NCBI GenBank assembly: GCA_963804645.1
Contig: CAWDRG010000001.1
Span: forward strand, 128,696-192,695
Direction of reading: 5' to 3'
Length of the DNA: 64,000 nt
Source of the DNA: an uncultured Bacillota bacterium
GTDB taxonomy: Bacteria > Sysuimicrobiota > Sysuimicrobiia > Sysuimicrobiales > Segetimicrobiaceae
Shown here one piece after another: positions 1-64,000 of this stretch. Each line of letters begins with the position of its first letter. Positions within the stretch are counted from its first letter, which is position 1. The translations under genes were made by a program, and so were the position numbers. The notes below the pieces were generated by a model. That model made no database searches. It was not told where the DNA came from and saw nothing but the letters and a program-made list of their open reading frames with translations.

Positions 1-136
1 GAGGATGCCGGCCTCGAACAGGGCTGACCGGCGCGATACCCGGCCGGCCCCGGGTCGGGATCACCCGCGGGCCGCTCGCACCCGATCTGCTGTTCGACTC
101 CACCCGGTGGCGCGCCCGGCCGGATCGGGAATTAAC

Positions 137-167
137 GGCGAAACGGCGGGGAACCCGCCGCTTCGCC
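137..167 (-). terminator. Putative intrinsic terminator of the efflux operon
   Basis: Hairpin GGCGAA-n-CGGCGGG/CCCGCCG-n-TTCGCC just past the permease stop, followed on the minus strand by GTTAATT; the U tract is weak. Confidence 0.5.
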
Positions 168-189
168 CTGCGGTTCCGGTCGACCGCCC

Positions 190-1407
190 CTACTCGTACC
201 GCAGCGCGACGATGGGATCGAGCGCCGCCGCCCGCTCCGCGGGGTAGAACCCGAACACCACGCCCACCACGAGCGATGACACAAACCCCAAGACGATCGA
301 GAACCCGGACACGAGCACCGGCCAGTGTGCGAGGGCGGATGTCGTCTCGGCGGTGGCGAGCCCCATCGCGATGCCGATCAGCCCGCCGAGACACGCGAGG
401 GTCAGCGCCTCGACTAGAAACTGCAGCAGGATGTCGCGACCCCGGGCGCCGACGGCCATGCGCAGGCCGATCTCGCGGGTGCGCTCGGTGACGGACACCA
501 GCATGATGTTCATGATGCCGATCCCGCCGACGACCAGCGAGACGACGGCGATGCCGGCGAGCAGCAGCGCCTGCGTCGCCGACGTGGCGAGCCGGACCTG
601 CTGGACGTCCGCGATGTTCCGGACGGAAAAGTCATCCGGCTGCGCCGCGGCCAGATGATGCCGGAGCCGCAGCAGGCGCTCCGTCGCGTCCGCGACCCCC
701 GCGACGCCCTCCGAGGTGGCCGCCGAGACGAAAATGGTGTTGACCCAGCTCTGCCCCGTCAACCGGTCCTGCAGCGTCGTGATCGGCACCATCACGACGT
801 CGTCCTGGTCCTGGCCGAACCCGGACTGCCCTTTCGCGGCGAGGACGCCCACGACGCGGAAGGGCACGTTCTTGATGATGACGGTCGAGCCGACGGCGCC
901 GCCCCCGGGAAACAGGTTGGTGTTCACGGTGTCGCCGAGCACGGCGACCTTCGCCCGCTGGTCGACCTCGGACTGGGTGAAGAACCGTCCCTGCGCGACC
1001 GGCCAACTCCGCACGATCGTGTACGAGGGGGTCGTGCCCCCGATCCGGGTGTACCAGTTCAGCCCGGCGGAGACGACCTGGGCGCTCGTCGACGAGTACG
1101 GGGCCGCCCCGGCCACGTCCGGGACGATCTGCGCGATCGCCGTCACGTCGGGCAGCGTCAGCGTCGTGCGGCTGCCGGTGCCGAGGCTGACCCCGCCGCT
1201 CGAGATCGCGCCGGGGATGACGACGATCAGGTTCGCCCCGAGGCTCTCGATCTGCGCCAGCACCGCGGCCTGCGCCCCGGCGCCGATGGCCATGGACGTG
1301 ATCACCGCGCCGACGCCGATGATGATGCCGAGCATTGTCAGAATCGATCGGGTGACGTTGCGGCGGAGCGCCTGCCAGGCGATCCGCATCAGGCCCATCA
1401 GATTCAT
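190..1407 (-). CDS. MacB-like ABC transporter permease
   Basis: RSILTMLGIIIGV N-terminal helix and VGGIGIMNIMLVSVTERTREIGLRMAVGA motif; start moved to ATG 1407, which overlaps the upstream stop. Confidence 0.93.
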   Translation of the reverse strand: MNLMGLMRIAWQALRRNVTRSILTMLGIIIGVGAVITSMAIGAGAQAAVLAQIESLGANLIVVIPGAISSGGVSLGTGSRTTLTLPDVTAIAQIVPDVAGAAPYSSTSAQVVSAGLNWYTRIGGTTPSYTIVRSWPVAQGRFFTQSEVDQRAKVAVLGDTVNTNLFPGGGAVGSTVIIKNVPFRVVGVLAAKGQSGFGQDQDDVVMVPITTLQDRLTGQSWVNTIFVSAATSEGVAGVADATERLLRLRHHLAAAQPDDFSVRNIADVQQVRLATSATQALLLAGIAVVSLVVGGIGIMNIMLVSVTERTREIGLRMAVGARGRDILLQFLVEALTLACLGGLIGIAMGLATAETTSALAHWPVLVSGFSIVLGFVSSLVVGVVFGFYPAERAAALDPIVALRYE

Positions 1408-2231
1408 GCGCGCACCTCCGGCGCACTGACTTCGGCCAGCGCTGCGGTCCGCACCGCCGCCGGGATGACCTCCGCGGACGGGCGGTCGTCGATGATCAGG
1501 CCATCCTTGAACGTGACCACCCGCTTGGTCCACGCGGCCACGGTGATGTCGTGGGTCACCACGACGACCGTGATGCCGTGGTCGCGGTTGAGCCCGCGGA
1601 ACAGCGCCATGATGTCGGCGCTGCTCGCGCTGTCGAGGTTGCCGGTCGGCTCGTCCGCCATGAGCAGCGGGGCGTTGTTCGCGAGGGCGCGGCCGATCGC
1701 AACGCGCTGCTGCTGGCCCCCCGACAGTTCGCTCGGCAGGTGATCGAGCCGGTTCCCGAGCCCCACCTGCTGGAGCACCTCCACCGCGCGGCGCTTCCGC
1801 TCCTGCGCGGGCACACCGGCGTACACCATCGGCAACTCCACGTTCTCCTCCGCGCTCGTGCGCGCCAGCAGGTTGAAGCTCTGGAACACAAATCCGATCC
1901 GCTTGTTGCGGACAATCGCGAGCTCGTCGCGGCCGAGCCGGGAGACCTCCTGCCCGGCCAGCGCATACGTGCCCGACGTCGGGTGATCGAGGCACCCGAG
2001 CAGGTGCATGAACGTGGACTTGCCGGACCCCGACGGTCCCATGATCGCGACGAACTCACCCGTCCGAATGGTCAGGCTCACGCCGCGCAGCGCGTGGACG
2101 GCCATGTCGCCGGTCCCGTAGACCTTCGTCATGTCGTGGACCTCGATCAGGACCTCGGCCGCGGCCCCGCCGTTTCCCGGCGCGCGTGCGCCGGCCTCCG
2201 CCGTGGCGCCGATCGGCGTGCGCGCGTTCAT
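1404..2231 (-). CDS. ABC transporter ATP-binding protein (MacB/LolD type)
   Basis: Walker A GPSGSGKST, signature LSGGQQQR, Walker B ADEPTGNLD, H-loop VTHD. Confidence 0.95.
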   Translation of the reverse strand: MNARTPIGATAEAGARAPGNGGAAAEVLIEVHDMTKVYGTGDMAVHALRGVSLTIRTGEFVAIMGPSGSGKSTFMHLLGCLDHPTSGTYALAGQEVSRLGRDELAIVRNKRIGFVFQSFNLLARTSAEENVELPMVYAGVPAQERKRRAVEVLQQVGLGNRLDHLPSELSGGQQQRVAIGRALANNAPLLMADEPTGNLDSASSADIMALFRGLNRDHGITVVVVTHDITVAAWTKRVVTFKDGLIIDDRPSAEVIPAAVRTAALAEVSAPEVRA

Positions 2232-3751
2232 CGCCCGGCACCTCCGCCGCCCGCTCCACCGGCACCACCGCCGCCCGCCCCGCCGGCACTTCCGCCGCCG
2301 GTTGACCCGCGCGGCGCGGCGCCGACCCGCTGCGCGATGATCACGTCAGTACCTTCCGACAGCTGACCGCTGAGGATCTGGATGTTTTGATTGTCGGACG
2401 CCCCGATCACGATCCGCACGGCGGCCGGCCGCCCGGCGCGGAGGACCCAGACCGTCACGGTCGACCCGGGAGCGCCGGCCACCGGCGCGCTCGGGCCTCC
2501 CTGGGTCGTGCCGCTCTGCACGAGACCGCCGGCGGCCGAGGCGCCGCCCGCCGCGCCGCGCGAGAAGGTCGGGCGATACAAGACCGCCGCGATCGGGACG
2601 GTCAACACGTGCTTGGCGCTCCCGGTGTCAATCGTGACCTGCGCAGTCATCCCGGGGAACAATCGGGCCGACGTATCGTGCACGGCCACGACCGCATCGT
2701 ACGTGACCACGTTCTGCACGATGGTCGGGTTGATGCGGACCTGCTGCACGGTCCCCTGGAACGTCACGTTCGGATACGCGGTCACGGTGATCTGCGCCGC
2801 GTCGCCCATTTTCACGCTGCCGATATCGGCCTCGTCGACCGACGTATCCACCTGCATGTCCGCCAGGTTCGTCGCGATGGTGAACAGGGTCGGCGTCGAG
2901 AGCGACGCGGCGACGGTCTGCCCGACCGTGACGTTCCGGGCCATCACGATCCCGTCCACCGGACTCTTGATGATCGTCTGGCTGAGGTTGTACTGCGCCT
3001 GATGCAGCTGCGCGGCGGTCGCCGCGACCTGGTGGACGGACGCGCTCGCCTGAGACGACGACGTCCCCACCTGCTCGCGCGCGGCCTGCAGTTGGGACGC
3101 GGCCGCCTGCACCTGCGCCTGCGCGACCTGCACTGCCGACTGGGTGGCGCGGACGTTCGACGTGTCGGTCGACACCGCCGTCTGGTCGGCGTCCATCTGA
3201 TTCTGGGGAATGTAGCCCTGCTTCAGCAGCTCGGCGTCGCGCTGCACGGTCGTGTTCGCGAGCTTGAGCGTCGCCTGCGACCCGGCCGCATTCGCCTGCG
3301 CGCTGCGGAGCGACGCCTGGGCCTGGGCGAGGGTGGCCGTCGCCGTCTGCACGGCCGCCTGGGACTGCGAGATGCCGTTCTGAGTCGCCGCGGCGGTGGA
3401 CTGCGCCGCTTCCATGTTCGCGCTGTCCTGCGCGACCGACGCCTGGAACTGCGTCGGATCCAGGGTCGCCAAGACCTCGCCCGGGGTAACCTTGGAGTTG
3501 TAGTCGACGTTCAGCGTCGCGATCGTACCCGACACCTGCGTCCCGATCTGAATCTCGTTCACCGGGTTGACCGTGCCGGTCTCGCTGACCGTCGACGTCA
3601 CGTCCGCGTACGCGACCTTGGCCGTGACGTAATTCACCCGGGTGCGGCGGCCGGTCAGCTGCCGGTAGCCGTAGACCGCGCCGCCGACCACGACGACCGC
3701 GATCAGCACCATCACGATGATGCGACGCATGCGTGCTCCTCCGCCTGTCAT
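2228..3751 (-). CDS. Periplasmic adaptor (membrane fusion protein, MacA-like)
   Basis: N-terminal anchor, IGTQVSGTI lipoyl-like motif, long Gln/Ala coiled coil, IKSPVDG and VDEADIG motifs. Confidence 0.9.
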   Translation of the reverse strand: MTGGGARMRRIIVMVLIAVVVVGGAVYGYRQLTGRRTRVNYVTAKVAYADVTSTVSETGTVNPVNEIQIGTQVSGTIATLNVDYNSKVTPGEVLATLDPTQFQASVAQDSANMEAAQSTAAATQNGISQSQAAVQTATATLAQAQASLRSAQANAAGSQATLKLANTTVQRDAELLKQGYIPQNQMDADQTAVSTDTSNVRATQSAVQVAQAQVQAAASQLQAAREQVGTSSSQASASVHQVAATAAQLHQAQYNLSQTIIKSPVDGIVMARNVTVGQTVAASLSTPTLFTIATNLADMQVDTSVDEADIGSVKMGDAAQITVTAYPNVTFQGTVQQVRINPTIVQNVVTYDAVVAVHDTSARLFPGMTAQVTIDTGSAKHVLTVPIAAVLYRPTFSRGAAGGASAAGGLVQSGTTQGGPSAPVAGAPGSTVTVWVLRAGRPAAVRIVIGASDNQNIQILSGQLSEGTDVIIAQRVGAAPRGSTGGGSAGGAGGGGAGGAGGGGAGR

Positions 3752-5172
3752 GACGTGCCTCCCACCGTGCTGCTCAGGATTGGCAGCCCTTGCGAGTTCT
3801 GCAGGGCCGCGAGCGCGCTTTCGTACGTGTACAGTGCGGTCACCGCGGCCACGTCGGCCTGGGCCGCGGTCGTCTGGGCGGTCGTCACCTGGAGAAACGT
3901 CGTCACCCCGGCGCGGTACTGTCCCTCCGCCACCTGCAGCGCCTGGTCGGCCGCCTGCGCGGCCGCCTGGGTCGCCGTCACGTTCGCCGCGTCCTGCACG
4001 GCGGTCAGATACGCCTGGTACGCGTTCTGGCGGATGGCCAGCTGCGTCGAGCTGAGCTGCGCCTGGGCCTGCTGCAGGCTCGCCTGGGCCTGCTGAATCT
4101 CCGCCTTACCCTTGCCGGCGTCGTACAGGGGAAGGCTCACGGTCCCAGCCAGCCCGTACGACGCGGAGTTGTTGGAAAACTGGTTCGAGCTGTACGGCGT
4201 GTAGCCGGCGTTCAGCGAGACGCTGATCTGCGGGCCCGCAGTGACCTGCGCCTGCTGGACCCCGGCCTGGGCACTGGCCACCTGCGCCTGCGCCACCGCG
4301 ATCTCCGGCCGGTTGGCCAGCGCCTGCTGAATCACCGTGGTCGAGGTCACCGACACCTGCGTCGGGGGCGCCGGCGGCTGCTGCACCGCCACGTCCGCGG
4401 TCACATCGGCGCCGAGCACACCCTGCAGCGTCGACTTGTTCGTGGCGATCTGCGACTCCGCGCTCAAGAGATTGACCTGCGCCTGCGCGACCTGCGACTG
4501 CGCCTGAATGACGGCCGATTGCGCGGCGACCCCCGCGGCGACCTGCGCCTGGACCAGCGCCAGCTCGTCCTGCGCCTGCTTCAGCGCCGCCTGCTGCACG
4601 GTCGTCTGCTGCTCGGCGCTCAGGACGCTGAAGAAGGCCGTCGCGGTCTGAAGCTCGATGCTCTGCTCGGTCTGCCGGAGCGCCGCCTGGGCGTTTGCGA
4701 GCGTCGCCTGGGCCGAGGCGACCGCCGCCTGGGTCTTGCCGCCGTCGTAGAGCGGCAGGCTGCCGACGATCCCCACCGAGCCGCTGCTCTGCGCGGCCGG
4801 CAGGACCGTGCTCACCCCGTTGACGTTTTGCGTGGTCGTGGTCCCCTCCCCGCCGGTCCCCTGGACCGAGATCGTCGGCGCCAGTCCGGTGCGTGCGACC
4901 GCCACGCCCTGGGTGGCCGCGGTCACCGCCGCCTGGGCGGCGACGACCTGCGGGTTGTCGGCGAGCGCGGTCTTGATCGCCTGGTCGAGCGTCAGCACCG
5001 GTCCGCCGGGCGCCGGGGACGCAGGGGCCGGGGCGGGCGCGGGATAGGGTGCGGCTTGGGCAGAGACACCGCCCGAGCCGGGCGCGGCGGCGAAGGCCGC
5101 GGCGCCCGGCCCCGCCAGCTCAACTATCACGGCCAGGGCCGATACGATCGCGACGAACGCGGCGCGTTTCAT
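3748..5172 (-). CDS. TolC-family outer membrane efflux protein
   Basis: Signal peptide, LTLDQAIKTALADNP, two repeats with SLPLYDGGK/SLPLYDAGK; in operon with the adaptor and ABC genes. Confidence 0.88.
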   Translation of the reverse strand: MKRAAFVAIVSALAVIVELAGPGAAAFAAAPGSGGVSAQAAPYPAPAPAPASPAPGGPVLTLDQAIKTALADNPQVVAAQAAVTAATQGVAVARTGLAPTISVQGTGGEGTTTTQNVNGVSTVLPAAQSSGSVGIVGSLPLYDGGKTQAAVASAQATLANAQAALRQTEQSIELQTATAFFSVLSAEQQTTVQQAALKQAQDELALVQAQVAAGVAAQSAVIQAQSQVAQAQVNLLSAESQIATNKSTLQGVLGADVTADVAVQQPPAPPTQVSVTSTTVIQQALANRPEIAVAQAQVASAQAGVQQAQVTAGPQISVSLNAGYTPYSSNQFSNNSASYGLAGTVSLPLYDAGKGKAEIQQAQASLQQAQAQLSSTQLAIRQNAYQAYLTAVQDAANVTATQAAAQAADQALQVAEGQYRAGVTTFLQVTTAQTTAAQADVAAVTALYTYESALAALQNSQGLPILSSTVGGTS

Positions 5173-6323
5173 GTGCCCTCCTGAAGGCGCATTGGCAGTC
5201 GAACGGTGAACGTGCTGCCGGCACCGGGCGTGCTCTCCACGGTCACCCGGCCGTGATGGGCTTCGACCAACGACTTGACGATCGCGAGCCCGAGGCCCGT
5301 GCCCCCGCTGGCCCGGGCGCGCGACGGATCGGCCCGATAGAAGTGCTCGAAGATGTGCGGCAGGTCGGCCGCGCCGATGCCCCGGCCGGTGTCGGCGACC
5401 TGGAACCGCAGCCCCCCGTCCTCCGCCCGCAGCGTGATCTGCACCGTGCCGCCCGCCGGCGTATACCGGAGCGCGTTTTCCACGAGATTCTGCACGATCT
5501 GACGCAGGCGGTCCGGATCCGCTTCCACGGGCGGCAGATCGGAGGGAATGGCCGTCCGCACGGAGATGCCGCGGTCCTGGAACGACGGGGTGAACGCTTC
5601 CACGGTCTCGGTGACGATCGCGGCGGCGTCGGTCGTCGTCGGATGCAGCTCCAGCTGGCCCGCCTGCGCGAGCGACAGATCGCGCAGATCCGTGATCAGC
5701 CGGCGCAGCAGGAGCGTCTGGCTGTGCAGCGCGGCGATCCGGTCCGGGGTCGCATCCACCACGTGATCGAGCATGCCTTCGAGCGTCCCCTGGATCACGG
5801 AAAGCGGCGTCCGCAGCTCGTGCGTGATCCCCGCGAACAACTGCCGGCGCTGCTGTTCATCCAGCTCGAGCTGGGTGGCCATGCGGTTGAACGCCCGCCC
5901 CAGATCCGCGATCTCGTCGGGACCGGCGACCGGCACGGGGACCGGCGACCGGCCCTGGGCGATCGCCCGGGCGCCCCGGGTGAGCTCGGTCACCGGACGC
6001 ACGATCCGCCGAGCGAGCCAGAGCGCGACGAGTGCCCCAAGGCCCGCGGCCAGGGCCGTGCCGCCCCAGATCGCGAGCGTGATGCGCCACTGGAACGTGC
6101 GCTCCCGGGCCCCGAACCGGCCGCGCGGCCGTCCCGGCGCGGTCAAGACCGCCGGCGGGGTCGGCGCGCTGATCCCGGGTGCGCCCTGGGGCTCCGCCGG
6201 GCGCTCGACGTACTGGCGAAACGTCGAGCGCGCGGTGTAGGTGGCGAAGGTGGCGGCCAGCACGGTCGCGAGCACCGCGATCCCGATGAACGCCGTGATC
6301 AGCTGGACGCGCAGGCTACGCAC
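5169..6323 (-). CDS. HAMP-domain sensor histidine kinase (BaeS-like)
   Basis: Two TM segments, HAMP, H-box THELRTPL, NALRY, DTGRGI, GGTGLGLAI. Confidence 0.93.
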   Translation of the reverse strand: MRSLRVQLITAFIGIAVLATVLAATFATYTARSTFRQYVERPAEPQGAPGISAPTPPAVLTAPGRPRGRFGARERTFQWRITLAIWGGTALAAGLGALVALWLARRIVRPVTELTRGARAIAQGRSPVPVPVAGPDEIADLGRAFNRMATQLELDEQQRRQLFAGITHELRTPLSVIQGTLEGMLDHVVDATPDRIAALHSQTLLLRRLITDLRDLSLAQAGQLELHPTTTDAAAIVTETVEAFTPSFQDRGISVRTAIPSDLPPVEADPDRLRQIVQNLVENALRYTPAGGTVQITLRAEDGGLRFQVADTGRGIGAADLPHIFEHFYRADPSRARASGGTGLGLAIVKSLVEAHHGRVTVESTPGAGSTFTVRLPMRLQEGT

Positions 6324-7005
6324 GGCGATCCTCGCCGCCGGCGAACTTGTAGCCGACGCCGTACACGGTCACGATGTACCGGGGCATCCGCGGGTCCGGC
6401 TCGACCTTGCTGCGCAGATTCTTGATGTGCGCGTCCACCGTCCGCTCGTACCCTTCAAACGCGTGCCCCTGGACGCGATCGATCAGCTGCATCCGGGTGA
6501 ACACTTGATTTGGGTGGCTCGCGAGCGTCTCGAGCAGCCGGAACTCCGTCGGCGTGAGGTCGACGAGCCGGTCGGCCAGCGTGACCTCATGCCCCCGCAG
6601 ATCGATGGTGAGGTCGCCCGCGTGAATGACGGTCGCGCCCTCGCGGGACCCCCGGCGCAGCACGGCGCGCACCCGGGCGACGACCTCCCGGGGGCTGAAC
6701 GGCTTGGTGATGTAGTCGTCGGCGCCGAGCTCGAGCCCGAGCAACTTGTCGGTCTCCTCGTCGCGCGCGGTCAGCATGATGATCGGCGTCGTTCCCTCGG
6801 CGCGGATCCGCTTGCACACCTCGCGTCCGTCGAGCCGCGGCAGCATCACGTCCAGCAGCACCAGGTCGGGGGGTTGATGCCGCAGCGCCTCCAGCGCCGC
6901 CTCCCCATCGGGGGCATGCTTCACCGTGAAGCCGTCTCGCTCCAGGTACGAGCGCAGCAGGTCCACGATCTGAGGCTCATCGTCGACAACAAGAATCGTG
7001 GGCAT
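6316..7005 (-). CDS. OmpR-family response regulator
   Basis: ILVVDDE, LLDVMLP, ADDYITKPF, wHTH RTVDAHIKNLR and TVYGVGY; start set at ATG 7005. Confidence 0.93.
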   Translation of the reverse strand: MPTILVVDDEPQIVDLLRSYLERDGFTVKHAPDGEAALEALRHQPPDLVLLDVMLPRLDGREVCKRIRAEGTTPIIMLTARDEETDKLLGLELGADDYITKPFSPREVVARVRAVLRRGSREGATVIHAGDLTIDLRGHEVTLADRLVDLTPTEFRLLETLASHPNQVFTRMQLIDRVQGHAFEGYERTVDAHIKNLRSKVEPDPRMPRYIVTVYGVGYKFAGGEDRRA

Positions 7006-7253
7006 GGTCGCGACCCCCCCAGGCGAGAGCTGCCGAACGCGTACGGTATTCGTTTGACTCAGCATCGTCGAACTCCCCTCTCGCATCGCCCTACCGGAGC
7101 GCCGCGGCCGCGCTCAAAGCCGTCTTCCCCGACCGGTCCCGCACCTCGATCTCTCCGTCGGACGCCGCGCGCCCGTGCCGAACTCGGTCGCCCTCAGTGT
7201 AGGAATCGCGTGAGAAGAACTAATGAACGGGGGGTGAATTGGTCGTGAAACGG

Positions 7254-7436
7254 CTAGCGGGCGTCCCGACGGCGCGGCCGGGGCACGAGCTCGCCCCCGC
7301 AGTTCGGGCACACCTGGGACAGCTCCGCGGCGCACGTCAGGCAGAAGGTGCACTCGAAGCTGCAGATCAAGGCGTCGCCGTCGCCCGGCAGCGCGCGCCC
7401 GCACCGCTCGCAGACGGAACGCATCTCCAGGGCCAT
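7254..7436 (-). CDS. DUF1272-like small Cys-rich protein
   Basis: MALEMRSVCERC..ICSFECTFC..CPNCGGELVPRPRR; the tail of a long spurious ORF, real start ATG 7436. Confidence 0.85.
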   Translation of the reverse strand: MALEMRSVCERCGRALPGDGDALICSFECTFCLTCAAELSQVCPNCGGELVPRPRRRDAR

Positions 7437-7438
7437 CG

Positions 7439-10400
7439 CTACAGCGGGGACACTTCCATCGCGGCCTGCGGCGCGGGAATGTGTCCCTCGTCGATCGCGA
7501 CGAGGACGTCCAGGAACGCCGCGGCGGTGTCGAGGGAGGTGAAACACGGCAGGTGCCGCTCGAACGCGGCCCGCCGCATCGAGAAACCGGTGCGTCCGGG
7601 CGTCCGCCCCCGCGTCGGCGTGTTGATGACCAGGGCCACGGCGTGCTCCCGGATCAGGCGCAGTGCCGTCTGCGTGGCGCCGTTCTTTGAGACGTGGGTC
7701 GCGCGCACCCCGTGGTTCCCCAGGAACCGCGCCGTTTCGTCGGTCGCGTACACGGTGAACCCCAGGGCGGCGAACCGCCGGATCAGCGCGAGGGCCTCCG
7801 GCTTGTCCCGGTCCGCCACGCTCACGAGCAGGGCCCGCACTTTGGGCATCACGACCCCGGCGCCGACGAGCGCCCGGTACAGGGCTCCGGGCAGCGTCAC
7901 GTCCTGCCCCATCACCTCGCCGGTCGAGGTCATCTCGGGACCGAGCAGGACGTCGAGCTGCGCGAGCTTCTCGCTGCTGAACACCGGCGCCTTCACCGAC
8001 ACGCGCGCCGGCGGAGGCAGGACGGTCACGCCCGGATAGCCGAGGTCGGCCAGCGACGCGCCGAGCATCACGCGGATCGCGAGCGGCACGAGCGGCGCGC
8101 CGGCGGCCTTGCTGACGAACGGGATCGTCCGGCTGCTCCGCAGATTTGCCTCGAGGACGTACACCACGCCGTCTTTGACGACGAACTGGATGTTGAGGAA
8201 CCCCCGGACCTGCAGCGCCCGGGCGATCGCGACCGTGTGCGCGACCACCTGGTCGTGCGCCTCCGGCGCCAGGCCCGGCGCGGGGAACACGGCCACGCTG
8301 TCGCCCGAGTGCACGCCTGCGCGCTCGATGTGCCGCATGATCCCGGGCAAGTACACGGCGTCGCCGTCGCTGATCGCATCCACCTCGATCTCCGTCCCTT
8401 CGAGGTACACATCGATCAGGACCGGGTGATCCCCATCGGAGGCGAACGCGTCCTTGAGATAGCGCACGAGTTCCGTCTGCGTCGCGACGATCTCCATCCC
8501 GCGTCCGCCGAGCACGTACGAGGGGCGGACCAGCAGCGGGTATCCAAGGCGGTCCGCGACGGCAATCCCGTCGGCCAGGGTGCGCACCGCGTCGCCATTG
8601 GGATGCGCGATGCCGAGCCGGTTCAGCAGCGCCCCGAACTTGCCGCGGTCCTCGGAGACGTCCAGGCTCTCGACGGACGTGCCGAGCACCCGGACGCCGG
8701 CCTCGTCCAGCGGCCCGGCGAGATTCAGCCCGGTCTGCCCGCCGACCTGGACGATGACCCCGTCCGCGCCCTCCGCTTCGACCACGTGCAGCACGTCCTC
8801 CAGCGTCAGCGGGTCCACGTACAGCCGGCTCGCGACGTCGAAGTCCGTGCTGACGGTCTCGGGATTGTTGTTGATGAGCACGGCGTCCAGGCCGTCCGCG
8901 CGCAGGGCCTTCACGGCGTGCACGCTGGAATAGTCGAACTCGATCCCCTGCCCGATTCGGATCGGCCCGGAGCCGAGCACGACGACGCGCCGCCGTGGGC
9001 TCGACGGCACCTCGCTCTCCTCCGCGTACGTCGAGTAGAAATACGGCGTCTCTGCCGGAAACTCGCCGGCGCACGTGTCCACGACCTTGAACACCGGCCG
9101 GATCCCCGCGTCCCGGCGCGCTGCGCGCACCGCGGCCACGTCGGTGTCCCACAGCCGCGCGATCGTGGAGTCCGCGAACCCCCGCCGCTTCGCCGTCCGC
9201 AGCGTCTCGGGATCCCGCCGGCTGCGCAGCAGGGCTTCGATCCCGACGATGTTGGCGATCTTCTGCACGAAGAACAGATCGATGCGGGACAGATCCGCGA
9301 CCTCCTGCGGCAGCATGCCGCGCCGGAGGCCCTCGGCGAGCGCGAGCAGCCGCTCGTCGCACGGCTCCACAATCCTGCGGCGCAGCTCGTCCCGCGACCA
9401 CTGCCCCGCCGGCGCATACTGGAGGCCGTCGAGCTTGGCGTCGAGGGACCGCACGGCCTTCTGCAGCGCTTCCTCGACCGAGCGGCCGATCGCCATCGCC
9501 TCCCCGGTCGCCTGCATTTGGGTGCCGAGCCGCCGGTCGGCCTGCGGAAACTTGTCGAACGGCCACCGGGGGATCTTGACGACGCAGTAGTCGAGGGCCG
9601 GCTCGAATGCCGCGGAGGTCTTCCCCGTCACCGCGTTGCGGATCTCATCGAGCCGCTTGCCGAGCGCGATCTTCGCCGCCACCCGCGCGATCGGATACCC
9701 GGTGGCCTTGCTCGCGAGCGCGCTGCTGCGGCTGACGCGGGGATTCACCTCGATCACATAGTAGCGCTCGCTCGTGGGATCCAGCGCGAACTGGATGTTG
9801 CACCCGCCCTCGATCCCGAGCCCGCGGATGATCCGGAGGCTGGCGGAGCGCAGCATCTGGTACTCACGGTCGGTGAGCGTCTGGCTCGGCGCGATCACGA
9901 TGCTGTCGCCGGTATGCACGCCCATCGGGTCGAGGTTTTCCATGTTGCAGACGGTGATGCACGTGTCCGCACGGTCGCGCATCACCTCGTACTCGATCTC
10001 CTTCCACCCCGCGACCGACCGCTCGACCAGGACCTGCCCGATCCGGCTCACCGACAGCCCGAGCGACGCGATCTCGTCGAGCGCACGCTGGTCCCGGGCG
10101 ATCCCCCCACCCGTCCCGCCGAGCGTGTACGCCGGCCGCACGACGACCGGGTACCCGACCCGCGCGGCGAACGCGCGGGCTTCATCGAGGGACGTCGCGA
10201 CCGCGCTGTCCGGCACCGGCTCCCCGAACCGCAGCATCGCGTCCTTGAACTGCTGGCGATCCTCGGCCATACGGATCGCCTCGAGCGGCGTGCCGAGCAG
10301 GCGCACGTCGTACTTCTCCAGCACCCCGGCTTCGGCGAGGCCCACCGCGAGGTTGAGGCCGGTCTGGCCGCCGAGCGTCGCCAGCAGGCCCTGCGGCCGC

Positions 10401-10639
10401 TCCTTGGCGATGACGCGCTCGACGAACTCCACGGTCAGGGGCTCGATGTACACGCGGTCCGCGGTCTCGACGTCGGTCATGATCGTAGCGGGGTTGCTGT
10501 TGATCAGCACGACCTCGACGCCCTCTTCCGAGAGGGACCGGCACGCCTGACTCCCGGAATAGTCGAACTCCGCGGCCTGCCCGATCACGATCGGACCGGA
10601 CCCGACCACTAGGACCTTGCGGAGGTCGCGCGGCGGCAC
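7439..10639 (-). CDS. carB: Carbamoyl-phosphate synthase large subunit
   Basis: [17 protein letters not shown], second ATP-grasp [16 protein letters not shown]-terminal MGS domain; GTG start at 10639. Confidence 0.97.
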
Positions 10640-10644
10640 AGCGG

Positions 10645-11766
10645 CTATCCGCGGGTCCCCGACGGCTCCGCCGCGTGGGCCGGACGGACGACCGGCGTGC
10701 CGCCGATCGTGTTCAGCCACTCATCGAACAGATAGGTGGAGTCCTGGGGCCCGGGGCGTCCCTCGGGATGGTACTGGATCGACATGATCGGCAGGCGCCA
10801 GTGGCGCAGCCCCTCCACGGTGCCGTCGTTCAGGTTGCGGTGGGTCACCCGCATCTCCGCACGATCCAGCGACGTTTCATCGACGGCGTACCCGTGGTTC
10901 TGGGTCGTCACGCACACGCGCCCGGTGTCCAGATCCTGCACGGGCTGGTTGCTGCCCCGGTGGCCGTACGGCAGCTTGAACGTCTCCGCGCCGGCCGCGC
11001 GTCCGATGATCTGATGCCCGAGACAGATCCCGAAGATGGGGAAGCGCTCCCACAGCGCACGCACCTGCGCCACCTCGCGCGACAGCCGCTGCGGATCGCC
11101 CGGGCCCGGACTCAGCACCAGGCCGGCGGGCTCGAGCGCGGCGACCTCCGCGGCCGTGGTGTGGTGCGGAAGCACCCACACATCACATCCCCGCTGCCGG
11201 AGGTTGTCGACGATCCCGCGCTTGACCCCGTAGTCGAGCACCGCGATGCGCGGTCCCGGCCCCGGGTGGTGCAGCACCGAGTCCGTGGAGACCTCCGCGA
11301 CGAGGTCCATCGTCCCGATCTCCGGGAGCGCCGCGGCGCACGCGACGAGCGTCGCCTCCGAGACTTCCTCGGTGGACACCACGCCGCGCTTGAGGCCGTG
11401 CGTGCGCAGGTGCCGGACGAGCCGGCGGGTGTCGACGTCGGAGATCCCCACGACCCCGCCCTGCGTCAGCGCGGAGGACAGGGTGCGCTCCGACTGCCAG
11501 TGGTGCGGCACCTCCGCGGCCTCGCCCACGACGAACGCCCGGACCTGCGGACGGCGCGACTCCCAGGCCTCCCCGCTCACCCCATAGTTGCCGATCAGCG
11601 GATAGGCCATCGTTACGACCTGCCCCCGGTAGGACGGGTCGGAGAGCACCTCTTCATATCCGGTCATCGCGGTCGTGAACACGACCTCGCCGCCCGCCGA
11701 GCCCCGGGCACCGATTCCCCGGCCCGAGAACACCGTCCCATCCTCAAGGACCAACCGCGCCTGCAT
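10645..11766 (-). CDS. carA: Carbamoyl-phosphate synthase small subunit
   Basis: [26 protein letters not shown] (catalytic Cys), QYHPE; ATG 11766 after a GGGAGGGA SD. Confidence 0.97.
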
Positions 11767-11786
11767 CGCATCCCTCCCGACTCGGT

Positions 11787-11825
11787 TGTGCATAATTATA
11801 CAATACGAATTTATAAAGATGCAAC
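11787..11825. promoter_or_regulatory. Tandem ARG boxes (ArgR operator) over the carA promoter
   Basis: TGTGCATAATTATACAAT-3bp-AATTTATAAAGATGCAAC, 18+3+18 geometry; overlaps minus-strand TTGCAT-18-TATAAT. Confidence 0.8.
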
Positions 11826-11862
11826 CGGGGACATGCCGCGGCGCCGGACCGGGCGCGACCGG

Positions 11863-11973
11863 ACAAACGAAAGGGAGCCCGGGGGGCTCCCACACGTGCA
11901 GCCGTACCAACTCGGCGCACCATTGATCCCTCCCGGAGATCGTTAATGGTCCGCGCAACTGACTAGCGCACCA
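11863..11973 (-). ncRNA. Candidate small structured RNA with its own promoter and terminator
   Basis: TAGGCA-17-TACAAT promoter (12008-11980), long hairpin, terminator GGGAGCCC-ccc-GGGCTCCC-TTTCGTTT. Confidence 0.5.
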
Positions 11974-12069
11974 AGAGATATTGTATCTCGTCGCGACCCG
12001 TTTGCCTAGTCTCGCCTCTTGCTCAAACGGCGAACGCCGTCACGCGGGCACGACGAACCCCGCGAGGAA

Positions 12070-12996
12070 TCACGAGGCCGGCGCCTGCAGCACGACCGCC
12101 CGCCATTCTCCCTCGGCGACCGTCCGCCGGTGACGCAGGCCCGCCGCGTCCGCGGCACGCAGCACGTCGGCCACACGGTCCACGACGAGTCCCGACCCGA
12201 TGCACACGCCGCCGGGCTCGAGATGCGCGCGCAGATCCGGCAGCATCGGAATGATCACGTCGGCCACGATGTTCGCGACGATCACATCCGCGCGGGACGC
12301 CGTCCGGCGGAGGCCGTCGCCGCGGGCGACCCGCACGCGGGACGCGACGCCGTTCCGGCGCACGTTTTCGCGAGCGACGGCCACCGCGACCGGATCCTCG
12401 TCCACCGCGAGGACGCGGCCGGCGCCGAGGCGCGCCGCGGCGATGGCCAGGATCCCCGACCCGGTCCCCACGTCGAACACCACCCCCGCGGCGGGGACGG
12501 CCGTCAGCAGCGCGCGAAGGCAAAGGCGCGTCGACGGGTGCAGGCCCGTCCCGAACGCCATCCCGGGGTCGATCTCAATCACGAGGCTGCGCGCCGGCGC
12601 GGGCGTCCGCACCCAGCTCGGCCGCACGAACAGGCGCCCGACGCGCACCGGGCGCACGTGACGCCGCCACGCGGTCGCCCACCGCCGGGCCGCCACGGCG
12701 CGGTGCGAGACCCGGACGCGTCCCGGCTCCAACCCGAACGCGCGGAGGCCGCGCACGCGGGCGCGGAGGCCGCGCAGCGTCACCGCGAGCACCCGGGACG
12801 GCGGAAGATAGCAACGGAAGCGGCAACGGTCCGTCGCGGGGCGCTCCTCGATGAAGCCGCCGGAGCGCAGCTCCTGTAAAATCGCGCTGACGGCCTCGGC
12901 GACCCTCGCGGAGGCGTCGACGGTGATCTCGACCCACGTCCTCCCCGTCGCGCGGGCCCCGGCCGCTGCGCCGGCGCCGCGCGTCTTCGGGGTCAC
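12070..12996 (-). CDS. prmA: Ribosomal protein L11 methyltransferase
   Basis: IDPGMAFGTGLHPST, DVGTGSGILAI, ANI motif; downstream of dnaJ. Confidence 0.93.
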   Translation of the reverse strand: MTPKTRGAGAAAGARATGRTWVEITVDASARVAEAVSAILQELRSGGFIEERPATDRCRFRCYLPPSRVLAVTLRGLRARVRGLRAFGLEPGRVRVSHRAVAARRWATAWRRHVRPVRVGRLFVRPSWVRTPAPARSLVIEIDPGMAFGTGLHPSTRLCLRALLTAVPAAGVVFDVGTGSGILAIAAARLGAGRVLAVDEDPVAVAVARENVRRNGVASRVRVARGDGLRRTASRADVIVANIVADVIIPMLPDLRAHLEPGGVCIGSGLVVDRVADVLRAADAAGLRHRRTVAEGEWRAVVLQAPAS

Positions 12997-14099
12997 GCGA
13001 GGTGCGTGCGCATTTTGTCGAGGAGCGTCTTCTTCGCGGGCTTGATGTCCTCGCCGCGCAGCTTCGCGAACTGCGCGAGCGCCTTCACCTGGTCTTTGGT
13101 AAGGTCTCTCGGCACGGTCACCGCGAGGTGCACGGCGAGATCACCCCGACCGCCCCGGAGGCCCGGCATCCCCTTGCCCCGCAGGGTCACCACGGTCCCG
13201 GGCTGCGTGCCGGGCTGGACCGTGAGCGTGGTCCGCCCGTCGAGGGTCGGCGCCTCGATCTCCGCGCCGAGCGCCGCCTGCACCATCGAGATCGAGACGC
13301 CGCAGTGCAGGTCGTGCCCTTCCCGCGTGAACACCGCATGCTCCGCGATGCGCAGATCGACGTAGAGGTCGCCCCGGACCCCGCCCCGCATCCCCGCCTC
13401 GCCCTCACTCTGGATCCGCAGGCGTGTGCCATCCTCGACGCCCGGGGGGACTTTGACGTTGATCTCACGCTGCGCACGGACGCGGCCGCTGCCCCGGCAG
13501 TCGCGGCACGGCTTGCGGATGATCTTCCCCGCCCCGTGACACTGAGGACACGTGGCGATCTGCGCGAACTGGCCGATCGGGGTGCGGCGGCTGTACCGGA
13601 CCTGGCCGGCGCCGTGGCAGGTGGGGCAGGATTCGGGGGCGCTCCCTTTCTCCGCGCCGGTCCCGAAGCACACGGAGCAGGTCTCCTCGCGCACGATCGA
13701 AATTGTCCGCTCGGTGCCGTGCGCGGCGTCCTCGAGCGTCACCTCCACCACGACCCGGAGATCGCTCCCGCGCTCGGGCCCGGGCTCCCCGCCCCGCTGC
13801 CCCTGGTGACCGAAAAACATGTCGAAGATGTCGTCGAAGGCCGTACCGCCGCCGAACGGCCGGCCGGCCAAGCCGTCCGCCTCACCGCGGTCATAGCGGG
13901 CGCGCCGCTCGGGATCGCCGAGCACCTGATACGCGGCGTTGATCTCCTTGAAGCGTTCGGCGAAGCGTTCGGCCGCCTGCGGGTCCTGGTTCACGTCCGG
14001 ATGGTGCTCGCGGGCGAGCTGGCGGAACGCCCGCTTGATCTCGTCCTGGCTTGCCGTCCGGGGCACGCCCAGCGTGTCGTAAAAGTCTCGACCGGCCAT
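12993..14099 (-). CDS. dnaJ: Chaperone DnaJ
   Basis: J domain with HPD, four CxxCxGxG zinc-finger repeats. Confidence 0.96.
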   Translation of the reverse strand: MAGRDFYDTLGVPRTASQDEIKRAFRQLAREHHPDVNQDPQAAERFAERFKEINAAYQVLGDPERRARYDRGEADGLAGRPFGGGTAFDDIFDMFFGHQGQRGGEPGPERGSDLRVVVEVTLEDAAHGTERTISIVREETCSVCFGTGAEKGSAPESCPTCHGAGQVRYSRRTPIGQFAQIATCPQCHGAGKIIRKPCRDCRGSGRVRAQREINVKVPPGVEDGTRLRIQSEGEAGMRGGVRGDLYVDLRIAEHAVFTREGHDLHCGVSISMVQAALGAEIEAPTLDGRTTLTVQPGTQPGTVVTLRGKGMPGLRGGRGDLAVHLAVTVPRDLTKDQVKALAQFAKLRGEDIKPAKKTLLDKMRTHLA

Positions 14100-14110
14100 C
14101 GGGATTGACC

Positions 14111-15133
14111 CTAGCGCTGCTCGAGCGTGTTGCCGAGGCTGTCGGCCAGAAACCGCACCAAGCTGATCACCCGTCCGTACCGCATGCGGGTCGGCCCGAC
14201 GATGCCGAGCACGCCGGCGGGACGGTCGGCCACGTAATACGTTGCGGCCACCACACTGCAGTCGCGCATCTCCTCGCGCCGATTTTCCGCGCCGATCGTC
14301 ACGCGCACGCCGGACGGTCCCTGGTCCTCCCCGAGCAGGTCTTCCACAAGATCCTCCCGCTCGAGCGCCGAGAGCACCGGCTGCGCGCGCCTGGCGTCCT
14401 GAAACTCCGGCTGCTTCAGGATGTTGGCCTGCCCTTCAGCGTAAATCCGGCCCGACGGACGGTGGAACCGCTCCCGCAGCAGTGTGCCGACCTGGTCCAG
14501 CACCCTCTGGTAGTGCGCCGCCTCGCCGATCACCGTCGCGAGGACCCGATCGCTCAGATCGCTGAGCGACCGGCCGGCGATCCGGCGGCTGATCTCCTGG
14601 GACAGACGGTCGCACTCCTCGGCCGACACCGGCTCCGCGAACTCCACCGTCTTGCCCTCGAACACCTCGGCATCGGTCACGATCACGGCCATCGCGCGCT
14701 GCGGGGTCAACGGAATCAGGTGAAAGTGCCGCACCACCTGTTCCCGCAGCGTCGGCGCCGCCACGACGGACGCGCACTCCGTCGCCACGGCCAGCGCGCG
14801 CGCCGCCTGCTCGACGGCCTGGTCAAACTCCGTCGCGGCGAGCGACCGGCGGATCCGGAGGCGGTCGGCGGGCGGAACCTGCTCTTCCGCCATCATCGAA
14901 TCCACGTACACCCGGTAGCCTTGGTCGGTCGGGACCCGTCCGGCGGAATGATGCGGCTGATGCAGGTAGCCCAATTCCTCGAGCGCGGCCATCTCGTTCC
15001 GCACGGTCGCGGAACTCACCTCGAGCCCATGACGCTGCCGCGCCGCTTCGCTACCGACCGGCTCAGCGGTCACGATATAGTCGTCGATCACGACCCTGAG
15101 GATCTCACGCCGTCGGCCCTCAAGCTGACCCAT
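14111..15133 (-). CDS. hrcA: Heat-inducible transcription repressor
   Basis: EPVGS, SSATVRNEMAALEELGYLHQPHHSAGRVPT, GIVGPTRMRY. Confidence 0.96.
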   Translation of the reverse strand: MGQLEGRRREILRVVIDDYIVTAEPVGSEAARQRHGLEVSSATVRNEMAALEELGYLHQPHHSAGRVPTDQGYRVYVDSMMAEEQVPPADRLRIRRSLAATEFDQAVEQAARALAVATECASVVAAPTLREQVVRHFHLIPLTPQRAMAVIVTDAEVFEGKTVEFAEPVSAEECDRLSQEISRRIAGRSLSDLSDRVLATVIGEAAHYQRVLDQVGTLLRERFHRPSGRIYAEGQANILKQPEFQDARRAQPVLSALEREDLVEDLLGEDQGPSGVRVTIGAENRREEMRDCSVVAATYYVADRPAGVLGIVGPTRMRYGRVISLVRFLADSLGNTLEQR

Positions 15134-15148
15134 CGCGAGCTCCTTTGA

Positions 15149-15175
15149 TTAGCACTCCATTCCCTCGAGTGCTAA
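15149..15175. promoter_or_regulatory. CIRCE element (HrcA operator)
   Basis: Perfect TTAGCACTC-N9-GAGTGCTAA upstream of hrcA. Confidence 0.98.
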
Positions 15176-15188
15176 GTCGTTAGGCAAC

Positions 15189-15217
15189 AGCCTATCACCT
15201 GTTCGATAACCTGGCAA
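15189..15217 (-). promoter_or_regulatory. Sigma70-type promoter of hrcA
   Basis: TTGCCA-17-TAGGCT with TGn extended -10, just upstream of CIRCE. Confidence 0.7.
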
Positions 15218-15340
15218 GGGCTCGAGTCTTGCTACCTCACACCTCAACGGAAATTGGATCGTCACGTCAAAAACCCTGTTATCCCGACGCGGCGCACCAC
15301 GCCTTCGCGGGCCTCGGCGCGCGAGTTTGCACGGCGGGTC

Positions 15341-16852
15341 TCACGGCGGGGCCGGGCGCGCCGCGCCGCCAGGGACGGGCACCCGCACCACGACTGTATA
15401 CGCGCCCATCTTTAATATCCGCACCGGCCCGCCCAGCGTACGCGCCGCGGCCGCGACGGTCATACCCCGCTCGAGCGCCACCGCCGGATCCCCCGTGAAC
15501 ACCACAAACTGAGGTGGCATCGTGTACCAGCGGGCGCTCGACAGCTGGAGCCAGCGCGTCAGCCGCCCCTGCTCTTCGACGACCGGGCGCACGGCGACGC
15601 GTCCGGCGGTCTCGACCGTCATGATCGACGCGTCCCAATAGGCGCCGTACCCGTACGACAGCCGGTGCTCCTGGAGCCAGCGCGCAACCGGCAGCTCCGG
15701 TTGGGGAGCCGGCGGCACGAGAAAGTGCAGCAGGAACGCCGGGATCGAGACCACCGCCGCCAGAGCGAGGGCGGCGTAGCCGACGCGCGCGCGGCGATCG
15801 GTCGGTCCCGCGGCGAGGGCGGCGCCGGCCCGCCGGCCCGCGAGGATCGCGCCGCAGAAGAATGCGGGCACCACGTACCGCGACTGGCTCCCCTGCGTGC
15901 TGAGCACCATCTCGGCGGCGCTCACGACGACGGCCGCGGCGAGCACGGCGTCGAGCCAGCCGCCTCGACGACGACGCCGGATCCAGGTCGTAAGCTCGAC
16001 GCCGACGCACCACAGCACGACCGCACACAGCACGCTCCGCCCCAGCACCAGGACCGTCTGCGGGGCGGCCGGCAGCCCGACGACGTCGCCCCCGCCGAGT
16101 GCAAACCACCACCGCACGAGCTGGAGGAGATTGGGACCGGTCTGGCCGGGTGCGGTCAGCACCACGTCGCTGTGGACATCGACGAAGCCGCCCGTGGACG
16201 CCGCAAGGGACAGCAGCGCGCCCGCCAGGACCAGCGATGCCGCGAGCCAGACCACCACCGCGCCCGCCTGGCGCCGCGCGGGCCCCACGGCATCAAGGGC
16301 GACCACGAGGGCGCAGGGCACCCACACCATCCAGCCGGCGATCGGGTCTCCCGCGATGGCGCAGCCGAACAGAACCGCGGCCGCGCCGAACCGCACCGGG
16401 TGCGGACCGACTGGCGGCGCGGCCGCCGTTTCGTCCCCGGGATCCACGAGCAGCAGCGCGGCCAGCACCAGCAGCATCGTGCCCAGGTGGATCGCGGGGC
16501 GCAGCGCGATCGCCGCGAGGGCAAAGTTCCCGCCCCACAAGGCCGGCGGCAGCCCGATCACGAGAAACGTGAGGGTCGCCGAGGACGCCGCCGCCCATGC
16601 GCGGTACGGGCGCGCGGCGAGCGCGCACGATGCCGCCACGAGCAGCGCGTAGACCAGCGAGGGGAGCTGAAAGAGGAGCGCCAGCACGGGTCCGGCCCTC
16701 GCCACCGCGGGCACGTACCAGAGCGCCTCGCTCGGCCAAAAGTTGTCCGAGGTCAGCACCCAGCCCCGCAGGTTCCAGTTGCCGCGCAGCAGGTCCTGCG
16801 CTTCGAGCACGATGCGGGCGTCGTCGGACGTTCGGATGAACCGATGGGCCAC
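15341..16852 (-). CDS. Polytopic membrane protein, probable GT-C-type glycosyltransferase
   Basis: Many TM helices, SDD acidic motif in the first loop, C-terminal YGYGAYWDA; the reading frame extends upstream, so the start is uncertain. Confidence 0.6.
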   Translation of the reverse strand: MAHRFIRTSDDARIVLEAQDLLRGNWNLRGWVLTSDNFWPSEALWYVPAVARAGPVLALLFQLPSLVYALLVAASCALAARPYRAWAAASSATLTFLVIGLPPALWGGNFALAAIALRPAIHLGTMLLVLAALLLVDPGDETAAAPPVGPHPVRFGAAAVLFGCAIAGDPIAGWMVWVPCALVVALDAVGPARRQAGAVVVWLAASLVLAGALLSLAASTGGFVDVHSDVVLTAPGQTGPNLLQLVRWWFALGGGDVVGLPAAPQTVLVLGRSVLCAVVLWCVGVELTTWIRRRRRGGWLDAVLAAAVVVSAAEMVLSTQGSQSRYVVPAFFCGAILAGRRAGAALAAGPTDRRARVGYAALALAAVVSIPAFLLHFLVPPAPQPELPVARWLQEHRLSYGYGAYWDASIMTVETAGRVAVRPVVEEQGRLTRWLQLSSARWYTMPPQFVVFTGDPAVALERGMTVAAAARTLGGPVRILKMGAYTVVVRVPVPGGAARPAPP

Positions 16853-17013
16853 CTGGAGGTACGCCGCGTCCAGCGCGGCAACGCCCGCGAGCAGAAGGAC
16901 CGCCGCACCCGCCGCGCCCCACGGCCGAGGAGGGAGCGCGGCATCGTGTCGGGCGGAGGCACGGCGCCTCCGGCGTGCGCTCAGGCGTCAGTCTCCGGCA
17001 GCGGACGCGGCAG

Positions 17014-17739
17014 TCACGCGTGCGGCACCGGGCATGTGGTCGGCTGGTTGTTGAGCCCTTCGGCGTCGCGCACAAACACGGTGGACACCTTTCCGTCGAG
17101 TTGGGCGACCCGGACGACGAAGAGACTGTCAAATTCGCTCCCCGGCCACGCCGGCACGCTGGCGGGATCCCCGCCGCCCAGCGCGATCAGATGCCGCACC
17201 AGCATGGTGAGCAGAGTATGCTCCCACGCGACAAAGATGAGCGCATGGGCGTTCGCGGGCGTGAGCAACGCCTGCTGCAGGGCATCAATCTGCTCGGCAC
17301 CAAACTGCGTGTTCACGGGCATGCCCAGTTGGATGGCGGTCGGCTCGATCGTCGCGAGGGCCCGAATATAGTTGTACGCGACCCCGTTGTCGACCATTTG
17401 ATGCCCCGGGTCGGGAGCGAAGATCTCGTCGGGTCGGCCAAATTTGGCGAGCAGGGCGCGGGGCAGCGCCAACGAACGATTCAGTCCCTGACAGTCGAGT
17501 TGGCCGAGGCCTTGTGCCGGCTTCTCTCCGTGTCTCATGAAGACAATCGTTTCCTGCGCGCCGCCGGGCGCCGCGGCATACCCCGGTGACGCGAGCAGCA
17601 CAGAGCCCAGCACCACCGACAGGATCTCCCGACTCCCGCCGATCAGCCGCGCGACGCGAACGGCGAGCCCCGCTCGAACGACTCGCGGGAGATCCCCCTC
17701 ACGGCCCCGCGCCCACGTCTTCCGATCACGCCTGTGCAT
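17014..17739 (-). CDS. Exported histidine-phosphatase-superfamily protein
   Basis: IVFMRHGEK motif after a hydrophobic signal-like segment, AWEH; ATG 17739 after a GGGGAGGGG SD. Confidence 0.72.
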   Translation of the reverse strand: MHRRDRKTWARGREGDLPRVVRAGLAVRVARLIGGSREILSVVLGSVLLASPGYAAAPGGAQETIVFMRHGEKPAQGLGQLDCQGLNRSLALPRALLAKFGRPDEIFAPDPGHQMVDNGVAYNYIRALATIEPTAIQLGMPVNTQFGAEQIDALQQALLTPANAHALIFVAWEHTLLTMLVRHLIALGGGDPASVPAWPGSEFDSLFVVRVAQLDGKVSTVFVRDAEGLNNQPTTCPVPHA

Positions 17740-17810
17740 TCGCGTCCCCTCCCCGGCCGGATGCGTGTGCGCGGATCCAGGCGCGCACTGGCCGCGCACA
17801 GCGTCCCGGC

Positions 17811-19421
17811 CTACGCGCGCCCCCCGCGGCCGAACGCGCGGAGCAGCTCGATCTCCCGGACCCCGAGCGCGGCGCAAACGGCCAGATACACCGCGCCGCC
17901 GAGCAACAGGGCCGTCCCAAGCTGCACCACGGCGCCGCCCAGGTGCGCGGCGCTGACGAACCTCCCCAGCACACGCAGCGTGATCAGCATCGTCACGGCG
18001 AGCGCGGCGGACGCGATCGCGGTGCGGACCGCCGTCAGGGCAATGTCCCGACCGCCGAGCCGGCCGAGGCGCCCGCGCAGCAGCCACAAGAGGACGCCCA
18101 CGTTCACGATCGAGACGACCGAGGTGCAGAGCGAGATGCCCAGGTACCCGAACCACCGGAGCAGCAGCCAGTTCCCGGCCGCGTTCAGGGCGATCATGAA
18201 GACCCCTACCCGCACCGGCGTGCGCATGTCGTGGAGGGCGTAGTACGTGCGCGTCACGATATAGTAGGCGGCGTACGGCACGGTGCCGACGGCGAACGCC
18301 GCCAGCGCTCCGGCGACGGCCTGCGTCGCCGCCGGCTCGAACATCCCCCGCTGGAACAGCACCCGGACCATGAGGTGGCTCGCCGCGAACGTCGCCGCCA
18401 TCACCGGCATCATCGTGAACAGCACGCCCCGGAGCCCGAGCGACGTCGTGTCCCGCAGCTCGTCCCTCCCGCTGCCCGCGGCGTGCCGCGACATCGTGGG
18501 GAACAGCGCGGTGGCGAGCGACAGCGCGAAGATCGCGACCGGCGCCTGGATCAGCTGAAACGCGTAGTCGAGCACGGCCACGTAATCGACACCCGGCGGG
18601 CCGACCAGGAACGAGGCGAAAAAGCGGTTGACGTTCGAGTTGATCTCGATCACGGCGAGGCCGAGCATCGCCGGCAGCGCCAGCCGCCCCATGTCCCGGA
18701 TCACGGGATGCGCCAAGTCGATGCGCGGCGTCCAGCGCAGGCCGGCCGCGCGCGCGGACGGCAGCTGGACCAGGAACTGCGCCACCCATCCCGCGAGAAA
18801 GCTCAGGGCGATGCCGAGGATCCCGATCCGGGGCGCGAGCAGGAACACGCCCCCGATGATGACGACGTTGAAGACGCTCGGCGCGACCGCCGCCATCGTG
18901 AACTGCCGGTGCGCGTTGAGGTAGCCGGTCGCGAACGCCGACAGCGCGAGGAACACCATCGACACGAACATCACACGGGTCAGGACGATCGCCTGCGCGA
19001 TGACGCCGGGATTGTGGATCAGGTATCCCGGCGCGGCGATCGGCACCAGCACCGGCGCCGCGACCACGCCGATGACCACCATCGCCAGGCCGATCAGAAT
19101 GACCAGGTTGAGCGTGCTCGTGACGACCCGCTCGGTCTCTTCCGGGTCTCCCCGCAGCAGCACGCGGGTCAGCGTGGGGATGAAGACGATGCTGAGGGTG
19201 CCGCCGAGGAAGAGACGCTGGACGAAGAACGGAAGGGAGTACGCGATCACGAACGCGGCTCTGACCGACGTCGCGCCGAACATCGCGGCGATCACGACGT
19301 CCCGGACCAGACCGAGGACTCGGCTCGCGATCGTCGCGACGGCGATCACGCTGGCCGCTCGAGCCAACCCACGGGCCGAGGTCGCGGGACGAGCCGTGGC
19401 CCCGGGTTTGACGCTCTCCAT
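17811..19421 (-). CDS. murJ: Lipid II flippase MurJ
   Basis: SRVLGLVRD, FIP, ATALFP, YYALHDMRTP motifs; many TM segments. Confidence 0.93.
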   Translation of the reverse strand: MESVKPGATARPATSARGLARAASVIAVATIASRVLGLVRDVVIAAMFGATSVRAAFVIAYSLPFFVQRLFLGGTLSIVFIPTLTRVLLRGDPEETERVVTSTLNLVILIGLAMVVIGVVAAPVLVPIAAPGYLIHNPGVIAQAIVLTRVMFVSMVFLALSAFATGYLNAHRQFTMAAVAPSVFNVVIIGGVFLLAPRIGILGIALSFLAGWVAQFLVQLPSARAAGLRWTPRIDLAHPVIRDMGRLALPAMLGLAVIEINSNVNRFFASFLVGPPGVDYVAVLDYAFQLIQAPVAIFALSLATALFPTMSRHAAGSGRDELRDTTSLGLRGVLFTMMPVMAATFAASHLMVRVLFQRGMFEPAATQAVAGALAAFAVGTVPYAAYYIVTRTYYALHDMRTPVRVGVFMIALNAAGNWLLLRWFGYLGISLCTSVVSIVNVGVLLWLLRGRLGRLGGRDIALTAVRTAIASAALAVTMLITLRVLGRFVSAAHLGGAVVQLGTALLLGGAVYLAVCAALGVREIELLRAFGRGGRA

Positions 19422-19565
19422 AGTCGCCGACATTATAGCACAGGCCTCACGCGGACCATCGCGATGGGAAGCACACGGTAGTGTACGGTGTTGTGTGTAA
19501 AAGCAGGGACCCCAAGAGAGAGGGCGTACCCCCGACCTGACCAACCGAAAGGAGGGATACGCCCG

Positions 19566-20924
19566 ATGGCCAGTGTAGCCGCACTGACCGATCTCACCGT
19601 AGCCGATTTGTGGAGGGAGGTCAAGGATGAAGCGACCTTGTGGGGCGACGTGTCTCGGGAGACGCTCCGCACGGTCAAGCTCTTGTTGGAGAACCGGATG
19701 CACGATGAGTTGATCAACCATCTGAATGCTGGCCGGTATACTCGGAATCCGGACCGGCAGGGGTATCGGAATGGCGTCTACCGCCGCCGCTTGGTGACGA
19801 CGTGGGGCACCATTCCCGATCTCCATATCCCCCGGGCCCGCCAGAGCGGGTTCCAGCCCTCGGTGCTCGGCCGCTACCAGCGCCGCACCAGCGACGTCAA
19901 CGCGCTCGTCCGCGCCGTCTTCCTCGGCGGCCTCTCGACCCGCCAGGTCGGGCCCGTCCTCGCCAAGCTGCTCGACGACGTGGTGAGTCCCACGACCGTC
20001 TCGACGATCACCCGGGCCTTAGATCAGGCCGCGGCGGCCTTCCACCACCGGACGCTGGGCGATGACTATCAATATCTGTTCCTCGACGCCGTCAGTCTCC
20101 GGGTGAAAGGGCTCGCGGGGAGCAAGCGCCGCTTGATTCTCGTGGCCTACGGCATTCGGCCGACCGGGCAGCGGGACCTGATCGATTTCCGGCTGGCCCG
20201 CTACGAGACCCAAGCCACCTGGGAAGCCTTTCTCACGACGCTGGCCTGCCGCGGGTTGGTGGGGAAACAGTTGCAGCTGATTACGACGGACGGCCAGCGG
20301 GGCCTCCATGCCGCCCTCGATTTGGTCTATTCGGACGTCCCGCGCCAAGCGTGCTGGGTCCATGTCCTCCGCAACGTGGCGAATCGGCTGCGGGTCAAGG
20401 ACCGGGAGGCGTGTCTGCGGATGGCGCGCCGGATCTATCAGGCGCCGACCGTCCACGCCGCGAGCCGCCTCCTGCGGCAGTGGGTCCAGGCCTGGCAGGC
20501 CACGGCCCCGGCGGCGGTCGCCTGTCTGACGCGCGAGGAAGACGCCCTGCTCAGCTTCTATGCCGTCGCCGAGGCGGACTGGCGACGGGTGCGCACGACG
20601 AACGCGATCGAACGGGTGTTTCGCGAAGTCCGCCGGCGCACGCGCCCCATGACGTGCTTCACGAACGTGGCCAGCTGTGATCGGATTATCTATGCGATCG
20701 TGTATGCTCTGAACGTCCGGCAGGCGAGGCGCTCTCTCTCAAGGGAATCTACACATAACTCTAGTATGAGAGTCAACGGTCGGGTGAAAAGGATCTGGAC
20801 CGTCCCCCCGGTACCGGTGAGTGGGGCCCGTGATGCCCACTACCCTCCCGGAGGAGGCGATCCAGATGCAGATGACGATCGGAGTGCGCCGGCGTATCGC
20901 GAAACAGACCCAACGCCGAGCTGA
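19566..20924 (+). CDS. IS256-family (Mutator) transposase, C-terminally extended by the nested insertion
   Basis: GYRNG, YLFLDA, TTDG, CxxH (CWVH), RTTNAIERVFREVRRR; the native stop TGA now lies at 22445-22447. Confidence 0.93.
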   Translation: MASVAALTDLTVADLWREVKDEATLWGDVSRETLRTVKLLLENRMHDELINHLNAGRYTRNPDRQGYRNGVYRRRLVTTWGTIPDLHIPRARQSGFQPSVLGRYQRRTSDVNALVRAVFLGGLSTRQVGPVLAKLLDDVVSPTTVSTITRALDQAAAAFHHRTLGDDYQYLFLDAVSLRVKGLAGSKRRLILVAYGIRPTGQRDLIDFRLARYETQATWEAFLTTLACRGLVGKQLQLITTDGQRGLHAALDLVYSDVPRQACWVHVLRNVANRLRVKDREACLRMARRIYQAPTVHAASRLLRQWVQAWQATAPAAVACLTREEDALLSFYAVAEADWRRVRTTNAIERVFREVRRRTRPMTCFTNVASCDRIIYAIVYALNVRQARRSLSRESTHNSSMRVNGRVKRIWTVPPVPVSGARDAHYPPGGGDPDADDDRSAPAYRETDPTPS

Positions 20925-22161
20925 ACTGACACCGGAGACGTTGATTGTGGCCTTGGATCTGGGCAAACACCAGCACGCCGTATGGGTGACTGATTCGACA
21001 CGCATTCCCCTGGATACCTGGGTGATGCCGACCAGTCCCGAAGGGTTTGCCACTCTCTTCGATCGAACCGCGCGCCTGCAAGAGCGATTCGGGCGCCCCC
21101 AGTTGCTGTTCGCCATGGAACCGACCAGTCACTTTTGGAAGCTGGCCGCACAGCAGATCACAGACCGCGGCGCGCGCTATCGCCTGGTGCAACCGTTGTC
21201 CGTGCGGCGAGCGCGAGAAGAACAGCGGTACACCTGGGCGAAAGGCGACCGGATCGACGCAGAACTGATCGCCACCCTGATTGCAAACGGGACATGGCTG
21301 GAGAAGCAGCTGGAAACGGGACCGTGGGGCACTTGGGAACAACTGGCGCGCACGCGGCTTCACTTGGTGCAGCAGCGGGCCGATATCTTGCGAGAACTGC
21401 TGGCACTGGTCGAGCTGTGGTTTCCAAATTATCCCTACTTGCCCCACGGAGTGACGCAACCGGGCTCGGTCGCGGTGTTGCGCAGTTGCCCCACGCCGGC
21501 GGAGATTCAACGCCTGAGCGCCGAGGCGTTTCTGACCCGCGTGCGTGCCCACTATACCGGAGCGCGGTTCCTCCCACGCCGTATCTTGCGGGTCTATCAC
21601 GCGGCCAAGCACACCTGGGGCCTGCGAACTGATCGGTTGACCGCCGGCTTGCGCATTCGCATGGCGGTCCGCCGCTACGCATTACTGACCGAGCAGATTG
21701 CGACAACGGAACGTCACCTCGCCCGATTCTATCGCGCCAGCGGCGCGCGGGCCCTGTTGGAGACCATTCCAGGCTTGGGCGCTGCGGTGGCCAGTACGCT
21801 CGTTGCGCTGATGGGCCCGGTCAATCGCTACGATCGTAGTCGTTGCGTCGTGCGGCTCGCCGGGGCGGAACCGACCGAAAATGCGTCTGGCACATTTCAA
21901 GGGCACACTCCGGCGAGTCATCGCGGGCGCGGGGCGCTGCGATTGGTGGCCTACCAGGCAGTCCTCGGCCTCATTCGCTGTAATCCCGAGTTTCGAGCCA
22001 GGTACGATTGGCTAACCACACGACCGAAGCGGCCGCTCCATCAGATCGCGGCCCGCGTCGCGCTGGCCAATAAACTATTGCGTACCATTTATACGATACT
22101 TGTCACACACTGTCCGTACGATGCTTCCGTGGCGCGCGGGGAGGGGCGGAACTCGCAGTGA
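20866..22161 (+). CDS. IS110-family DEDD recombinase/transposase
   Basis: RuvC-like ALDLGK, MEPTSHFW, KGDRIDA; C-terminal LETIPGLG, TENASG (conserved Ser), SHRGRGALR; ATG after GGAGGAGG. Confidence 0.95.
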   Translation: MQMTIGVRRRIAKQTQRRAELTPETLIVALDLGKHQHAVWVTDSTRIPLDTWVMPTSPEGFATLFDRTARLQERFGRPQLLFAMEPTSHFWKLAAQQITDRGARYRLVQPLSVRRAREEQRYTWAKGDRIDAELIATLIANGTWLEKQLETGPWGTWEQLARTRLHLVQQRADILRELLALVELWFPNYPYLPHGVTQPGSVAVLRSCPTPAEIQRLSAEAFLTRVRAHYTGARFLPRRILRVYHAAKHTWGLRTDRLTAGLRIRMAVRRYALLTEQIATTERHLARFYRASGARALLETIPGLGAAVASTLVALMGPVNRYDRSRCVVRLAGAEPTENASGTFQGHTPASHRGRGALRLVAYQAVLGLIRCNPEFRARYDWLTTRPKRPLHQIAARVALANKLLRTIYTILVTHCPYDASVARGEGRNSQ

Positions 22162-22167
22162 TCAGTA

Positions 22168-22369
22168 CCGTCCTGCTAGGGCAGCCCGGCACCGCATCTC
22201 TTGGGCACAACCCGATGTCAAGCATGGGCACGCCCTCCCGCGTACCCCGGATGGCGGCTGGTGGGAACACCCCGTATCGCCACTAGAGTGGGATGGGAGG
22301 ACGAGACTCAAGTGGGACGCGTACAGAAACTGTTTCTCAATACTAGGTTATAGCTCACTAAGCAGGCGG
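22168..22369 (+). ncRNA. Putative bridge RNA/seekRNA of the IS110 element
   Basis: Closing stem 22168-79 with 22358-69, internal hairpins, TGTCAAG antisense to the target and ATACTAG antisense to the donor junction. Confidence 0.75.
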
Positions 22370-22551
22370 CGAGAAAAAACGGCCCCCTGCGCACGGGGAG
22401 ACATGTGTCACCGAGGGGACTTGACAAGACTCTCATAGGCTGCTTGACACTACCGAAGCACACCGGCTTAATGCCGTTTTTCCGAGTTCCAGCGCGCGAC
22501 GTGAAGAGCAACTGATGGTCGAGCAATTTCCCGGACCGGTATCCTGCATCC

Positions 22552-22929
22552 ATGAAGCGGACGACGATGCCTTGTACCATTTGTGCCACCTCGCTGAATC
22601 CCAACGGGGTCGCGGTGGGGACTCCGTACCAGGTCAGTAGTGGCAACTGGAACTTTGATATCAAACCGGGGCCCAAGCTTGGAAACGGCGAAAGCAGTTA
22701 CGACACTGTCCTGATCGTCACCTATAAGGATGGGAAGAAGCAATGCCTCATCATGCGCCCCCTTGGGACGGTGGTCTACAACCCGGCCGGAACGGCCGTG
22801 ATCCTGACAATTGTGTTCGACGAAGGGGGATCCGTGAAGACGCATCGGGAGGTCTCGTTGACCAATTGGCTTCCGCGGCCCACGGTCACGACGCCCTCTC
22901 CGACGCCCAATCAACCGGGCGGTGACTAG
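22552..22929 (+). CDS. Hypothetical protein
   Basis: 125-aa ORF with natural-looking composition and a Pro/Thr tail, lower GC than its flanks; no motif recognised. Confidence 0.45.
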   Translation: MKRTTMPCTICATSLNPNGVAVGTPYQVSSGNWNFDIKPGPKLGNGESSYDTVLIVTYKDGKKQCLIMRPLGTVVYNPAGTAVILTIVFDEGGSVKTHREVSLTNWLPRPTVTTPSPTPNQPGGD

Positions 22930-23091
22930 GTACCCGCGGCGTCCGAGCGGCCCCGCCGTTCGGGATGAGCCGTGTGGGGCGTATCGCTCGCACGGCCGCA
23001 TGTGCTACAATGAGCGGCGCGCCCGGAACGCTCGCCACCGGCAGGTGCCGGCCCGGTCGAGCGCGCGGGCAGTGGCGTCGGAGGTGTCGGG

Positions 23092-23352
23092 GTGGCCAAG
23101 CGGACAAAGTCGGGCTTGAAGCGTAAGCGGCAGACCGTCAAGCGTACCGCCCGCAATCAGGCGGTGCGGACGGAGTTGAAGACCCTGATCAAGAAAGCGC
23201 GCGAGGCCGGGGCGTCCGGCCCGGATGAACTCCGCGCGGCCGTGCGGGCGCTCGACTCCGCCGCGCACAAGGGCATCGTGCACCGGAACACCGCGGCGCG
23301 CAAGAAGTCGCGCCTGATGAAGCGGTTCGCCCACGCGGGCGCACCGGCCTAA
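23092..23352 (+). CDS. rpsT: 30S ribosomal protein S20
   Basis: AKRTKSGLKRKRQ..RN..KT..LDSAAHKGIVHRNTAARKKSRL; GGAGGT SD. Confidence 0.96.
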   Translation: MAKRTKSGLKRKRQTVKRTARNQAVRTELKTLIKKAREAGASGPDELRAAVRALDSAAHKGIVHRNTAARKKSRLMKRFAHAGAPA

Positions 23353-23374
23353 CGTCCGGCACGCCGGCTGCGCC

Positions 23375-24454
23375 TTACGGAGCCGCCGGTCCGGATTTTC
23401 CGGATCCGCACAACCGCACGATCAATGTCTCGAGCACGAGCCGCGGTGCCATCGCGCCGGTCTTGATCGTCGCGTCCGCCTCGAGCAGGACCGCCAGCAT
23501 CTCGGCTGGCGGCACCCGGTCGAACGCCCGGAGTTGATCCCGGTAGCGCCTGAACAGCCACGCGCGGTTGCCCAAGACCTCGCGGACCTGCTCGCTCGGA
23601 CGCTCGGCCCGCTCGCCGCGGTCGAGCAGCACCTGGGCGCGGAGCAGCATCCGGATCTGGTCCTCGAGAAGATACAGCACGCGCAGCGGCGGCTCGCCCG
23701 CCTCGATCAGCGTCTGCAGCAGTTCGAGCGCACGCCCCGCCTGATGGCGCCCGACGGCGTCCGTCAGGTCGAACACCCCGGCTTCCGCCACGTGGCTCGC
23801 GATCGCGCGCACGTCGTCCGCCGTAATCTCCCGTCGGTCCCCGACGTACGCGGCCAGCTTCGCGATCTCCAGCCCGAGCTCTCGCAGCCCGCCGCCTACC
23901 AGCAGCACGAGCGTGCGCGCCGCCTCGGGCTGGACGGTCTTGCCCTCCTGCTCGGCGCGCACGCGGATCCACGCCGGGAGATCCTGGACGTCGAGCGGGC
24001 CGCACGCGATCACCCGCCCGGTCCGTTGGGCCACGCCGTACAGGCGGCGGCGCTGGTCCAGCTTCTCCGCGGCGAGGATCAGCGTCGACGGCGGCGCGGC
24101 GGGCTCGAGGTACGCGGCGAGCGCGTCCTGATCGGCCGGACGCAGCGCCTCCGAACGGCGGACCAGCACGACCCGGCGCGCGCCGAAGAACGGCAGCGTC
24201 TCGCAGCGCGCGATGATGTCCGCGGCCGGCGTGTCGCCCGCATCGAGCGTGTCCAGGTTGAGGGCGCGCTCGGCGGCGGGCACCAGCTCGTCGAGCAGCG
24301 TCGCCAGCGCCTGCTCGGCCAGCACGTCCTCTCCGCCGAGCAGCAGATAGACGTGCGGCGGCCCCCCGGCACGGGGGCGTCCCGCGGCGGCGCCCGCGCT
24401 CGGCGCGCGCCCGCGGGGCGGCGCCGCCGGACGCTCCGCGCGGGACCGGGTCAC
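23375..24454 (-). CDS. holA: DNA polymerase III delta subunit
   Basis: [44 protein letters not shown]; convergent with rpsT. Confidence 0.92.
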
Positions 24455-24477
24455 GCGCGCCGCCCCCGCAGCGCATC

Positions 24478-25137
24478 ATGACCGCGCCGCGGCACCGGCC
24501 CGCCCGAGCAGACGCGGTCCGCCGCGGCGGGGCCGCCTCGCGCGCCGTCCTGCTGGCGGCCGCGCTGCTCGCGGTCCTCGGGCGGTTCGCTCTGCCGGCC
24601 GCATCCGCGCCCGACAGCTTGCTGCCCACGGGCACGTTCGAGATCGCGCGCGACACCTCGTCGGCCGTGTTCTTCGTGCCGGACAACCGCGGCGGATTCT
24701 CCGGGCGCACCACACAGCTGAGCGGACAGATCGTCGTCGCGCAGACTGCCGCCGAGGACTACACGGCCCAGGTCAGCGCGACGATCGACGCGGGGACGCT
24801 CACGACCCAGAACGGCATTCGAGACGCCGCGATGCGCGCAGTGTACCTGCGGACCGCGCAGTTTCCAGCGATCACCTTCGTCGGCACCGCCAGCGCTCGC
24901 CCCGGGCTGGGGGTCGCGCCATTTCCCGCCGAGATCCGGGGACGGCTCACGCTGCGGGATGTCACGCGGGACGAACAGTTCACCGCCACGATCACGGCGC
25001 TGTCGCGCACCTACGTGGCCGACGCGACGGCCACGCTCCGCATGGCGGACTACGGCATCCCGTATCCGCGCGCGTTCATTTTCGTCGCGCGCGATCCGGT
25101 CACGGTCACCCTGCACCTCGTCGCGCGCCAGCCCTGA
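24478..25137 (+). CDS. YceI-family protein
   Basis: Signal peptide, [27 protein letters not shown]. Confidence 0.85.
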
Positions 25138-25166
25138 GCGCGTGACCGGCGGCGCGCCGGCGCCCC

Positions 25167-27100
25167 TCACGACCCGTCGCGGCTGCGCGTGGCGTTCTCC
25201 TGGACGACGCGCGCCACAAACGCCTCGAGCGGCATCGCGCCCTCGTCGCCCTTGGCGCGGCTGCGCACCGCGACGGCGCCCGCCTCCTGCTCCCGGTCCC
25301 CCACAACCAGCATGTACGGCACCTTGAACAGCTGCGCCGCACGAATCTTGTGCCCGGTGCGCTCGCTCGTCGCGTCGACCTCGACCCGCAGCTGGTGGGC
25401 GGCGAGCGCCGCCTGGACGGTCGCGGCGTACCCGAGATGCCGGTCCGCGATTGGGATCACGCGCACCTGCTCCGGCGCCAGCCAGAGCGGAAACGCCCCG
25501 GCGTACTCCTCGATCAAGAACGCCGTGATGCGCTCGAGCGTGCTGATCACACCCCGGTGAATCATCACCGGCTGGTGGGGCTGGCTGTCTTCCCCGATGT
25601 ACTCCAGCCCGAAGCGCTCGGGCAGGTAGAAGTCGATCTGCACGGTGGAGATCGTCTCGTCCTTCCCGAGGACGTTCGGGACCTGGACGTCGAGCTTCGG
25701 CCCGTAAAACGACGCCTCGCCCTTCGCCTCCTGGTACGGCACGTCGAGCTGCCGCATGGCCTGGCGCAGCTGATCCTCGGCGAGATTCCACATCGCGTCG
25801 TTCTGCACGTACTTCGTCCGATCGTTGGGATCGCGCAGCGACAAGCCGGTACCAGAACTGCCGAAGTCCGAGGTCTTGGTACGCCCGCTGGATCAGGCGG
25901 ACCACCCCGATGAACTCGTCCGTCAGCTGGTCCGGCCGGCAGAAGATGTGCGCGTCGTTGAGCGTCATCGCCCGCACGCGCGACAGGCCGGACAGCGTCC
26001 CCGACCGCTCGTACCGATACATCGTCCCGAGCTCGGCGATCCGGATCGGCAGCTCGCGGTAGCTGTGCCGCCCGTGCTTGAAGATCATGATGTGGTGCGG
26101 GCAGTTCATGGGACGCAGCACCAGCTCCTCGTTGTCGACCTTCATCGGCGGATACATATTGTCGCGGTAGTGGTCCCAGTGTCCGCTGATCTTGTACAGT
26201 TCGATGCTCGCCAGGTCGGGCGTGTGCGACGTGCTGGTAGCCGAGGCTCAGTTCCAGGTCGGTGATGTAGCGGTCGAGCACGCGGCGCACCGTCGCCCCG
26301 CGCGGCAGCCACAGCGGGAGCCCCTGTCCGACCTCCGGCACCGAGACGAACAGCTCGAGCTCGCGCCCGAGCTTGCGGTGGTCGCGCCGCTTCGCCTCCT
26401 CGAGCCGCTCGAGGTAGCCGTCGAGCTCCGACTGCGTCGGGAACGAGATCCCGTAGATCCGCTGCAGCATCTCGCGGTGCTCGTCGCCGCGCCAGTACGC
26501 GCCGGACGTACTGAGGAGCTTCACGGCCTTGATCCGCCCGGTGGACGGCAGATGCGGTCCCCGGCACATATCCTGGAACCCGTTCTGGCGGTAGACGCTC
26601 ACCGGGTCGTCGGGGATCCCCTCCAGCAACTCCAACTTGTAACGGTCGCCCGCGGCGGTGAAGAGGCGCGCGGCCTCGGCCCGGGGCAGCTGGACGCGCT
26701 CGATCGGCTCGTCCCGCTTGGCCAGGTCCCGCATGCGGGCCTCGATCCGGTCGAGGTCTTCGGGCGTGAACGGCCGCCCGATGTCGAAGTCGTAGTAGAA
26801 CCCGTCCTCGATCGGCGGCCCGATCGCGAGCTTGGCCTCCGGGAACAGCTCCCGCACCGCCTGCGCCAGCAGGTGGGCCGTGCTGTGCCAATAGATGGTC
26901 TTCCCGGCGAGGTCCGCGAACGTCAGCCATTCGACAGCCGCATCGCCCTCGAGCCGCGCCGAGAGATCCCGCTCGACGCCGTCAACCTTGGCCGCGAGGG
27001 CGTCGACCGCTGCGCGGTCACGCGCCACGTCCGCCAGCGTCGTGCCGCGCTCGTACGCCTTGATCGTGCCGTCAGGAAACCGTACTGTCGCCTGCGCCAT
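25167..27100 (-). pseudogene. thrS: Threonine--tRNA ligase split across three frames by two +1 insertions (possibly sequence errors)
   Basis: [37 protein letters not shown]; extra base within 26224-26227 and within 25842-25845. Confidence 0.9.
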
Positions 27101-27120
27101 CGTCGTCCCCCCTGGCATGC

Positions 27121-27375
27121 AAAAATCGCCCCGTCCGTTGGGACGGAGGCGATCCGCGGTTCCACCCACGCTTCCCCGCGCGACGCCGCCGCCGGAGAAA
27201 CGCACCGCCGGCCCGCCGCTCTACGAGGCACTCGTCACGCTGTCACGGGCGCACCCGGCCGGGCTTCCGCCCGCCGCTCGGGAGGGGTGTTCCGCCGCCG
27301 GCCGGGCGGGGCTTGCAGCCGAGGCCCCGCCTCTCTTCCGGCCGTCTACCGGCGTACTCGTCTCCGTCATCGCCG
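27121..27375 (-). promoter_or_regulatory. T-box riboswitch, Thr (ACC) specifier
   Basis: Stem I motifs AGTA, AGAGA, GCTG; GAAC-ACC specifier (27286-88); T-box GGGTGGAACCGCG; terminator ATCGCC..GGCGATTTTT; extended -10 TGgTATAAT at 27406-14. Confidence 0.93.
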
Positions 27376-27646
27376 TCTCGCCGCCGCAGCGGTCGACACG
27401 CGACGATTATACCATGCCGGGCCGCGGCCCCGGGACGCCCCTTGACCCCGGGGTCCGAAGGGACCGCGACTGAGACCCGCGGGGAGCGCGCGGCCGCTCG
27501 GGGCGCCGCGTTCGTCGGCCCGCCGTAGGCCGGCCGGCGTTCGGGCGTCCGAAGAACGGGGTGCACGGCAGAGGACTGCCGCCCGGACTGCCGAATAGTG
27601 GTCGGCTTAATCGGTACATTCACGTTACAACAGGGGAGGGAAACGC

Positions 27647-29248
27647 ATGGGCAACCCGTTTTCACATGCACGGGGTGCAATCAGCGCGCTCATCATCGCG
27701 TCGATGCTGGTCCTGGGTCTCGTCGTCGTCCCCGGCTCCGTCACCGGCTGGGCCGCGACGCCGACGACCTTCATCTGGGGCAAGTCGGGTGACGCGGACA
27801 CGCTCGACAACAACGTCAGCTCGAACGGCGAGACCTCCGAGGTAACCACGCAGATCTTCAACCTGCTCGTCCGGGCGAAGCCCGGCCAGACCGACGTGGA
27901 GCCGGATCTCGCCACGAGCTGGTCGGTCTCTCCCGATGGCCTGACCTGGACGTTCCAACTGCGGCAGGGCGTGACGTTCCAGGACGGCACGCCGTGGAAC
28001 GCCGCCGCGGCGAAGTTCAACTTCGACCGCTGGGCCGACCCCAAGAATCCGTACCACGCGGTCAAGGGGTTTGACTACGAGTACTGGTCCGACTTCATGG
28101 CCGATTCGTACAAGGAGGCCCGAGTCGCCGCCCCGTACACGCTGCAGCTCGTGCTGAGCAAGCCGAACTCGCCGCTTCTCTACAACCTCTCGATCATCGC
28201 GTTCGAGTTCAACAGCCCGGCCTCCCTGAAACAGTACGGCGCCCAGGGCGTCGGTCAGCATCCGGTGGGGACCGGCCCGTACAAGCTCGTCGAGTGGGTG
28301 CGGGCCGACCACGTGACGCTGCAGGCGAACCCGTCGTTCTTCCGCAAAGGACTCCCGAAGACGCAGCGGGTCATCATGCGCGTGATCACGGACAATGCGG
28401 CGCGGTTCCTCGCGCTCAAGTCGGGCGACATCCAGGCGATGGAAGCGCCGAACCCCGACGACGTGAAGGTCGCGATGTCCGACCCGAATCTGAAGCTCGG
28501 CTACCGGCCCGCGTTCAACACCGGGTGGCTCCGCTTCAACATGAACAACGACATCTTCAAGGACAAACGCATCCGCGAAGCGGTCGCGTACGCGATCAAC
28601 CGCAAGGCGATCGTCGACGCGCTGTACGGGGGCTACGGGACGGTCGCGGATCAGCACATGCCCCCGCTGATGTGGGGCCGCGCGAACGTGACCGGCTACG
28701 CGTACGATCCGGCAAAGGCGAAGCAGCTGCTCGCCGAGGCCCAGTACCCGAACGGGTTCTCGTTCGACTTCTGGTACATCCCGGTCAGCCGGCCGTACTT
28801 CCCGAACGGGAAGGACATCGGCACCGCGGTCGCCAGCGACCTGGCCCAGGTCGGGATCCGGGCCCACCTGCAGACCGAGGATTGGTCCACCTACCTGCAG
28901 GACCGCAAGACCAACAAGTTCGCGATGTTCATGATCGGGTGGATCGGCGACAACGGCGATCCCGACGACTGGCTGGGGTACTTCTTCCCGAAGTACGATG
29001 CGCAGAACGCGTACTTGTCGTACAACAACCCCGCGGTCTTTGACCTGATCAACAAGGCCAAGGTCACCTCCGACCAGGCGCAGCGGGCGAGCATGTACGC
29101 CCAGGCCGAGACCATGATCATCAACGACTACCGCGACATCCCGCTGGCCCACGCGAAGGTCCCGCTCCTGATGAGCAAGAAAGTCCAGGGCCTCGTCGGC
29201 CAGCCCGACGCGAACGAGTACATGGAACTGGTGTCCGTGCAGCCGTAG
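27647..29248 (+). CDS. Peptide ABC transporter substrate-binding protein (family 5, DppA-like)
   Basis: PDLATSWSVSPDGLTWTFQLRQGVTFQDGTP, PVGTGPY, GWIGDNGDPD. Confidence 0.93.
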   Translation: MGNPFSHARGAISALIIASMLVLGLVVVPGSVTGWAATPTTFIWGKSGDADTLDNNVSSNGETSEVTTQIFNLLVRAKPGQTDVEPDLATSWSVSPDGLTWTFQLRQGVTFQDGTPWNAAAAKFNFDRWADPKNPYHAVKGFDYEYWSDFMADSYKEARVAAPYTLQLVLSKPNSPLLYNLSIIAFEFNSPASLKQYGAQGVGQHPVGTGPYKLVEWVRADHVTLQANPSFFRKGLPKTQRVIMRVITDNAARFLALKSGDIQAMEAPNPDDVKVAMSDPNLKLGYRPAFNTGWLRFNMNNDIFKDKRIREAVAYAINRKAIVDALYGGYGTVADQHMPPLMWGRANVTGYAYDPAKAKQLLAEAQYPNGFSFDFWYIPVSRPYFPNGKDIGTAVASDLAQVGIRAHLQTEDWSTYLQDRKTNKFAMFMIGWIGDNGDPDDWLGYFFPKYDAQNAYLSYNNPAVFDLINKAKVTSDQAQRASMYAQAETMIINDYRDIPLAHAKVPLLMSKKVQGLVGQPDANEYMELVSVQP

Positions 29249-29561
29249 CGACACTGGCGGGCGGTACTCGGCGGGGACGCGGCGACATGCCGCGTCCCCG
29301 CTCCGTTTTGCGGAGCGGCGGCCGTCCGCGGCTCCTGCGCTGGTCCAGCAGGGTCCGGCCGGCTGAGGGAATCCTCACGAGCGTGCGCCCGTTCACGTCC
29401 TCCCGAGCGACCAGCCCGCGAGCATTCGCATCTTCCCACGCCGGGAGCCTGGGGCATGACGTGCGCCAGGCCTCCATCACCTCGTCGTAACCGCGGTCGC
29501 CCGCTGCCACCCGCTCAAGCAGGTCGAAGATCAGCGCTTCGACCACCGGATCGATCACCAC
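29121..29561 (-). CDS. Small conserved-looking hypothetical protein
   Basis: GGAGG SD and GTG; LIFDLLE..YDEVMEAWRTSCPRLPAWEDA core of ~70 aa; the C-terminal half is low-complexity read-through overlapping the SBP gene. Confidence 0.55.
   Translation of the reverse strand: MVIDPVVEALIFDLLERVAAGDRGYDEVMEAWRTSCPRLPAWEDANARGLVAREDVNGRTLVRIPSAGRTLLDQRRSRGRPPLRKTERGRGMSPRPRRVPPASVATAARTPVPCTRSRRAGRRGPGLSCSSGAGPSRGPAGCRGSR
29270..29300. terminator. GC-rich hairpin downstream of the first SBP gene
   Basis: GCGGGGACGCGGC-gacat-GCCGCGTCCCCGC perfect 13-bp stem. Confidence 0.55.
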
Positions 29562-29768
29562 GTATCCTCCCCGTGCGCGTGCTCACGGCGATCGCCCGCA
29601 CAGGCTCGGGCCGAGCGTTCGGACCGGCGCGAGGCTTCGCCCTGCGCCGGCGGCCTTCCCGTCGCCCGGATCCGGAGACGCGAAGGCCCCGCGCGCAAGG
29701 GAGTCCCGAACGAAGCGCGAATACCCCTCCAACCTCCGGCGGGCTGCCGGACTTCTCGGGGGTACCTC

Positions 29769-31367
29769 ATGCGCAGACACATGGGTATCGGCGCTACCGT
29801 CGCGACCCTGGCGATCACGACCATGCTGGTCGGCGGCCTCATCGCCGTCCCGGGCTCCGTCACCGGGTGGGCGGCGGCACCGGCCACGTTCATCTGGGGG
29901 AAATCCGGAGAGGCGGATACCCTTGACAGCCCGATCAGCACGAGCGGTGAGACCTACGCGGTCACGACCCAAATCTTCAACGCGCTCGTGCGCATGAAGC
30001 CCGGGGGCACCGACATCGAGCCCGACTTGGCCACGAGCTGGTCGGTGTCGTCAGACGGCCTCACGTGGACGTTCAAACTGCGCCAGGGTGTGACCTTCCA
30101 GGACGGCACCCCGTGGAACGCCGCGGCGGCGAAGTTCAACGTCGACCGGTGGGCCGACGCCAAGAACCCGCTCCACACCGTCCCCCAGGGCTTCGTGTAT
30201 GAGTACTGGAACGACTTCATGGCGCCCTCGTTCCAGGAGGCGCGGGTCGTCGACCCGTACACGCTGCAGTTCGTCCTGACGAAGCCGAACGCCCCCCTGA
30301 TCTACAATCTCTCGATCATCGCGTTCTCCTTCACCAGCCCCGCGGCGCTGCAACAGTACGGTGCGGTGGGAAGCGGCCAGCACCCGGTGGGCACCGGCCC
30401 CTTCAAGTTCGTCGAGTGGGCGCACAACGACCACATCACGCTGGAAGCGAATCCGTCGTTTTTCCGCACGGGCCTGCCAAAGCTCCAGCGCGTGATCATG
30501 CGCGTGATGCCTGACAATGCGGCGCGGTTCCTCGCGCTCAAGGCGGGCGAGATCCAGGCGATGGAGCTGCCGAACCCCGACGACGTCAAGGCCGCGGCGG
30601 CCGACCCGAACCTCGCGGTCATCTACCGACCGCCGTTCAACACCGGCTGGCTCCGGTTCAACATGAACGACACCCAGTGGCAGGACAAGCGCGTGCGCGA
30701 GGCCGTGGCGCTCGCGATCAACCGGAAGGCGATCGTGGATGCGCTCTACGGCGGCTACGGCGTCGTCGCGGACCAGCACATGCCCCCGGGCATGTGGGGC
30801 CGCGCGAACGTGTCGGGCTATCCCTACAACCCGGCCATGGCCAAGCAGCTGCTCGCCGAGGCCGGGTATCCGAACGGGTTCTCGTTTGACTTCTGGTACC
30901 TGCCGATCGCCCGCGCGTATTTCCCGAACGGCAAAGACATCGGGACCGCGATCGCGAACGACCTCGGCCGGGTCGGCATTAAGGCCCAGCTGATGACCGA
31001 GGACTGGACGACCTACGGCCACGACCGGAATACCAACAAGTTCCAGCTGTTCATGATCGGCTGGAGCGGCGACGACGGCGACCCCGACGATTGGCTCGGC
31101 TTCTTTTTCCCGCGGTACGATGCGACCAACGCCTACCTCTCCTACAACAACCCGGCCGTGTTCGACCTCGTCAACAAGGCGAAGGTCGTCTCCGGGCAGG
31201 CCGCGCGGGCGCAGCTGTATGCGCAGGCCGAAACGATGATCCTCAACGATTATCGGGACGTGCCGATCGCGCACTCGCGGGTGCCGCTGCTGCTCCGGAA
31301 GAACGTCGACGGGCTGGTCGGCCAGCCGAACGGCAGCGAGTATATGGAAACGGTGTCGTTACACTGA
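29769..31367 (+). CDS. Second family-5 substrate-binding protein (paralogue of 27647-29248)
   Basis: Same motifs, with long identical stretches to the upstream SBP. Confidence 0.93.
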   Translation: MRRHMGIGATVATLAITTMLVGGLIAVPGSVTGWAAAPATFIWGKSGEADTLDSPISTSGETYAVTTQIFNALVRMKPGGTDIEPDLATSWSVSSDGLTWTFKLRQGVTFQDGTPWNAAAAKFNVDRWADAKNPLHTVPQGFVYEYWNDFMAPSFQEARVVDPYTLQFVLTKPNAPLIYNLSIIAFSFTSPAALQQYGAVGSGQHPVGTGPFKFVEWAHNDHITLEANPSFFRTGLPKLQRVIMRVMPDNAARFLALKAGEIQAMELPNPDDVKAAAADPNLAVIYRPPFNTGWLRFNMNDTQWQDKRVREAVALAINRKAIVDALYGGYGVVADQHMPPGMWGRANVSGYPYNPAMAKQLLAEAGYPNGFSFDFWYLPIARAYFPNGKDIGTAIANDLGRVGIKAQLMTEDWTTYGHDRNTNKFQLFMIGWSGDDGDPDDWLGFFFPRYDATNAYLSYNNPAVFDLVNKAKVVSGQAARAQLYAQAETMILNDYRDVPIAHSRVPLLLRKNVDGLVGQPNGSEYMETVSLH

Positions 31368-31527
31368 CCGGTTCCGACAGACGACGCGCGGTCGGAGGGC
31401 GAGCGCCTTGGGTCCGATGGAGGGCTACCGGTGAGACACAGACAGAGGAACCTCCCACGGCGGTAGCGCGGCCCCGGGGCCGGGGGGCGGCGCCGTCCGC
31501 CCCCGTGCCGACGCGAGCCCTCTTCCG

Positions 31528-32532
31528 ATGAGCCGGTACATCCTCCGGCGCGCCGCGGCCCTCCTCCCCATCCTGCTGGGGGTGTCGGTCATCTCGTTTC
31601 TCATGATCCATCTGCTGCCGGCGGACCCCGCGGTCGCCTACCTCGGCGAGCACGCGACGCCGGAGGCGATCATCCGGGTCCGGCACGAGTTCGGACTCGA
31701 CCGGCCGCTGCCGGTGCAGTACGCCGTCTACATCGCAGACGTCGTCCGCGGCAACTTCGGCGACTCGCTCGACAGCCACCGGCCGGTGCTGGTCGAGTTC
31801 GCGCCGCGGTTCCCGGCGACGGTCGAGCTCACGTTCGGCGCGATCACGATCGCGCTCCTCGTGGGGATCCCCGTCGGTCTCATGTCCGCGGCGCGCCCCA
31901 ACTCGATCCTGGACCGACTCGGCATGGCGATGGCGCTGACGGGCGTCTCGATGCCGGTGTTCTGGCTCGGCCTGATGCTCGTGTACGTGTTCAGCGTGTA
32001 CTTCCACGCGCTGCCGACCTCGGGGCAGATCGGCGTCGATGCCTCCCTCGTGCCGCTCACGCACATCGACCTTCTGGACGCCATCCTGACCGGCAACGGC
32101 GCCGCCGCGTGGGACGTGGTGCGGCATCTCATCCTGCCGAGCATCACGCTCTCGACGCCGTCCATGGCGATCATCGCGCGGATGACGCGGGCGTCGATGC
32201 TCGACGCCCTTCACCAAGACTACATCCGCACGGCCCGCGCGAAGGGACTCGCGGCGTGGGTCGTGGTGATCGGACACGGCCTGCGGAACGCGCTGCTGCC
32301 CGTGGTGACCGTCATCGGGCTGTCGGTCGGGGGGCTGCTGAGCGGGGCCATCCTCACCGAGACGATCTTCTCGTGGCCCGGCGTCGGCCGGTACATGTAC
32401 GACTCGATTCTCTTCCGCGACTACCCGGTCATTCTCGCCGGCATTCTCTTGTTCTCGCTGTTCTTCATGCTCGTCAACCTGGCCGTGGATGTGCTGTATG
32501 CTTTCCTCGACCCCCGAATCCGCTACGCGTAG
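31528..32532 (+). CDS. Peptide ABC permease (DppB-like)
   Basis: FGLDRPLPVQY, FPATVEL, DYIRTARAKGL, TETIFSWPGVG. Confidence 0.93.
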   Translation: MSRYILRRAAALLPILLGVSVISFLMIHLLPADPAVAYLGEHATPEAIIRVRHEFGLDRPLPVQYAVYIADVVRGNFGDSLDSHRPVLVEFAPRFPATVELTFGAITIALLVGIPVGLMSAARPNSILDRLGMAMALTGVSMPVFWLGLMLVYVFSVYFHALPTSGQIGVDASLVPLTHIDLLDAILTGNGAAAWDVVRHLILPSITLSTPSMAIIARMTRASMLDALHQDYIRTARAKGLAAWVVVIGHGLRNALLPVVTVIGLSVGGLLSGAILTETIFSWPGVGRYMYDSILFRDYPVILAGILLFSLFFMLVNLAVDVLYAFLDPRIRYA

Positions 32533-33412
32533 CGCCGGGCCCGCGGCCGCGGGCCGGACCGAGGGCCGGTCCACGCTGCGCCTCGCCGTGCGCCGATTTT
32601 GGCGCAACGCGAACGCGCGCGCGGGGTTCATCCTCATCGTGCTGTTCGCGCTGATCGCCGTCTTCGCGCCGCTCATCGCCCCCTACGGGTACGACAGCGA
32701 AAACCTGGTCAACCGGCTCAAGCCGCCGAGTGCGGCCCATTGGTTCGGGACGGACGGGCTCGGCCGGGACGTGTACAGCCGGGTCCTCGACGGGGCTCGC
32801 ATCTCGATGACCGTCGGGTTCGTCGCGGTGTCGGGGGCGCTCGCGACCGGTGCGCTGCTCGGCGTGACGGCCGGCTACGTCGGCGGGCGGACCGACGGGG
32901 TGATCATGCGCTTCATGGACGTCATGCTCGCGTTCCCGTCCATTATCCTGGCGATCGGCATCGTCGCGATGCGGGGCCCCGGCCTCAACAACACGATCCT
33001 GGCGGTCAGCGTGGTGCACATCCCGGCGTTCGCCCGGATCGCGCGCTCGTCCACCCTCGCGATCAAGGCGCACGAGTATGTCACCGCGGCGCAGGCCGTC
33101 GGCGCGCGGTCGCTGCGCGTGCTGCTCCGCACGATCCTGCCGAACGCCGCGTCCCCGCTCGTCGTCCAGGCCACGCTCGGCATCGGCACCGCGATTCTCG
33201 ACGCTGCGGGGCTCGGCTTCCTCGGCCTGGGCGCGCAGCCGCCGTCTCCGGAATGGGGCGCGATGCTGGCCGACAGCTACAGCTACCTGCTGACGGCGTT
33301 CTGGGCGGCCCTCGCACCGGGCGTGGCGATTGCGCTGGTGGTACTGAGCTTCAACCTCGCGGGTGACGGCCTGCACGACGCCCTCGACCCCCGCCTGTCC
33401 GGCGGTTCCTGA
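32498..33412 (+). CDS. Peptide ABC permease (DppC-like)
   Basis: HWFGTDGLGRD, EYVTAAQAVGA, LGFLGLG, GDGLHDALDPR; start uncertain. Confidence 0.92.
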   Translation: MLSSTPESATRSAGPAAAGRTEGRSTLRLAVRRFWRNANARAGFILIVLFALIAVFAPLIAPYGYDSENLVNRLKPPSAAHWFGTDGLGRDVYSRVLDGARISMTVGFVAVSGALATGALLGVTAGYVGGRTDGVIMRFMDVMLAFPSIILAIGIVAMRGPGLNNTILAVSVVHIPAFARIARSSTLAIKAHEYVTAAQAVGARSLRVLLRTILPNAASPLVVQATLGIGTAILDAAGLGFLGLGAQPPSPEWGAMLADSYSYLLTAFWAALAPGVAIALVVLSFNLAGDGLHDALDPRLSGGS

Positions 33413-33448
33413 CGCGGGTCCCGAATCCGCCGGGCGTGCGGCGCGGGC

Positions 33449-34948
33449 CTACCCTCCGACGCCGGAGCGATCGGACCCCGCGGGAGCCGCGAGGCGCGCG
33501 GCGGCGCAGTCGTTGAGCACCCGCTCGGCGGCGGTCTCACCCGACCGGATGCAGTCGGGAATCCCGACGCCGCGGTAGGCGCTGCCGGCCAGCGCAAACG
33601 CCCGGTGCCGCGCGGCGCGGACCTCGATCTGCTCGACGCGGGCGAGATGCCCGACGAGATACTGCGGCATCGCCTTCGGATGGCGGTGCACGCGCACCAG
33701 GTGGGGCCGTCCGCTGATGCCGAGGAGCCGGCCGAGCGCGCCCTCCGCGGCGCCGATGAGCGCGCCGTCCTCCTCCTCGATGTCGTCGGGCCGCAGCGCC
33801 CCGCCGAGAAACGCCCGCAGCAGCACGCGCCCTTCCGGGGCGCGCCCCTCGAACTTGATGCTCGAAAAGGTACAGGCGAGGAGCGGCAGCCGCTCGATTG
33901 CCGGCACCACGAACCCAAACCCGTCGAGCGGATGGCGGATCTGCTCGCGCCGATACGCGAACGTCACCCCGACGGACGAGGCGTAGGGCACGGCGCCGAG
34001 GAGGCCGGCCAGCCCGGCGTCCAGCCGCGACAGGAGTGCCGCGGCCCGGTGCGCCGGCGCAGCCACGATGATGCCGTCGGCGGACAGCGGCGGCCCCCCG
34101 TCGACCTCCACGCGATACCCCGCGCCGGCCTTCGCCGTCACCGAGCGCACCCGCGTGCCGAGGCGCATCGCCCCAAACGGGAGCCGCAGCGCGAGCGTGT
34201 CGATGAGGGTGCCCATCCCGCCGCGCGGCGCGGCGAACAGCGTCCACCGCGGGCCGCTCTCCTGCCGCGCGCGGGCCGCCCGCTCCTGGCGCCGCTGCGC
34301 GCGCAGCAGGGCCAAGATGAGGCTGCGGTCGCGGCGCTCCATCTCGAGAAACCGCGGCATCGTCGCCGCGAGGCTCAGGGTGTCGGGGTCGGCCGTGTAG
34401 ATGCCCGCGATCATCGGCTGCGCCACGCGCTCGAGCACCTCCCGGCCGAAGCGGCGCGTGACGAACGATCCGAGGCTCTCGTCATCGCGCGCCGGACCGC
34501 GCGGCAGCACCAGATCGAGGGCAAGGCGGGCCTTCCCGGACCAGCTGAACAGGCGTGACCGCACGACCGATCCGAACCGCGTGGGCGCCATCAGCGCAAA
34601 CCCGTCCGGCAGCGCCACGAGGCGCCCGCGGCGCACGACGTACGTCCGCCTCCGGTCCCGCCGCGTGGCGATCACGCCGCCCGCGAGCGCGAGGCGCTCG
34701 CACAGGGCGAGCGCCCACGGCTTTTCGGTCAGAAACGAATCCGGGCCCGACTCGATGAGGTAGTCGTCCGCCCGCTCGGTCGCGATGGTCCCGCCGGGCC
34801 GATCGGCGGCCTCGCACACGGCCACCTCGACCGACACGCCGAGCGTGGGCGCGATCTCGAGGACGCGGTGCGCCGCCGCGAGCCCGGCGATCCCCCCGCC
34901 GATGATGGCGATGCGCGTCGGCCGCGGGGCCTCCGGGCCGAGGCTCAC
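33449..34948 (-). CDS. hemG: Coproporphyrinogen/protoporphyrinogen oxidase (HemY/CgoX type)
   Basis: IIGGGIAGLAAA FAD motif, ESGPDSF, GIY, MPQY, GVGIPDC; GTG after GGAGG. Confidence 0.93.
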   Translation of the reverse strand: MSLGPEAPRPTRIAIIGGGIAGLAAAHRVLEIAPTLGVSVEVAVCEAADRPGGTIATERADDYLIESGPDSFLTEKPWALALCERLALAGGVIATRRDRRRTYVVRRGRLVALPDGFALMAPTRFGSVVRSRLFSWSGKARLALDLVLPRGPARDDESLGSFVTRRFGREVLERVAQPMIAGIYTADPDTLSLAATMPRFLEMERRDRSLILALLRAQRRQERAARARQESGPRWTLFAAPRGGMGTLIDTLALRLPFGAMRLGTRVRSVTAKAGAGYRVEVDGGPPLSADGIIVAAPAHRAAALLSRLDAGLAGLLGAVPYASSVGVTFAYRREQIRHPLDGFGFVVPAIERLPLLACTFSSIKFEGRAPEGRVLLRAFLGGALRPDDIEEEDGALIGAAEGALGRLLGISGRPHLVRVHRHPKAMPQYLVGHLARVEQIEVRAARHRAFALAGSAYRGVGIPDCIRSGETAAERVLNDCAAARLAAPAGSDRSGVGG

Positions 34949-34982
34949 GGGACGCCTCCGACGGCGCGCCTCGCGGGCCGCG

Positions 34983-35915
34983 TCATCCGCGCCCGGTGAG
35001 GCGCTCGACTTGGTCGGCCAACATGCCGATGAACGCGGGATGATCCAGCACCGTCCCGGCCCGGTGAAATCCGAGCGCCAGCTCCGCGGCCGTCTCACGG
35101 GCCTCGGTATCGAGATCGTACAGCACCTCGATGTGGTCCGAGACGAATCCGATCGGCACGGTCACGATCTCGCGCACGCCGTCCGCGGCCAGCCCGCGGA
35201 TAACGTCGCGCACGTCGGGATCGAGCCACGGGTCGCGCGGGTCCCCGCTGCGGCTCTGGTAGGCCACGGACCAGCGGGGGTGGGCGAGGCGCTCCGCGAC
35301 GAGGCGCGCAGACGCGGTCACCTGGGCCACGTACGGCGACGCGTCCGCCATGCGCACCGGGATGCTGTGCGCCGTGAACACCACCGGGACGGCCTCGCGG
35401 CGGGATGCCGGGATCTCTGCGAGCGTGGTCGCCAGCCGATCCGCCTGCGCCTCGATGAACCCCGGGCGGTCAAACCACGGCGCGATGTACTCGACCTTGG
35501 GGGCCCCGGCACCGATCTGTGCGCGCGCCTCCTCCACGTTTTCCTGATACTGCTCCCAGCTCGAGTAGCTCTGCTGCGGGGCCATGATCACGCCGACCGC
35601 GCGGCGCACGCCGCGCGCGCTGAGCTCCGCCAGCGCGTCCGCCAGGTACGGGGTCCAGTTCCGCATCCCGACGTGGGCCGAGAGCGCGCGGCCGCGCGCG
35701 CGGAGCTCCGCCTCCAGGGCCGCCGCCTGGCGCCGCGTCAGCTCCGTCAGCGGCGAGTGACCGCCGAACAGCTCGTAGTGATGCGCGACCTCGTCGATGC
35801 GGGCCTGCGGCACCCGCCGGCCGCGCAGGACGTTGGCCAGATAGGGACGGATGTCCGCGGGGCGGTCCGGGCCGCCGTACGCGATCAGCAGGACGGCGCC
35901 GTACGGCTCGGTCAC
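34983..35915 (-). CDS. hemH: Ferrochelatase (CpfC/HemH)
   Basis: YGGP, GGHSPL, FTAHSIP, YQSRSG..PWLDPD, GFVSDHIEVLYDLD. Confidence 0.95.
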   Translation of the reverse strand: MTEPYGAVLLIAYGGPDRPADIRPYLANVLRGRRVPQARIDEVAHHYELFGGHSPLTELTRRQAAALEAELRARGRALSAHVGMRNWTPYLADALAELSARGVRRAVGVIMAPQQSYSSWEQYQENVEEARAQIGAGAPKVEYIAPWFDRPGFIEAQADRLATTLAEIPASRREAVPVVFTAHSIPVRMADASPYVAQVTASARLVAERLAHPRWSVAYQSRSGDPRDPWLDPDVRDVIRGLAADGVREIVTVPIGFVSDHIEVLYDLDTEARETAAELALGFHRAGTVLDHPAFIGMLADQVERLTGRG

Positions 35916-35925
35916 GCGCCCACCC

Positions 35926-36972
35926 TCACCCACGCGCCGCGCTCATCTCGTGCACGGCCTCGACCATGGCCACCACGTGCCGCCACGGCGTCTCCGGTAG
36001 GATGCCGTGCCCGAGGTTGAAAATGTGCCCGGGCCGGCCCGCCGCGGCGTCGAGCACCCCGCGCACGCCGCGCCGGATCTCCTCGGGCGACGACAGCAGC
36101 AGCACCGGGTCGAGGTTGCCCTGGACGGCGACGCCGCCGCCGAGCCGATCCCATGCCTGTCCGAGGTCGACGCGCCAGTCGAGCCCGATCACGTCGCCGC
36201 CCGCGTCACGCATCGCCTCGAGCAGGCCCGCGGTGCCGACCCCGAAGTGGATCACGGGCACGCCGCCCGTGATCGACGTGATGACGCGGCGCGTGTACGG
36301 CAGGACGTAGCGGCGGTAGTCGGCGGGGGACAGACAGCCGATCCAGCTGTCGAAGAGCTGGACGGCGTCGGCGCCGGCGGCGATCTGGCCGTTGAGATAG
36401 CGCGCGGTCAGCGCCGCCAGGCGGCTCATCAAGCCGTCCCACACCTCCGGCTCGGCGCGCATGAGCCGCTTCGTCTCGAGGAAGGCCCGCGAGGGCTGTC
36501 CTTCCACGAGGTAGGACGCAACCGTGAAGGGCGCCCCGGCAAACCCGATCAGCGGCACGCGGCCGTCGAGCCCCTGCCGCGCCAGCCGAACCGTCTCGAA
36601 GACGAACGGGACCCCCTCCGCCGGATCGACGTCGGGCAGCCGCCGCACCTGCTCCAGCGTCCGCACCGGCCGCGCGATCAGGGGCCCCTCGCCCTTCACG
36701 TACGACAGCCCCACCCCGAGCGGCTCGAGCAGGAGCAGGATATCGGCGAAGATGATCGCCGCGTCCACGCCAAGCACGTCGACGGTGCGCACGGTCACCC
36801 CGGCCGCCGCCTCCGGCGTCTTGCACAGGTCGAGCAGGCTCATGCGCGACCGCACCGCCTGGTACTCGGGCAGGTAGCGGCCGATCTGCCGCATCGCCCA
36901 GACGGGCGTGTACGCGGTCGGCTCGCGCCGGCACGCCCGGAGGAACGGCTGGGACGGGGCCGGACCGCTCAT
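35926..36972 (-). CDS. hemE: Uroporphyrinogen decarboxylase
   Basis: PVWAMRQIGRYLPEY, IIFADIL, QGNLDP, IFNLGHG; ATG overlaps the upstream TGA. Confidence 0.96.
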   Translation of the reverse strand: MSGPAPSQPFLRACRREPTAYTPVWAMRQIGRYLPEYQAVRSRMSLLDLCKTPEAAAGVTVRTVDVLGVDAAIIFADILLLLEPLGVGLSYVKGEGPLIARPVRTLEQVRRLPDVDPAEGVPFVFETVRLARQGLDGRVPLIGFAGAPFTVASYLVEGQPSRAFLETKRLMRAEPEVWDGLMSRLAALTARYLNGQIAAGADAVQLFDSWIGCLSPADYRRYVLPYTRRVITSITGGVPVIHFGVGTAGLLEAMRDAGGDVIGLDWRVDLGQAWDRLGGGVAVQGNLDPVLLLSSPEEIRRGVRGVLDAAAGRPGHIFNLGHGILPETPWRHVVAMVEAVHEMSAARG

Positions 36973-37652
36973 CAACGGGTGTCCATCGTCTTGATCATCG
37001 GGCGCAGACGCGTGTACAGCTCGGCGGTCGCCCGCGCGTCCCCGAGGCAGTAGCGGGCGACGTCGAGGATCCGGCCCTCGCGGACGAGCGCGCCGACATC
37101 CGCACCCTGCACGTCCCGCTTCGACGACGCGATGCCGAACTGCCGGCACCAGAACTCGAATTTGTACTGGGGACGCGCGCCGTAAAATGAGAGGATGTCC
37201 ATCAAGTCGCAGTGCTCGCGGAGCCCGTAGCGGTACGGAACCAAGTTGCGGCTCGGCTCGACGCCGACGATCGCCGAGCGGACCATCAGGTACGGCCCGT
37301 CGAACCCGCGTCCGTGAAAGGTAACGATCGTCCCCGCGTCGCGCACGAGCTTCCAAAACTCGCGCAGCAGCACGGGTTCGGGACCGCGGAGGATCTGCGA
37401 TCGCTCCTCGAACCCCGTCCACTCCGCCTCGGGCCCGTCGGCGAGGACCGTGCCGCGGCCCTCGTCCACGTACCAGATCCCGATCGCGACGACGCGGCCG
37501 GTCGCCGGATTCAGGCCGAGCCGGTTCGGGACATCGTCGCGCTTCGACTCGTCCCGCTCGCGGTCCCGCAGGTAGCTCTGCATCTCGGGGGCGAGTTCGT
37601 CCCACTCACACCCGGCCGTCTCGATGTCGAGGGCGATCGTGGCGTTGGGCAT
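36972..37652 (-). CDS. Stand-alone DEDDy 3'-5' exonuclease (PolB-exonuclease/RNase H-like)
   Basis: ExoI ALDIET, ExoII FHGRGFD, ExoIII YCLGD. Confidence 0.85.
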   Translation of the reverse strand: MPNATIALDIETAGCEWDELAPEMQSYLRDRERDESKRDDVPNRLGLNPATGRVVAIGIWYVDEGRGTVLADGPEAEWTGFEERSQILRGPEPVLLREFWKLVRDAGTIVTFHGRGFDGPYLMVRSAIVGVEPSRNLVPYRYGLREHCDLMDILSFYGARPQYKFEFWCRQFGIASSKRDVQGADVGALVREGRILDVARYCLGDARATAELYTRLRPMIKTMDTR

Positions 37653-37807
37653 CGCTACCGCTGGACCGTCGGAGAGGCGCCGGGCGCAGGAGCGCTCCCG
37701 GCGGGCGCGAACGTCGGAGCTGGACCGCAGACACGAGGCACGGTAGCACGATAGCAAGCCACGGCGCGGCGGTCAACCGCGCGCGGTGCTCCAAGGAGCG
37801 TGACGGC

Positions 37808-38029
37808 GTGCGGATTTCGGTCCACGTGATTCCGCGGGCACGGCGTCCCCGGGTCGAGCCGCTGGCCGACGGGTCGCTCCGCATCGCGGTAACGGCCCCG
37901 CCTCACGACGGTCAGGCCAACGCCGCGGTGATCGAGGCGCTCGCCGCGCACTTCGGGGTGCCTCGCTCGCGCGTGCGGATCGTCAGCGGCCAGCGCGGCC
38001 GCCGGAAACTCGTCGACCTCCCGGGGTGA
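37808..38029 (+). CDS. DUF167/YggU family protein
   Basis: VHVIPRA, VTAPPHDGQANAA, IVSGQRGRRK; AAGGAG SD. Confidence 0.9.
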   Translation: MRISVHVIPRARRPRVEPLADGSLRIAVTAPPHDGQANAAVIEALAAHFGVPRSRVRIVSGQRGRRKLVDLPG

Positions 38030-38060
38030 CGCGCCGGGCCGGGCCCCGCCGCCGTCGGCC

Positions 38061-38813
38061 TCACGCCATCGTCGACCCACCGTTCACGTCCACGCACTGC
38101 CCGGTCACGAATCGGCCGTCCTCGGAGGCCAGATACACGGCCGCACGCGCGACGTCGTCGGGATCGCCGAACCGCCGCAGCGGCAGCTCGGCGGCACGGG
38201 CCGCCCGGCGCTCCGGGGATGTGAGATGCCGGTTCATATCGGTGATGATGCCCCCGGGACAGATCGCGTTCACGGTGATCCCGTATCGCCCGACCTCGCG
38301 GGCGAGCGACTTGGTGTACATGAGGACGAATCCCTTCGTACCGGAGTACACCGCAAAGTTCTCCGCGCCGACGTGACCGAGCTGTGACGAGAGGTTGATG
38401 ATGCGCCCCCCCGTCCGGGCGATCATCGACGGCAGCAGCGCGCGGGTCAGCGTGAGGATGCCGTAGATGTTGACGTCGATCATCTCGGTCCACGTCGCGG
38501 GATCCTGGCTCGCGAACGCCGCCACGTCCATGACTGCGGCGTTGTTCACCAGCAGATCGACGCGGCCGAACGTCCCGAGCGCGGCCTCGGCGAGTGCCGC
38601 GGTGTCCGAGGGGCGCGCGACGTCGGCCCGCACGACCAGCGCCCGCCGACCGGCGCGCTCGATCTCGGCCGCGACCTCCGCCGCGTCATGCTCGGCGCTC
38701 CGATAGTTCACGACCACGTCGGCGCCCTCACGCGCAAACCGGAGCGCGGTCGCCCGCCCAAACCCGCGGCTCGCACCGGTGATCACCGCGACCTTATCCG
38801 TGAGCCTCCCCAT
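38061..38813 (-). CDS. Short-chain dehydrogenase/reductase
   Basis: TGASRGFG, NNA, YxxxK (YSGTK), ICPG. Confidence 0.93.
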   Translation of the reverse strand: MGRLTDKVAVITGASRGFGRATALRFAREGADVVVNYRSAEHDAAEVAAEIERAGRRALVVRADVARPSDTAALAEAALGTFGRVDLLVNNAAVMDVAAFASQDPATWTEMIDVNIYGILTLTRALLPSMIARTGGRIINLSSQLGHVGAENFAVYSGTKGFVLMYTKSLAREVGRYGITVNAICPGGIITDMNRHLTSPERRAARAAELPLRRFGDPDDVARAAVYLASEDGRFVTGQCVDVNGGSTMA

Positions 38814-39010
38814 CGCGTCCTCCAGAGCCTCGTGTGCGCTGCCAGCGTGAACCCGCGGCGGCCGTACCCGTCCGGGCCATCAGGTTGTGCGCCCGTCGCG
38901 GCCGTTCCCCTGCGGCCGGGCCGGATCGCGAGACAGGCGGTGGACACGCAGGCGGTCGAACTGGAACGATCGTTGACGAGGTCGGCCGTGTGAGGAGCCC
39001 GCCGGATGAG

Positions 39011-39469
39011 CTACTTCACCTTGCTGCGATCCCGCAGCAGCTGGATCTCCTTCGTCAGGCTCACGATGGTCTGCCGCAGCCGGCGGTTCTCCTCTTCGAG
39101 GCTGCCCCGCTTCGAGACATCGGCCGCGCGATAGGCGTGGCTGGTTCCCTGGAGCCCCTTCTGGATCTTCTCCTCGACGACCGCCACGGTCTGCAGCCGC
39201 TCGCGGATCAAGTCCCGCTGCTCTCGTTCGTGCGCGACCTGCGCCATGACCGTGGCGCCCAGGAGGCCGATGCCCCCGACGACCGGGATCCAGGCGTTCG
39301 CGCTGATGACGGCCGTCAGCGTCTTCCACCACACCTGTTTGTACAGGTTCGAGAACAGCGCCGCCTCGGCGAGACCCAATCCGGGAATGAAGGCAACGGA
39401 GAGGTGGAGGAACAGCCCAAACAGCAGGATGCCCCAGAACATCTGTAGCGGCCCGAACAATCGACTCAT
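39011..39469 (-). CDS. Hypothetical membrane protein with C-terminal coiled coil
   Basis: Two hydrophobic segments, then LEEENRRLRQTIVSLTKEIQLL. Confidence 0.65.
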   Translation of the reverse strand: MSRLFGPLQMFWGILLFGLFLHLSVAFIPGLGLAEAALFSNLYKQVWWKTLTAVISANAWIPVVGGIGLLGATVMAQVAHEREQRDLIRERLQTVAVVEEKIQKGLQGTSHAYRAADVSKRGSLEEENRRLRQTIVSLTKEIQLLRDRSKVK

Positions 39470-39732
39470 CGATCACCAGGCGCCGCCCGAACCACCGGCC
39501 CGCGACGTGCGCAGTTCACTATTATACCCAAATGGGACTCCACCGATACACCGCCCGCACGGAGACCCAGCGATGAGGAATAGGACCTGGCAAGCCGGAG
39601 GGCTGGGACCGCATCGCGGAAGGGTCAAACGAGCGTGATAGGGAGGGAGCTCGAAGCGATGACTTCGAGAAGCGGAACATAGCAGCGAGCACAGCGAGTA
39701 CGAGAGCCGGAGCAGCCGCCAGCGAACCGCTC

Positions 39733-41193
39733 TTAGGATGTATCGAAGCGGATTTGGATGGCCGGTCTCGGCTCGTCGGGAAGGACGTGGTGGCGGAGCG
39801 CCTCGAGGAGCCGGCGGGCGATGTTCTTGAGACTGCCAAAGAGGGCCACCGGCGTTTTGCCGTGCCGCTGGGCCAAGCGCCGGAGCAAACTCCCGCGCTC
39901 CAGCAGTTGCAGCATCATATGCGCGATCTGGAGGAGATAGTAGTAGGCCTTGATCAATTCCGGATCGGTGCTGTAGGCGTGCTCCAGGTTGAGCTCGCTG
40001 TTTTTTTGCACATTGAACCCGGCCTCAATCGTCCAGCGGCGTCGCCCTCCTTTCGTCGCAATCTCCACCACCGTGTCCCGGCTCACCGGGAGGTTCGTCA
40101 TCCACACGAAGGTCGTCGTCGTCGCCTTCACCGTCTCCTCGCACCGCAGGGCGTTGAACCCATACGCGCTGCGCCCGGTCCCATCGTCCGACGACATCCC
40201 TGTCGCCCAGCGGTACACTTGCTGCGTCCCGTCGGGGAGGGTCAGCCGCAGGACATTCTCCGGGCACAACGCCATCACGGCCTGAAACTCGGCCCAGGCC
40301 GTCGGCGCGTTCCCCGCCTTGAAGGTAAACACATAGCTCCACCCCTGGGCTTCGACCAATCGGACCGCCGGCGCGCACGCATACAGCGCATCGCTCGTCA
40401 CACAGAAGGCCATCTGGGGATACGCTTGCCGCAGGGCCGGCACCAGGCGGCGGAATGCCGCCAGCTCGCAGTCCTGCTTCCACGCCGCGGGATCCCGGCC
40501 CACCGGCGACGGACGATCGGCGTTCTCAATAAAGGCCGTCCCGAGGGACAGCCCGAGGCCGCCGGGCCCGAGGAGTTTCGCCTCTTCGACCATGTGCAGA
40601 TACGCGTCGTAGGCGGGATGCTGCCGCACCAAACACTGGGGACAGTGCCGCCGCCGAAAGTGCAGATGCCCCGTCCCGTCGATCGCGACGACGACGCGGC
40701 CGAGCAGGCGCGCGCCATCCAACACCTTCATCCGAATCAGGCGGCGCACCATCTGGGTCCGCAGCGCCGCCAGCGGCGCACTCCCCAGATGGTGCAAGAA
40801 GTGGTCCAACGTGTCGTGCACCGGCAAGGTCGCGTGCTGCGTCCCGGCGAGCCGGTTCACATTGCGGAGCACCTGCGTCGCCGGATCGCGCAAGTCAAAG
40901 TCCAACTGGCGCCGACTGCCCAGTTTACAGCAGAAGAGCAAGAGCCCCCACCAGGCGAGAAACTCGGGGTCGTACTCGATGAACGGCTGATGGCGCGTGT
41001 CCGGCAGCGCGGCCAGCCACTGGTTCAACGCCGGCCAGAAGTGCTGGATCGTGTGGTGGAATGTCTGCCCGAGGGCGCTTAGGCCCGGCCGGCCCGCCGC
41101 TTCCGCGCCGTCACGTGCCCGCGGATCTGGGCCAGCGTGAGTTGCGTGATCTCCTGCGTCAATTGGCGCAGCCGGCGGTGCTCCGCGACCCAC
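39733..41193 (-). CDS. DDE transposase (DDE_Tnp_1-like)
   Basis: AIDGT, TSDALY, RRWTIEAGF..K; GTG start preceded by GAGGAGGT lies inside the upstream ORF, start uncertain. Confidence 0.85.
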   Translation of the reverse strand: MGRGAPPAAPIDAGDHATHAGPDPRARDGAEAAGRPGLSALGQTFHHTIQHFWPALNQWLAALPDTRHQPFIEYDPEFLAWWGLLLFCCKLGSRRQLDFDLRDPATQVLRNVNRLAGTQHATLPVHDTLDHFLHHLGSAPLAALRTQMVRRLIRMKVLDGARLLGRVVVAIDGTGHLHFRRRHCPQCLVRQHPAYDAYLHMVEEAKLLGPGGLGLSLGTAFIENADRPSPVGRDPAAWKQDCELAAFRRLVPALRQAYPQMAFCVTSDALYACAPAVRLVEAQGWSYVFTFKAGNAPTAWAEFQAVMALCPENVLRLTLPDGTQQVYRWATGMSSDDGTGRSAYGFNALRCEETVKATTTTFVWMTNLPVSRDTVVEIATKGGRRRWTIEAGFNVQKNSELNLEHAYSTDPELIKAYYYLLQIAHMMLQLLERGSLLRRLAQRHGKTPVALFGSLKNIARRLLEALRHHVLPDEPRPAIQIRFDTS

Positions 41194-41432
41194 CCCCGGA
41201 CCTCCTCGACGAGGTCGACCGGCACGTACACCATCCGCGTCTTGCCCGCTACTTTGTACGACAGGTAATGGCCCACGTGCAGCGCGCCCTGCGTACAGTG
41301 GCAGCCCGGCCGCCCGCAGCGGCGCGCGATCTTCACTAAACTGGCCGCCAGCACCGGCCCCTGCGCCGCCAACTGCTGCACGCGGGCGTCCAATTGCCGC
41401 CGGATGAGGGTCGGGTGGGTGGGAATCCGCAT
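41079..41432 (-). CDS. Small Cys-rich IS passenger protein (DUF6788-like)
   Basis: RRCGRPGCHC..H..YLS..GKTRMVYVP followed by a helical tail; lies inside the IS ends. Confidence 0.8.
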   Translation of the reverse strand: MRIPTHPTLIRRQLDARVQQLAAQGPVLAASLVKIARRCGRPGCHCTQGALHVGHYLSYKVAGKTRMVYVPVDLVEEVRGWVAEHRRLRQLTQEITQLTLAQIRGHVTARKRRAGRA

Positions 41433-41755
41433 CGGCCTTCCCTTCGACACCCGTCTCGGGTCATCCGCTGGGCGCCAGGCTTTGGTGACTGAAATGCCTT
41501 AGTACTATTCAGTTATCTCCCCCCAAAATCCTGCTGCGAAGAAAAAATTATGGGGGGCCGACCCGCGTTCGGTCAAAAACCCACAGGACCCCTGCGACAA
41601 ACGGCTCGCCGAAAGGACTGTGGTGCGAGAAATTGCCTATTCTTTAGGGCTGACGGAGACCGCCGTCCCGCCGCGACGCCGGTGTGTTTATCCGGTGAGA
41701 CAACTCGCTGGTTCCCCCGTCTTTAAGAGACAGTAGAGGTGCGTGACCGCCCATC

Positions 41756-43108
41756 GTGCGAAACGTCATCGTCTCCCTGGCGCTGAGTGCTGCGCTTGCC
41801 GTGTCGCTGACCGCGACGCGCGGGCAGGCGGCGGCTCCGCTGTCCGTGCGCCTGTCCAGCCCGCAGGGCGCCGGGCCGGGACGCGTGCGGGTCGACGCGA
41901 CGATCGCCGGGCTCGACCCGGACCTCCACCCCACCATTCAGCAATCCATCGTGCTGGGCCTCCGCACGCGGCAGGGCAAGCCGTTTCCCGTCATCGGGCC
42001 GCGGATGCCCTACGTGGTGGATCTCCCCGCCGGCGCGGTCCGTGTCGGCGGGGTCGTCGTCGACGAGTTTGCCCCGCTCCCGCCGCTCGAGGACAACACG
42101 TCCATCTCGTTTGCGGTGACCGTCCGGCAGGGCGGCGAGGTCGCCACCGCCACCGTGACGGATCTCCTCCTGCTGCCCACCGTCATCGTCCCCGGGTATC
42201 TCAACGACTTTTGGGGCGGCAAGGTCGATGTCGGCGCGGTCACCGCGCTGGAAGCGCGCGGCTTCCGCACCACCGGCCCCTCGCCCACCCTGTTCTGGTT
42301 CGGCTACCCCTCGCGGACCCTCTCGCTCAACGCCGCCGCGCAAGAGTTGGCGGCGTACGTGCGCACGACCGTGCTGCCGGCGACCTACGCCACGCGAATC
42401 AACCTGGTCACGTTCAGCCTTGGAGGTCTCGTGGCGCGGTGGAACATGGCGTCTCAGCCCGGATGGGACCGTCTCGTCAACCGGTTCGTAATGATCGCCG
42501 TACCGAACGAGGGGTCGGTCCTCTCCTACGTGGACGGATGGTACCCGCTCGGCGGGCTGGCCCGCACGCCCGCGGCGCGCACCCTGCTGCCGACGTTCCC
42601 GTTCTGGCGTTCGAATCCGAGCGCGGAGTGGACCACCCCGCCCGGGTCCGCCAACACGGTGCTGAACGAGCTGAACACGCACCCGCTCCCCGCGTCGGTC
42701 CGTGCCTACGTCTTCTACGGGGACTTCCCGCAGCGCGGAGCGGCGCCGGGCACCCTGGTCGGCGTTACCGGCGCGCTGCCGCAGGCGGACGTCTCGTACG
42801 GGCCAGGGGACGGGATCGTGCTCGCGGCGAGCGCACTCGGGCTCCCGATCAACGGCAGCCCGGGGGTCCCCGGGCTCGCGGAGCGCCTCGCGCTCAAGGT
42901 CGACCTCGGGCCGACCCATCACCAGTCGCTGTTCGCGGCATCGGGACCCCGGGTGGCCGACGCGCTGCTCGACCGGCGGATCGGCGACACGACCGACACG
43001 GTGGGGGCTCACGAGGTGCAGTCGCGGATCCCGACCGCGATCGACTCGCCTCAGGACGGCCCTGACGGCGGGTTCCTCGAGCCGGCGTTCCAAGAGGGAA
43101 ACCCCTAA
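41756..43108 (+). CDS. Secreted alpha/beta-hydrolase (lipase/acyltransferase-like)
   Basis: Signal peptide, IVPG oxyanion motif, TFSLGG nucleophile elbow, PNEGS, GDGIV, HH. Confidence 0.75.
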   Translation: MRNVIVSLALSAALAVSLTATRGQAAAPLSVRLSSPQGAGPGRVRVDATIAGLDPDLHPTIQQSIVLGLRTRQGKPFPVIGPRMPYVVDLPAGAVRVGGVVVDEFAPLPPLEDNTSISFAVTVRQGGEVATATVTDLLLLPTVIVPGYLNDFWGGKVDVGAVTALEARGFRTTGPSPTLFWFGYPSRTLSLNAAAQELAAYVRTTVLPATYATRINLVTFSLGGLVARWNMASQPGWDRLVNRFVMIAVPNEGSVLSYVDGWYPLGGLARTPAARTLLPTFPFWRSNPSAEWTTPPGSANTVLNELNTHPLPASVRAYVFYGDFPQRGAAPGTLVGVTGALPQADVSYGPGDGIVLAASALGLPINGSPGVPGLAERLALKVDLGPTHHQSLFAASGPRVADALLDRRIGDTTDTVGAHEVQSRIPTAIDSPQDGPDGGFLEPAFQEGNP

Positions 43109-43214
43109 CTCCACGGCGGCATGCGTGCCGCTCGGCGGTCCGCGGCGGACACGCATCCACAACCGGGTCACGAGCGGGACGGCACGCGTGCCGGCGTGAC
43201 GAACGCGCCGGCGG

Positions 43215-43628
43215 CTAGGCGAGCCCGAACAGCCTCCGTGGGATCCGGAATTTCGCGGAGCACGACGGCCGAAGGGCGGGGCGAATGGCCACGATGATTT
43301 CCGCGACGGAGTGATCTTTCGTCAGCAGCCCCTGCAGCCCCCGGCGCGTGACCTCGGCGGCGTCGAGCTCGCCCGCGTCGGCCGTCAAGATGTAGATGCG
43401 CGTGGCGGGGAGTTCACGCACGATGGAGCAGGCCGCCGAAAACCCGTCCAGGCCGGGCATGCGCAGGTCCATCAGGATGATGTCCGGACGAAGGTCCCGT
43501 GCGAGCGTGATCGCCTCCCGGCCGTCGCCGGCCTCGCCGACCACCTCGAACCCCTCTTGGAGCTCGAGCAGCCGTCGGAGCCGGCCCCGGCTTTCCGCGT
43601 TGTCGTCGACCAGCACGATTCGTGTCAT
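43215..43628 (-). CDS. Single-domain response regulator (NarL-like receiver)
   Basis: IVLVDD, VVGEAGDG, LMDLRMPGLDG, LTK; no output domain. Confidence 0.85.
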   Translation of the reverse strand: MTRIVLVDDNAESRGRLRRLLELQEGFEVVGEAGDGREAITLARDLRPDIILMDLRMPGLDGFSAACSIVRELPATRIYILTADAGELDAAEVTRRGLQGLLTKDHSVAEIIVAIRPALRPSCSAKFRIPRRLFGLA

Positions 43629-43887
43629 CTGATCCCATCCGCGCACCGCTCGATGCTGTTCGCGGTCCGGGGGCGCCGCCTGGAGAAACGTCGCGGCCGA
43701 GGCCCCGCACTCACTGTACGCCCGCCGGTACGGTCCCGCCATCGGACCTTCGTCGACGCTGGGAAAAAAGGACTACGCGGGCGCACGCCTAGGCACGCGG
43801 GCGCGCGGAGCGTCCGCCACGGTAGGAACCGTCGCGGTCCGCGACAAAAGAGGCGGTATCTGCACAATTCGACGGAGGTGCTCGAGC

Positions 43888-44439
43888 GTGTCCAACCCGA
43901 TTGAACGGTGCGTGTCATGGTTGCGGGGGGCCCGCCGCATCGCGGCGCTCGGCCTGCTGGCCGGGGCCGTTGCCCTGCCCGCGGGAACGCCCGCACACGC
44001 GGCCGGCCACACAGTTGAGATGAACATGACGGTCCAAGCCAGCGCGAACGCCGGCTACAACTACAACGGCTACGGCAAAGGCGCGATGACGGTCACGGTG
44101 CCGGCCGGCTGGCAGGTCATCGTCCACTTCACCAACAACGGCGACCTCGCCCACAGCCTCATCGTGCTGCCGTTCACCGCAGCACCGCCGGCGGTCCCCA
44201 CCGCCACCCCGGTGTTTCCCGGCGCCGTAACCCACGACGTCCAGACCGGGCTGCCGGTGAAGGCCACGGCCACGGTGACGTTTACGGCGGGGAACGCCGG
44301 GATCTACGAGTTCGTCTGCGGCGTGCCGGCGCACGCGGTCCTGGGCATGTGGGACAAGCTCGTCGTCTCGACATCGGCCGCGGCCCCGAGCGTGACCCCC
44401 GCCGCGGCCTCGGCCGCCGTCGCGTTCAAAGTGCACTAG
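43888..44439 (+). CDS. Sulfocyanin-like blue copper protein
   Basis: Signal peptide, NYNGY..G, VPAGW, H(SL) and C-GVPA-H-AVLG-M type-1 copper ligands. Confidence 0.82.
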   Translation: MSNPIERCVSWLRGARRIAALGLLAGAVALPAGTPAHAAGHTVEMNMTVQASANAGYNYNGYGKGAMTVTVPAGWQVIVHFTNNGDLAHSLIVLPFTAAPPAVPTATPVFPGAVTHDVQTGLPVKATATVTFTAGNAGIYEFVCGVPAHAVLGMWDKLVVSTSAAAPSVTPAAASAAVAFKVH

Positions 44440-44497
44440 GCGGGCGGGGCGCGGGCCGCGGGCGCTCGAGGGAGCCGCCCCGGGCCGGCGTGATGGG

Positions 44498-45283
44498 CTA
44501 GCGCACCAACAGCCCGACGCCGATGGCCGCGAGCAGCAGCGCAAGCAGACGGACGAGCCCGCTCCCGCTGATTGATCGCGACAGATGCGCGCCCACCTGG
44601 GCCGCGATGATGGCCCCGAACGCCGTCGGAGCGGCGACCGGCCAGAGCACGGCCCCCTCACGGGCAAATTCGAACACGCCCGCCAGCGAATAGACGCCGA
44701 GTGAAAAAATCGAGGTCGCCGTCGCGACGTGCGGGGGCACGCCGTACAGATAGACCAGCATCGGCACGATCAGCCACCCGGCGCCGATCCCGAAGAACCC
44801 GCTGATCACGCCGAGCCCCAGGCCGAGGGCCATCAGGGTGACATTCAACGGCCGCTGAGGGACGGCGCGGGGCTCCGCGGCGACGGGCGCGGCCGGCGGC
44901 GGGCGCCGGGGCACGGGGCGCACGGCGAGATACGTCGCCAACGCCACGAGCAGCGCGCCGAACAGCGCGTGGAAGATCCCGGGTGACACGACGCGCGTTA
45001 GGGTCGCGCCGACGAACGTCCCCGGCGCGGCCGGCAGCGACAGCTGCAGCCCCGTACGGAAGTCGATTCGTCGCTGCCGGGCGTACCCGATCGTCCCCGA
45101 GACGGCGTTGAGGAACACGATCGTCAAGGAAGTCCCCGCGGCCACGGTGGGACGCAGGTGCAGCAGCAGAAGCAGGAGCGGCGCGATGATAAAGCCGCCC
45201 CCTGCGCCCACGATCACCCCGTAGCCTCCGGCCACCGCCCCCAGCAGCACGAAGAGCACCCAGACCGCCGGCCCGAGCGTCAT
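44498..45283 (-). CDS. TauE/SafE-family (sulfite exporter) membrane protein
   Basis: GAGGGFIIAP, AAGTS, GFFGIGAGWLIVP, ATATS internal repeat. Confidence 0.88.
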   Translation of the reverse strand: MTLGPAVWVLFVLLGAVAGGYGVIVGAGGGFIIAPLLLLLLHLRPTVAAGTSLTIVFLNAVSGTIGYARQRRIDFRTGLQLSLPAAPGTFVGATLTRVVSPGIFHALFGALLVALATYLAVRPVPRRPPPAAPVAAEPRAVPQRPLNVTLMALGLGLGVISGFFGIGAGWLIVPMLVYLYGVPPHVATATSIFSLGVYSLAGVFEFAREGAVLWPVAAPTAFGAIIAAQVGAHLSRSISGSGLVRLLALLLAAIGVGLLVR

Positions 45284-45821
45284 TGGGGCCGCGCCCCGCT
45301 GCGGGCCGCGTCCGAGACGGCCGCACACGGCACCGCCCCGAGGGCCAACTCTGGACCGAGGCCGGCGGCCGGGCGATCCGGCGCCGCGTGCAGAGTGCGC
45401 GACCCGGGCGCGGACCCCGAGGATCCGTCCAGACGCGCCGCCGGCGGGGTCAGCGCGTGCCGAACCCGCCGGTCGTTGGAATCGTCGAGCGCCAAATTGA
45501 TCAATCGGCCATGTCTGCCGGTACCCCTGGTAGACGGCCGCGCCGGCCGCCACATGGAAGGCCCGGCGCGGCCGTCAGCACGGCTCGCGTCACCTCGACA
45601 CAGTTCCCGGTGACACTGCCACGTCACGAAGTTCGCCGCGTCCTGCGGTGCGCTCCTGCCGCCCACGCGCGGTGTACGTCGAGCCCGTCAGGCGCGGACT
45701 CGGCGCTGGATCGGGTGGGTCGGGTGCACGCTGTCCACACGTCACGAGGATGCCGCGCTAGACCCTCAACATCGCTCCGGCACCAACGATCGCGGCTCCC
45801 CGCCGCGCCGAGCCTGCTCCG

Positions 45822-46391
45822 TTACATCGCGCGGTCGACCGTGGCGTCCGCAGACAGCTCCGCGGCGCCCGGGTGGCGCCGCTGCCGATACGCATGCACG
45901 AGATACGCAAGAATCAGCAGGTTGACGGGGGTTGTGACCCACTCGAGTCCGCGATGATAGTGCACCAGTCTCCAGATATTGACCGGAAGGAATACGGCGG
46001 TTTCCACAATGACAAGCAGTTCACCCCAGGCGGCTTGCAGCCATACACCGACGGTTTCGGCCGCAAACAGAAGGGTCCAGAACACCAGCCCGATGCCAAT
46101 GATCAGCGCCACGTCGGGGGAGACCGCGGGGACCCGCAGAGCAAGCCAGTGCACGAATTGCTGATGCGGACCTCTGACCAGGTGACGCGACAACAACATC
46201 TCGACCGGATTCAAGCCCGGTCGCGTGCGAACAAAGAACGCCAGGACCGCGCCGGCGGCCAACAAGACCGTGCTCACGGCCTTCTCCAAGGCGATCAGGA
46301 ACACTTGCCACGGCCGGCCAGCAACCGTCAGGGCGCGGGCGGGCGATACGTCGGTGTGGCGATCCGCGTGCTCGCGGGCGTTCGGACTCAT
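45822..46391 (-). CDS. DUF2127-like membrane protein
   Basis: LIALEK, ETVGVW..WGE, FLP, NLLILAYL. Confidence 0.7.
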   Translation of the reverse strand: MSPNAREHADRHTDVSPARALTVAGRPWQVFLIALEKAVSTVLLAAGAVLAFFVRTRPGLNPVEMLLSRHLVRGPHQQFVHWLALRVPAVSPDVALIIGIGLVFWTLLFAAETVGVWLQAAWGELLVIVETAVFLPVNIWRLVHYHRGLEWVTTPVNLLILAYLVHAYRQRRHPGAAELSADATVDRAM

Positions 46392-46624
46392 CGTAAGATC
46401 CTCGATTCCACCGTCTGTTGGCGAATCCCTGGGGCACGGAATCCGGGGACCGCACCGTTACCCATCCCGGCCGCCGCGAAACGCGTCGGTGTGTCGGACC
46501 GCCGATACGGCGGCGTGCGCGACCATGCGAACACGCCGCCAAGAGGACCCTGAGCGCCTCACCGAGAACCCTGGCCGCGGTTCCGTGGTCCCACCTCGGA
46601 GCACCGGTCGGAGGGAGTGGCTTC

Positions 46625-47470
46625 ATGGAACGGCGCATCTTTGGATCCATGCGGCGCGAGGTCCCGGTGATCGGTCAGGGGACCTGGAACATCGACGATG
46701 GAGACCGCGCTGCTGCGATCGCGGCCTTGCGCCGCGGCCTCGATCTCGGCATGACGCACATCGACACCGCGGAGATGTACGGATCCGGCGCCGCCGAACA
46801 ACTGGCCGCGGAAGCCGTCGGCATGCGCCGCGACGCGGTCTTCCTCGTCTCCAAGGTCCTCCCCCAGCACGCCTCTCGGCGTGGCACCGTGTCCGCCTGC
46901 GAAAAGTCGCTGGCGCGCCTCCGCACCGACCGGCTGGACGTCTATCTCCTGCACTGGCGCGGCAGTATCCCGCTGGAGGAAACGGTCGCCGCGTTCGAGC
47001 AACTCCGGCACGACGGCAAGATCCTCGCCTGGGGCGTCAGCAACTTCGATGTGCCAGATCTGGAGGAGCTGCGAGCGATCCCTGGTGGGGACCGCTGCGT
47101 CTGCAATCAGGTGCTCTACCACTTGAACGAGCGCGCGATCGAGCATGCCGTGCTTCCGTGGTGCGACCAGCACCGCGTGGCCGTCGTCGCCTACAGCCCG
47201 TTTGGGCAGAAGCCCCTACCCGGCCCGCGGACAGCGGGAGGACGCGTGCTTCACGAGATCGCCGCCGCGCACGGCGCGATGACGCATCAGGTCGCGCTTC
47301 GCTTCTTGATCCGACACCCTTCGGTGTTTGCCATCCCGAAAGCGTCGCGCCCGGAGCATACCGAGGACAATGCGGGGGCCGGCGATCTGCGGCTCACCAC
47401 GGACGACCTCGCCCGCATCGACGCCGCCTTCCCTCGAGGTCCTCGTCCTCGCTCGCTGCCCATGCTGTAA
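46625..47470 (+). CDS. Aldo/keto reductase
   Basis: GQGTW, IDTAEMYG, LVSK, DVYLLHW, GVSNF, AYSP, IPK. Confidence 0.95.
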   Translation: MERRIFGSMRREVPVIGQGTWNIDDGDRAAAIAALRRGLDLGMTHIDTAEMYGSGAAEQLAAEAVGMRRDAVFLVSKVLPQHASRRGTVSACEKSLARLRTDRLDVYLLHWRGSIPLEETVAAFEQLRHDGKILAWGVSNFDVPDLEELRAIPGGDRCVCNQVLYHLNERAIEHAVLPWCDQHRVAVVAYSPFGQKPLPGPRTAGGRVLHEIAAAHGAMTHQVALRFLIRHPSVFAIPKASRPEHTEDNAGAGDLRLTTDDLARIDAAFPRGPRPRSLPML

Positions 47471-47600
47471 GCGACGGTCACTTCAAGGTGCTTCCGTAGC
47501 GGCTGCGCGTCGACCACGGTCGTCGCCCAATGGCGACGACCCCAGCTGATCGGAGACCTGCATCACGCCGCGATCATCGCGTTGGGGCATGCGCTCCGGC

Positions 47601-48713
47601 TCAGGCGAAGAACCGCGTGAGATGCTGGACAATGATCCACGCCGACGCCACGGACGACACCGCCGCGTACCCAGCCCACGCCCACCCGGGCCGCAGCCGC
47701 GTCCCGAGCACCGCGATCGCCGGGAATCCCGCCAGCAGCAGCCGCGGCCCCGAGGGGGTCCCGACCACGCACAGGGTCGCGACCACCACCACGCCGCTGA
47801 ACGCCGCGAGGCCGCGTTCGCCGTCCCGCCAGAGCAGCCAGCAGCCGACGCCCGAGATCGCCGCCGCGCCCCACTGCCGGGCGAGCCACGCCCACGGCGT
47901 CACCCTTGCGCCACCCGCACTCGACAGATGGAGGAACCACCACGCCTGCTGCCACGGCCAGCCGAAATGCACCCCCCACTGGAGCCGTTCCGCGAGGAAA
48001 TACGCGAACGGCGTCCTCGTATCGGCCCAGTGCCACGCGGCGATCTCGACGGCCGCGGCCGCGAGCGGAATCAGGAACCACACCCGCTTCTGCCACGACG
48101 CATTGGACACGAGCGCAAATGCCACCACCGCGGGGCCCGCCATGTAGCGCGTCGCCACCGCCGCCGCCATCAGCACCCCGGCGGCCAACGCGCCCGCTCC
48201 GTCCGACCATCGCGCCCGATAGGCGCTCAGCCCGAGCGCGGCGCACAGGACAAACAGGCTCTCGCTGTAGCCGACGGTGCTGAACGCGACCCACGTGGGA
48301 AACAGCGAGAAAAACAGCGCGGCGTTCCGCCCGAGGAGGGGTACGAGCGCCGCCCCGGCCGCCAGCCCCGCGAGATTGCTCACGACCACGGGCGAGAACC
48401 ACCCGGCCCCCACGAGCCGCAGCACCGCGGGGAACAGCGGCGCGTAGGCGTAGGCGCTCCCGTACGAGAGCCCCGGCATCACCAGATGGTAGCCGTATCG
48501 CGCGAGCGCCAGGAAGATCGTGGCATCCCACCGCAGCGAGAGCCGGGCCACAAACACCGGCACCGCCGAGATCGGCAGCCCGACCGCCGGGAACGCGATC
48601 GCGCACGCCACCACTTTGGCCGCGAGGGACACGAGGACCACGGTCCCCATGTCGGCCCAGACGCGGTCGAGCGGCGTGCCGGCTGCAGGCGACCAGAGCG
48701 ACCGCGCACCCAT
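47601..48713 (-). CDS. GT-C membrane glycosyltransferase (PIG-V mannosyltransferase-like)
   Basis: RWDA..F..LA..GY, PLFP, YSESLF, multiple TM helices. Confidence 0.75.
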   Translation of the reverse strand: MGARSLWSPAAGTPLDRVWADMGTVVLVSLAAKVVACAIAFPAVGLPISAVPVFVARLSLRWDATIFLALARYGYHLVMPGLSYGSAYAYAPLFPAVLRLVGAGWFSPVVVSNLAGLAAGAALVPLLGRNAALFFSLFPTWVAFSTVGYSESLFVLCAALGLSAYRARWSDGAGALAAGVLMAAAVATRYMAGPAVVAFALVSNASWQKRVWFLIPLAAAAVEIAAWHWADTRTPFAYFLAERLQWGVHFGWPWQQAWWFLHLSSAGGARVTPWAWLARQWGAAAISGVGCWLLWRDGERGLAAFSGVVVVATLCVVGTPSGPRLLLAGFPAIAVLGTRLRPGWAWAGYAAVSSVASAWIIVQHLTRFFA

Positions 48714-48758
48714 CCGATTCCTCCCTCCCCCGGAGACCCGCGAGTCGAGGGGACCGCC

Positions 48759-51056
48759 TCACCCCGACCGGGTTCGCCAGGATGGCAGCCACGCCGACAG
48801 CGCGTAAAAGACCACGGCGACCAACAGCAGATACCGGAATCCCAACAGCAGCGAGAACGACTCGGCGAAGCCGCCCACCACCGAGCCGGCGATGTTGGAG
48901 CCGAATGCCTGGTCGGGATGCGCCGACTCCTGGAACGATCGCGCGAAGATGATTCCCGCGAACAACATCGGTCCGAGCACCAAGGCGCAGGGCACCACGT
49001 AGCGCCACAGCACGCCGCCGCCCAAGAACACGTCGACCGGGACCAGGATGTTGATCGCCAGCAGCACGAACAGCCCGACGTAGTACCACGCGAGCCTCGC
49101 GGTGGAAGTTTTCAGGACGTAGAGGTTGGCCAGCAGCAGCAACACCAAGACGGTGAAAAAGACCGCCGAATTGACCACCCACGTGCTGCCGAACAGCAGC
49201 GCCAGCTGGACGACCGCCCGCGCTTCCAGCAGCATGAACGCCGCGCCCAGAAAGAACATGCGGCCGTGGATGTGCACGCGCCCCCGACCCGAAAAGTAGT
49301 AGACCATCGCCAGCCCCAACAGCCCCATGACGAGCAGCGAGTGGACGGTGAGCGTGGGGATCAGTCGGCTCCGGAGGTACAGGAAGGGCCAGTCGTCGGT
49401 GGCCGTGGGCGCGGCGCCCGCCTGCTGCACGAGCGTCGCGGGAGCGAGCTGGATCCAGAGGACGCGCTTGGAGGCCGGCAGGGTGTCGGGCTGCAGGGTA
49501 AATCCGTTCAGGCCCAAATTCAGCGCCGGCACGCCGCTCACCCAGAATCCCGGGTGTTGACGGAACGCCTCGGCGATGCGCTGGTTGTCACCGGCGACCA
49601 CCAGCGTAAATCCTGTCCAGGCGTCGTCCGGGCGGATGACCCGCCGGTAGGGTAGGCTGAGCACGACGGGCGGGCGGCCGAACGCCTTGGTGGCCATCGC
49701 GGCGACACGATCGACGATCCAGCCCTGCCGGAAGTAGTTGTACGTCACGAAAATCCCGCCCGGTTTCAGCACCCGCTGGACGTCCTGAAAGGCCTCGTCG
49801 GTGAACAGGTAGCTTTCCAGGCGGAGGTTGGCGTAGCTGCTGTGCAGGATCAGGGAATCCACCAGGCCGTACACGACGAGGTCGTACTTGCGGTTGGTGG
49901 TGCGAAGAAAGTGCCGTCCGTCGTCGAGGTGGCGGAACACGCGCGGGTCCTGGTACGGTCGATCCGGATGGTAGCGCACACCGATGTCCTGAATCACCGG
50001 ATCGATTTCGACCGCGTCGATGCGTCGTGGATTAAACCGCAGGGCATGGGCGACGTCGTTGCCGCTCCCTGCCCCGATAATCAGGATGTCTTGAAACGGC
50101 TTCCCGCCGCTCCCCTGCTGCAGCAAGTGAATCAGGGAATAGGTCGTCGACCCGGGTTCCTCAAAGGGGTGAATGGTTTGGTGGTTGATCGTGTCCACGG
50201 TGATCGTGCGGGCGGCCTGGTTATACACGACCGCATAGTACGGTGACCAGCGCGTCTCGCTCCCCGCGCCCGGGTTCAGGAGGCTCACCACCGGGAGGGC
50301 CACGAGCACCAGCAACACCGCCAAGGCGGCCATCCGGAGCCAGGAGAGCTGGTGGTGCTGGATCAACAGCCACGCGATGCCGGCCACGACGAAGAGAAAC
50401 CAGACGACGGGCGGCGCTTGCGCCACGGAGAGCGCCGAAAACCCCGCGATGCCGATGAGACTGCCCCCGATATTCCAGGTATAGGCTCGGACGCGATTGG
50501 GATATGCGTTGAACGACCGGCCCAGTACTTGCCCCAAGCCGACGAACAAGAGGGCCACGAGCGCGAAAAACAGGCCGGCAATCAACTCGATCGGCACGAC
50601 GAACTGCGCCACATCCGGGTTGCGGTATTCGGTTCCGTAGAAGACCTCTTGCGGCAGCGGCTGGTGCCCGACGTCGACAGACAGTCCCTGCCAAAAGCGG
50701 TAGATCACCAGGATGGCAACCGCGGCCGCAAACGTCCCGACCGCCAAGAACGGAAACCGCGCGAGCCAGTCGCGGCGCTGGCTCGTCAAACATCCGCACG
50801 ACATTCCCAAGAAGCACGCGATAAAGACGACGTTGGTAAAGAACTGGAGGAAGATCACATTCGCGGCAAACCAGCGGATGCACGCCAGCTCCAGGAACAG
50901 CACGAGGAATCCAACGAGCGCAAGGGTGAGTCCGTGCAGACGGGTATTGGATGGAGAGATCGTGTCCTGCCGCGCGCTCAGGTCGGCCGGTCCAGACTCA
51001 GGACCGGTCCGACCCCCGGGGGCCATGCCGTCGTTCGCGCGATGATCCGGCTGCAT
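48759..51056 (-). CDS. Membrane-bound spermidine-synthase-like SAM-dependent transferase
   Basis: N- and C-terminal TM bundles; WSPYY, IIGAGSGND, AVEIDP, DDGR, TDDWPFLY. Confidence 0.8.
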   Translation of the reverse strand: MQPDHRANDGMAPGGRTGPESGPADLSARQDTISPSNTRLHGLTLALVGFLVLFLELACIRWFAANVIFLQFFTNVVFIACFLGMSCGCLTSQRRDWLARFPFLAVGTFAAAVAILVIYRFWQGLSVDVGHQPLPQEVFYGTEYRNPDVAQFVVPIELIAGLFFALVALLFVGLGQVLGRSFNAYPNRVRAYTWNIGGSLIGIAGFSALSVAQAPPVVWFLFVVAGIAWLLIQHHQLSWLRMAALAVLLVLVALPVVSLLNPGAGSETRWSPYYAVVYNQAARTITVDTINHQTIHPFEEPGSTTYSLIHLLQQGSGGKPFQDILIIGAGSGNDVAHALRFNPRRIDAVEIDPVIQDIGVRYHPDRPYQDPRVFRHLDDGRHFLRTTNRKYDLVVYGLVDSLILHSSYANLRLESYLFTDEAFQDVQRVLKPGGIFVTYNYFRQGWIVDRVAAMATKAFGRPPVVLSLPYRRVIRPDDAWTGFTLVVAGDNQRIAEAFRQHPGFWVSGVPALNLGLNGFTLQPDTLPASKRVLWIQLAPATLVQQAGAAPTATDDWPFLYLRSRLIPTLTVHSLLVMGLLGLAMVYYFSGRGRVHIHGRMFFLGAAFMLLEARAVVQLALLFGSTWVVNSAVFFTVLVLLLLANLYVLKTSTARLAWYYVGLFVLLAINILVPVDVFLGGGVLWRYVVPCALVLGPMLFAGIIFARSFQESAHPDQAFGSNIAGSVVGGFAESFSLLLGFRYLLLVAVVFYALSAWLPSWRTRSG

Positions 51057-51451
51057 GCCTGTTGACGTACCTCCAGTGCGTGCGCGAAGGACCGCACGTC
51101 AGAACCGTCCAATGCCCGGTCGGGTTTGCCCATGGGAACCACGCCTGCGTGGCGCCGTCCTCCGGTCCATCATCCTTCTGCCCCGTTGGCCGTCCAGAGC
51201 GCACGGTACCATGCGTTATTCTACAGCATATATCCCGGTCCGCCTGCTCCGGCGCGGGCGGGGCGGGCCACGCCGCGACCGAGGTCGACAGGGGTGCGGG
51301 GCCCCGCTCGTTCGGCTGGATTGACCCGACCACTGTGACCCACGGCATCGACACGCAGGCTCTGCGAGGACGTGAGGGCCCCGAAAACCGAAGAGTTGGC
51401 GAGTACGAGGACTTGAACAGCGGACCCGGCAGGTGGAATGTAGGCAAACGT

Positions 51452-51488
51452 CATGGTGGGCGCGCGAGGACTTGAGCCTCGAACCTCT
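51452..51488 (-). repeat. Duplicated 3' end of tRNA-Val (att-like direct repeat)
   Basis: 35/37 identical to 54255-54291. Confidence 0.92.
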
Positions 51489-51490
51489 AG

Positions 51491-52817
51491 CAGGATGATG
51501 AAAAAGCAGGTATTTGGATGTTCATATAGAATGATACTCTGTCGCGTTGCACCCTCATTCGTACTCCTCCCTCGGAGGTACCACGATGCGCGGAGACGAT
51601 CGGCAGCAGGAAGGCATGTTTAGCTACCTCTCCCCGGAAGCGCGCGTCCCGCAGGACCATCCGTTGCGCGTGATCCGGAGCATGGTGGACGCGGTGCTGC
51701 ATGAGTTGTCGCCCACGTTCGCCAAACTCTATTCGCAGATTGGCCGCCCCTCGATCCCGCCGGAGAAACTGCTGCGGGCCTTGCTGCTGCAGGTGCTCTT
51801 CACGGTGCGCAGTGAGCGGCAGTTGATGGAGCAACTGGATTACAACTTGCTGTTCCGCTGGTTCGTCGGGTTGAACATGGACGAGCCGGTCTGGGACCCG
51901 ACGACGTTCACGAAGAACCGGCAGCGCCTGCTGGATGGCGATATCGCGCAAGCCTTCTTCACGCGCGTGCTGGCCCAAGCGCGGGAGCGGGACCTCTTGT
52001 CGATGGAACACTTCACCGTCGACGGGACGCTGATTGAAGCCTGGGCGGGCCTGAAGAGCTTTCGTCCCAAGGACGAGGACCCGACCGACCAGCCGCCGCC
52101 GGATGATCCGGGGAACCCAACCGTCAACTTTCATGGCCAACACCGCAGCAATGCCACGCATCAATCGACGACGGATCCCGAGGCGCGCTTGCAGCGCAAA
52201 GGCCACGGCCGGGAAGCGAAGCTGTACTATATGGGCCATGTGCTGATGGAGAACCGCAATGGCTTGGTGGTGCGGGCCCAAGCGACCGCGGCGACGGGCA
52301 CGGCGGAACGGGACACGGCGGAAGAGCTGCTCGAGCAGGTGGCCGGCGAGCGCCGCGTGACGGTCGGCGCGGACAAAGGCTTCGACACGCCGGAATTCGT
52401 CCAAGCGCTGCGCGACTTGGACGTCACACCGCACATTGCCCAAAACACCAGCAAGCGGCGCAGTGCCGTCGATCTGCGGACCACCCGGCACCCCGGCTAT
52501 GAGATCAGCCAACGCATCCGCAAGCGGGTGGAAGAAATCTTTGGTTGGCTGAAGACCATCGGGCTGATGCGCAAGCTGCACCATCGCAGCACCGACCGGG
52601 TGGACTGGATGTTCGTGTTTGCGTGTGCGATCTACAACCTGGTGCGGATCCGCAATCTCCAACAGGCCCTCGCATGAGGATGCCACCCTCGGTGCGATGG
52701 CGAGGTCGCACGGAGCGCGCGGAACTCGCGCAAGCAGCTCCGCGGAGCTTCAGGTGGCATGATCACTCTCGAACCAGGCACGATGATTCGTCATAAACAC
52801 GTTTTTTCCGCGGCCTG
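51491..52817 (+). mobile_element. IS5-family element, 1327 bp
   Basis: CTAG duplicated at 51487-90 and 52818-21; IRs CAGGATGATGAAAAA and CAGGCCGCGGAAAAA (11/15). Confidence 0.92.
51586..52677 (+). CDS. IS5-family transposase
   Basis: GRPSIPPE, SERQLME, VDGTLI, STTDPEA, ADKGFD, RKRVEEIFGWLK; GGAGGT SD. Confidence 0.95.
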   Translation: MRGDDRQQEGMFSYLSPEARVPQDHPLRVIRSMVDAVLHELSPTFAKLYSQIGRPSIPPEKLLRALLLQVLFTVRSERQLMEQLDYNLLFRWFVGLNMDEPVWDPTTFTKNRQRLLDGDIAQAFFTRVLAQARERDLLSMEHFTVDGTLIEAWAGLKSFRPKDEDPTDQPPPDDPGNPTVNFHGQHRSNATHQSTTDPEARLQRKGHGREAKLYYMGHVLMENRNGLVVRAQATAATGTAERDTAEELLEQVAGERRVTVGADKGFDTPEFVQALRDLDVTPHIAQNTSKRRSAVDLRTTRHPGYEISQRIRKRVEEIFGWLKTIGLMRKLHHRSTDRVDWMFVFACAIYNLVRIRNLQQALA

Positions 52818-52866
52818 CTAGTCGGTCCAATTCTCCTTCGAAAGACGGCGATCTCTCGGAGCGCAC

Positions 52867-52915
52867 CCTTTACTAGTGGTTTGCAATAGTAAAGGTTATG
52901 TGGTAATCTTTACTA
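52867..52915 (+). promoter_or_regulatory. Fic promoter with overlapping inverted repeat
   Basis: CCTTTACTA-11-TAGTAAAGG flanking TTGCAA, 17-bp spacer, TGgTAATCT; third half-site CTTTACTA at 52908-15. Confidence 0.65.
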
Positions 52916-52940
52916 TAATATAGTGATGGTAAGGGATACT

Positions 52941-54167
52941 ATGCGAGGACATCTGATACGGAAAACTTGGCCCTATGATCCATCTCTTCATGCAGCCGCA
53001 AAGTACCGACGCGGCTGCCATTACGAAACCTTCGTACCAGAGCTCCTGACGGAACTAGTTCTCTCTCTACCAGGAGACGTAGCGAACCTCGTGTCTGAAG
53101 CAGAGACGGCAATCGCCAGACTGAACAGCAAATATGATCCAGCTCTGGTCCCGCTTGCCCGGCTGTTGCTGCGAACCGAGTCGATTGCGTCGTCCAAGAT
53201 CGAGGGTATGCAGGTAGATGCGCGAACGCTCGCGCGGGCGGAAGTCGCACACAACACAGGAGGGCGAGTCGGACCAACCGCCGCGGAGGTACTTGCAAAC
53301 ATTGACGCGATGCAGACTGCCATCGAGCATGCATCAAGTACTCACAAGATCGTACCGGAGGATTTGGCAAGGATCCATCGCGTGCTTCTCCAGAGGTCTC
53401 ATAATCACGCCATTGCGGGGCATTTCCGCGACAAGCAGAGTTGGATCGGGGGCAATGACTACAACCCTTGCGGAGCCGACTTCGTACCACCTCCCCCCGA
53501 AGAGGTCGCTGAACTAATCGATGACTTGTGCAAATTCTGCAACCAGGAGGATTTGTCGCCTTTGGTGCAAGCGGCGATCGCACACTCCCAGTTTGAAACG
53601 ATTCACCCATTCGAAGATGGCAACGGCAGGGCAGGACGCGCGCTCGTGCAGGTGATTCTCCGCAGGCGAGGACTTGCTCCCTCTTTCGTACCACCAATCA
53701 GTACGGCCCTCGCACGACATAAGGAGCGTTACATCAGAGGACTCACATTGTTCCGCGAGGATCGGATCGCCGACTGGCTCGGCATGTTTGCCAGTGCCGC
53801 ATCGGAAGCGGCCACACTCGCTGTCCAATACACACGTCTGGTAGCGGAGCTACAGGACCGATGGAGAATGCAACTCCGCGAGTCGACTTCCCCCCGCGCC
53901 GATGCTACCGCCTGGGCGATCATCGATGTTTTGCCGGCCCATCCGGTCATCTCCGTTCCAATTGCAGTAGCATCAACCGAACGCACAAAGCCGGCCGTCA
54001 ACGACGCGATACAGAGGCTTGTCGACGCTGGCGTTCTCAAGCCGGTCTCCGCGTCCAGGCGCAATCGCTCTTGGGAGCCCCTTGGCCTGCTTAATCTCAT
54101 CATCGACCTTGATGCCGGGACCCGACCGAACTCCGACACCCTGTCAGCTGCCTCTCGTTCCAACTGA
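52941..54167 (+). CDS. Fic-family protein with C-terminal HTH-like region
   Basis: ESIASSKIEG and canonical HPFEDGNGRAGR; lower GC than core genes. Confidence 0.93.
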   Translation: MRGHLIRKTWPYDPSLHAAAKYRRGCHYETFVPELLTELVLSLPGDVANLVSEAETAIARLNSKYDPALVPLARLLLRTESIASSKIEGMQVDARTLARAEVAHNTGGRVGPTAAEVLANIDAMQTAIEHASSTHKIVPEDLARIHRVLLQRSHNHAIAGHFRDKQSWIGGNDYNPCGADFVPPPPEEVAELIDDLCKFCNQEDLSPLVQAAIAHSQFETIHPFEDGNGRAGRALVQVILRRRGLAPSFVPPISTALARHKERYIRGLTLFREDRIADWLGMFASAASEAATLAVQYTRLVAELQDRWRMQLRESTSPRADATAWAIIDVLPAHPVISVPIAVASTERTKPAVNDAIQRLVDAGVLKPVSASRRNRSWEPLGLLNLIIDLDAGTRPNSDTLSAASRSN

Positions 54168-54256
54168 AATTGGTGAACCCGGCACCTATGGTGTCGCGGG
54201 TACCCCTGTGAATAAGCGCCAAGGGCCTTCGCTGAACGCCTTGTCCTGCAGGCACA

Positions 54257-54331
54257 TGGTGGGCGCGCGAGGACTTGAACCTCGGACCTCTTCCGTGTCA
54301 AGGAAGCGCTCTACCCCTGAGCTACGCGCCC
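54257..54331 (-). tRNA. tRNA-Val(GAC)
   Basis: 75-nt cloverleaf GGGCGCG..CGCGCCC-ACCA, anticodon arm CTTCC-TTGACAC-GGAAG, T loop TTCAAGT. Confidence 0.98.
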
Positions 54332-54346
54332 AAACTTCGCACTCGG

Positions 54347-54375
54347 ATTCTACGGTACGGCCCCCACCCAGTCAA
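54347..54375 (-). promoter_or_regulatory. Sigma70 promoter of tRNA-Val
   Basis: TTGACT-17-TAGAAT. Confidence 0.8.
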
Positions 54376-54445
54376 GAACACGCGGCGGGCCGCTCCCACG
54401 GAGACTGCCCCAGGCATCGCCGCAGCGCGCGGCGAACGAAGAGGA

Positions 54446-55747
54446 ATGACGGTCCATCGGACCCGTGACCGACGCGGTGTGCGTCCGCTCTCGACGGCGC
54501 TTCGCGTCCTCGCACTCCTCCTCGCCGCCGTCGTCGTGATCCTCAACGGCGCGTCCGCGCAACCGTCGCCGCCCGCGGGCCCGGCGCCCGCCGTCCGCAC
54601 GGGACTCGACGTGTTCCTCCAGAACCCGCCCGAGGTCGTCCGCGGCAAGCGCGTCGGCCTGATCACCAACCCGAGCGGCGTCGACGCGCACCTGCGCAGC
54701 TCGGTCGATCTCCTCGCGGCCGATCGCGACATCCGTCTCGTCGCGCTGTTCGGGCCGGAGCACGGCGTCCGCGGCGACCAGGGCGGCGGCAGCGCCGTGG
54801 CCAACAGCGTGGATCCGAAGACCGGGCTGCCGGTGTACAGTCTCTACGGCCCGACCCGCAAGCCGACACCCGCGATGCTGCGCGGGCTGGATGCGCTGGT
54901 CTTCGACATCCAGGACGTGGGGGCGCGCTTCTACACGTACACATCCACGCTCGCGCTGGCGATGCAGGCCGCCGCGGCGCAGGGAATTCCCATCGTGGTG
55001 CTGGACCGTCCCGATCCGCTGTCCGGCGATCTCGTGGCGGGCCCGGTGCTCGACGCACGGTGGGCCTCCTTCATCGGCATGTACCCGGTACCGGTGGTGT
55101 ACGGCATGACCATCGGCGAATACGCGCGGTTCATCAACGGCGAATTCGGCATCGGCGCCAACCTGACCGTGGTCGGGCTGGAGGGCTGGCGCCGTGCGAT
55201 GTGGTTCGATCAGACGGGGCTGCCGTGGGTGATGACCTCTCCGGGGATCCCGCACTTCCGCACCGTCGTCGTGTACCCGGTGACCGGCCCGATCGGAGAC
55301 ACCAACCTCTCCGTCGGCACGCTGACGACGGAGCCGTTCGAGCTGGTCGGGGGCACGTTCATCCAGCCGTGGCGGCTGCTGGCCGCCCTCGAGGCGCGCC
55401 GTCCCGGCGGCACCGCGTTTCGGGAGACCTACTGGCGCGGCGAGCCGTGGACCGCGACCGGCGGGCCCGAGTACAGCGGACTCGAGCTCCGCATCACCGA
55501 CCGCAGCGCGTACCGGCCGCTGGAGCTCATGCTGCAGATCCTCGCCACCGTGCACCAGCTGTATCCGGGCAAGTTCCGGTGGGGCACCGGCGCCACGGCC
55601 CCGTACACGTTCGACCTGGACATGGGCACGGACCAGGTGCGGATCGGCCTGGCGTCGGGCGAGACACCCGAGCAGATTGAACAGGCATGGGAACCCGGCC
55701 TTGCGCGCTATCTCAAGGCCCGGGAGAAGTACCTGCTGTACCGGTAG
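54446..55747 (+). CDS. namZ: Exo-beta-N-acetylmuramidase NamZ family (DUF1343)
   Basis: VGLITNPSG, LFGPEHG, SLYG, FDIQDVGARFYTY, VLDRP. Confidence 0.9.
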   Translation: MTVHRTRDRRGVRPLSTALRVLALLLAAVVVILNGASAQPSPPAGPAPAVRTGLDVFLQNPPEVVRGKRVGLITNPSGVDAHLRSSVDLLAADRDIRLVALFGPEHGVRGDQGGGSAVANSVDPKTGLPVYSLYGPTRKPTPAMLRGLDALVFDIQDVGARFYTYTSTLALAMQAAAAQGIPIVVLDRPDPLSGDLVAGPVLDARWASFIGMYPVPVVYGMTIGEYARFINGEFGIGANLTVVGLEGWRRAMWFDQTGLPWVMTSPGIPHFRTVVVYPVTGPIGDTNLSVGTLTTEPFELVGGTFIQPWRLLAALEARRPGGTAFRETYWRGEPWTATGGPEYSGLELRITDRSAYRPLELMLQILATVHQLYPGKFRWGTGATAPYTFDLDMGTDQVRIGLASGETPEQIEQAWEPGLARYLKAREKYLLYR

Positions 55748-55765
55748 CCGCCGGCGGGCCGCCGC

Positions 55766-57850
55766 CTAGTGCGCCTCGACGGCCTCCTTCTGCTTGCGCG
55801 CCTCCGCGGTCACCTTGTCGGCGATCTGCGACGGCACCTCGGCGTAGTGCGAGAACTCGAGCTCGAACGTGCCCCGCCCGCCGGTGAGCGACCGCAGGTC
55901 GGAGGCGTAGCGCAGCATCTCGGCCATGGGGACCTGCGCGCGGACGGTCGTGGTCCCGTCGCCCCCGGGTTCCATGCCCTGGATGTGCCCGCGCTTCGAG
56001 TTGAGATCGCCGATGATGTCGCCCATCTGCTCGTCCGGTACGTGCACCGCGACCGTCCCGATCGGCTCGAGCAGCACGGGCTTCGCTTCCTGCATCGCCT
56101 TCTTGAACGCCATCGACCCGGCGATCTTGAAGGCCATCTCCGAGCTGTCGACGTCGTGGTAGGACCCGTCGACGAGGGTGACCTTGACGTCGACCACTGG
56201 GTAGCCGGCGACGATCCCCTCGTGCATTGCGTCGTTGACTCCCTTCTCGACCGCCGGGATGTACTGGCGCGGGATCGCCCCGCCGAACACCTTGTCCACG
56301 AACTCGTACCCGCCGCCGCGGCCGGCCGGGTCCAGCTCGATCCAGCAGTCGCCGTACTGGCCGCGGCCGCCGCTCTGCTTCTTGTGTTTCCCCTGCACGC
56401 GCGCGTGCGCCCGCACGGTCTCCCGATACGCCACCCGCGGGAGCGACAGCGTCACCTCGACGCCGAACTTCCGCTTCAGGCGGTCGGCGACGATTTCCAG
56501 GTGCGACTCGCCCATGCCGGCGAGGATCGTCTGGTGCATCTCGTTCGCGCGCTGCGTCGCCAGGGTGTGGTCTTCCTCCACGAGGCGCGCGAGCGCGCTG
56601 CCAAGCTTGTCTTCATCGGCCTTGCTCTTCGGCTGCACCGCCATCGCGATCGCCGGCTTCGGGAACTCGATCGGCTCGAGGGTCACGGACTTGTCTTTGT
56701 CGGTCAGCGTGTCGCCCGTGGCCGCGTCGGCGAGCTTCGCGACGGCGCCGATGTCGCCGGCGGGGAACTCCGCGGCGGGCTCCTGGTGCTTGCCGCGCAG
56801 CTGCAGCAGCTGGCCGATCCGCTCCACCTTGCCCTTGCCGGCGTTCCACACTTGCGCGTCGGACTTGAGCACGCCCGAAAACACCCGGAAGTACGAGAGC
56901 TTCCCGACGTACGGATCGGCCATCGTCTTCCAGACCTGCGCCGCGAGCGGCCCGGCAGGATCGGGAGCCACGGGAACGGCCGTCCCCTTCCCGTTGTGGG
57001 CCCTGATCGGGTCGCGCTCGGTCGGCGCCGGCAAGAGCCGCACCAGCGCGTCGAGGAGCGGCGTCACGCCCCGTCCGCGCGTCGCGGCGACGCACAGCAC
57101 CGGCACCAGGGTCCCCGCGCGCACCGCGGCGTGGAGCCCCTGCGTCAGCGCGTCGTCGGCCAGCTGTCCCTGCTCGAGGTAGACCTCGGTCAGCCGCTCG
57201 TCCGTCTCGGCGACCGCCTCGACGAGCCGCTCCCGCATTGCCGTGGCCGCCTCGAGGGCGTCGGCCGGAATCTTGTCGCGGGGGATCGCACCGGCGTCGC
57301 CGGAGGCTTGCATCGTCACGAGGTCCACGACGCCGCTGAACCCGCCTTCGCTGCCGATCGGCGACTGAAGCGGCACGAGCTGCCGGCCAAACTTCTGCTG
57401 CAGGCTGTCGACGGCCCGCGCGAACGATGCGTTCTCGCGGTCCATCCGCGTGACGACGACGAGGCGGCTGGCGGATGCGCGCGCGGCCAGCGCCCAGATC
57501 TTCTCCGTCTGCACCTCGACGCCGGCGACGGCGTCCACGGTCAGCGCGATGCTCTCCACCGCGCGCAGCGCGCCGCTGACCTCTCCGATGAAGTCCGGGT
57601 ACCCCGGCGTGTCGATCAGGTTGATCTTGTGGTCCTGCCACTCGAGCGGCGCCAGCGCCGCGCTGATCGTGATCCGGCGCCGGATCTCCTCGGCATCGAA
57701 GTCGGTCGTCGTCGTCCCCTCCTCGACGCGCCCGAGGCGCTCGATCGCTTTCGCCGCGAACAGCATCGCTTCGACGAGCGACGTCTTGCCGGTCCCACCG
57801 TGCCCGCACACCGCGACGTTCCGAATGCGATCACTCGAGTGGCGCTTCAC
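55766..57850 (-). CDS. fusA: Elongation factor G paralogue (EF-G2-like)
   Basis: GHGGTGKT, DTPGYPDF, GMGESHL, DGSYHDVDSS; not in the str operon. Confidence 0.92.
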   Translation of the reverse strand: MKRHSSDRIRNVAVCGHGGTGKTSLVEAMLFAAKAIERLGRVEEGTTTTDFDAEEIRRRITISAALAPLEWQDHKINLIDTPGYPDFIGEVSGALRAVESIALTVDAVAGVEVQTEKIWALAARASASRLVVVTRMDRENASFARAVDSLQQKFGRQLVPLQSPIGSEGGFSGVVDLVTMQASGDAGAIPRDKIPADALEAATAMRERLVEAVAETDERLTEVYLEQGQLADDALTQGLHAAVRAGTLVPVLCVAATRGRGVTPLLDALVRLLPAPTERDPIRAHNGKGTAVPVAPDPAGPLAAQVWKTMADPYVGKLSYFRVFSGVLKSDAQVWNAGKGKVERIGQLLQLRGKHQEPAAEFPAGDIGAVAKLADAATGDTLTDKDKSVTLEPIEFPKPAIAMAVQPKSKADEDKLGSALARLVEEDHTLATQRANEMHQTILAGMGESHLEIVADRLKRKFGVEVTLSLPRVAYRETVRAHARVQGKHKKQSGGRGQYGDCWIELDPAGRGGGYEFVDKVFGGAIPRQYIPAVEKGVNDAMHEGIVAGYPVVDVKVTLVDGSYHDVDSSEMAFKIAGSMAFKKAMQEAKPVLLEPIGTVAVHVPDEQMGDIIGDLNSKRGHIQGMEPGGDGTTTVRAQVPMAEMLRYASDLRSLTGGRGTFELEFSHYAEVPSQIADKVTAEARKQKEAVEAH

Positions 57851-57873
57851 GGCAACTCCTCCTGTCCGGCCGG

Positions 57874-58833
57874 CTAGTACCCCAAAGTGGTATCCACCAC
57901 GTTGCTGAGCGGTTGCCCCGTCAGATACTTACGAAGATTGCTAGTAAACTGCGCCATCACCCGCTCCATGTACTGGGGAAAGCTGCCCGAGGTGTGCGGG
58001 CTCACGATCAGATTCGGGGTCGCCCACAGCGGACTCAGCTTCGACAGGGGTTCCTCGGCGAAGACGTCGAGGCCCGCGCCGCTGAGCCGCCCTTCTTTGA
58101 CCGCCCGGTTGAGCGACCCTTCGTCGAGGAGCGCCCCGCGGCCGATGTTGATGACAAAGGCCCCCTTGGGCAGGAGCGCGATCTTCTGGCCGTCGAGCAG
58201 GTTCTCGGTATCCTTGGTCAGCGGCAGCGTCACGACCAGGACGTCCGACTCGCGCAGCACGTCGTCGAGGCCGTCCATCGCCACCACACGCTCGACGCCG
58301 GGGATCGGGCGCGCCCGGCGGCGCACGCCCACCACCCGCATGCCGAACGCACGCGCCCGCACCGCCACGGCGGTCCCGATGTGGCCGAGGCCGAGGATCC
58401 CCATCGTCTTGCCGGAGATGATCTCCCCGCGAACCGCCGGCTTCCCCCACTCCTTGCGCGCCTGGTGCTCGAAGATCTCGCGCATCCGGCGCGTATGGGC
58501 GAGCAGCAGCGCGAACACGTGCTCCGAGATCGGCTCGGCGTGTACGTGGCTGTTGGTGACGATCACGTGCGTGTCGGAGACCTCGCGCACGAGCTTGTCC
58601 ACTCCCGCGCCCGTCACGTGCACCCATCGGAGGTCGGGGGCACGCGCAACCTCATGCCGCCGCGGGCGCAGCCCCAGCAGGATCTCCGCGTTGGGCACCT
58701 GCTGCAGCCAGTTGTCGTTGTCGGTGACGCGAACCACGCGCACGCGGGGGTCGACCTCCCGGATCGCGTCCAGGTACTGGTCCTCCAATCTCTGGTACGC
58801 GGCGACGATGCACGGCCGTCCCTCAGGCGGCAT
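57874..58833 (-). CDS. D-2-hydroxyacid dehydrogenase
   Basis: GLGHIG, NIGRG, LDVFAEEPL, SPH. Confidence 0.92.
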   Translation of the reverse strand: MPPEGRPCIVAAYQRLEDQYLDAIREVDPRVRVVRVTDNDNWLQQVPNAEILLGLRPRRHEVARAPDLRWVHVTGAGVDKLVREVSDTHVIVTNSHVHAEPISEHVFALLLAHTRRMREIFEHQARKEWGKPAVRGEIISGKTMGILGLGHIGTAVAVRARAFGMRVVGVRRRARPIPGVERVVAMDGLDDVLRESDVLVVTLPLTKDTENLLDGQKIALLPKGAFVINIGRGALLDEGSLNRAVKEGRLSGAGLDVFAEEPLSKLSPLWATPNLIVSPHTSGSFPQYMERVMAQFTSNLRKYLTGQPLSNVVDTTLGY

Positions 58834-60385
58834 TCCTCGACACCTCCCGCAGACGCTTGAGGACGAACTGGCGATCCAGCGAGGCCATGAGCCAGCCCGC
58901 CTGCGGACCCGAGTCCTTTCCCAAGAACGCCTGGTAGATCGCGCCGAACGCCTCGCGCGGGCTGAGCCCCAACTCGGCTTTCAGCTCGTGCAGGTACGCG
59001 TGCAGGGTGTCCCCGCTCCACGCGTCGGTGCTCAGCGCGTCCGCAATCCTCGTCAAATACGCCCGCTGCGCCGCGGTCAGCGACGCCGCGGTCTCCGGCA
59101 CCGTCTCCCGGACCTGGAACTTGTAGTGCTCCGGCGCGTAGGTCGCCAGCCACCGCCGCGCGTCGGCGACCCGAAGGTCGAGCTCGACCCGGTCGGCGTC
59201 GGTCAGCGGCGCACCTTTCTCACGCGCGACCGCGCGCACGAGGTCGATGGACGGCATCTGCGTGAGATACGCGATCTTCGCGAACCGCGGCCGATAGCAG
59301 TGCGGCGGCAGGGCGTCGACCCGCGCGAAGTAGAACGTCCGCGCGAGATCCGGATTCTCAGCATCGTGGTAAAAGGCCGCCGCGGCCCGATCGTACTCGT
59401 CGTAGAGATTCGGGATCGTCTCGCCGGCCGGGTCGAACTCCACCTGGCGCCGGGGCAGCGGCCGCACGATGAGGAACCGCGCGAGCTCCGCCCGCAACAC
59501 TTCCAGAATCTCCGACGCGGTGGCGCCGACCGCCTTCGACGTACTCATCTTCTTGCCGCCGTACAGCACGAACTCGTACGCGAACGAGAACGGCGCGGGC
59601 CGCCCGAACACCTGCTCGCTGATCGCGCGCGCCACGTCGTGGGTCCCGCCGCGCGTCATGTGGTCCTTGCCGGCACCCTCGACGGTGACGCCGAGCACCG
59701 ACCACTTCGCCGGCCACTCGACGCGGTAGAGGAGCTTCGCGGCGCCGCCGAACGGGCTCCGTTTGCCGCGGTACCCGCACCCCTCGGCCCACGCCACCTT
59801 GTCGGCTTCACAGACGTACTCGACCTCGCGGCCGTCCCACGCCACGATGCTGGTCGTCCCGATGCGCCCGCACCGCTCGCAGACGACCTGCACCGGCCAC
59901 CACCGGTCGTCGATCCGCTTGCTGTGAGCGACGTCGCGGTAGATCTCGCGAATGCGTTCCACCTGATCGAGCGCCCGCCGGATCCCGTCGTCGAACTTGC
60001 CCGCGCGGTACATCTCGGTGGTGCGGTAGATGTCGGGATGGGCGCCGAGCCGCTGGAACGCGCCGGCGAACTCGGCGGCATAGTAGTGCCCGTAGCTCGG
60101 GGCGAGGCCGTCCGGGGACGGGATCGTCGAAAAGGGCATCCCCATGTAGCGGGCGTACTCGGGCAGGGACGGCGGGAGGTCGTCCATCGGGTCGTAGTCG
60201 TCGAATCCGTACACAAACGACGTCTCGACGCCCGCGTCCCGCAGCGCCCGCGCCACGCAGTCGTGCATCAGGACGCCGCGAAGCGATCCGACCGGCACGT
60301 GCCCCGATGGCGTCTTCGCATCGTTCACGACGTGCGGGCCCGGTGAGTGCCGCAGCAGCTCTTCGGCCAGCTGGTCTACCCACAT
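58823..60385 (-). CDS. lysS: Lysine--tRNA ligase, class I
   Basis: TPSG, DDYD, CxxC, EWPAKW, GKDH, KMSTSK. Confidence 0.93.
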   Translation of the reverse strand: MWVDQLAEELLRHSPGPHVVNDAKTPSGHVPVGSLRGVLMHDCVARALRDAGVETSFVYGFDDYDPMDDLPPSLPEYARYMGMPFSTIPSPDGLAPSYGHYYAAEFAGAFQRLGAHPDIYRTTEMYRAGKFDDGIRRALDQVERIREIYRDVAHSKRIDDRWWPVQVVCERCGRIGTTSIVAWDGREVEYVCEADKVAWAEGCGYRGKRSPFGGAAKLLYRVEWPAKWSVLGVTVEGAGKDHMTRGGTHDVARAISEQVFGRPAPFSFAYEFVLYGGKKMSTSKAVGATASEILEVLRAELARFLIVRPLPRRQVEFDPAGETIPNLYDEYDRAAAAFYHDAENPDLARTFYFARVDALPPHCYRPRFAKIAYLTQMPSIDLVRAVAREKGAPLTDADRVELDLRVADARRWLATYAPEHYKFQVRETVPETAASLTAAQRAYLTRIADALSTDAWSGDTLHAYLHELKAELGLSPREAFGAIYQAFLGKDSGPQAGWLMASLDRQFVLKRLREVSRNAA

Positions 60386-60391
60386 GGCGCG

Positions 60392-61723
60392 TTACCTTCT
60401 CGCCTGCGTCGCGGGCTTCCTCCGGAGCAGCCGTTCGCGTGCCTCGCCGACCATATAGAACGAGCCGGTGACCACCAGCACGTCGTCCGGGCCCATCAGA
60501 CGCCGCGCCTCGTCCAGCGCCTGCGCCCGATCTTCGATCGCCACGACGTTCGGCGTGTGGCGCCGGACCTCCGCGGCCAGCTGCTCGGCCGTGAGCGCGT
60601 GGGGGTTGTCGGGTCGGGTCGTGACCACCTGGTGCGCCAGGGGGGCGATCAGCGCGGTCACCGCGTGGTAGTCCTTCGTCGCGAGCATCCCGAACAGCAG
60701 CACCAGGCGCCGTCCCCCGAGCAGTTCGCGGAGGGTGTCGCGAAGCGCCAGCATCGACGCGGGGTTGTGGCCGGCGTCGACGATCGTATACGGGCGGGTG
60801 TCCACCACCTCCAGGCGCGCGGGCCAGCGGACGGCCCCAAGCGCCGCGCGGACGGTGTCGCGGGACACCCGAATCCCCAGCCCGCCCAGGGCTTCGACCG
60901 CCGCGATCGCGGTCGCCGCGTTCTGCGCCTGGTGACGCCCGACGAGCGGGACCCGCACGTCGTAGCGGCCGCCTTCGCCGTCGATCACCGCGTGGACGCC
61001 GCTGAGCGAGGCCTGCTCAAGCCGCACCGGCACGTCGCGGCCGACGCGCACCAACCGCGCGCCGGCCGCCTGGGCCGCGGCGGTGATGACCCGATCGGCC
61101 TCGGGCGGCTGCGGGGCGGACACGACCCGCCCGCCGGGCCGGATAATCCCGGCCTTTTCCCCTGCGATCGCCTCGAGCGTGGTTCCGAGCAGCTCCGTGT
61201 GATCGTAGCTGATCGGCGTGATCACCGAGACGACGGGGTCGAGGGTATTCGTCGCGTCCAGCCGGCCGCCGATCCCGACCTCGACGACCGCGATGTCCAC
61301 CTGCCGGCGGACGAAGTACAGAAACGCCATCGCCACGGTGACCTCGACGTACGTCGCGAGCCCCCACGGTCCGGCGCTTGCGGCGTCCACCGCCGGCCGC
61401 ACGGCGTCGACGAGCGAGACGAGGTCGTCTTCGGGGATCATCTGGCCGTCGACCTGGATGCGCTCGCGGTAATCGACGAGGTGAGGCTTCACCGCGAGCC
61501 CGACGCGGAGCCCCGCCGCGCGCAGGATCTCGGAGACCATGATCGCGGTCGAGCCCTTGCCCTTCGTCCCGGCGATGAGGACCGCGCGCAGTTGCGCCTG
61601 CGGATCGCCGATCCGCGCCAGCAGATCGCGCATCCGCGCCAGCTTGACGTCCGTATACGGACGGCGCGGCCGCTCCGGGTGGATCAGATCCTCGAGCCAC
61701 CGCTGCGCCTCGGCGTACGTCAC
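60392..61723 (-). CDS. folC: Folylpolyglutamate synthase/dihydrofolate synthase
   Basis: AGTKGKGS, EVGIGGRLDATN, DAGHNP, TGSFY; GTG 61723. Confidence 0.94.
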   Translation of the reverse strand: MTYAEAQRWLEDLIHPERPRRPYTDVKLARMRDLLARIGDPQAQLRAVLIAGTKGKGSTAIMVSEILRAAGLRVGLAVKPHLVDYRERIQVDGQMIPEDDLVSLVDAVRPAVDAASAGPWGLATYVEVTVAMAFLYFVRRQVDIAVVEVGIGGRLDATNTLDPVVSVITPISYDHTELLGTTLEAIAGEKAGIIRPGGRVVSAPQPPEADRVITAAAQAAGARLVRVGRDVPVRLEQASLSGVHAVIDGEGGRYDVRVPLVGRHQAQNAATAIAAVEALGGLGIRVSRDTVRAALGAVRWPARLEVVDTRPYTIVDAGHNPASMLALRDTLRELLGGRRLVLLFGMLATKDYHAVTALIAPLAHQVVTTRPDNPHALTAEQLAAEVRRHTPNVVAIEDRAQALDEARRLMGPDDVLVVTGSFYMVGEARERLLRRKPATQARR

Positions 61724-62580
61724 GCGGGGCCCTCGAGCTGCCACCTCGCCGCGGCCAGCGTGTTTTCCATCAGCATCGCACGGGTCATCGGCCCGGTCCC
61801 GCCGGGCATCGGCGTGATAGCGCCCGCGACCTCGCGCACCGCCTCGAAGTCCACGTCCCCGACGAGCGCGCCGTCCGCGCGGCTGACACCCACATCGATC
61901 ACCACGGCGCCGGGCTTCACCATCTCCCGGCGAATGATGCGGGCCTGCCCGACCGCGGCGACGAGGATGTCGGCGCGCCGGGTCTCCGCGCCCAGATCTC
62001 GGGTGCGCGAATGGCACACCGTGACGGTGGCATGCCGCTGCAGCAGCAGTAGCGCCGTGGGCTTCCCGACCAGCATGCTGCGGCCGACGACCACCGCCTT
62101 GCTTCCCGAAATCTCGACACCCGCCTCGTCGATCAGCGCGAGCACCCCGAGCGGCGTGCACGGGACCAGGCGGGGCCGGCCCAGCGTCAGGCGGCCGACG
62201 TTGGACGGGGTGAGCCCGTCCACGTCCTTCTCCGGACGCAGCCGCTCGAACACGGCGTCGGGATCGATCTGGGACGGCATCGGCAGCTGCGGCAGGATCC
62301 CGTGGACGTCGGTCCGCGCGTTCAGCGCGTCGATCAGCGCGAGCAGTTCGTCCTGCGTCGTCTCGGCGGCCAGGTGAAAGGTTTCGGAGCGCATCCCGAG
62401 GCGGCCGGCGTCGCGGGCCTTCCCTTTCACGTAGGAGTGCGACGCGGGATCATCGCCGACCAGAATCGCCGCGAGGCACGGCGCGACCCCATGCCGCGCC
62501 ACGAAGGCCTGAATCTTGGCCACGAGCGCAGCACTCCGCCGCTGCTTGAGGGCGTTGCCGTCGAGGATCTTCGCCGACAC
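61720..62580 (-). CDS. folD: Methylenetetrahydrofolate dehydrogenase/cyclohydrolase
   Basis: YVKGK, EKDVDG, PCTP, GRSMLVGKP, TPMPGGTGPMT. Confidence 0.95.
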   Translation of the reverse strand: MSAKILDGNALKQRRSAALVAKIQAFVARHGVAPCLAAILVGDDPASHSYVKGKARDAGRLGMRSETFHLAAETTQDELLALIDALNARTDVHGILPQLPMPSQIDPDAVFERLRPEKDVDGLTPSNVGRLTLGRPRLVPCTPLGVLALIDEAGVEISGSKAVVVGRSMLVGKPTALLLLQRHATVTVCHSRTRDLGAETRRADILVAAVGQARIIRREMVKPGAVVIDVGVSRADGALVGDVDFEAVREVAGAITPMPGGTGPMTRAMLMENTLAAARWQLEGPA

Positions 62581-62662
62581 GTCGTCGCTCCGGCCGCCGG
62601 TCATCGAACGCACGGCGGGCCGGACATCGCCGGCCCGCCGCGGCTCGCCGCCGTCTGGGCGG

Positions 62663-62935
62663 TCAGTTGACCTCGGCCTTGAGGTCCTTGCCCGCCGTGA
62701 ATGCCGGGACCTTCTTCGAGGGAATCCGGATCTTGTCGCCGGTCTTCGGGTTGCGCCCGTCGCGGGCGGCCCGCGCCTTCACCTGAAACGTCCCAAACCC
62801 GACCACCGTAACTTTCTCCCCCTGCCGCAGCGCACGCGCGATGCTGGCGAACACCGCATCGACCGTCACCATCGCCTGCTTCTTCGTTTGCCCGGTGTCC
62901 GTTGCGACCTGATCGACCAGCTCTTCCTTATTCAT
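62663..62935 (-). CDS. hup: DNA-binding protein HU
   Basis: MNKEEL, GFGTF, RDGRNPKTG, PAFTAGK. Confidence 0.96.
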   Translation of the reverse strand: MNKEELVDQVATDTGQTKKQAMVTVDAVFASIARALRQGEKVTVVGFGTFQVKARAARDGRNPKTGDKIRIPSKKVPAFTAGKDLKAEVN

Positions 62936-63104
62936 TCATGACGCCCCCTCCGCGCTCGATCGGACCCGGAGGCAGACCTCCGGACGGGATGCGCGCCGGG
63001 TATTTCGCCGTCCTCCGCGCTCCTCCTTCGCCGGTCCCTCGGAGAAATTCCGAGCCTGCGCGGCGAGGACGGGCGCCCGACGGATCGTCGGCGGCGGTGT
63101 CACG

Positions 63105-63932
63105 TTACCCAGAACTTGGCCGCACGTGGAAGCCGAAGTTGGCCGCTGCTGCCCAGGGAAACACACGATTCCTTGGACAGACGACCCGTCCCAACCCACG
63201 GTCAGGAAGCATGCCGTGACCGAACGTACAAAATGGAAGCACAAGATAGCAGAACTGCAACACAAAGTTCAGGATCGTGAAAAACTCCGGCGACGTGCGC
63301 TGCTGGTCGGGGGTGAGCGGTTCGAGAAAATCAATCGCCGGCGCGGCTTTGGGCGCGGGCTGGCCAAGGAATGCCGACAGCGTCTGGGTCTTGTAGCCCG
63401 CTTGGACCTTCTTCACGTTGTCGAGATCGCCGGGATGGAATAGTTGCGTACGGTGGGCAGCCAAGAGAAACTCCGTCTCGCTGCGAATCACTTTCGTGAT
63501 GCCCGGTGGGACGGCGCCCGTCCAGCCGGGACCGCCGACGAGGAAGCTGCCGCCGTTGTTCCCGGTCGTGCGGCTGCCGAGATACGCGAAGTTGAACGTG
63601 TAGAGGTCAATCAACTGGACTGAGAAATACCGCCCGCTCTCGATCCCCGGCATCGTGAGCACCATCGGCTCAGCCCGGAGGTCCATACCCAGCATGGAGT
63701 AGGGTGTGTCCGAGTTGGGCGTCTGGATCACCTTGTCGTCTCGCGTGTACACGCGCGGGATGTTGCGGATCTGGTTGAACGGCGCCTTGCACTCAGGATT
63801 GTTGCGATCCACGAAGTATGCGTGCATGATCCGGTAGTTGTCCACGATCGGGTAGCCATAAACGTAAGCCTCTGTGGCGATGACGCGGGCTTCGCCAGGT
63901 GTGATGCCCGCGGGCGGCATTTCTTCCTTCAC
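63105..63932 (-). pseudogene. DUF1254-domain gene, apparently 3'-truncated
   Basis: EAYVYGYP, TPNSDTPYS, GSRTTG; family-like sequence stops after FVLQFC (~63250). Confidence 0.65.
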
Positions 63933-64000
63933 ATTCCAAGGCCGGTGTTCAACGCACGTATCTTATGCTTTTAGCGACACGGCGGAGTAGCATCCCGCAC

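Follow-up and report, generated by a model that had tools for sequence, protein, structure and literature searches.

An insertion sequence that lies within the end of another insertion sequence may have landed there by chance or may have been directed to that end, and in the second case the question arises what reads the site. The window, the 64,000-nucleotide stretch of DNA analysed here, poses this question in the form of an IS110-family element whose insertion point lies within the right inverted repeat of an IS256-family element, 10 bp from the outer end and directly after a CT dinucleotide (Table 1).

An IS256-family element split within its right repeat

The host element spans positions 19477 (GGTAGTGTACGG...) to 22454 (...TGACACTACC). 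The preliminary description had placed the start identically and drawn the span to 22463, which takes in the right copy of the target duplication. The duplication itself, GAAGCACAC, is present at both ends as described there. In contigs from the public runs X1 and X2, ...CATCGCGATGG runs straight into position 22455, which represents the site without any IS256, and the ends of the IS256 element and the 9-bp duplication are thereby fixed. In contigs from two public runs, the element terminates uninterrupted in ...AACTCT plus TGACACTACC(C), which independently confirms the reconstruction below. Computed removal of 20763-22444 joins ...TCTACACATAACTCT to TGACACTACC and yields, as had been proposed, a 1296-bp element with a 25-bp right repeat that matches the left one at 19 of 25 positions; it also restores the native TGA stop of the transposase, which is the next codon beyond the insert. 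An intact IS256 with the reconstructed repeat, which the preliminary description had suggested looking for, exists in the same genome: the copy on C2 that ends at 163723 reads uninterrupted ...ATCTACACATAACTCTTGACACTACC, exactly the reconstructed repeat. Altogether, searching the own genome with the IS256-family element returned 11 matches (seven full length at 94-100%).

IS256 family members typically have a Mutator-type DDE transposase, terminal repeats of ~25 bp and target duplications of 8-9 bp. The element in the window belongs to this family according to its 25-bp repeats, its 9-bp duplication and its transposase (Pfam PF00872 at 2.4e-83; NCBIfam IS256, NF033543, 298.6 bits with a cut-off of 150). 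Because the insert took away the native TGA stop in the repeat, the transposase now carries a 53-codon foreign tail. With its right repeat split into 15 + 10 bp and its transposase stop lost, the hit IS256 copy is most likely immobile.

Table 1. Coordinates of the features of the nested elements (positions in the window).
Feature	Position	Strand	Basis
Left target duplication copy of the IS256-family element, GAAGCACAC (9 bp)	19468..19476	.	read in sequence; single copy in empty-site contigs X1, X2
IS256-family element, left 1286 bp (left repeat 19477-19501; inner 15 bp of right repeat 20748-20762)	19477..20762	+	PF00872, NF033543
IS256 transposase reading frame (ATG 19566; 399 native codons to 20762, then 53 foreign codons)	19566..20924	+	ORF and junction reading
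CT core, left junction	20761..20762	+	sequence
IS110-family element, 1682 bp	20763..22444	+	single full copy in own genome; L015 and L016-L020 start at same base
Left subterminal inverted repeat TATGAGAGTC, 2 nt from left end	20765..20774	+	sequence; conserved in L016-L019
Recombinase gene, DEDD RuvC-like domain and Tnp domain with SG motif	20833..22161	+	Pfam, NCBIfam
Non-coding region, 283 nt, downstream of recombinase gene	22162..22444	+	sequence
Predicted structured RNA domain, closing stem 22166-22177 with 22311-22323 around two arms	22166..22323	+	folding
Arm 1, candidate target-binding loop	22178..22236	+	predicted fold, junction complementarity
Single 219-nt contig, peat metatranscriptome run X14 (strand and ends not given by contig)	22179..22397	.	
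Arm 2, candidate donor-binding loop; inner stem with one compensatory pair	22237..22297	+	predicted fold, L019 comparison
AUACUAGGUUAU, 12-nt perfect complement of left junction expected from variant repeat ...ATAAC-CT	22340..22351	+	complementarity
TTGACA, 17 bp upstream of TAGTAT (22444 plus 20763-20767) once circular	22421..22426	+	joined ends computed
Right subterminal inverted repeat GACTCTCATA, 7 nt from right end	22428..22437	+	sequence
CT core, right junction	22443..22444	+	sequence
Outer 10 bp of IS256 right repeat (TGACACTACC), severed from remaining element by insert	22445..22454	+	sequence
Right target duplication copy of the IS256-family element, GAAGCACAC	22455..22463	.	read in sequence and public-run contigs

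The insert shares with its surroundings only the CT dinucleotide, the sole sequence common to both junctions as previously stated; the uninterrupted target contains a single CT, and the insertion caused no target duplication. By convention, the CT core is counted with the right end. The subterminal inverted repeats form a perfect 10-bp pair and enclose a recombinase of 442 aa from ATG 20833 (446 aa from GTG 20821), which matches PF01548 (5.7e-19), PF02371 (8.7e-17) and the NCBIfam family "IS110 family RNA-guided transposase" (NF033542, 171.1 bits, cut-off 140). D42, E96, D139, D142, S352 and G353 are invariant among 11 homologues, and the serine motif reads GAEPTENASG (G--P----SG type). When the ends are joined, GGCTGCT would abut AGTATG and a candidate circle-junction promoter (TTGACA-17 bp-TAGTAT) would arise; no circle-junction joint was seen in the public-run contigs covering the locus.

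The original label "IS110/IS1111-type" is borne out for the IS110 family, given the DEDD RuvC-like and Tnp domains, the catalytic serine motif and the same CT core dinucleotide at both junctions, and does not hold for a canonical IS1111 member. Two traits of the element, the subterminal inverted repeats and the 283-nt downstream non-coding region, are those of IS1111. According to PMC11187229, the recombinases of IS1111 members measure 330-350 aa and carry a GL-P----S(t)G motif, the terminal extensions amount to 7 bp on the left and 3 bp on the right, and in the RNA the top-strand match lies 5' of the bottom-strand match; the subterminal repeats of this subgroup measure 11-13 bp there and 7-17 bp in PMC11208160. 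The insert instead has 442 aa, a GAEP....SG motif, extensions of 2 nt left and 7 nt right, and a bottom-strand match (22198) 5' of the top-strand match (22216). By the criteria of PMC11187229, the insert is, on its sequence traits, not a canonical IS1111 member and has IS110-type traits. It resembles the IS110-family members with a seekRNA described there, such as ISEc21, and the subgroup whose non-coding region lies downstream, in that its recombinase falls into the 395-455 aa class with a G--P----SG motif and in that the two matches follow this order and overlap at the insertion point. It differs from most IS110-type members covered there, whose non-coding region lies upstream and which have no clear subterminal repeats.

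Recurrence of the insertion in relatives

The comparative set was restricted to six metagenome contigs (L015-L020), because the genome and plasmid collections searched were without close relatives of the recombinase. It was found neither in 60 other genomes at E <= 1e-30 nor in 93 other genomes of the phylum searched at E <= 1e-40; the genome contig collection gave just 29-31% partial matches, and all 894 records from the plasmid collection were below 60% identity (top-ranked match 29%). The own genome holds one copy of the element, so that a target logo could not be built from it, and its eight other IS256-type right ends are unoccupied. L015 is a 100% identical copy, L016-L020 are relatives of 79-88% identity, and all of them begin at the same base.

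In L018 and L019, a second IS256-family element has one of its repeats occupied by a relative of 80% identity, inserted directly after AATTTACACCCCTCT. The transposase of this second element (PF00872 in two frameshifted pieces) is 28% identical to that of the window IS256, and the two elements share no DNA match. In L018, its other repeat holds a distinct variant in inverted orientation, identical at 55 of 62 positions to the first L018 copy and at 59 of 62 to L017; in L019, this repeat stands empty and intact as AATTTACACCCCTCTTGACATTACC. The window insertion and those in both repeats of the second element occupy the same position, after CT and 10 bp from the outer end, in the same orientation, the left end of the inserted element facing the IS256 interior in all three events. 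IS4321 and IS5075 reportedly insert into the terminal inverted repeats of the Tn21 family. The same repeat-targeting behaviour is seen here in three events in two IS256-family elements, with empty counterparts at C2:163723 and in L019. Since relatives lie at the same position and in the same orientation in both repeats of a very different IS256-family element, the insertion is, as judged from these sequence comparisons, targeted and not a chance event.

A chance insertion into IS256, later multiplied as a composite when IS256 transposed or its copies recombined, would account for the same element being found in different surroundings in L015, which is a chimera or recombinant across IS256 copies, and in a contig from run X6 of a separate study. 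In the latter, the right end of the element and TGACACTACC are followed by a flank foreign to the own genome (a 17-nt probe from it was absent there); this context counts in favour of targeting but could also stem from recombination between IS256 copies, and its independence is not proven. Against such a history, the two IS256-family elements resemble each other in DNA sequence only at the repeat end, the second one bears two different variants, one per repeat, and one and the same repeat is empty in L019 and occupied in L018. Moreover, the split right repeat makes composite transposition unlikely. As far as these contigs tell, L018 and L019 already contradict the composite history, which we regard as highly improbable.

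Copies at unrelated sites had been named beforehand as the outcome that would speak against a targeted insertion, and the relatives gave a mixed answer. Whereas the L018 and L019 insertions lie in IS256 repeats, two of the four distinct left junctions in relatives (L017 and L020) are outside recognisable IS256. The L020 flank adjoins a DUF881 gene and is unlike an IS256 repeat (5 of 18 positions like the repeat of the second element); the L017 flank is repeat-like (11 of 18), with no IS256 gene found within the available 824 bp. The left flanks run up to the element as ...CACTTCT in L017 and ...AGTGACT in L020. No mate repeat was found upstream of either (best scores 13/20 and 12/20), and both contigs stop short of the guide regions. 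Homology between the two flanks was considered and dropped: a 200-nt alignment (70% mean column identity) shared just one short word, AGAACTTA.

These junctions bear on the idea that a generic short word, about CTCT-TGACA and resembling a -35 promoter word, is recognised and that IS256 repeats are merely its commonest carriers, with no real specialisation. Besides L020 and perhaps L017, the perfect complementarity between RNA and target described below, which covers just ~9 bp, fits this idea, as do the five non-IS256 places in the own genome where CTCTTGACA occurs. None of these five sites is occupied, however, whereas all three insertions for which the right flank is known lie in IS256-family repeats, and the resemblance of the L017 flank to a repeat extends well past the guide footprint. 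We therefore consider recognition of a short word alone unlikely and retain IS256-family repeats as the target.

A predicted two-arm RNA and its candidate guides

The plus strand of the non-coding region folds better than shuffled sequences (z = -2.47, 4 of 200 as good) and the minus strand does not (z = -0.27), consistent with a structured RNA in the sense direction of the recombinase gene. Between the window and L019, the two sequences on which covariation rests, 3 of 53 pairs are compensatory. The stretch 22298-22400 is no more structured than shuffles (z = +0.71). In that one peat metatranscriptome run, the X14 contig is the sole coverage of 20300-22800. An X1 variant contig skips 22325-22418. 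An Rfam scan of 19300-22700 gave no match at E <= 1. A two-arm covariance model built from the two sequences found itself in the own genome (2.1e-27) and one match of E 3.4, so that the other IS110-type elements of the genome gave no additional guide-target pairs.

Both predicted arms carry, on their 3' sides, segments complementary to a junction (cores are set off by hyphens in the following). In arm 1, UGUCAAGCA (22216-22224) is perfectly complementary over 9 nt to the top strand of the right junction, TG-CT-TGACA, and would comprise the candidate right target guide, core guide and handshake; GAUGUCAAG of this arm is conserved in L018 and L019, whose target reads CT-TGACAT. In arm 2, ACUAGAGU (22282-22289) shows perfect complementarity over 8 nt to the top strand of the left junction, ACT-CT-AGT, and would provide the corresponding right donor guide, core guide and handshake, with UACUAGAG as the L019 counterpart against L019's own junction. 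The complementarity of each of the two segments was matched by ~1% of shuffles. The arrangement corresponds to the one published for IS621 (PMC11208158), where the right guide remains on RT or RD while pairing with the core and handshake bases that come in.

The left guides are less apparent. A hypervariable patch on the 5' side of arm 1 (22191-22200) is the candidate left target guide, matching at 5 of 7 positions with wobble counted. In the window and L019, it fits the target of the other element as well as or better than its own, and hence shows no covariation. For the left donor guide, neither arm has a same-sense match to the right end. CUGCUAG at 22173, which matches the circle junction, was dropped because its A forms part of a base-paired stem, at a place where L019 shows a compensatory change. 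RNA-target matches of 6 nt occurred at chance level (~6 expected, an estimate), and those off the core were discarded. The variant IS256 repeat that AUACUAGGUUAU would match belongs to the copy C2:218036-219313; AUACUAGGUUAU sits in an unstructured stretch and is missing from the aligned part of L019.

Site specificity could also be real and yet be read by the recombinase protein or the subterminal repeats, the structured 3' region acting as scaffold, leader or terminator. That no left guides were recognised and that the variable patch lacks clean covariation with the target would suit such protein or repeat reading, as would the lack of an Rfam match and the 10-bp subterminal repeats, which may imply a different mode of end recognition (PMC11187229). 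Several observations count against it: the recombinase scores above the cut-off of a family defined as RNA-guided, the two junction-complementary segments (P ~0.01 each) lie at corresponding positions of two conserved arms, two elements with CT-TGACA common to their targets have the right target guide conserved, and just the non-coding region was recovered in the RNA run. In addition, every tested IS110-family member uses such an RNA, as reported in PMC11187229 and PMC11208160. Protein or repeat reading thus appears distinctly unlikely to us, and we infer RNA guidance from family membership, the RNA contig, the fold and the junction complementarity. The preliminary description had spoken of an RNA-guided IS parasitising IS256 ends; the recurrence in L018 and L019 substantiates the targeting of IS256 repeats, and the RNA guidance is the part that we deduce in this way.

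Integration into transposon ends and its significance

Taken together, we consider it probable that the insert is an intact bridge-recombinase element of the IS110 family and that it entered the IS256 right terminal repeat in a site- and orientation-specific manner, with the CT core between ...AACT CT and TGACACTACC. By analogy with its family, the element would exit as a circle, the RE-LE junction of the circle would form the promoter TTGACA-17 bp-TAGTAT, and the structured RNA from the 3' non-coding region would bind the recombinase. The IS256 repeat would be read by one arm of this RNA, through pairing of the 3' side with CT+TGACA on the top strand and, probably, of the 5' side with bottom-strand bases to the left of the core; the second arm would read the joined ends of the element itself. 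Strand exchange at CT, mediated by the serine, would then insert the circle without target duplication. The target would be the conserved outer end of IS256-family repeats, CT-TGACA(C/T)TACC, an end that exists in many copies and in very distant family members.

Like IS4321 and IS5075, the element combines a DEDD recombinase, subterminal repeats and a downstream non-coding region, and sits in the terminal repeat of another element always at a single position and in a single orientation, with no target duplication. Their targets are Tn3-family transposons, whereas those found here are IS256-family repeats; their recombinases are of the IS1111 type with 330-350 aa and their extensions 7 and 3, compared with an IS110-type recombinase of 442 aa and extensions of 2 nt left and 7 nt right here, where the order of the target-matching RNA segments is also reversed.

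IS621, as described in PMC11208160 and PMC11208158, shares with this element the CT core (the identity of the two had been pointed out in the preliminary description), a circle-junction promoter (putative here) and a two-arm RNA (predicted here). As in IS621, each arm is complementary on its 3' side to the top-strand bases that follow the core on the right, to the core itself and to at least two handshake bases from the other partner, and the target arm has CU at the end of its 5' side, immediately ahead of the inner stem. In contrast to IS621, whose RNA is encoded in the left end and whose target is a REP-type sequence, the RNA lies downstream of the gene and the target is a transposon end; furthermore, the recombinase is ~110 aa longer, 10-bp subterminal repeats are present and the left guides are not recognisable.

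Elements that home on the ends of other mobile elements are already known; what appears new is the use of IS256-family repeats as the target of an IS110-family element. In line with the earlier impression that this pairing was undescribed, literature searches gave no paper on it, and PMC11187229 lists no such target, with 0 occurrences of "IS256" in the text. As the behaviour is that of IS4321 and IS5075 on Tn21 repeats, it constitutes a new example of a known habit and leaves the known mechanism unchanged. IS256-family repeats are added to the few transposon ends that serve DEDD/bridge recombinase elements as landing sites, and the locus and its relatives offer naturally occurring pairs of empty and occupied sites in two very different IS256 relatives. 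They also provide a natural test case for donor reading by a bridge-type RNA that lies downstream and comes with subterminal repeats; its candidate right guides obey the IS621 handshake rule, and left guides are not apparent.

More tentatively, and with some doubt on our part, the lineage may be a dedicated IS256-family hyperparasite, part of a wider guild in this genome of RNA-guided elements living mainly on other IS. The genome holds 21 IS110-type genes above cut-off, and one IS110-type element type lies at a fixed site inside another type in five of six copies. If this were true, the guide of the hyperparasite would read the part of the IS256 repeat that is constant across transposases only 28% identical, so that the element could follow IS256 relatives between hosts; every hit would disable one IS256 copy, and the guild would shape or restrain the IS load of the host. 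IS256-type elements are widespread and often active, and their copy-by-copy disabling would bear on IS population dynamics.

The interrupted IS256 element and its intact copies

The IS256-family element of the window encodes a Mutator/IS256-type transposase (PF00872, 2.4e-83; NCBIfam IS256, 298.6 bits, cut-off 150) and is interrupted by a 1682-bp IS110-family insert located between 20762 and 22445 (Table). Deleting this insert in silico yields an IS256 element of 1296 bp, in which the right repeat matches the left at 19 of 25 positions, and places a TGA right behind transposase codon 399; with the insert present, the frame extends through 53 foreign codons to 20924. The repeat of the interrupted copy is thus split and the tail of its transposase altered, and we infer that its mobility has been lost. 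The element's ends and its 9-bp duplication are fixed by an IS256-free locus seen in contigs from two peat runs, where ...CATCGCGATGG runs straight into 22455. The layout of the preliminary description, an IS256 element carrying an IS110-type insert, is borne out by the sequence at the positions proposed.

A search of the same genome with the IS256 part returned 11 matches, seven of them full length with 94-100% identity (window copy counted); the others are one copy in two pieces, one at 72% identity and a fragment of 53 nt. The uninterrupted copies prove the right repeat that the preliminary description had reconstructed, and one of them carries exactly that string (Table). This intact right repeat belongs to the copy at C2:163724-167121, in which an insert of 2.1 kb, encoding a DDE_Tnp_1_4 transposase (1.1e-78), breaks the element near position 590. 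The right repeat of the copy at C2:218036-219313 is two bases shorter, one T being gone on either side of CT. On the minus strand of the window, a long frame resembling a MurJ-type lipid II flippase gene (17811-19826) terminates near the IS256 left end, the element being located just past the start region of this candidate frame.

Table. Features of the nested elements and related sites (window coordinates unless a contig is named; C, contigs of the same genome; slashes mark junctions)
Feature	Position	Sequence or remark
9-bp direct repeat	19468-19476 and 22455-22463	GAAGCACAC, brackets IS256 element
IS256 beginning	19477	GGTAGTGTACGG
IS256 finish	22454	TGACACTACC
IS256 reading frame, ATG	19566	
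IS110-family insert	20763-22444	
Insert left end	20765-20774	AG, then subterminal repeat TATGAGAGTC (at this position)
Recombinase gene	20833-22161	
Non-coding region		283 nt
Insert right end	22428-22437	GACTCTCATA (at this position), then GGCTG, then CT
Arm 1, 3' side	22216-22224	UGUCAAGCA, perfect complement of TG/CT/TGACA
Arm 2, 3' side	22282-22289	ACUAGAGU, perfect complement of ACT/CT/AGT
Segment within an unstructured stretch	22340-22351	AUACUAGGUUAU
IS256 right end, five copies		...ACAAAACACT/TGACACTACC
IS256 right end, one copy	C2:163723	...ACATAACTCT/TGACACTACC, the reconstructed string exactly
IS256 right end, one copy	C2:218036-219313	...ACATAACC/TGACACTACC
IS256 right end, 72% copy		...AAAAGAGT/TGACACTACC
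Y-in-X insertion site	3' non-coding region of X	...CCGCCGAATA/TCAGAGTG...
X/Y loci	C6:106364-109300, C19:112825-116032, C17:852727-855713, C21:520-4897, C16:28-1519	

Recurrence of the insertion in relatives

Because the IS110-type element is present in one copy in its own genome, the answer to whether the insertion is a chance hit was sought in relatives. A protein search with the recombinase gave 11 clusters at 70-100% identity, the next below lying at 39%, and a metagenome scan gave six contigs (L015-L020) with relatives 79-100% identical; in a search of 93 further genomes from the phylum, the recombinase was not found at E <= 1e-40. One further protein (P0025, 302 aa, with phage-integrase domain PF00589) shares 85% identity over 17% of the recombinase; it may represent a fusion, or a gene that was called over a junction.

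Contigs L018 and L019 carry an element with 79% DNA identity to that of the window, whose left end adjoins AATTTACACCCCTCT/. In the adjoining DNA, two frameshifted pieces (PF00872, 5.1e-33 and 6e-24) make up the gene for a second IS256-family transposase, which has 28% identity to the transposase of the window and no DNA match. At its far end, this second element keeps its repeat uninterrupted in L019 (AATTTACACCCCTCTTGACATTACC); in L018 that repeat holds, inverted and at the same base, another variant (55/62 identical to the first copy, 59/62 to L017). With the window included, two IS256 relatives that differ greatly account for three independent events. Each is placed behind CT and 10 bp in from the outer end, with the left end of the IS110-type element pointing into IS256: integration at CT in IS256-family repeats is precise and orientation-specific. 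In run X6, from another study, the element right end is followed by TGACACTACC and then by a flank absent from the genome under study, a case that may not be an independent one. L015, left out of the event count, shows the same insertion and right flank as the window; in its left part (1-1397) an X-type IS110 element supplies the first 111 nt, and the IS256 part shares 99.5% identity with the C2:218035 copy; this left part is a true recombinant or else an assembly chimera that spans IS256 copies. L016 is without flanks.

The preliminary description had named copies at unrelated sites as the sign of a chance hit. Against this stand the three events in IS256 repeats; on the other side, the L017 flank matches the repeat of the second element at 11/18 positions with no IS256 gene within the available 824 bp, and the L020 flank, which adjoins a DUF881 gene, at 5/18. 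These two junctions speak against a strict rule, their contigs stopping short of the 3' non-coding regions, which may carry other guides.

Living on other insertion sequences is not unique to this element here, because a Y-type IS110-family element (about 1.4 kb) is inserted at one site in the 3' non-coding region of five of six X-type copies. The X copy on C16 is empty of Y, and on C21 a 77% Y variant alternates with X (X, Y, X). The IS110-family load of the genome is unusually heavy (the IS110 RNA-guided transposase model has 28 matches, of which 21 exceed its cut-off).

The recombinase, its 3' RNA and candidate guides

The 442-aa protein of the insert matches PF01548 (5.7e-19), PF02371 (8.7e-17) and the NCBIfam model "IS110 family RNA-guided transposase" (171.1 bits, cut-off 140), and its catalytic D, E, D, D and SG are unchanged across 11 homologues. 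IS1111-type elements are described in PMC11187229 as having proteins of 330-350 aa, the motif GL-P....SG and terminal extensions of 7 and 3, whereas the present element has 442 aa, GAEP....SG and extensions of 2 nt and 7 nt. The recombinase is IS110-type by these criteria, which narrows the earlier label "IS110/IS1111-type": size, motif and extensions all favour the former, although the element does have the downstream non-coding region and the subterminal repeats usual for IS1111. PMC11187229 also mentions an IS110-type subgroup carrying a downstream region. When the element ends are joined, they form TTGACA, 17 bp and TAGTAT, and a similar junction promoter is reported for IS621 in PMC11208158. 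A hairpin and T-run resembling a terminator (CTCCCCGTGCGCAGGGGG CCGTTTTTTC; 22383-22400, minus strand), directed inward from the right end, could stop antisense read-in.

The sense strand of 22165-22330 is predicted to fold into a closing stem and two arms, candidate target (arm 1) and donor (arm 2) loops (z = -2.47, 4/200 shuffles equally good), the antisense being no better than shuffles (z = -0.27, 80/200). Compared with L019, and thus in two sequences only, 3/53 predicted pairs are changed on both sides with pairing kept, among them one in the arm 2 inner stem and one at the arm 1 base. In the peat metatranscriptome X14 the sole contig across 20300-22800 is a window-identical stretch of 219 nt (22179-22397). 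The IS256 part, multi-copy and far deeper in DNA runs, has no coverage in X14, which favours an RNA origin over DNA carry-over, in one run and with strand and ends not readable from the contig. In run X1 a variant contig (on 22237-22450) joins 22324 to 22419, the 94 nt in between being left out or substituted, and one G is added following 22266; this points to a relative with a non-coding region unlike that of the window in the variable stretch that also sets L019 apart.

According to PMC11208158, IS621 left guides bind the bottom strand on the left of the core and right guides the top strand on its right; once the top strands have been exchanged, each right guide also pairs with the core that comes in and with two handshake bases from the partner. 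On its 3' side, arm 1 is complementary to the final two bases of the right end, to the core and to target bases one to five; arm 2 is complementary there to the final target bases, to the core and to bases one to three of the left end, each junction complement being matched by about 1% of 2000 shuffles. GAUGUCAAG is kept in L019, where the target is CT/TGACAT, and L019 carries UACUAGAG facing its own left junction. The right-side pattern of these putative guides matches the IS621 rule. On its 5' side, arm 1 reads ...CAUCUCU immediately ahead of the inner stem and holds the sole hypervariable patch between the window and L019 RNAs (GCAUCU vs AUGCCC), the site where, by analogy, a left target guide would be expected. 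This candidate matches its own target at 5/7 positions, wobble counted, and fits the target of the other element at least equally well, for which reason no covariation is claimed; a left donor guide was not found in either arm of the candidate RNA. AUACUAGGUUAU is perfectly complementary, over 12 nt, to the junction that the ...ATAAC/CT repeat (C2:218036 copy) would make with the element left end, and L019 lacks it in its aligned part; it may represent another guide, the relic of a junction or a chance match (about 0.002 by our own estimate).

Mode of action and relation to known elements

The recombinase gene is intact, and its structured 3' region is conserved and present in an RNA library. 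If the element behaves like its family, it would circularise, the circle junction would act as a promoter, and synapsis would be guided by the RNA before a serine-mediated exchange.

IS4321 and IS5075 reportedly target Tn21-family repeats (Partridge and Hall, 2003), and the present element shows the same habit on IS256 repeats. We found no paper on an IS110-family element targeting IS256 repeats in the literature searched, although ISfinder or the supplementary target tables of these papers may hold an entry; "IS256" appears 0 times in PMC11187229 and 0 times in PMC11208160. Repeat-targeting behaviour is already known in kind, and the present element adds a member that targets IS256 repeats.

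Follow-up and report, generated by a model that had tools for sequence, protein, structure and literature searches.

Bridge and seekRNA recombinases are being developed as programmable tools for the insertion, excision and inversion of DNA, and orthologues with other sizes and RNA layouts are being sought. Bridge RNA systems have been known since 2024, and the one considered here is located in a distant, uncharacterised branch.

The bridge RNA of IS621, a member of the IS110 group, has been described by Durrant et al. 2024 (PMC11208160), Hiraizumi et al. 2024 (PMC11208158) and Hiraizumi et al. 2026 (PMC13626964), with structures 8wt6-8wt9. The 5' strand of a loop pairs with the DNA's bottom strand, and the 3' strand with the top strand (PMC11208160). 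In the IS621 structures, the two bases located 3' of the right-target guide (RTG) pair with donor positions 6-7 and the two bases located 3' of the right-donor guide (RDG) pair with target positions 6-7, neither dinucleotide pairing with its own DNA. These are called handshake bases. Proteins of the IS110 family carry a RuvC-like DEDD domain and a C-terminal Tnp domain, with the catalytic serine in a G-x2-P-x4-SG motif (PMC11187229).

The seekRNA elements ISEc11, ISPa11, ISKpn4 and ISPst6, which belong to the IS1111 group, have been described by Siddiquee et al. 2024 (PMC11187229). Members of this group show subterminal inverted repeats of 7-17 bp, a short left end and a long right end with the RNA (PMC11208160), and in their seekRNA the match to the top strand lies 5' of the match to the bottom strand (PMC11187229). 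Some of them, such as IS4321 and IS5075, have other transposons' terminal repeats as insertion sites (reference list of PMC11208160). Some IS110-type elements also possess a downstream non-coding region; in the parts of PMC11187229 used here, no RNA from one is reported. The comparisons that follow are based on parts of the papers cited.

The stretch of DNA analysed (64,000 nucleotides, hereafter the window) contains an IS110-family insertion sequence (Table 1) that is, very probably, an intact element whose recombinase would be guided by a bridge RNA encoded 3' of its gene on the same strand, reading both the target and the element's own ends. This reading rests on the computed ends and target, the protein family and its catalytic residues, the conservation of the RNA domain, its pattern of variability, the complementarities and one contig from an RNA library. 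IS621 and the window element share a DEDD and serine recombinase, a CT core, insertion without duplication, two loops in the order target then donor, and handshake dinucleotides after each 3' guide. However, the IS621 RNA lies upstream of the gene, in the left end, whereas that of the window would lie after the stop codon; the subterminal repeat is of 10 bp in the window and of 2-3 bp in IS621; the recombinase has 431 aa in place of 326-341 aa; and, unlike that of IS621, the donor arm of the window appears to have an extra helix between the donor guides.

With the IS1111 group, the window element shares a long downstream non-coding region, subterminal inverted repeats, a circle-junction promoter (predicted here) and specific short targets. 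Its repeats, the lengths of its ends (left, 103 nt before the ATG; right, 283 nt after the stop codon) and the place of the RNA in the right end are those of this group. In contrast, the order of the guides is reversed with respect to IS1111, as in the IS110 type, since the guide for the bottom strand (22193-201) precedes that for the top strand (22216-22) in the 5' to 3' direction, and its transposase, compared by stated length, exceeds the 330-350 aa given for IS1111 (PMC11187229).

Element, target site and recombinase

An IS256-family element carries the IS110 element in its right terminal repeat, and the final 10 bases of the former (TGACACTACC) continue at 22445-22454, past the insertion. 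Seven other IS256 copies of the same genome, 94-97% identical, end in ...CT-TGACACTACC; the uninterrupted site in these copies reads ...CATAACT-CT-TGACACTACC, with an exact match in L008. The inserted sequence is AGTATGAG...GGCTG-CT, copies of the CT core being present at 20761-62 and 22443-44. Both ends are fixed by the empty sites of the same genome and the crossover dinucleotide is CT. The filled and the empty site differ by the element plus one CT, without target duplication. Site-specific insertion with a short core, no duplication and no terminal inverted repeats is the behaviour of the IS110 family. The target and donor sequences used in the initial annotation, taken from the uninterrupted IS256 ends and the CT at both element ends, are therefore correct. 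The non-coding end, delimited there as 22162-22427, reaches 22444, because the right CT core is the last dinucleotide of the element.

The empty site is also visible in contigs of runs X12 and X2. In run X6, which belongs to another study, contigs carry the element with 5-6 differences per contig, and their flanks resemble those of the window for no more than 17 nt on the left side and 7 nt on the right. The element is present as a single copy in its own genome. A scan of this genome with a composite "ideal" target yielded no site with fewer than 3 mismatches except the RNA gene itself, and was uninformative.

Table 1. Coordinates of the features of the IS110-family element and its target.
Feature	Position	Strand	Details
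IS256-family element (target)	19477..20762	+	Transposase_mut ORF from 19488; Pfam PF00872 at 2.9e-83
IS110-family insertion sequence	20763..22444	+	1,682 bp, CT core counted at right end
Left subterminal inverted repeat TATGAGAGTC	20765..20774	+	Partner GACTCTCATA at 22428-37; 10 nt, 100% complementary
Recombinase gene	20866..22161	+	431 aa from ATG 20866; open frame back to GTG 20821
Putative bridge RNA domain	22165..22324	+	About 160 nt; outer stem 22165-82 with 22305-24
Putative target-binding arm	22184..22229	+	Enclosed by outer stem
Candidate left-target guide (LTG) CGCAUCUCU	22193..22201	+	DNA CGCATCTCT; same sense as left target (LT) plus core, CATAACT-CT
Candidate right-target guide (RTG) UGUCAAG	22216..22222	+	Exact 7-nt reverse complement of core plus right target (RT), CT-TGACA
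Candidate target-loop handshake guide CA	22223..22224	+	Complements the left donor's final dinucleotide, TG, 22441-42
Putative donor-binding arm	22231..22303	+	Enclosed by outer stem
Candidate left-donor guide (LDG) GGCUGGU	22256..22262	+	Same sense as left donor (LD) plus core, GGCTG-CT; first core base mismatched
Candidate right-donor guide (RDG) ACUAG	22282..22286	+	Reverse complement of core plus right donor (RD), CT-AGT, 5/5
Candidate donor-loop handshake guide AG	22287..22288	+	Complements the left target's final dinucleotide, CT, 20759-60
ATACTAG	22340..22346	+	Second exact complement of CT-AGTAT; outside conserved domain; role unconfirmed
Terminator-like hairpin and T run	22374..22400	-	Only such site in 20700-22500
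TTGACA, -35 half of predicted circle-junction promoter	22421..22426	+	Read from sequence

The recombinase matches PF01548 (5.7e-19) and PF02371 (8.7e-17), and scores 171.2 bits, against a cut-off of 140, with NCBIfam NF033542, "IS110 family RNA-guided transposase". Residues D46, E100, D143, D146, G348, P351, S356 and G357 are invariant across 11 sequences, S356 and G357 being carried by the G-x2-P-x4-SG motif. Both the domains and the motif are thus those of the IS110 family and, judged from its sequence, the recombinase is an intact DEDD/Ser enzyme of this family. Its close homologues have 431-433 aa. Alignment to the IS621 or ISCro4 chains covers only the last ~128 residues (E about 3e-7). 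No ISfinder name can be assigned, because the tblastn matches in plasmids are at most 29% identical and bear generic family names only.

Three families of related elements were compared: family A, which is that of the window, and families B and C, constituted by L013-L020 and L043. The latter come from metagenome-assembled (MAG) contigs including Chloroflexia, Limnocylindrales and Gemmatimonadales. They resemble the window element in layout, in an RNA domain found by one and the same model, in the guide registers and in the junction promoter, but share 30-39% protein identity with it, have AT in place of CT as the core and are uncharacterised. Their targets also differ from that of the window: N7-C-AT-CAG in family B and GGGCGGA-AT-GTTTCAC in L043, which adjoins an intact second copy of its target. 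With the family B core at the first AT of GGGATGAT, the promoter spacer would be 15 nt long and the guide register would change; this placement was dropped in favour of the second AT, which fits all three families.

Closer relatives are represented by ten proteins (P0002-P0011) with 70-88% identity to the recombinase. A metagenome scan provided L024-L028, with left flanks ...CACTT-CT in L025 and ...AGTGA-CT in L028. A single one of them, L027, extends into the RNA, and all stop short of the right end; the comparison of the RNA between close relatives is therefore one with L027 alone, its right end missing. In genomes, none of 100 relatives gave a match at E <=1e-30, and none of 93 other genomes of the window's phylum did so at 1e-40. 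A sample of 401 genomes around family B yielded two matches, one of which had been known before, and the five family B/C genomes contained no further copies.

The inverted repeats of the window element are set 2 nt and 7 nt from its ends. Circularisation would assemble a promoter, TTGACA-17-TAGTAT, driving the recombinase gene and the RNA, in which the spacer is 22427-43 and the -10 box is T22444 joined to AGTAT at 20763-67. The design TTGACA-17-T/AGxAT (the slash marking the joint) is also found in family B and L043, and no promoter-like site is present in the linear element. The joint of the circle was not seen in 4 sequencing runs. The terminator-like site is not above chance, shuffles averaging 1.3.

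Conservation and fold of the RNA domain

The RNA would fold, directly after the stop codon, into an outer stem and two arms. A covariance model (R1) was derived from 6 sequences of family B, relatives that are 39% identical in protein, the window's family being left out. Its best match in 83.6 kb is 22165-22334 on the plus strand (38.7 bits, E about 4e-6), while the next-best match in the window reaches 13.7 bits. The model also finds L027 (E 0.0044) and L043 (E 0.045), both directly 3' of the recombinase gene. Two further clades of this protein family have kept the domain in both sequence and structure, and the covariance model from homologous ends that had been proposed as a check has recovered it.

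Folding, the other check proposed, gave a result that depends on the segment taken. The 160-nt domain folds moderately better than its shuffles (MFE -71.6 kcal/mol, z -2.11), whereas the whole 284-nt stretch 22162-22445 does not (z -0.37). Of 59 pairs compared with L027, 48 are the same, 5 are kept with a one-sided change, 2 are compensatory and 4 are broken. Within family B, the helix GCCGUCCC/GGGACGGC becomes GCCCACCC/GGGUGGGC in L019, as read from the alignment rows. The G.U pairs of the fold work on the plus strand only. RNAalifold recovered only the first arm from a MAFFT alignment of both families; L019 and L020 are misaligned by MAFFT in one helix. Rfam searched at permissive thresholds over 19000-24000 returned 3 matches, all with E >=4.5, far below the gathering scores and none relevant.

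One 219-nt contig of the metatranscriptome run X14, identical to the window, covers 22179-22397. It is a hint of expression that shows neither strand nor ends, and DNA carry-over could also account for it; the RNA possibly extends to about 22397. On the recombinase gene and the flanks X14 has no contig, a gap from which nothing is concluded. Runs X13 and X15-X17, whose shares are small, are left out of the evidence. The segment 22165-22324 should be annotated as a non-coding RNA gene and not as empty spacer.

Candidate guides, handshake bases and rival readings

The first arm has a stem of GCCCGGC (22184-90) with GCATGGGC (22222-29) and an inner hairpin TTGGG-CACAA-CCCGA (22201-15). The initial annotation had drawn this loop in the same way; stem, hairpin, TGTCAAG and CGCATCTCT are all where it had placed them, and the comparison with relatives bears the loop out. 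Its target would be the right terminal repeat of the IS256-family element, ...CATAACT-CT-TGACA.... Since the LTG has the same sense as the left target plus core, it would pair with the bottom strand. It matches the left target at 6/9 plus one G.T wobble, as had been claimed, a value no better than that of other 6-7/9 matches within the window. In L027 the match is likewise 6/9 plus one wobble in the same register, and the target site in the X6 context is the same as in the window. The LTG is, however, the most variable segment with respect to L027, with 5/11 positions changed against 0/7 in the RTG, 1/10 in the LDG segment (22253-62) and 1/9 in the RDG segment, the other guides being nearly unchanged, and in families B and C the homologous place is taken by the variable guide.

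In the second arm, GGCUGGU and ACUAG would read the joined ends ...AGGCTG-CT-AGT... of the excised circle. The LDG matches in 5 contiguous bases plus 1, and its register is shared by families B and C. Bases 22277-82 can pair with the 5' part of the LDG, and the pair 22253:22281 changes from G-C to A-U in L027. Both LDG and RDG are partly paired in the predicted free RNA. The RDG, which reads UACUAG in L027, is homologous in place to UCCUAU in family B and AUGCUAU in family C. Donor-arm guides were placed by complementarity, within 1-2 nt, because the model alignment shifts their places by one base from family to family. The two-loop strand polarity is that of IS621, with the guides at the same places in families B and C.

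The handshake bases fit in both loops of the window, CA with TG and AG with CT, and the rule for position 7 holds in both loops of all three families. CA and AG would pair with the other DNA once the top strands have been exchanged, and for this reason both integrated junctions have a perfect complement in the RNA. TGTCAAGCA (22216-24) is 100% complementary over 9 nt to TGCTTGACA (22441-49) at the right junction, and ACTAGAGT (22282-89) is the exact reverse complement, over 8 nt, of the left junction ACTCTAGT (20758-65). Family B insertions show 7-10 nt of complementarity to their own right junction in 7/7 cases, each time on the first loop's 3' strand, and 7-9 nt to the left junction in 6/7, while cross-family junction controls reach at most 5 nt in 57/60. 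For instance, L020 combines a right flank CCG with a guide ACGGAU, where the others have CAG and ACUGAU. In L043, guides located by eye match at 8/9 (RTG) and at 6 plus one wobble of 7 (RDG); exact-match scoring misses this locus because of such single mismatches or wobbles. The covariation of guides and insertion sites proposed as a test is thus found across the three families, but the LTG within family B alone agrees weakly with its flank (1,194/20,000 permutations reach the observed value), with poor matches in L014 (3/8), L017 (3/8) and L019 (2/8).

The donor loop was drawn differently in the initial annotation, where ATACTAG was the RDG, with CTGCTAG or GGCTG as the left-donor candidate, which would imply a longer RNA of different architecture. 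ATACTAG is present at the position given and lies inside the RNA-library contig. With 7 nt it exceeds ACUAG (5 nt), and no core-anchored complement of the left end is longer within the 3' non-coding end. ATACTAG occurs in only 68/5,000 dinucleotide-preserving shuffles of the 283-nt end (22162-22444); TGTCAAG occurs in 48/5,000 and both together in 0/5,000. However, if all 12 seven-mers obtainable from the four half-sites are allowed, one or another appears in 822/5,000, so that one stray 7-mer match is not rare. Moreover, the domain recovered with the family B model does not include ATACTAG, its place reads AACACGA in L027 despite the same left end AGTATGAGAGTC, and a second donor-complement site is absent from 5 family B loci and L043. 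Both left-donor candidates are at their positions, but CTGCTAG (22173-79) reads CCGCTTG in L027 whereas GGCTG (22256-60) occupies the homologous place, and ACUAG with AG(U) gives an 8-nt perfect complement of the left junction, also at the homologous place. A donor loop based on ATACTAG is, on this evidence, unlikely.

It is quite unlikely, too, that only a short seekRNA (the first arm, about 22184-22229) acts as guide, with the protein reading the ends through the 10-bp repeats and the second arm serving as scaffold. Target-only RNAs of 58-96 nt suffice for four IS1111-type and one IS110-type element (Siddiquee et al., PMC11187229), the repeats of the window are long, and the LDG has no more than 5 matches in a row, with a mismatch in the core; but the donor strands fit the differing ends of the three families (ACUAG/CT-AGT, UCCUAU/AT-AGGA and AUGCUAU/AT-AGTAT), whose donor-loop handshake bases match the target in every one. 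That the right end contains no RNA guide at all, being a protein-binding end or a 3' untranslated structure with complementarities due to chance or to the TTGACA of the promoter, is very improbable. TGTCAAG does complement a CTTGACA within the element itself (22420-26), that of the -35 box; the fold of the whole end is not significant, and no Rfam family matches. Against this explanation stand, however, the compensatory pair changes in both families, the G.U pairs that work on the plus strand only, the covariation of guides with flanks, the fit of both handshake dinucleotides and the NCBIfam name of the protein family. A bridge RNA-type guide in the non-coding end, as initially proposed, is therefore supported by the intact IS110-family recombinase, the conserved domain, the variable guide, the IS621 order and polarity and the handshake fit. 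We infer that this RNA binds the recombinase and that the guide pairings are used, and the guides may be reprogrammable.

Place of the element among RNA-guided recombinases

It may perhaps be, though the proposal is still tentative, that families A-C form a deep lineage of uncharacterised bridge recombinases in which layouts are mixed: 3' RNA and long repeats like those of IS1111, guide order and handshake like those of IS110/IS621, and large proteins of 407-433 aa. This combination is without experimental description in the parts of PMC11208160, PMC11208158 and PMC11187229 consulted. If the proposal holds, the mixed layout would point to a shift of the RNA from one end of the element to the other with its guide polarity unchanged, and the lineage would offer a new orthologue for programmable recombination. 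ATACTAG could, in that case, be an auxiliary junction-pairing segment of a longer RNA.

The IS110 element is a parasite of another mobile element, and its insertion into the terminal repeat of an IS256 copy should disable that end. The design rules of IS621 (two loops, strand polarity and handshake) would survive in a branch where the protein barely aligns to IS621 and the RNA lies at the opposite end, and would therefore help to predict guides from sequence alone.

Insertion site, ends and relatives of the element

An IS256-family transposase gene (PF00872, 2.9e-83) lies directly upstream of the IS110-family insertion sequence, whose insertion point is the right terminal repeat of that IS256 copy. 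Seven further IS256 copies in the window's genome, with 94-97% identity, have right ends of the form ...CTACACA(T/A)AAC(T/A)-CT-TGACACTACC followed by unrelated flanks, and the uninterrupted copy L008 is exactly CATAACTCTTGACACTACC. In the window this end is split: ...CATAACTCT runs to 20762 and is followed by AGTATGAGAGTC..., and ...CATAGGCTGCT runs to 22444 and is followed by TGACACTACC. The comparison of split and uninterrupted ends thus defines an IS110-family element of 1,682 bp (20763-22444), with a CT core of which the empty site has one copy and the filled site one at each junction. This element is single-copy in the genome. The IS256-family element (19477-20762; loci L002-L008 and L010) has at least eight copies there, and its right terminal repeat occurs in three variants before TGACACTACC (CATAACTCT-, CAAAACACT- and CATAAC-C), of which only the first is occupied here by the IS110-family element; a 73%-identical relative ends AAAAGAGTTGACACTACC. 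A 118-nt stretch just right of the insertion (22469-22586) has a 92%-identical counterpart on another contig (L009, G000:C15:388876-388991) and overlaps the start of a 125-aa ORF (22552-22929) with no Pfam match.

The recombinase frame carries both IS110-family domains (PF01548, 5.7e-19; PF02371, 8.7e-17) and scores 171.2 bits against the curated NCBIfam model NF033542 ('IS110 family RNA-guided transposase'; cut-off 140). The ATG at 20866 is the likely start, since close homologues have 431-433 aa. D46, E100, D143, D146 and the G-x2-P-x4-SG motif (S356, G357; motif as worded in PMC11187229) do not vary across 11 aligned sequences. Alignment to the recombinases of known structure, IS621 and ISCro4, is confined to the last ~128 residues (E ~3e-7). 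The C-terminal domains of the more distant recombinases L014 and L043 show a weak, sub-threshold match to NF052498 ('TIGR-Tas system RNA-guided endonuclease'; 25-27 bits, cut-off 100).

Ten database proteins are 70-88% identical to the recombinase, the next tier being at 37-39%; its best plasmid relatives reach at most 29%. A metagenome scan returned 11 loci: the window's own sequence (L023), L024-L028 at 77-87% identity, and five others that align over just part of the protein, at 26-30%. L026 and L027 are one and the same insertion and, among the close metagenome loci, only these extend into the 3' end (78 and 204 nt), the right terminus being reached by none. The left flanks of the close relatives differ (...ACACCCCT-CT in L026/L027, ...CCACACTT-CT in L025, ...TTTAGTGA-CT in L028), yet all have CT before AGTATGAG. 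On the L026 contig the full copy (L026:1389-2882) is preceded, ~1.3 kb upstream, by the element's left end in inverted orientation (L026:1-81; 78.6% over 84 nt), which points to either a rearrangement or two oppositely oriented copies. A scan of species genomes gave a second family (family B) of nine loci with 38-43% identity, in MAGs of Chloroflexia, Limnocylindrales and Gemmatimonadales, which share the layout of the IS110-family element in the window, at ~1,640 bp with a 3' end of ~254 nt. A later search added family C (L043, 30% identity). Scans of 100 relatives and of 93 further genomes from the window's phylum found no copy of the element.

A conserved RNA domain and its probable target loop

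A covariance model with a hand-drawn structure was built from six family B sequences only, and its E-values are rough. Over 83.6 kb, both strands, its best match is window 22165-22334(+) (38.7 bits, E ~4e-6; next window match 13.7 bits), and it also finds L027 (E 0.0044) and L043 (E 0.045); all three matches start just past the recombinase stop codon. The 160-nt domain 22165-22324 has a predicted fold of two arms and an outer stem (-71.6 kcal/mol, z -2.11; 5/200 shuffles equally good), and the 284-nt stretch 22162-22445 folds no better than shuffles (z -0.37). With respect to the 59 predicted pairs, L027 leaves 48 unchanged, retains five through one-sided changes and two through compensatory ones (22167:22322, A-U to C-G; 22253:22281, G-C to A-U), and breaks four. 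The alignment rows of family B show one helix as GCCGUCCC/GGGACGGC in most loci but as GCCCACCC/GGGUGGGC in L019. Several helices contain G.U pairs possible on the plus strand only.

Features of the IS110-family element and differences from the relative L027
Feature	Position	Strand	Changed in L027	Remark
Recombinase open frame	20821-22161	+		Precedes the initially flagged stretch
Subterminal inverted repeat, 10 bp	20765-74 with 22428-37			Perfect
Non-coding parts of the element				Left 103 nt, right 283 nt
Outer stem of RNA domain	22165-82 with 22305-24			Predicted
5' strand of first loop (left-target guide, LTG)	22191-201		5/11	Most variable segment
Right-target guide (RTG), UGUCAAG	22216-22		0/7
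Left-donor guide (LDG) segment	22253-62		1/10	GGCUGGU at 22256-62
Helix between donor guides	22252-57 with 22277-82			One compensatory change
Right-donor guide (RDG) segment	22278-86		1/9	ACUAG at 22282-86

The strings singled out by the initial annotation all lie where it placed them. When the right end was shuffled 5,000 times with dinucleotides preserved, 48 shuffles contained TGTCAAG, 68 ATACTAG and none both, and 822 contained any of the 12 possible half-site seven-mers; a lone stray match is therefore nothing unusual, and the window by itself does not settle the matter. The first loop, read initially as the target loop, obeys the IS621-type rule (5' strand as the sense of left half-site plus core, 3' strand complementary to core plus right half-site), and its variable 5' strand is set beside an unchanged RTG. 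The 6/9 match claimed for the left target is present, but a 9-mer scan gives several matches of 6-7/9, of which it is not the best.

The family B counterpart of the LTG strand is a hypervariable 10-nt block with CAU at its end, the left flanks ending C-AT. Over eight non-core positions, LTG and flank agree at 7 in L020, 6 in L015 and L016, 5 in L018, 4 in L013, 3 in L014 and L017, and 2 in L019; the window and L027 each reach 4 plus one wobble, and L043 reaches 5. The cognate mean is 4.45 vs 2.78 for non-cognate pairs, and the observed total was reached by 16/20,000 permutations over all 11 pairs and by 1,194/20,000 in family B alone. As a guide signal this agreement is suggestive, not strong.

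At the level of sequence comparison, the 3' strands provide clearer evidence. For the RNA domain and its own right junction, the longest complementary run falls in the first loop, on its 3' strand, and measures 9 nt for the window (TGTCAAGCA, 22216-24 with 22441-49) and 7-10 nt for 7/7 family B insertions. For the left junction it falls in the second arm, again on the 3' strand, with 8 nt for the window (ACTAGAGT, 22282-89 with 20758-65) and 7-9 nt for six of the seven family B insertions, L016 failing because its left core is GT. Cross-family controls (n=60) gave at most 5 nt in 57 cases, 6 nt in two and 7 nt in one, and 9/2,000 shuffled window right junctions reached 9 nt anywhere in the RNA. 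L020 is a naturally occurring compensatory example: the right flank starts CCG (others CAG) and the guide reads ACGGAU (others ACUGAU). In L043 the guides were found by eye at the model's places (RTG 8/9; RDG 6 plus one G.U of 7; LDG and LTG 6 contiguous each). A second, intact copy of its target, GGGCGGAATGTTTCACC, lies 12 nt downstream of L043. At L043:3037-3075 the family C element interrupts a unit of a short tandem repeat, (T)TTxGGGCGGAATGTTTCACC, and the next unit, 12 nt downstream, is intact; a repeated motif is thus its natural target. We regard the target-arm assignment as highly probable.

Probable donor loop and predicted handshake bases

The donor arm was corrected. ATACTAG (22340-46), proposed initially as the RDG, lies outside the conserved domain, and L027 has AACACGA there despite an identical left end. 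In family B, 4/5 loci have just one core-anchored stretch complementary to the left end, at the second arm (none in L016), and no second one lies downstream in the five family B loci or L043. The homologous RDG in the window is ACUAG (UACUAG in L027), which spans exactly the core and the three bases preceding the subterminal repeat. For the LDG, the second initially proposed candidate holds, extended to GGCUGGU in the same register as in families B and C; the core mismatch falls on the first core base in the window and on the second in families B and C. Durrant et al. (PMC11208160) place the donor-binding bases of many IS1111-type RNAs in a multi-loop. The donor-arm assignment is probable. ATACTAG may be a chance match or an auxiliary site, the latter being kept in view because it lies inside the sole RNA-library contig.

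Hiraizumi et al. (PMC11208158) showed that the RTG and the RDG are each followed on the 3' side by a dinucleotide that pairs with the other DNA: the one after the RTG with donor positions 6-7 and, after top-strand exchange, the one after the RDG with target positions 6-7; exchange is blocked when these handshake bases pair with their own DNA. In the window, C22223-A22224 is complementary to donor TG (22441-42) and A22287-G22288 to target CT (20759-60), and neither dinucleotide fits its own DNA; the perfect complementarity to the integrated junctions, over 9 and 8 nt, arises because the handshake bases fit the other DNA. The first handshake in family B is CA in 4/6 RNAs and CC in 2/6, vs donor TG; the second is GU in 6/6, vs target AC (3), GC (4) and TC (1) in eight insertions. 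L043 has CA vs CG and UU vs GA. Therefore, position 7 fits in both loops in all three families.

Predicted junction promoter, sequencing runs and known systems

No sigma-70-like promoter is present in the linear element; its single terminator-like site lies on the minus strand and is not above chance. End joining would place TTGACA (22421-26) 17 nt before T22444 joined to AGTAT (20763-67). This TTGACA-17-T|AGxAT design is common to families B and C, from which the family B core can be assigned to the second AT of GGGATGAT; owing to the TTGACA box, CTTGACA is found in the element itself and not in the target alone. PMC11187229 describes promoters formed at the circle junction for the IS110 as well as the IS1111 group.

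Part of the element is contained in 17 rows of sequencing runs from five studies, among them one run from which the window may derive; four runs were compared with the window, all as contigs. A metatranscriptome run contains one 219-nt contig identical to the window (22179-22397), with strand and ends not given and DNA carry-over possible. A minus-strand hairpin with a T run (22374-22400), in the right end, coincides with the 3' limit of that contig (22397) and would stop minus-strand transcripts entering the element from outside. A soil run of another study contains the element at low depth with 5-6 differences per contig; its flanks diverge from the window 17 nt outside the left end of the element and 7 nt outside the right end, and it is read as an independent insertion into an identical 24-nt sequence. 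The empty IS256 end was seen in two runs. One 71-nt contig of run X2 (window 20719-20764) follows the IS256 end through ...ACTCTAG and continues into AT-rich sequence unlike the element; there may be another insertion at the same CT in that community.

In its predicted mechanism the element corresponds to IS621, and it shares its layout (3' RNA, long subterminal repeats) with the IS1111 group. Its guide order is that of IS110, unlike the order that Siddiquee et al. (PMC11187229) report for four IS1111 members, and its 431-aa protein falls outside the IS1111 range given there; the same text mentions IS110-type elements with a downstream non-coding region. The initial reading of a guide RNA thus appears right in substance, with the donor guide corrected. 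Judged from sequence, this guide-RNA element is of a kind already known, to which the window adds a further member.
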